Below are positions 1 to 19,484 of a stretch of DNA of 19,484 nucleotides, one piece after another. This DNA is from Candidatus Fraserbacteria bacterium (GTDB taxonomy: Bacteria > Bipolaricaulota > Bipolaricaulia > RBG-16-55-9), in the NCBI GenBank assembly GCA_037442925.1, contig JBBIPG010000044.1, positions 1 through 19,484 of the forward strand, given 5' to 3'. Within the stretch, counting starts at the first letter, position 1; each line of letters opens with the position of its first letter. Below the pieces are notes generated by a model. It searched no databases. It saw only the letters and a program-made list of their open reading frames with translations, and was not told the DNA's origin. Position numbers and translations under genes: made by a program.

Positions 1-1
1 G

Positions 2-2623
2 GGCTATTTCGCCAAGGGCGAGAGCCGCTATGGCTCTGAGTTTGAAGATGTTGCCTTCGCACTGGATGTGGGCAAAGTGAGTGAGGTCGTGCGCACGGAG
101 GACGGTTCACACCTCATCAAGGTCACGGATCGTCGCACGAAGGGGTTCAATGACGTAAAGGACCAGCTCCGGCAAGATCTCAGTGCAGAACTAGAGAACC
201 AGCGTTTCGAGGCTTGGCTGAAGGCGGCACAGGATCAGGGAGTCTTTCCACAAAGCGACGAGATCCACGCTCGTCATATTCTGATCAAAGTCTCGAGCAC
301 AGCGCCCGAGGAAGAGGTGCAAGTGGCGCGCCAGAAGATCGAGGACATCCAGAAGCAGTTGACGGAGGGGGCCGACTTTGCAGAGCTAGCCAAGCAATAC
401 TCCGAAGATGCCTCGAACAAAGCCCAAGGTGGGGATCTAGGCTGGTTTGGGCACGGGCGAATGGTCGCTGAATTTGACCAGGCAGCCTTTGCCCTGCAGG
501 AAGGTCAGATTTCGGGCCCCGTGCGTAGCCAATTTGGATTCCATCTCATCCAACTTCTAGAACGTCGCAAGACGGATGCGATCAAGCAAGAAGTCAAAGA
601 TGCCTACAACCAAGAGCAAACCGATAAACGCTATGAGGACTGGGTCAAGCAGAGCACCGATTCAGCCAAGATTGAGGTCCAAGACGGGTTGCTTGCGGCG
701 TATCGCCTGGAGGAACGCGCCAGAACGGAACAAGACCCAGACGCAAAACTAAAGCTCCTCGACGAAGCCCTCACTGCTTACGGCAAGGTTCGACAGAATC
801 TGGAGTCCGATCCCTATCTGGGCTACTACGAGAGCCAAGTCTATCAAGAGAAGTTGGAGCTCCTCGAAGAGAGAGAGAAGAATCTGGGTGAAGGAGTGAC
901 CGAGCAGGAGCGCCAAGCGTTGAAAGATCAGATAGACAGCACGCGCAAGTTGGCGGTAGAGAGTTTCTTGAAGAGCACAAGCAGCTATAGTGAGCGGGAC
1001 GCTTCGACCTTCGAGCAGATGGTGGAGCTGGCTCCCGACAACGCGGATCTGCGTGTCGCGTACGCTCGTTTCTTGCTCGAGCAAAAAGACGATGATGACG
1101 GAGCCTACGAGCAACTGAAGAAGGCCGTGGAACTGAATCCCGGCTATTGGCAAGCGTTGCTGCTCGCTGCGGATATTCAGACAGCACGCGCTGTATACAC
1201 AGCGGCTATCGATCACCTGAAGAGAGCTCTGGAACTCGTCGCAGCGGGCTCTCGCGAACAGCGGGACATACGCTTCAAGCTGGGTCAGGCGTATCTCAAC
1301 CTCGCTCGTCAGATCGATCGTGACGAGAACCTCGCTCAAGCCGAGCAAGTTTTAACACAACTGAAGGACGAGTATAACGAGACGGATCAGAAGCGGGCCG
1401 AGGTGCTCTCCGTGTTGGGCGATGTCTACATGGAAAAGGGGAGCTACCCTCAAGCACAAGAGGCATATCGAGAAGCACTCAAAGTGACCAACCGTCTGGA
1501 GACGGAAGTCAAGCTGGGACGGGCTTACTTCATCGATATGCAGCTCGACCAGGCGGAAAAGTCCTTTCAGAGCGTGATCGCGCGAGATGTCTACAACGTA
1601 AATGCCCGCATTGGCTTAGGGGATGTCTATCGCGCCAAGGATCAGAATGACAAGGCGCTAGAGAATTATCGAACTGCCCTGGACCTGCGTGCGGCTTCCG
1701 CGACCAGACGCGATATCGCCAAGAAGATCCTGGAACTCGATCCCAACGACACCAAGACTCGGTTCAGGCTGGCGCAGCTGTATCTCGACGAAGGTGCCTA
1801 TAGCAGTGCCATCGAGCAATATCAGGCGATTCTGAGCACGGATCCCGAGTCGTGGCAAGCGCAGAGCGGCCTGGGGGATGCATACTTAGGGCTGAATGAA
1901 TACGCGCAAGCCAAAGATCACTATCGATCGGCCCTCTTGCTCAAGGCACCCAGCGATCAGCAGGTGCGTCTCTGGCAGAAGGTCTTGGAAGCTGAGCAAG
2001 GGGCTGTGGGCGGTGTATTGAACCCCCTGGGCCCCGATGGCCAAGAGGCCATGCTGCAACTGGCTGATCTATACATCAAGCAGGGCAGTGCGGAGAAGGC
2101 CAAAGAGCAGCTCAAGATGCTCCAAAGTGATTACCCTGACTATCAGCCGAGGCGAGTGGCTGAGTTGATGGCTCTGGCCGAAGGGAAGGCGTTACCCGGG
2201 GAAGCTGTAGAAGATCAAGGTCGAGAGCACATTCAACCGGGGCAGTCGCATCCGCCGTATAACAGCAAGCCGCCGACATCAGGTTGGCACGTGGGCAGCA
2301 CAGCCGAATGGGGAGTGCATCCAGAGCCGATCCCCGATGAGTTGCAGCTACACAATCTGGAGCACGGCGGCGTGTTCATTCAATATGAGCCCAATGTCGA
2401 TCAGGCCGTCGTGGAGCAGCTGACGGCTCTCGTGACGCGACTGAGAGAGCAACCGAAGTACTGCAAGCTCATTCTGGCTCCGTATCCCACTTTGGACAAG
2501 CCCATTGCGCTCACGGCCTGGACTCGGATTCTCAAGCTGGACGCGTTCGATGAGAATCGCGTGGTTGGCTTCCTCGATGCCTGGATCGAAAAGGGACCGG
2601 AAAAGAACATCCCCTGCCCGTAG
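2..2623 (+). CDS. Parvulin (PpiC/SurA/PrsA-type) peptidyl-prolyl isomerase fused to a long TPR array and a C-terminal DUF3105-like domain; 5' end lies outside the window
   Basis: Frame is open from base 2 (GYFAKGESRYGSEFEDVAFALDVGKVSEVVRTEDGSHLIKV, the end of a parvulin domain). A complete parvulin follows (IHARHILIK...FAELAKQYSED...GGDLGWF...EFDQAAF...SQFGFHLI). Many TPR-like units (LGDVY...A...Y..AL...P). C-terminus has DQGREH, YNSKPPTSGWH, LHNLEHGG and IALTAW, typical of DUF3105. Confidence 0.85.
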   Translation, partial: GYFAKGESRYGSEFEDVAFALDVGKVSEVVRTEDGSHLIKVTDRRTKGFNDVKDQLRQDLSAELENQRFEAWLKAAQDQGVFPQSDEIHARHILIKVSSTAPEEEVQVARQKIEDIQKQLTEGADFAELAKQYSEDASNKAQGGDLGWFGHGRMVAEFDQAAFALQEGQISGPVRSQFGFHLIQLLERRKTDAIKQEVKDAYNQEQTDKRYEDWVKQSTDSAKIEVQDGLLAAYRLEERARTEQDPDAKLKLLDEALTAYGKVRQNLESDPYLGYYESQVYQEKLELLEEREKNLGEGVTEQERQALKDQIDSTRKLAVESFLKSTSSYSERDASTFEQMVELAPDNADLRVAYARFLLEQKDDDDGAYEQLKKAVELNPGYWQALLLAADIQTARAVYTAAIDHLKRALELVAAGSREQRDIRFKLGQAYLNLARQIDRDENLAQAEQVLTQLKDEYNETDQKRAEVLSVLGDVYMEKGSYPQAQEAYREALKVTNRLETEVKLGRAYFIDMQLDQAEKSFQSVIARDVYNVNARIGLGDVYRAKDQNDKALENYRTALDLRAASATRRDIAKKILELDPNDTKTRFRLAQLYLDEGAYSSAIEQYQAILSTDPESWQAQSGLGDAYLGLNEYAQAKDHYRSALLLKAPSDQQVRLWQKVLEAEQGAVGGVLNPLGPDGQEAMLQLADLYIKQGSAEKAKEQLKMLQSDYPDYQPRRVAELMALAEGKALPGEAVEDQGREHIQPGQSHPPYNSKPPTSGWHVGSTAEWGVHPEPIPDELQLHNLEHGGVFIQYEPNVDQAVVEQLTALVTRLREQPKYCKLILAPYPTLDKPIALTAWTRILKLDAFDENRVVGFLDAWIEKGPEKNIPCP

Positions 2624-2639
2624 GCAGGGCAGACGGGTG

Positions 2640-3311
2640 ATGAGCCGAGACCGGGACCTGCGAAGACTGGTGGAGCTGGTCGCTCATCTACGCTCGGCGC
2701 AGGGATGCCCTTGGGATCAGGCTCAAACGCATCGCTCCCTCACGGGTCTCTTGGTTGAGGAAGCGTATGAGGTCGTTGAGGCGATCGAGGCGAACGATAC
2801 GGAAGCTCTTAAAGATGAGCTGGGAGATCTCTTGCTGCATGTGGCCTTCCACGTCCAGATCGCTCAAGAGACGGGTGAATTCGAGCTAGACGACGTACTT
2901 GAGGCGATTCAAGAGAAGATTATCCGACGGCATCCGCATGTCTTTGGAGATCGTCCCACTCAAGATATGGCAGAGATCAAGGCCCGCTGGGAAGAACTCA
3001 AACATCAAGAGGGTCATCACAAGAAGAAACGCAAGAAGCTGGGTGCGCTCCCTGCGCTGGTTGAGGCGCGCAAGACGCTCGACCGCGCGTCGAACGTGGG
3101 GATCAGACCGCATACCGTTCTTAAGAGCAACACATTCAAGTCATTAAAAAAGCAACTCAGCACAGGCGATGCGGAGGCTCTGGGTCAGTTGCTTCTGGAG
3201 ATTGTAGCGTGGGCACGTGAGTCGGGTCTGGAGCCCGAATTCTCTCTCAAGCAGGCCACCGCTCGACTTGCCCAAAGACTGGATGAAAGTAGCCATGAAA
3301 ACCCCGAGTGA
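2640..3311 (+). CDS. mazG: MazG-family nucleoside triphosphate pyrophosphohydrolase
   Basis: LRSAQGCPWDQAQTHRSL...EEAYEVVEAI...DELGDLLLHV...KIIRRHPHVFG. Start placed at ATG 2640 (GTG 2637 possible) rather than the 2505 ORF start, which overlaps the upstream gene. Confidence 0.92.
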   Translation: MSRDRDLRRLVELVAHLRSAQGCPWDQAQTHRSLTGLLVEEAYEVVEAIEANDTEALKDELGDLLLHVAFHVQIAQETGEFELDDVLEAIQEKIIRRHPHVFGDRPTQDMAEIKARWEELKHQEGHHKKKRKKLGALPALVEARKTLDRASNVGIRPHTVLKSNTFKSLKKQLSTGDAEALGQLLLEIVAWARESGLEPEFSLKQATARLAQRLDESSHENPE

Positions 3312-3549
3312 ACCTCCGCAGGATACTCTTGACCTCTACGTGGAAGTGCATGAGAAGGACATGCATTTTCTGGAGATGATCCTCAAGGCATACGACGGCA
3401 TCGCGCACCTACGCCGAGACTGGTTCGTGCGAGATGGTCATCGATACTTCAAGATCCTCGTGCCCCCCGATTTCGTTGAAGAAGTGAAACGCATTCTGGA
3501 GAACATGAAGAAATACATCGAAATCGGTGAGATTCGCACTTCTCTCTAA
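3295..3549 (+). CDS. Small conserved protein, DUF4911-like
   Basis: 84 aa (LYVEVHEKDMHFLEMILKAYDGIAHL...ILVPPDFVEEVKRILENM) resembles DUF4911 and overlaps the mazG end in an operon-like way. ATG 3283 is an alternative start. Confidence 0.65.
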   Translation: MKTPSEPPQDTLDLYVEVHEKDMHFLEMILKAYDGIAHLRRDWFVRDGHRYFKILVPPDFVEEVKRILENMKKYIEIGEIRTSL

Positions 3550-3558
3550 GACCACTGT

Positions 3559-4053
3559 ATGATTGGAGTACTCCTGCCAGACGAACAACGAGATTCGGTG
3601 TATGAGCTGGACCTCGAGGGCTTGTGGAATCGCGGGGTCCGAGGGATCATATTTGATCTGGACAACACATTGGGGCCGTGGGGATTCTCAGAGCTTGACG
3701 GACAGGTGCTCCGCTTTCTGCGATCCGTCAAGACGCGAGGCTTCCAAGTGGGGTTTCTCAGCAATCACGAAGGCGACGGCCGCCAAAGGCTTTTGGCTAG
3801 CCTCGATGGTCAACCTGTGGTGTTCAGTGCGGGGAAACCGTGTGCCTCGGGGTTTCGACGCGTATTGCAAAGGATGAACCTTTCGCCCAAACAGGTCGCG
3901 ATGATCGGCGATCAGATCTTCACCGATATCTTTGGGGCGAAGCGCTTGGGGCTCTATACGATCTTGGTCCGGCCTGTCGATCCAGCGAGGGAGGATGCCT
4001 GGGTACGATTTCGCCGTTTTCTGGAGCGAATCATCTTGCGCTGGCAAGGATAA
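3559..4053 (+). CDS. yqeG: YqeG-family HAD IIIA phosphatase
   Basis: GIIFDLDNTL (motif I), LSN (II), AGKP (III), MIGDQIFTDIFGAKRLG (IV); 164 aa. Confidence 0.9.
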   Translation: MIGVLLPDEQRDSVYELDLEGLWNRGVRGIIFDLDNTLGPWGFSELDGQVLRFLRSVKTRGFQVGFLSNHEGDGRQRLLASLDGQPVVFSAGKPCASGFRRVLQRMNLSPKQVAMIGDQIFTDIFGAKRLGLYTILVRPVDPAREDAWVRFRRFLERIILRWQG

Positions 4054-4074
4054 TGGAGTAAGCTGTTCGTATCA

Positions 4075-4096
4075 TCCCACCCCAGGAGGGGTAGGA
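4075..4096. promoter_or_regulatory. Putative CsoR/RcnR-family operator (C-tract/G-tract pseudo-palindrome)
   Basis: TCCCACCCC-AGGA-GGGGTAGGA, an 8/9 inverted repeat about 25 bp upstream of copZ, matching the C-tract/G-tract form of CsoR operators. Confidence 0.65.
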
Positions 4097-4120
4097 CTAG
4101 AAAGGACAAGTGATCGAGAG

Positions 4121-4336
4121 ATGATTCAGCAGAGACTACGAGTAAAGGGCATGAGTTGCGAACACTGTGTGCAGACAGTGACGAAGGCACTGGAAAGTGT
4201 CCCAGGTGTGGCGAAAGCGAACGTGACGCTGGCTACGGGTATGGCAGAAGTTCAACTCCGTTCGGATCAGGTGACTGTCGAGCAACTTCGTAAGGCTGTT
4301 CAGGACGCCGGTTATGAAGTGGAGGTAACAGCCTAG
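4121..4336 (+). CDS. copZ: Copper chaperone (HMA domain)
   Basis: 71 aa [17 protein letters not shown]...AVQDAGYEV with a GMxCxxC motif, directly upstream of copA. Confidence 0.9.
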
Positions 4337-4337
4337 C

Positions 4338-6602
4338 ATGGAGCACAAACATCAAACACATTCAAGTCAAGATACAGAAACAACAGAGCGACTGACTTTG
4401 TCCATCGAGGGGATGCACTGCGCCTCGTGCGTAGCGCGCGTGGAGATAGCGTTAAAGAACGTTCCCGGAGTAGTCGATGCCTCGGTGAATTTTGCGTTGG
4501 AAAGCGCATCTATACGCTATATGCCGGGACAGGCTACTCCAGAAACCCTTGCCGAAGCGGTGCGCAACGTGGGTTACAACGTGCGCGAGGAACCTCAGCC
4601 AGCAGATCATGTATACAGTCCCCGACGCGATCACCACGCGGAAAACGAAGCGGCGCTTCGCCGACGCTTCATCGCGGCGGCCTTGCTTACAGTAGGCATC
4701 TTCACCTTGATGTACTCAGAGCTATGGGGGTTTTCTCTGGGAATCCCGATGGAGATCGCCCTCACTCTGCAAGCCATTTTAGCTACGCCTGTGCAATTCT
4801 GGGCAGGGTGGCAGTTCTATTCTGGCGCATGGGCAGCGGCCCGACAGAAGACCACAGACATGAACACACTCATCGCCGTCGGCACCTCTGCGGCTTACTT
4901 CTATAGCCTCGTTGCGCTCCTCAGGGGCAGTACAGAGCTTTACTTTGACACAGCAGCCGCGATCATCACGCTCATTCTCCTGGGGCGTCTTCTGGAAGCG
5001 CGCGCCAAGGGTCGGGCCTCAGCAGCGATCAAGAAGTTGCTGGGTCTCCAGCCCAAGACCGCCCGCCTGCTACGCGACGGGAAGGAGCTAGACATCCCCG
5101 TAGAAGAGGTTCGCGTCGGAGATGTAATCCTCGTGCGGACCGGCGAGAAGATCCCTGTAGATGGCGTTGTCCTCGAAGGTCGATCCAGCGTGGATGAGTC
5201 GATGATCACCGGTGAGTCGATCCCCGTTGAGAAGATGGCCGGTGCAGAAGTCATCGGAGCCACCCTCAACAAGACGGGTTCGTTCCAGATGAGGGCCACC
5301 AAAGTGGGCAAGGAGACTGCGCTCGCGCAGATCATACAACTCGTCGAGGAGGCGCAAGCCAGTAAACCTCCCATTCAACAGCTGGTCAACGTGGTCGCCA
5401 GCTATTTCGTCCCCGGAGTGATGCTCATAGCTCTCCTCGCGTTCATCGGCTGGACGGTAGTAGCTCACAATGCACTGCTGGGGTTGCTGAGTGCCGTAGC
5501 TGTGCTGATTGTGGCCTGTCCGTGCGCGCTGGGATTGGCGACTCCCACGAGCATCCTCGTGGGCACGGGCAAGGGTGCCGAGAACGGCATATTCATCCGC
5601 AGTGGGGAGTCACTCGAAGTCGCAAGAGCGGTCACGACGGTCGTATTGGATAAGACGGGCACTGTTACTCGTGGCGAGCCTCGCTTGACAGATGTGTTGG
5701 CGTTCAATGGCTTCCAAGAATCAGAGGTATTGACGCTTGCAGCTTCTGTTGAAAGAGGTTCGGAGCACCCCCTGGCGGAGGCGATTGTAACAGGTGCTCG
5801 TGAACGGGGCCTCGCTCTTGCCGATACTCAAGAGTTCGTAGCTCTTCCGGGACGAGGCGTTCGGGCAAGATTGGAGCGCAACGGCCAGAGCCATCACGTG
5901 CTCTTGGGCAATGGCTTGCTGATGCGCGAGGAGAGACTCTCACTCGATGGGATCACCTCACATGCGGAACGACTCTCGGGTGAGGGGAAGACGCCGATGT
6001 TTGTGGCTGTCGATGGTCGAGTGGTTGGTCTGATTGCTGTGGCTGACACCGTCAAAGCCGAGTCAGCGGAAGCCGTATCCGCCTTGAAGAAGATGAGGCT
6101 AGAGGTAGTTATGATTACGGGAGACAATCACAGAACAGCACAAGCCATTGCTCGTCAAGTGGGTGTGGATCGCGTATCGGCTGAGGTGCTGCCCGAAGGC
6201 AAAGCGCAAGAAGTGAAGAAACTGCAAGAGCAGGGGAAGATCGTGGCGATGGTGGGCGATGGGATCAACGATGCACCCGCCCTTGCCCAAGCCGACGTGG
6301 GGATTGCCATTGGGACCGGCACGGACGTAGCGATCGAAGCAGCCGATATCACACTGGTCAGTGGAGATCTACGTGGCGTTGTGACGGCCATCGCGCTGAG
6401 CCGCGCTACGATTCGCAACGTGAAACAGAATCTCTTCTGGGCATTCATCTACAACGTGGTGTTGATCCCTCTGGCGGCGTTCGGGATGCTCAATCCCATT
6501 CTCGCGGCGGCGGCCATGGGGCTCTCGAGCGTGAGCGTGGTGAGCAATGCCTTGAGGCTCCGGTGGTTCCGACCGCCCGTGACGGTCGCTCTAGCGCACT
6601 GA
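4338..6602 (+). CDS. copA: Cu(I)-translocating P1B-1 ATPase
   Basis: N-terminal GMHCASC HMA domain, [32 protein letters not shown] (FIYN) and MxxSS (MGLSS) Cu+ ligand motifs. Confidence 0.95.
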
Positions 6603-6607
6603 GACTA

Positions 6608-6637
6608 TTGATTTGCATGGCTGAAGCCTGTTAAGAT
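6608..6637 (+). promoter_or_regulatory. Putative sigma70 promoter (extended -10) for the Uma2 gene
   Basis: TTGATT-18 nt-TAAGAT with TG one base upstream of the -10. The same TGTTAAGAT occurs at 7462-7470. Confidence 0.4.
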
Positions 6638-6654
6638 CAGCAGGGTGATTTGTG

Positions 6655-7206
6655 ATGACCAAACTCAAGACGCCCATCAAGTTCACCTACGAGGACTATA
6701 AGAACCTGCCGGAGTCAGAGACGAAGCGTTACGAACTCCTGGCAGGAGAGCTGGTGATGACCCCTTCGCCCACATGGAGGCATCAAGATATTTCGATCAA
6801 GTTGGCATTTCGACTGCAAGAATTCGTGACAAGTCACAAGCTGGGAAGGGTGGCTTGTTCACCGTTGGATGTGGTATTGGGTGACGATGTGGTTCAACCG
6901 GACATCCTCTTCATCTCGCACGAGAAGGCTGACATCATTCAGGAAGGGGAGATCCGGGGTGCGCCGGACTTGATCATCGAAATCCTCTCTGCTGCGACTG
7001 CACCGCGTGACCGCACGTACAAGCGCACGCTCTACGCGCGGTATGGTGTGCGCGAGTATTGGCTGGTCGATCCGGAGACTCGAACTATTGAAGTTCTTAC
7101 ATTGGGAGCGAAGGGCTACCGGCAAGCGGGGCGCTATGAGCAGGAGCAAACGCTCAAGTCTCCTTTGCTTTCCGGTTTGGAGATCCACTTGCATGAAGTC
7201 TTTTAA
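6655..7206 (+). CDS. Uma2 (DUF820) family PD-(D/E)xK endonuclease-like protein
   Basis: RYELLAGELVMTPSPTWRHQ...VVQPDILF...GAPDLIIEILS...KRTLYARYGVREYWLVDP. GTG 6652 is an alternative start. Confidence 0.92.
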   Translation: MTKLKTPIKFTYEDYKNLPESETKRYELLAGELVMTPSPTWRHQDISIKLAFRLQEFVTSHKLGRVACSPLDVVLGDDVVQPDILFISHEKADIIQEGEIRGAPDLIIEILSAATAPRDRTYKRTLYARYGVREYWLVDPETRTIEVLTLGAKGYRQAGRYEQEQTLKSPLLSGLEIHLHEVF

Positions 7207-7441
7207 ATGACCCTTAACGAGGCTTTGCGAACATTCCCAGTTTTTCCCAATTGAAGGATGAGCATGAAAACGTGAGTTGTGAGGTAGAGGTTCACCGTCT
7301 AGTGGCTGCTGAGGCGGAACCGGGTAACGAGGCGAGTGAGTTGGGCATTTGAGAGTCTAGTCATTGTCTGCAATACTGGCGCACGCGCCCGTCGGGCCAC
7401 CCCTGCGCTCATGCTTATTTTGTATTGGACAACTCCCCCTC

Positions 7442-7490
7442 TTGACCCCGTGAAAGACTTGTGTTAAGATTTTTACAACTGGTAGGAGGA
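7442..7490 (+). promoter_or_regulatory. sigma70 promoter and ribosome-binding site of the orphan two-gene cassette
   Basis: TTGACC (7442-7447), 17-nt spacer, TG-n-TAAGAT (7465-7470); AGGAGGA at 7484-7490, 8 nt before ATG 7499. Confidence 0.7.
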
Positions 7491-7498
7491 GAATAACC

Positions 7499-7975
7499 AT
7501 GAAGAGTCTGATACTATTTAAGTTTGGTGGTCTCGCCATCCTGCTTGTCCTAAGTGGATGCGCGTTGCCCCTAGTGGATCACCAAGACAATCCGACGGCG
7601 AAGGATTCAACTGTGAGTTCTTTCTCGCTGACTGGGGTTGACGACACACTTACATATCACCGGATGCGCGAGCTGAGAGCCAAGATGTACACTCGCATAG
7701 GGGGCTTATTCGGGGAAGACGCTAAAGAATTCTTCATTCGCTATGAGAACGGCTATATGGTGGACGCCGCTACAAATCAGATCCTTGGAACTGTAGACCC
7801 TGTCACAAAGGTCGGTCAGATGACACTCTGCACAGGCAAGGTGCATGTCTTCTGCAAAGTGCTTCGAGGTGTCGGTGTGGATGAACAGAACTTCGGAGCC
7901 TGGGAAATCACCCATTATATCTTGGATGGAATTTCCACTCCCGCCGAGCAGGTGCCAATTTGGAGTGATCGTTGA
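7499..7975 (+). CDS. Hypothetical lipoprotein
   Basis: Strong SD; signal peptide MKSLILFKFGGLAILLVLSG|C with lipobox LSGC (Cys21); no family recognised. Confidence 0.75.
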   Translation: MKSLILFKFGGLAILLVLSGCALPLVDHQDNPTAKDSTVSSFSLTGVDDTLTYHRMRELRAKMYTRIGGLFGEDAKEFFIRYENGYMVDAATNQILGTVDPVTKVGQMTLCTGKVHVFCKVLRGVGVDEQNFGAWEITHYILDGISTPAEQVPIWSDR

Positions 7976-8355
7976 TAAAGAAAGATATGCATGCTCAGAG
8001 AGCTACGTTGTTAGGTAGTGTTATTGTCTTCTTGTTGCTATTTGGCTCTTATTCGGCCACTGCACATACGGCTTGCATACAGGGAGGGATATATTATGCT
8101 AGCCTGCCGGATTCCTGGATGGAATATGTCGGCTATTACTGCAACTACTACGCGTGTTACGATGTTTACGATCATGACATGCTGTATTACGTATCCTGCC
8201 AGTACCCCTGGAGCCCTACATTGTACATCGATCACTTAGATGTATTCCATGGAGACGGCAGGTTGGCTAGTAGCATATCAGCAGCAAACCATCGTCACGA
8301 CGTGTACATAGGGCCTCCAAGTGGGGGCTGTAATCCTACCTGCCCCGAACCCTAG
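7972..8355 (+). CDS. Hypothetical secreted Tyr/Cys/His-rich small protein
   Basis: TTG start overlaps the upstream stop (TTGA), with GGAG at 7962-7965; ATG 7987 is an alternative. Hydrophobic signal peptide ending in A-T-A. Predicted 96-aa mature part has 14 Tyr, 6 Cys and 6 His. Confidence 0.7.
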   Translation: MIKKDMHAQRATLLGSVIVFLLLFGSYSATAHTACIQGGIYYASLPDSWMEYVGYYCNYYACYDVYDHDMLYYVSCQYPWSPTLYIDHLDVFHGDGRLASSISAANHRHDVYIGPPSGGCNPTCPEP

Positions 8356-8401
8356 GACGTCCCAAGCAGGTCCTCATTGTCTGACTGTCCACAAAGTTTA
8401 C

Positions 8402-8674
8402 CGGGGCTTGTTGCCAAACTCTAAGAACAGTAGAAACAGGCTTCAGTTGCTGATTAGCACCCATCTCCGTGTCCTCTTAAGGTTCTACGCCCTGGATCAG
8501 GGGTAGGGTTGCGCACAGGGTACGGGCGTAGCAACTAAGGAGGGAGATAGGGCACACCCAGTCGGTGCGATTGAGCTGCTGGTTCGAGGAGACAAGATCT
8601 TCTAGAAACGAGGAGAACCCTCGGAGTTTGATGGACATCGCTGGCGCACTTTCGGGGTTTGGCAACAGGCCCTG
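8402..8674 (+). mobile_element. MITE-like non-coding fold-back element with terminal inverted repeats (alternatively a structured ncRNA)
   Basis: GGGCTTGTTGCCAAACTC (8404-8421) versus the reverse complement of 8655-8672 (GGGCCTGTTGCCAAACCC): 16/18 identical. Extensive nested internal palindromes, no transposase, no obvious target-site duplication. Confidence 0.55.
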
Positions 8675-8810
8675 CAATAATATTGACAACTAAGCACATC
8701 GCACCCCTGGACCCAGCATCAAATTACAATTCCTCCAATGAACGCGCGCGAAAGTACGCCTGCGGATCCCGACATAGCTAAGCCTCAACTCATCATATAA
8801 AATAGCGCTG

Positions 8811-9452
8811 ATGAGCGTCCTCAAGTATGGAATCATTTCCTTAGTAGTTCTGGTGGGACTCGCAATTCTGAGTTTGGTCACGTTCTCGTATTTCTTCCTC
8901 ACAGCCGGCCAGCGCGTTCCCGCCATCAAGGAAGTCGTCACAAGCGACCTCATCGCACGAACCAGCCGCGGAGCCTTCCTCGATAAGCAAGCGCAAGTAG
9001 AAGCCGACACCTCGGCCCCCCAATTGGGGTATTTGGCCCCCGATTTTGAACTCAGCGATTTTGAAGGACAGATGGTTCGACTGAGTGGGTTGCTGGGGAA
9101 GCCCGTTCTTCTAAACTTCTGGGCGACCTGGTGCCCTCCTTGTCGCAAAGAGATGCCCGATCTTGAGCGCTTCCACGAACAATATGGCGACAAGATCGTT
9201 GTGCTCGGAATCAACTGGAACGATGAAGAGCAAGCTGCAGCTGAGTTTCTGAAGAGTTACGGCGTCACATACCAGAACATGATCGACCGAGATGGGAAAG
9301 TCTTTGTAAGCTATCGCCTTACGGCTATTCCCACTTCGTTCTGGATTGACGAAGCCGGGGTGATCCGTGGCTACTGGCTGGGGCCCATGTCCACCGAGAC
9401 GATGGTGCAGGGCTTCCAGAAGACCACTCACGCCTTGGAAGGAGAACGGTGA
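8811..9452 (+). CDS. resA: Membrane-anchored TlpA/ResA-family thiol-disulfide oxidoreductase
   Basis: N-terminal TM helix; APDFEL...GKPVLLNFWATWCPPCRKEMP...IPTSFWID; first gene of the ccs operon. Confidence 0.85.
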   Translation: MSVLKYGIISLVVLVGLAILSLVTFSYFFLTAGQRVPAIKEVVTSDLIARTSRGAFLDKQAQVEADTSAPQLGYLAPDFELSDFEGQMVRLSGLLGKPVLLNFWATWCPPCRKEMPDLERFHEQYGDKIVVLGINWNDEEQAAAEFLKSYGVTYQNMIDRDGKVFVSYRLTAIPTSFWIDEAGVIRGYWLGPMSTETMVQGFQKTTHALEGER

Positions 9453-11101
9453 AAGCCTTCGCTCGAGATGTGAGTATATTCTTCTCTTCCCCTTGGGTGG
9501 TCGGCGCGCTCTTGGCCCTCGCGCTGGTGGGTTTGATCCTCTCCCTCTCTCAGCCTCACATCTTACCCCCCACGATCTTCTTCGCCGGTGTCTGGTATAC
9601 CCGTCTCTTGTGGCTGCTTCTCGTGTTCAGCTTGGGACTGCTCTTGGCGAAGGGACTTCGCACGACAGCCCGGCTCATCGCGCAGCGAGGTCTGGGATGG
9701 ACAGTCCATCACTTTCTCACCTCGATCCGTCTGGCGATTGTGCTCATTGCCCTGCTCGTGCTGATCGGACTGATCAGCACCATCGTGCCACAGCTCGCAT
9801 TCAATCGTGAGATCGATCTTCTGACCCGCTATGGACCTGAGAATTATTCCTGGCTGCGTTCTTGGGGCTTCTTCACGATCTTCAGCACAGGGTATGTGTA
9901 TGGCATCATTGCGCTCTTTGTACTGAATCTCTTTGCGTGTACTCTCAAGCGCCTAAGGGCTTCACTGCAATACGTCCGCTTGCCGATGCGCGCCAAGCAA
10001 CCAGAAGCGTTCGCTCACATGCCCTGCTATCGTGAGTTTTCGTTTGAGCCTGCTCGTTCCACATCCCTATGGGAACATGTGCGCCACACTCTACAGTCAC
10101 GGGGATTCCGAGTTCGCGAGGAAGGAGGAGAGCTGCTGGCCGAGCGGTGGCGCTGGGAACGGTTTTCGATTGATGTCTTTCACGTGAGTTTATTGGTAGC
10201 CATTGGAGCACTTGTGATGACCAACACGCTGGGATACGATTATCTGCAAATCAACTATAAGGGCGATGTCTTCTCCGTGCGAGACAGGAATTTTCAAGTG
10301 CGCGTGGATGACTTCTGGAGCGAGAACTATCCTGGCACCGATCGGGTGATGGATTGGAAGACAAAGCTCACGGTGATCGAGAACGGGCGCGAAGTGAAGT
10401 CTGGCATCACGGAAGTGAATCATCCTTTCACATATCGTGGAGTGAGCATCTATCAGGCGGCCATGGGCGAGGATTGGCTAAGCGGGGCTCGCGTCACTGT
10501 TCGCGTGCAGAAAGACGATGGAACAGACTTGGGTGAGTACTCGGCCCAAGTGAACGAATACTTTGTGCTTCCTGAGGAAGGAATTGCCGTCAAAGTGGGT
10601 GCATTCTTGCCTGACTTTGCGCTGGCCAACGGCGTGGCCTACAGCAAGACTCAACGATTGCTCAACCCGGCGGCTTATCTTGAGGTCTACGATGAGAAGA
10701 CCGGTGCACAGCTCTTCCGCACCTGGACCTTCTCACAGCTGCCGGAGGTGCAGCTCGTGGTGGAGAATCCCTATCGATTTTATCTTATGGGCATGGTAGC
10801 ACCACAGTTTACGGGTTTAGAATTCAGTTGGGATCCGGGATTGCCTGTGGCGTATGTTGCCTTCGCCCTGATGATCATGATGCTCATTGTGAATCTCTAC
10901 TTCAAGCACCAGATGATTTGGCTTCACATGGACGAAGAGGCAGGAATTTTGCGTTTGGGCGGCCGTAGCCGCAAGGGGGACTTCGGCCCCACATTTGAGT
11001 CGCTGATTGAGAAGATTCACGAGAGGGGTCTAATACAACAAATGTCACAGCCCCGACCAGAGCTTGTCTCTGTAGGGGAAAGGGAGGAACACCACACATG
11101 A
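9449..11101 (+). CDS. resB: Cytochrome c biogenesis protein ResB/CcsB (System II)
   Basis: FLTSIRLAIVLI...ISTIVPQ, LNLFACT, VFHVSLL (TM His), EVNHPFTYRGVSIYQ and TGLEFSWDPG; GTGA overlap with resA. Confidence 0.88.
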   Translation: MKAFARDVSIFFSSPWVVGALLALALVGLILSLSQPHILPPTIFFAGVWYTRLLWLLLVFSLGLLLAKGLRTTARLIAQRGLGWTVHHFLTSIRLAIVLIALLVLIGLISTIVPQLAFNREIDLLTRYGPENYSWLRSWGFFTIFSTGYVYGIIALFVLNLFACTLKRLRASLQYVRLPMRAKQPEAFAHMPCYREFSFEPARSTSLWEHVRHTLQSRGFRVREEGGELLAERWRWERFSIDVFHVSLLVAIGALVMTNTLGYDYLQINYKGDVFSVRDRNFQVRVDDFWSENYPGTDRVMDWKTKLTVIENGREVKSGITEVNHPFTYRGVSIYQAAMGEDWLSGARVTVRVQKDDGTDLGEYSAQVNEYFVLPEEGIAVKVGAFLPDFALANGVAYSKTQRLLNPAAYLEVYDEKTGAQLFRTWTFSQLPEVQLVVENPYRFYLMGMVAPQFTGLEFSWDPGLPVAYVAFALMIMMLIVNLYFKHQMIWLHMDEEAGILRLGGRSRKGDFGPTFESLIEKIHERGLIQQMSQPRPELVSVGEREEHHT

Positions 11102-12000
11102 TCGACAGTACGTTCTTTTTCTTCTTGAGCACACCGGGATATTTTCTGGCTCTGCTCTTCTACCTCTTTGGTGCCGTCTTTACTCGACCCTCTAAGAAGC
11201 ATACGGCCGAGCAGACCTTGGGCATCACCGCCACGCTGGTTCGTCAGCGCACGGAGATCGGCTGGGAACAGATGGCGCTTTGGATCACTCGTCTCAGTGT
11301 GCTTCTGGCCACGGTCGGCGTTATCTGGCGCACCATCGAGCTGGGGACCGCGTCAAACTGGGCGCTTTCCGTCTTCTTGCCTGTGACATCTACCTACGAA
11401 ACGCTCACATTCATGGCGTGGCTCATTCCGCTAGTCTATTCAATTCTAGAACGACACTACCGTTTTCCGGGTGTGGGGGCGATCATCACGGGCATAGCGT
11501 TTGCGATGCTGGTAGTCGCTGCCTCGCCTGCCATTGCGCCTCGTCAGGTGGCACCGGTAGTGCCTTCGCTTCAGAGTTACTGGCTGGTCATCCACGTTCT
11601 CTTCCTGATCGTGGGCATCTCACTCTTCACAGTGGGATTTGGAGCCGCTCTGCTCCTGCTCTGGAGACGGTATCGAGGCACGGAGCCAGCCATGCTGCAG
11701 AAGCTCGAAGAGCTAAGCTACAAAGCGAACGCTTTGGGTTTCCCCTTCTACGGCATTGGAGGAGTGATCTTTGGCGGCATCTGGGCCAAACAAGCGTGGG
11801 GAGCCTACTGGGAGTGGGATCCTAAGGAGACGGCCATGCTCATCGCCTGGTTGGCGTATGCGGTCTATCTGCATGCGCGAATGCGCTGGGGTTGGCGGGA
11901 TGTGAGGGTCGTGTGGCTCTCGGTGGCTGCGTATCTCGTCGTGCTCTACACCTGGATTGGGATCAACTACTTCGTGGCCAGTCTGCACAGTTTCACATAA
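11098..12000 (+). CDS. ccsA: Cytochrome c biogenesis protein CcsA/ResC (System II heme channel and synthase)
   Basis: PSLQSYWLVIHV, WWD motif GGIWAKQAWGAYWEWDPKE, YLHAR and terminal LHSF; ATGA overlap with resB. Confidence 0.93.
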   Translation: MIDSTFFFFLSTPGYFLALLFYLFGAVFTRPSKKHTAEQTLGITATLVRQRTEIGWEQMALWITRLSVLLATVGVIWRTIELGTASNWALSVFLPVTSTYETLTFMAWLIPLVYSILERHYRFPGVGAIITGIAFAMLVVAASPAIAPRQVAPVVPSLQSYWLVIHVLFLIVGISLFTVGFGAALLLLWRRYRGTEPAMLQKLEELSYKANALGFPFYGIGGVIFGGIWAKQAWGAYWEWDPKETAMLIAWLAYAVYLHARMRWGWRDVRVVWLSVAAYLVVLYTWIGINYFVASLHSFT

Positions 12001-12021
12001 AATCAGTACTCGCGAAAGGAT

Positions 12022-12050
12022 AAGGGCGGTCGCTTGTGGCGGCCGCCCTT
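12022..12050. terminator. GC-rich hairpin between convergent ccsA and cca; probable terminator, possibly bidirectional
   Basis: AAGGGCGGTCGC-TTGTG-GCGGCCGCCCTT, a 12-bp stem. U-tracts are weak (minus-strand tail TTATCCTTT). Confidence 0.6.
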
Positions 12051-12057
12051 GGAGGTG

Positions 12058-12200
12058 AGAGGGTTAGTAGCCACTTGGCTCAGTGAACCTACCGACTATT
12101 TGGGAAAACCCTAGCAGCCGTGAGGGCCTCTTTCCCTCAACGTAGGCTCACCTTGCTTGAGCCAAGCCCAAGGAGGTGATACCGAGGCCACTATAGCTCT
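12058..12200 (-). ncRNA. Candidate structured small RNA or 3'-UTR element with an exposed anti-Shine-Dalgarno bulge
   Basis: Nested stems 12065-72/12186-93, 12073-82/12158-67 and 12083-92/12142-51, plus hairpins 12093-12120 and 12121-12139. Four mismatches are A.C on + and therefore G.U on -. The unpaired bulge reads GUAUCACCUCCUU on -. Confidence 0.55.
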
Positions 12201-12227
12201 TAAGGATCTTTGAATCTGTGATTTGAC

Positions 12228-13694
12228 TTACCTTCGTTTGTCCCGTCGAGCGGAGATGAGACGCTGCGCTTCTGCCAGGGCCGCTCGGCGGCTGCGGATC
12301 TCTCCGGCATAGATCCTCTCATGAAGCTCTTCCAGTAGCTGCCCGATTTCAGGACCCTTCGGCACTCCCAGCTTGAGAAGATCATGTCCATTGATGAGCG
12401 CGCGTGCTTGCGAGAGCTGTTCCAGTTCTTGCAAGTGAACTAACAGTTCTTCTGTAGCCTCGATTACAGGCAGCCAGCCTTTGGATTTCATGGCGCTCGC
12501 TTGACAATCGGCGATCATGAGTTGAATGAGCTTGGCAAAGTAGGGGAAACGTGCGGGAAAGTCAGCGATATTCTGTGATGGATCTTCGCCTTGGCGTATG
12601 AATTTCACCTGCTTGCCTCGCCCCATCTCCGGGAAATGTCCGATTCGTTGATGCTCTTTCACTAAGAATTCGACGAGCTTCACTTCGTCGTTGCTCAGGC
12701 GCAGTCTACGGCAGATCTCGCGGGTCATCTCTGCGCCGATGGCATCATGGCCTGCTGCATTCTCCCCACGGTTGATCTCCAATGCTCGGCCTTTCCCGAT
12801 GTCATGCAGAAGCAGGGCCAACTTTACCAGCGGGTCCCCAATGAAGCGATCTGCGACTCGTAGAGCCATGAGCGTATGGGTGTATACGTCCCCTTCTGGA
12901 TGGTATTTCTCCGGCTGGGGGACGCCCTTGCAAGCCACCAGCTCCGGCACAATGAGATCGAGCAACGCGTGTTCGTCGAGAAGTTGAATCCCTCGGGCTG
13001 AGCGGCGTGTGCGCAGTAACGCCAACAGCTCGTCGCGAACGCGCTCGGCAGAGATGAGCAACAAACCTTCATGGTGAACGCGAATGGCGGCGCTCGTCTC
13101 AGGAGCAAGTTCCGCATCCAAAGAACAGGCAAAGCGTATGGCTCTGAGCAGTCGCAGGTAATCTTCCCGGAAGCGCTCATCGGGGTTTCCGATGGTCTGG
13201 ATGATCTTGCGCGTAAGATCGCGTACGCCTCCGACGAGGTCTATCACTTGCCCATCGGCGCGTGCCGCAAGCCCGTTGACTGTAAAATCTCGACGTTGCA
13301 CATCGTGCTTGAGATCTCTTACTAGCTCTACGCGGGCGGGCCAGCGACCGTCGTATTCGCCTTCGGTCCGAAACGTTGCGACTTCGTACTCTTCTCCTTG
13401 TGGGCTGATGATCTTGAGGACGCCGAAGGCCGCTCCCACTTCGATGAGGCGGTGCCCTTGGAAAATCCTTCGGATCTCGTCAGGCATCGCGGAGGTGGCA
13501 ATGTCAATCTCTTCTGGTTCGAAGTGCTCGTGTTTCTCCATCTGGGTGCGCACAGCGTCGCGAACGGTGCCCCCGATCAAGACGGCCTCATGACCTGCTT
13601 GAGCGAGTCTTTCGAGAATCTCTCGCGCGAAGGGGTGCTGCTCGAAGATCTTTTCTGTGTCAATCCAAAGCTTGCTTGAGGCGTTGCGTCTCAT
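12228..13694 (-). CDS. cca: Class II tRNA nucleotidyltransferase (CCA-adding enzyme) with HD domain
   Basis: IGGTVRD, EIDIAT, EVATFRTE, RRDFTVN, RFREDYLRLLRAIRF, SAERVRDE; HD domain HPEGDVYTH...LLHDIGK. Start at ATG 13694, coupled (ATGA) to the upstream stop. Confidence 0.9.
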   Translation of the reverse strand: MRRNASSKLWIDTEKIFEQHPFAREILERLAQAGHEAVLIGGTVRDAVRTQMEKHEHFEPEEIDIATSAMPDEIRRIFQGHRLIEVGAAFGVLKIISPQGEEYEVATFRTEGEYDGRWPARVELVRDLKHDVQRRDFTVNGLAARADGQVIDLVGGVRDLTRKIIQTIGNPDERFREDYLRLLRAIRFACSLDAELAPETSAAIRVHHEGLLLISAERVRDELLALLRTRRSARGIQLLDEHALLDLIVPELVACKGVPQPEKYHPEGDVYTHTLMALRVADRFIGDPLVKLALLLHDIGKGRALEINRGENAAGHDAIGAEMTREICRRLRLSNDEVKLVEFLVKEHQRIGHFPEMGRGKQVKFIRQGEDPSQNIADFPARFPYFAKLIQLMIADCQASAMKSKGWLPVIEATEELLVHLQELEQLSQARALINGHDLLKLGVPKGPEIGQLLEELHERIYAGEIRSRRAALAEAQRLISARRDKRR

Positions 13695-14494
13695 GCCAGG
13701 CGAAGCGTGACACGCTCTCCCACCTGCAACCCAAGTTTCTCCTGGGCATTGCCTTCTCGCACAGCGATCTCTAAGAGATCGTGGCTGTCGAAGACCAGGC
13801 AAAGCTCGTGGTGATGAGCGAATCCGTAGCTTTGCCGTAGGCGCACGGGTATTTCTTTCGTGTGCCTTCGTAGGAGCAGCTCTTGATCGAAACTCATATG
13901 CTCCTGAACGAGTTTGGCTGGAATGTTCGTGATCGTATTGCCAAAGCGATCAATGTAGATCACTTGTCCTTGGAGCTCTCGACTCTCTTTGAGGAAGCGG
14001 CCTCCTTGGAAATCGTAGTCGGGACGCGTCCAGTCCGTGATGGGAAATCCGAGCTTCTCCAGAGGCACACCGTTGGCCAGATGAGCGGCCACCGGCGCAA
14101 ACACGTCACGTCCATGAAATGTGGAGGCGATGGCGCTACGGACATAGGGGGAGTTCGTGATCTCATACGCAGAGGGTATCCCCAGGCTATGGGCCGCTGC
14201 ACTGAGTAGCCCATTATCCGGTCCGACAAAGTACTGTTCGCCTGCGGTCAAGATGAGCCCGCGGCGCTGGGTGCCCACTCCCGGATCAACGACAGCACAA
14301 TGGACCGTTCCTGCCGGATAGTAGCGAGCCGTGCACCAGAGTACGAAGGCACCTTGCCGGATGTCGTGCGCTTGGATCTCGTGGGTGATGTCGATCAACT
14401 GCGCTTCGCTGATGCCGGCTGCCACGGCCCGCACGACGGCGGGATAGGGACTATTCGACCCAAAATCCGAGAGAAACGTCAGTATGCGCCTCAT
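13691..14494 (-). CDS. SAM hydroxide adenosyltransferase / SAM-dependent chlorinase-fluorinase family (DUF62)
   Basis: TFLSDFG, DITHEI, VVDPGVGT, FVGPDNG, STFHGRDVFAP, YIDRFGNTITN and LEIAV motifs. Confidence 0.93.
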   Translation of the reverse strand: MRRILTFLSDFGSNSPYPAVVRAVAAGISEAQLIDITHEIQAHDIRQGAFVLWCTARYYPAGTVHCAVVDPGVGTQRRGLILTAGEQYFVGPDNGLLSAAAHSLGIPSAYEITNSPYVRSAIASTFHGRDVFAPVAAHLANGVPLEKLGFPITDWTRPDYDFQGGRFLKESRELQGQVIYIDRFGNTITNIPAKLVQEHMSFDQELLLRRHTKEIPVRLRQSYGFAHHHELCLVFDSHDLLEIAVREGNAQEKLGLQVGERVTLRLA

Positions 14495-14518
14495 GTTCTA
14501 TCCATCCCCTCCAGTAAG

Positions 14519-14548
14519 ATTATAGGAACCATGGACCCCACTCTCCAA
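14519..14548 (-). promoter_or_regulatory. Putative sigma70 promoter of the DUF62-cca operon
   Basis: Minus strand TTGGAG-18 nt-TATAAT, then GGAGGGG upstream of ATG 14494. Confidence 0.55.
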
Positions 14549-14591
14549 CTCCCCCCGATACAAGAAGCTCAGTCCCGCGGGTAACGGCAAG

Positions 14592-14621
14592 TTGCTTGCG
14601 TCTTCCAGCTCCCTCTATAAT
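14592..14621 (+). promoter_or_regulatory. Putative sigma70 promoter of frr, divergent from the DUF62-cca promoter
   Basis: TTGCTT-18 nt-TATAAT; GAGGTGA SD just before ATG 14646. Confidence 0.55.
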
Positions 14622-14645
14622 CTGGATCAGCCAGAGGTGATCATT

Positions 14646-15203
14646 ATGCACGATAAGAACCTGCAAGAGATGCGTCAGCACATGGAGAAATCTCTCAAAG
14701 TCTTGGAAGATGAGCTCAAGAAACTACGCAGCGGCCGGGCCAATCCCGCCATGATCGAGGACGTGCATGTGGAGTACTATGATACCAAAGTGCCTCTCAA
14801 GCACATTGCAAACATCACCGCTCCCGATGCGGGTTTACTTCTCATACGCCCCTTTGATAAGTCCCAGATCGGCACGATTGAAAAGGCCATCCTCGAGGCC
14901 AATTTGGGGTTCAATCCCACCAAAGACAGCGAAATGATTCGCATCGCTGTGCCCAAGCCCTCTGAAGAACGCCGTAAGGAGCTCATCAAGATCATCCATC
15001 AAAAGGCCGAGGAGACGCGGGTCTCTGTCCGCAATATCCGACGGCACCTTAAAGAACTATTCGAGAAACAGAAGGCGGACGGAACCCTCAGCGAGGATGA
15101 CTACCACCGCGCCGTCAAAGAGATGGATAACATCACGCATGAATACACCGCGAAGATCGATCACTTGATGGCAGAGAAGGAGAAGCAGGTCACGACGCTC
15201 TAA
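14646..15203 (+). CDS. frr: Ribosome recycling factor
   Basis: 185 aa; LRSGRANP, V.YY...PL..IANI, IEKAILEANLGFNP, P.PSEERRKEL, RVSVRNIRR. Start taken at ATG 14646 behind the SD. Confidence 0.95.
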   Translation: MHDKNLQEMRQHMEKSLKVLEDELKKLRSGRANPAMIEDVHVEYYDTKVPLKHIANITAPDAGLLLIRPFDKSQIGTIEKAILEANLGFNPTKDSEMIRIAVPKPSEERRKELIKIIHQKAEETRVSVRNIRRHLKELFEKQKADGTLSEDDYHRAVKEMDNITHEYTAKIDHLMAEKEKQVTTL

Positions 15204-15209
15204 GTTCTT

Positions 15210-15887
15210 CTAGATGTACTCCGGATTGGCCGTCAGCCAATAGATAGTGCGCGCGCCTATATTTACGGTGTGATCGGCCACCCGCTCCAAATCCCGAATC
15301 GACCAGAGCACTGTAATCGTGTTGCCCGCGATCCTTTTCGCCTGTTCCGAGGTATGTGCATGCTTGGCCCTTTGGATGATCTGGGTGAGCATTTCCGTGC
15401 GTAGATCCCAGCACCGCTGATCCATCACACGGTCTCGCGCAATGGCCTGTTTTGCGCGCGCCACATCTTTCGTTCGAAAGGCTTCTAGACTGTCGCTGAG
15501 CATCCCTGAAGCGATCTCTCCCAACTGAAGAAGTTCTTCTTTTGGGACCAGAACGAATGCCTCTGAAACCAGAGAGTATTCTCCCACATTCACGGCGAGA
15601 TCGGCCACTCTTTCTAAGTCCGTCACGATCTTAAAGGCACTGATGATGAGTCGTAGATCCACGGCTACCGGCTGCTGAAGCGCCAAGAGGTCTGTGCACG
15701 TCTTCTCGATCTCTAGGGCCGACTGATCAACGGTCTCATCCCATTCATCTAAGCTCTCCGCCAGCGTTCGATCGTGTTCCCGCAGTGCCCGTAGCCCCAT
15801 CTTCAGGCCTTCCATAACTCGCTGGCCCATGTCGTAGACGCTTTCGATCAAGCCATCCAGCTGCTGTCTGTAGCTTTCGCGCACCAT
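15210..15887 (-). CDS. phoU: Phosphate transport system regulatory protein PhoU
   Basis: LLALQQPVAVDLRLI...DLERVADLAVN and a second DLERVADHTVNI repeat; follows pstB. Confidence 0.95.
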   Translation of the reverse strand: MVRESYRQQLDGLIESVYDMGQRVMEGLKMGLRALREHDRTLAESLDEWDETVDQSALEIEKTCTDLLALQQPVAVDLRLIISAFKIVTDLERVADLAVNVGEYSLVSEAFVLVPKEELLQLGEIASGMLSDSLEAFRTKDVARAKQAIARDRVMDQRCWDLRTEMLTQIIQRAKHAHTSEQAKRIAGNTITVLWSIRDLERVADHTVNIGARTIYWLTANPEYI

Positions 15888-15899
15888 AAGTTCCCTATG

Positions 15900-16709
15900 T
15901 TACCCGAATTTCCCGGTGATGTAATCTTCCGTCTCTTTGCGGCTGGGGTTCTCAAAGATTTGAGCTGTAGGTCCAAACTCGATGAGCCTTCCCAAGTAGA
16001 AGAACGCTGTGAAGTCGGATACGCGTGCGGCTTGCTGCATGTTATGTGTCACAATGACCACCGTATAGTCACGCTTGAGCTCATGGATGAGATCTTCAAT
16101 CTTGGCAGTGGCAATGGGGTCCAGTGCAGAACAAGGCTCATCCATCAGAAGAACTTCTGGCTCGACAGCCAGCGCTCGGGCAATACACAACCTCTGCTGT
16201 TGTCCGCCGGAGAGGTCCAGCCCGGTCTTCTTGCGTAGATCATCCTTCACTTCCTCCCAGAGGGCCGCCCGGCGCAAGGCCTGCTCGACTCGCTCGCTGA
16301 TTCTCGTGTGATAGCCGTTGACGCGCAGTCCGAAGGCCAAATTCTCGTAGATCGATTTCGGGAAGGGATTCGGCTTCTGGAAGACCATCCCGATCCGGCG
16401 GCGCACTTCCACAGGATCCACTCGGCGATCATAAACATCTTGTCCGTGAAAGAGCACCTGACCGGAGATCCGCACCGCAGGGATGAGATCGTTCATGCGG
16501 TTAAGACTGCGGATGAACGTGCTCTTGCCGCAGCCGCTCGGACCAATGATCGCGGTCACTTTGTGCTCAGGGATCTCCAGCGAGATGCGGTCGAGGGCAC
16601 GCTGCTTGCCATACCAGAGGCTGAGTTCTCGCGCTTCCAGAATCGAACTGTCTGCCTGAGTCGTCGCGGGGGAAGGCACTGCGCGCATCTCCTCTTGATT
16701 TGCGACCAT
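15900..16709 (-). CDS. pstB: Phosphate ABC transporter ATP-binding protein
   Basis: [47 protein letters not shown] and terminal YITGKFG. Confidence 0.97.
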
Positions 16710-16710
16710 G

Positions 16711-18153
16711 CTACCACCTTATCTGGAAGCGGTTACGTAGTGCGATTGCCGTCGCGTTAAGTATAAGCAAGATTCCCAAAAGCACCAAGATCGCCGCGGC
16801 AGCAATCGTCGTGAAGCCTTCCTGCGGCTTGGTCGCCCAATCGAAGATCTGCAGGGGAATGACCGTGAAGCTGTCTTTCAAGTTGGTTGGGACATACGTG
16901 ACGTAGAGAAACGCACCCAACAAAATGAGCAACGCGGCTTCGCCGATCGCCCGCGATAGCGTCAAGATCATGCCCGTGAAGATACCGGGGAGCGCATAGG
17001 GCAGGACGTGATGGCGCACGGTCTGCCAGCGCGTGGCGCCCACGCTGTAGGCTGCCTCTCGTACCCAAGGAGGCACTGTGCGCAGAGCTTCGCGTGCCGC
17101 CAGAATCATGATCGGCAGAATCAAGAGCGCCAAGGCGATGCCACCTGCGAGAATGCTCCTCCCCAAGCCGGCCGCCCGTGCGAGGATCTCTAGACCGATG
17201 ATGCCGTACACGACAGAAGGCACCCCTGCGAGGTTAGCGATGAGCACCTGAAGGATCTCGGTGAGCGTGCTTCGAGAGGCGTATTCTTCCAGATAAAGAG
17301 CGGCGCCAATCCCCAGCGGGAAGGCGACGATGGCCATGACGAAGACGACGTAGAGCGAGCCCAAGATCGCGCTCGCGAGTCCGGCGTGCTCTGGATAGCG
17401 TGGCTCATTTAAGCTGGAGACGAATGCCCATAGGGCTCGCCAGGCAGCGCGCTGCACTGTGAGTTCTCCCTGTTGCTGTGCGGTAAAGGGCAGAGTGAGA
17501 ATTTGACTATCTCGCTCCACCTGCAGAGTGATTGGACCTGAAGCACGCTGGGTAGCGATCACAATGGCTTCCCACGCCTGACGTGTCCCCGTGATAGACA
17601 GATCGTTTGCTGAGAGCAAGACATCACCCGTTTGGAGGCCAGCCTGCTCGGCAGGGGAACCGGGTGGAAGAGTGGAGATCACTACGCGAAATCGCCCCGG
17701 TGTGTTGGGGATTGCCTCCGCCCGTAGCTCTCCCAAGAGCTGCCTGCTATTAGGAACCCAGGCAATGGGCAAGCGCAGATCGCGGCCACCGGGGGCCTGC
17801 TCCACAGCCTCCCAAACTGCCGACACTCTGGAGATGCCTTGGCCTGCGACTCGTATGAGCGCATCCCCTTGGCGTAAGCCCAGTTTCTCTGCTCGTGAGT
17901 TAGAGGCGACTTGAGCCAGGACTACATACGGATAATATGCCTGCTGGCTGCCTGTGCTCGCCTGCAAGCTCCGCAGTGATAGAGAAAGTCCAGCATCCGC
18001 TGTGGCACGCATCGCAACCAGACGCCAGCTATTGAGGCCTGTCGTGATCAAGAGCACAGCCACCACAACCAGTCCCAACCCCAATGAAACGGCAGCCACC
18101 AACGCAAACAGCGCACCCTTGCTGCGACGCCACGCGCGCTTTGCTTCACTCAT
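16711..18153 (-). CDS. pstA: Phosphate ABC transporter permease PstA with a large inserted tandem PDZ-like region
   Basis: PstA core ([47 protein letters not shown]). 480 aa because about 190 aa are inserted after TM1. Confidence 0.9.
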
Positions 18154-19055
18154 TCATACCTCTCGCGAAAACGACGAACGATGAAGTAGCTGGCAACATT
18201 GAGCAACAAAGTCATTACAAAGAGCAGGAGACCGATGGCAAAGAGGGCCGACCAGATGAAGGCGGTGGCTTCGTGATCTCCCGTGGCGATATTGACGATG
18301 GTAGTGGTGAGTGCCATCATGGGCTGTGTCGGATCAGGAGGCCAAGCCGGCGTACGACCCGCTGCCAGGGCCACGATCATCGTCTCACCGATGGCGCGTG
18401 ACATGGCCAGAATGAATGCTGCGCCAATGCCCGAAAAGGCTGCCGGTATCACGACACGAGTGACCACCTCAAACTTTGTAGCTCCGAGTGCGTATGCTCC
18501 TTCTCGCAATGAGCGGGGTACGGCGTACAACACATCCTCGCTGAGTGAGGCGACAAGCGGCAGGATCATAAAGCCCATCACGAGTCCTGCCGAAAGGCCA
18601 TTCCAGAAGCCAATCTCTGGGAAGATCCCTTGTAGCAAGGGCGTGATGAAGCGCAGGGCGAAGAACCCATAGACGACGGTCGGGATACCTGCGAGGATCT
18701 CCAGCAGAGGCTTTAGAGTACGCCGAGTTCGCTCCGAAGCGTACTCGCTCAAGAAGACGGCACTCAAGATTCCGAGAGGCAAAGCCACGATCAAGGCAAT
18801 CGCCGTGATGACGAGGGTATCGGCCATGAGGGCGAGGACCCCGTAACTCTGGGGGATGGTGAGTGGAGCCCAACGGATCGAGGTGAGGAACTCCCAGAGT
18901 GAGACTTTCTGGAAGAAGGGCAAGCTGCCCAAGATGAACGTGCCGACGGTGACGAGGGTGATGACCACAGCGGCGCAACCGCAGGCGAAGAGAAGGCCTC
19001 GAATGAGGCCCTCCTTCACGTAGCGCCCGCGTGGTCCGTGCCGCGGAACTTTCAT
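18150..19055 (-). CDS. pstC: Phosphate ABC transporter permease PstC
   Basis: FLSEYA, LKPLLEILAGIPTVVYG, REGAYALGATKFE, SRAIGETM. ATG 19055 overlaps the pstS stop (TAATG). Confidence 0.95.
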   Translation of the reverse strand: MKVPRHGPRGRYVKEGLIRGLLFACGCAAVVITLVTVGTFILGSLPFFQKVSLWEFLTSIRWAPLTIPQSYGVLALMADTLVITAIALIVALPLGILSAVFLSEYASERTRRTLKPLLEILAGIPTVVYGFFALRFITPLLQGIFPEIGFWNGLSAGLVMGFMILPLVASLSEDVLYAVPRSLREGAYALGATKFEVVTRVVIPAAFSGIGAAFILAMSRAIGETMIVALAAGRTPAWPPDPTQPMMALTTTIVNIATGDHEATAFIWSALFAIGLLLFVMTLLLNVASYFIVRRFRERYE

Positions 19056-19483
19056 TACTGGCCGCAATGGCTCTCGTAGAGTCCTCGTATCTTCTCTCCA
19101 TCAAGTCCTGATATGGTTCCACCGAAGGCCGTGCCAGTGACGCGGTTGTCCCAACATTGACGTGCAGCTTTGCGCAGCTCCTCGGGAATGTTGATGTACC
19201 CAACATCTTGTATGAACTCCTCATTCCCCAGGATGTTTTCGTCCAAGTAGAAATCAACGAAGGCGTCGACGGCCTCACGCTGGGCAGACTGGGCGTTGGT
19301 ATAGATGAAGAGCGGTCGACTCAGCGGCGTGTACTGGAAGCTCAAGATGGTGTCCAACCTGGGCAGGATGCCTTGGCAAGCACCACCGGCATTCGCCAAG
19401 GGTTTCTTGTTGTTGGCGGCGCGACGAGCGTTGATCCCGTCCAGTACGTGCTGAGGCGCGTCGATTAACTCACGTCGCGGGTC
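19055..19483 (-). CDS. pstS: Phosphate ABC transporter substrate-binding protein, C-terminal part (5' end outside the window)
   Basis: Frame is open to the window edge; YTPLSRPLFIY...FVDFYL...VGYINIP motifs; lies upstream of pstC. Confidence 0.88.
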   Translation of the reverse strand, partial: DPRRELIDAPQHVLDGINARRAANNKKPLANAGGACQGILPRLDTILSFQYTPLSRPLFIYTNAQSAQREAVDAFVDFYLDENILGNEEFIQDVGYINIPEELRKAARQCWDNRVTGTAFGGTISGLDGEKIRGLYESHCGQ

Positions 19484-19484
19484 A

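Follow-up and report, generated by a model that had tools for sequence, protein, structure and literature searches.

A conserved small RNA gene with two anti-Shine-Dalgarno arms and a CRP-type promoter palindrome in an order of uncultured Bipolaricaulota

The DNA analyzed here, the window, is a stretch of 19,484 nucleotides from the genome of a Candidatus Fraserbacteria bacterium of the Bipolaricaulota. Its minus strand holds a predicted small RNA (sRNA) of about 165 to 170 nt at positions 12015 to 12183, the ends of which were inferred from promoter geometry and a terminator; most homologues are about 90 to 100 nt long. Upstream on the same strand is a gene resembling that for CCA tRNA nucleotidyltransferase (cca; 12228 to 13691), with a best profile match below the curated cut-off, and a cytochrome c biogenesis gene of the CcsB/CcsA type (ccsA; 11098 to 12000, plus strand) converges on the RNA. 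The genes on both sides vary among the families of the order (f1 to f5). The upstream neighbor is cca only in family f1, ccsA adjoins many but not all homologues, and the upstream genes outside f1 are ones that we take, from their translations, to be epimerase-like, nusB-like, or wecB-like. Open reading frames over the sRNA are only 20 to 33 amino acids long, and the length between the invariant ends of its core stem ranges from 9 to 108 nt across homologues, so that any overlying reading frame would be broken. A plus-strand toxin frame behind a perfect Shine-Dalgarno (SD) sequence was considered and dropped, as no start codon is conserved.

The initial annotation had described a minus-strand RNA of stacked stems capped by hairpins, and we found its stems, its four G.U pairs, and both of its UCACCUCC motifs at the coordinates it gave. 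The four in-stem mismatches read as A.C on the plus strand but as G.U on the minus strand, for which the predicted fold has an energy of -83.6 kcal/mol, a z score of -4.40, and 0 of 200 shuffled sequences as good; the plus-strand fold is weaker (z score of -2.10, with 5 of 200 shuffles as good). For the predicted transcript alone (12183 to 12018), the z score is -3.71.

All copies have the same order of parts. A 5' arm, AUCACCUCCUU, leads into a stem, GCUUGG...CCAAG, and a linker joins this stem to a second arm, CCCUCUCACC(U/C)C, which is followed by a 3' hairpin, usually with pyrimidines after it. The first arm (12180 to 12170) is identical over 11 nt to the 3' end of the 16S rRNA of the same genome, which bears out the 16S-like character first ascribed to it. 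It is predicted to be unpaired, with an opening cost of 1.8 kcal/mol, and its invariance in the later scans is partly by construction because they required this motif. The second arm, CCCUCUCACCUCC (12051 to 12063, minus strand), is also predicted to be unpaired, with an opening cost of 1.0 kcal/mol. The core stem (12073 to 12167), in which 12167 to 12158 pair with 12082 to 12073, encloses a variable insert (12083 to 12157) made of a second stem and two hairpins. The 3' end is a terminator-like hairpin (12049 to 12022) followed by a pyrimidine tail that reaches 12015 and is U-richer in most homologues. This hairpin is below -12 kcal/mol in 41 of 42 sequences; a simple terminator scan did not call it in our own genome.

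Both the sequence and the pairing of the core stem are invariant, with 95 to 97% of its cells paired and compensatory changes at three of the nine pairs; for the core stem and the terminator hairpin together, 94 to 95% of cells pair. Covariation was tested on a MAFFT alignment and on a model-fitted alignment of 37 distinct sequences, of which the latter leans toward the model, and the kin sequences are not independent. The score of the core stem and the 3' hairpin was reached by 0 of 500 shuffles, and slid controls were far lower. The insert behaves differently: its 9- to 108-nt spread means that it is dispensable, and thus most of the folded structure in the initial annotation is optional. 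The second stem keeps 10 of 10 pairs in three genomes, with changes on both sides in G005. Within the insert, 12102 to 12111 is a likely deletion remnant of a U-rich internal-loop module that is complete in a same-genus homologue and in sibling RNAs; the module model, R2, gave no match at this locus.

The outermost stem that had been drawn (12065 to 12072 with 12186 to 12193) is not conserved. It forms eight of eight pairs only in our own genome and at least seven of eight in 2 of 41 family sequences when any of 32 registers is allowed, and it draws on the -10 box and on bases immediately ahead of the predicted start. Because this stem falls on the promoter and pairs fully only here, the supposed 18-nt bulge (12168 to 12185) should instead be read as the RNA's free 5' end. 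These observations also bear on a divergent 6S RNA (RF00013), which had been offered as an alternative. The window copy is similar in length to 6S RNA and has a long irregular stem, and a search of all 35 genomes in the order gave no RF00013 match, which would favor such an identity. However, the 5' arm of the would-be closing stem is promoter DNA, neither a conserved closing stem nor a two-sided bubble is seen, and most homologues are half the size, with a core of about 90 to 100 nt, a free 5' arm, and their own terminator hairpin. Moreover, no RF00013 match appears at the window even at an E value of 10. We therefore consider a 6S identity extremely unlikely.

No clear promoter had been noticed for the RNA at first, and a simple promoter scan also missed it, but a -10 hexamer, a 17-bp spacer, and a palindrome are conserved among the homologues. 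When the sequences are anchored on the 5' arm, the -10 hexamer lies 8 to 11 nt upstream. In the window, on the minus strand, this hexamer is TATAGT (12190 to 12195), and a weak -35-like hexamer (12213 to 12218), 17 bp before it, overlaps a CRP/FNR-type palindrome, TGTRA-N6-TYACA (12217 to 12232). The palindrome matches at 9 of 10 positions, is centered at -41.5 from the predicted start, and overlaps the cca stop codon with its left half. At a fixed offset, at least 8 of 10 positions match in 27 of 30 distinct promoters, versus 0.08% of random genome positions; with the best of 25 registers allowed, the same holds for all 41 family sequences. The -10 box agrees with TATAAT at four or more of six positions in 38 of the 41, at 37 to 38 nt after the start of the palindrome.

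This promoter, together with upstream genes that differ between families, leaves the proposed processing of the RNA from the cca 3' untranslated region (UTR) without support. A product of that UTR, or a cis element such as a terminator region or a ccsA antisense RNA, would fit with the frequent adjacency of ccsA and with the absence of a terminator-like site between the cca stop codon and the RNA in our search, which makes read-through possible. We nevertheless judge these origins very unlikely, since all 41 sequences keep the promoter, cca is upstream in one family only, and the downstream gene varies. The element is very probably an independent RNA gene.

The TGTGA-N6-TCACA-like site on the -35 region, with its center near -41.5 of the inferred start, has the layout of a class II CRP/FNR promoter. 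Class II CRP promoters are described as having a TGTGA inverted repeat with 6-bp spacing that overlaps the -35 element (PMC12360894). Our own genome has 12 CRP-family domains over the cut-off; a Rex domain was not found in it. Perfect boxes number 16, of which 8 are outside long open reading frames (DNA that makes up 18% of the genome), and 5 of these 8 are no more than 5 kb from a CRP-family gene. Judged from the promoter sequences, control by a CRP-family protein is probable, and the site would act by activation, or possibly by repression, through one of these 12 paralogues.

Twelve CRP-family proteins are many for a genome of 2.07 Mb. Palindromes of the form TGTAA/TGTGA-N6 cluster beside CRP-family genes on contigs C31, C36, C46, C68, C13, C2, and C23 of our own genome (G000), and the genes behind them are presumably thiol- or redox-related (thioredoxin-like and CcdA-like). 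Such palindromes ahead of genes of this appearance suggest a redox-related regulon. In the window itself, a 9-of-10 match to the palindrome (7462 to 7477) stands shortly before a lipoprotein-like open reading frame of 158 amino acids (7499 to 7975). Neither this frame nor the next one (7972 to 8355), which is rich in Cys, Tyr, and His, has a Pfam or NCBIfam match.

The sRNA gene is present in 30 of 35 genomes of one order of Bipolaricaulota and is single copy in our own genome. R1, a covariance model derived from 19 short copies, matched our own genome and all eight genomes of f1, 14 of 16 in f5, 4 of 4 in f3, 1 of 1 in f2, and 0 of 3 in f4; beyond this count, a DNA search of relatives found the sRNA in two further f5 genomes. 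The ortholog was not found in G024 (93% complete), G029 (87% complete), or f4. R1 matches outside the order (4 of 114 genomes; E values of 0.017 to 0.049) were weak, lacked the seeds, and were rejected. A BLAST tally of 33 of 60 relatives was left unused as a measure of distribution because the query included ccsA sequence. Exact-pattern scanning of GTDB gave 91 matches, 28 of them with the full 3' motif by regular expression and one more (L103) full by eye; the remainder were discarded as chance. Among the 24 full GTDB copies listed by title, 21 are labeled Bipolaricaulota, Acetothermia, or Fraserbacteria and 3 "uncultured Thermotogae." Full copies made up 22 of 39 matches in JGI metagenomes and neither of two matches in viral sequences.

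The checks against known families leave the novelty of the RNA in place. Rfam 15 has no match in the window at the gathering score, and at E values of up to 10 only a chance 15-bit terminator match appears; at 12 sibling and homologue loci, Rfam found only a neighboring tRNA and a c-di-GMP riboswitch. A literature search on sRNAs of Bipolaricaulota, Acetothermia, and Fraserbacteria, which could miss families described only in supplements or subscription journals, returned no description of such an RNA. On comparative sequence evidence, then, the element is a conserved non-coding RNA gene of one uncultured Bipolaricaulota group, apparently restricted to that lineage and undescribed.

The first 10 nt of arm 2 complement the leaders of a CRP-family gene and of ftsA. 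In a ranking of arm 2 duplexes over 1943 genes, with gene starts from our own crude gene caller, the CRP-family gene came first (-26.4 kcal/mol; z score of -4.0) and ftsA second. With target accessibility included, they were 4th and 10th of 60 rescored genes. The CRP-family gene (G000:C13:1123-1797; called crp here) encodes cNMP and HTH_Crp_2 domains. All 25 crp orthologues examined in f1, f2, and f5 have the exact 10-nt complement of arm 2, GGTGAGAGGG, positioned at the ATG or 1 nt ahead of it; none of the 30 in the order f9 does. The commonest pre-start 10-mer is shared by 24 of 30 crp orthologues, versus 6 of 26, 2 of 15, 2 of 14, and 2 of 25 for four control genes from the same loci, and the leader of a paralogous regulator varies, unlike that of crp. 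The f3 family has changed on both sides of the duplex, to a C-run in the seed (CACCCCU) and a G-run in the leader (GGGGGTG). Over 23 related pairs, pairing of each seed with its own leader is marginally above that of permuted pairs (P of about 0.05).

No RNA was found in f9, yet the crp leader there remains GGTGAGGG-like, and G.U pairs would let about half of its 30 examples form duplexes of -20 to -23.5 kcal/mol; the site may thus predate the RNA or serve the ribosome. G024 and G029, in neither of which the RNA was found, also keep the crp leader site. The ftsA leaders of f1 to f4 carry the arm 2 site, often twice in f1, whereas most f5 leaders have a bulged or weaker site despite an unchanged seed. 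Two f4 genomes, in which the ortholog was not found, have sibling RNAs with a seed-2-like arm (L220 and L333). Cytochrome c (CxxCH) genes were not significantly enriched among the targets (P values of 0.21 and 0.06). Pairing with ribosome-binding sites is the likely mode of the sRNA, and crp is somewhat more likely than not to be one of its targets.

Two further candidates around these regulators were set aside. Neither the site of an FNR-like paralogue on contig C8, which ranks high in our own genome, nor a CRP box upstream of crp is conserved. The crp product is 72 to 91% identical across the order and 61 to 68% identical in f9; it has an invariant, nonclassical recognition helix, VSSKTAIRTL, and its gene adjoins an Lrp/AsnC gene. 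In most f1 genomes, an upstream reading frame of four to five codons (MR/KxW-stop) overlaps the ftsA start (L291 to L297, L300, and L302), and the start of the f1 ftsA gene itself repeats the seed-2 site.

For arm 1, no perfect mRNA target is conserved, and the recurrent match is the antisense strand of a sibling RNA. The identity of arm 1 with the 16S tail over 11 nt might mean that the RNA mimics that tail as a broad SD sponge, damping translation globally or titrating an anti-SD-binding protein instead of regulating a small set of mRNAs. Among called genes, about 73% reach an SD energy of -6 kcal/mol or better, and a 5' anti-SD-like motif precedes 27 of 35 inspected elements that bear the U-rich module, both of which would suit a sponge. 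Arm 2, however, extends with CCCUC, unlike 16S rRNA, and matches the unusually invariant crp leader. We regard a sponge as unlikely.

The reading that we prefer, and hold to be reasonably likely, is an RNA gene with its own promoter, activated by a CRP/FNR-family factor, with anti-SD arms that repress ribosome-binding sites and with crp as the best predicted target. The sRNA would be transcribed from about 12183, with class II-type activation by such a factor. Arm 2 would cover the SD and spacer of the crp mRNA, and probably of ftsA, and arm 1 would serve as a general anti-SD against mRNAs whose SD sequences are long; this pairing would proceed without a need for Hfq. The resulting circuit would be a CRP-to-sRNA-to-CRP cascade. 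Classical CRP carries an RE motif in its recognition helix; because the helix of the target regulator lacks this motif, we did not take the cascade as autoregulation. The regulator site, the RNA, and the target site are readable from genomes alone, pointing to this circuit and a possible link to ftsA, in deep-branching uncultured phyla for which riboregulation is little described. The initial proposal of an unannotated and likely trans-acting anti-SD sRNA on the minus strand has gained conservation, covariation, and a conserved predicted target site, still with no Rfam match; the CRP-type box, the likely targets, and the related RNAs were not part of that proposal.

The RNA has several features of the trans-acting anti-SD sRNA class: its own promoter and terminator, no conserved open reading frame, and a conserved seed predicted to be accessible. 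The enterobacterial sRNA CyaR needs Hfq. CyaR is reported as a CRP-dependent sRNA that targets the SD sequence of ompX (bioRxiv 10.1101/2024.10.08.617194). The window sRNA resembles it in CRP dependence and SD targeting, both predicted here, and differs in having no Rfam match, a genome in which Hfq was not found, and a pair of anti-SD arms that flank a stem carrying a variable insert. Among Firmicutes, RsaE/RoxS, FsrA, and CsfG are described as pairing with targets through C-rich regions, with RoxS under redox regulators (PMC8216469). C-rich pairing regions are shared by the window sRNA; in contrast to RsaE/RoxS, it has no Rfam match, a CRP-type box at its promoter with no Rex domain found, and seeds of 11 to 13 nt that include a copy of the 16S tail. 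The alphaproteobacterial cuckoo, or RSs0680 (CcsR), RNAs are presented as multicopy modular sRNAs with the anti-SD-like motif CCUCCUCCC in the loops of two to four adjacent hairpins (PMC4615179). The multicopy modular form and an anti-SD-like motif are likenesses; however, the motifs of the window sRNA are of another sequence and lie in unpaired arms that flank one stem, and CCUCCUCCC is absent from the aligned family, the seeds of which are outside loops. The betaproteobacterial toxic small RNAs (RF02278) carry an anti-SD-like motif. They are characterized as short, multicopy, terminator bearing, and intergenic (PMC4603805). These traits are shared by the window sRNA, which differs in phylum and structure and in its lack of an Rfam match. 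For bacterial Y RNA, neither a Ro60/TROVE protein in our own genome (94% complete) nor an Rfam match was found. The window sRNA is a member of none of the CyaR, RoxS/RsaE, and cuckoo groups. Anti-SD repression is a mechanism class already known, which limits the surprise; the family, the scaffold, and the predicted circuit are new.

The long inserts of some homologues contain a GGG-UUUUG-C strand opposite G-AUUUU(U)-CCC, with a U-rich internal loop between two helices. A model of this module recovered one to seven copies in every one of the 33 genomes scored in the order. It recovered none in the 55 genomes of f8 or the 43 of f9; f6, f7, f10, and f11 had one genome each with a match, in most cases a weak one. 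Our own genome has one weak and six strong copies, the latter all used for model building. Its siblings with the U-rich module are at C11:40085-40262(-), C14:32170-32355(-), C26:11755-11935(+), C12:7515-7620(-), C13:4420-4620(+), C30:11485-11630(-), and C9:40745-40890(+), none with an Rfam match. Several have CCUCCUU in an apical loop or 5' arm, and some have a T-loop-like hairpin. In the same set of 35 inspected elements, a GCUUGG-type stem was seen in 22, a C-rich apical loop in 13, and a T-loop-like hairpin in 8.

Several related copies per genome with inverted-repeat ends could also be MITE-like or REP-like repeats with no RNA function. However, copies sit at orthologous places: in 24 tabulated genomes from all five families, one lies 2.6 to 3.0 kb downstream of crp, in a table that listed only genomes with such a copy. 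This placement points to inherited genes rather than mobile repeats, and with compensatory changes and promoters of their own as well, a repeat origin is highly unlikely.

Hfq, Lsm, CsrA, and Ro60/TROVE proteins were not found in our own genome, at 94% completeness. A multicopy module family in such a setting would suggest either that pairing proceeds at high temperature without a chaperone or that a new RNA-binding protein takes part. One bolder reading, which we consider rather unlikely, is an order-wide set of modular guide-like RNAs served by such a protein. They would share a protein-docking scaffold (the GCUUGG/CCAAG stem and an internal loop of stacked U.U pairs) and would carry interchangeable seeds, placed in the apical loop or at either end. 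It is improbable that the sRNA and its siblings are mainly protein-binding scaffolds (the stem plus the U-rich loop), with the anti-SD arms as guides or secondary features. The lack of matches to Hfq, Lsm, CsrA, and TROVE, the spread of the module, and a core stem fixed in sequence and not just in pairing would favor that role, but the complete module is found by regular expression in only 5 of 41 family members and is truncated at the window locus, and no partner protein was identified.

Returning to the sRNAs themselves, we found two further families. One (L243 to L259; e.g., G011:C42:15683-15903) has a 5' CCUCAUCCCU arm and a seed, AACCCCCUUUCC, before its terminator. It occurs in f5, f2, and f4; three copies share the palindrome and -10 geometry, and most others come after a small membrane-protein-like gene. 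The other is found in f5 (L226 to L228, L358 to L364, L368, and L370) and has a CACACCUCCU 5' arm. On the same strand, a conserved GGTGAGAGGG site precedes that arm by about 110 nt and is a possible RNA-RNA pairing site for arm 2. A small RNA adjacent to trpS (G000:C4:~44260-44380, plus strand) has only the 3' half of the U-rich module along with a T-loop-like hairpin and is thus probably another sibling. A look-alike on C34 was dropped as a sibling because it is within a c-di-GMP riboswitch region. At that place (G000:C34:182-327, plus strand; L328:133-278), a c-di-GMP-I-GGC riboswitch with a long insertion is followed by anti-SD-containing hairpins.
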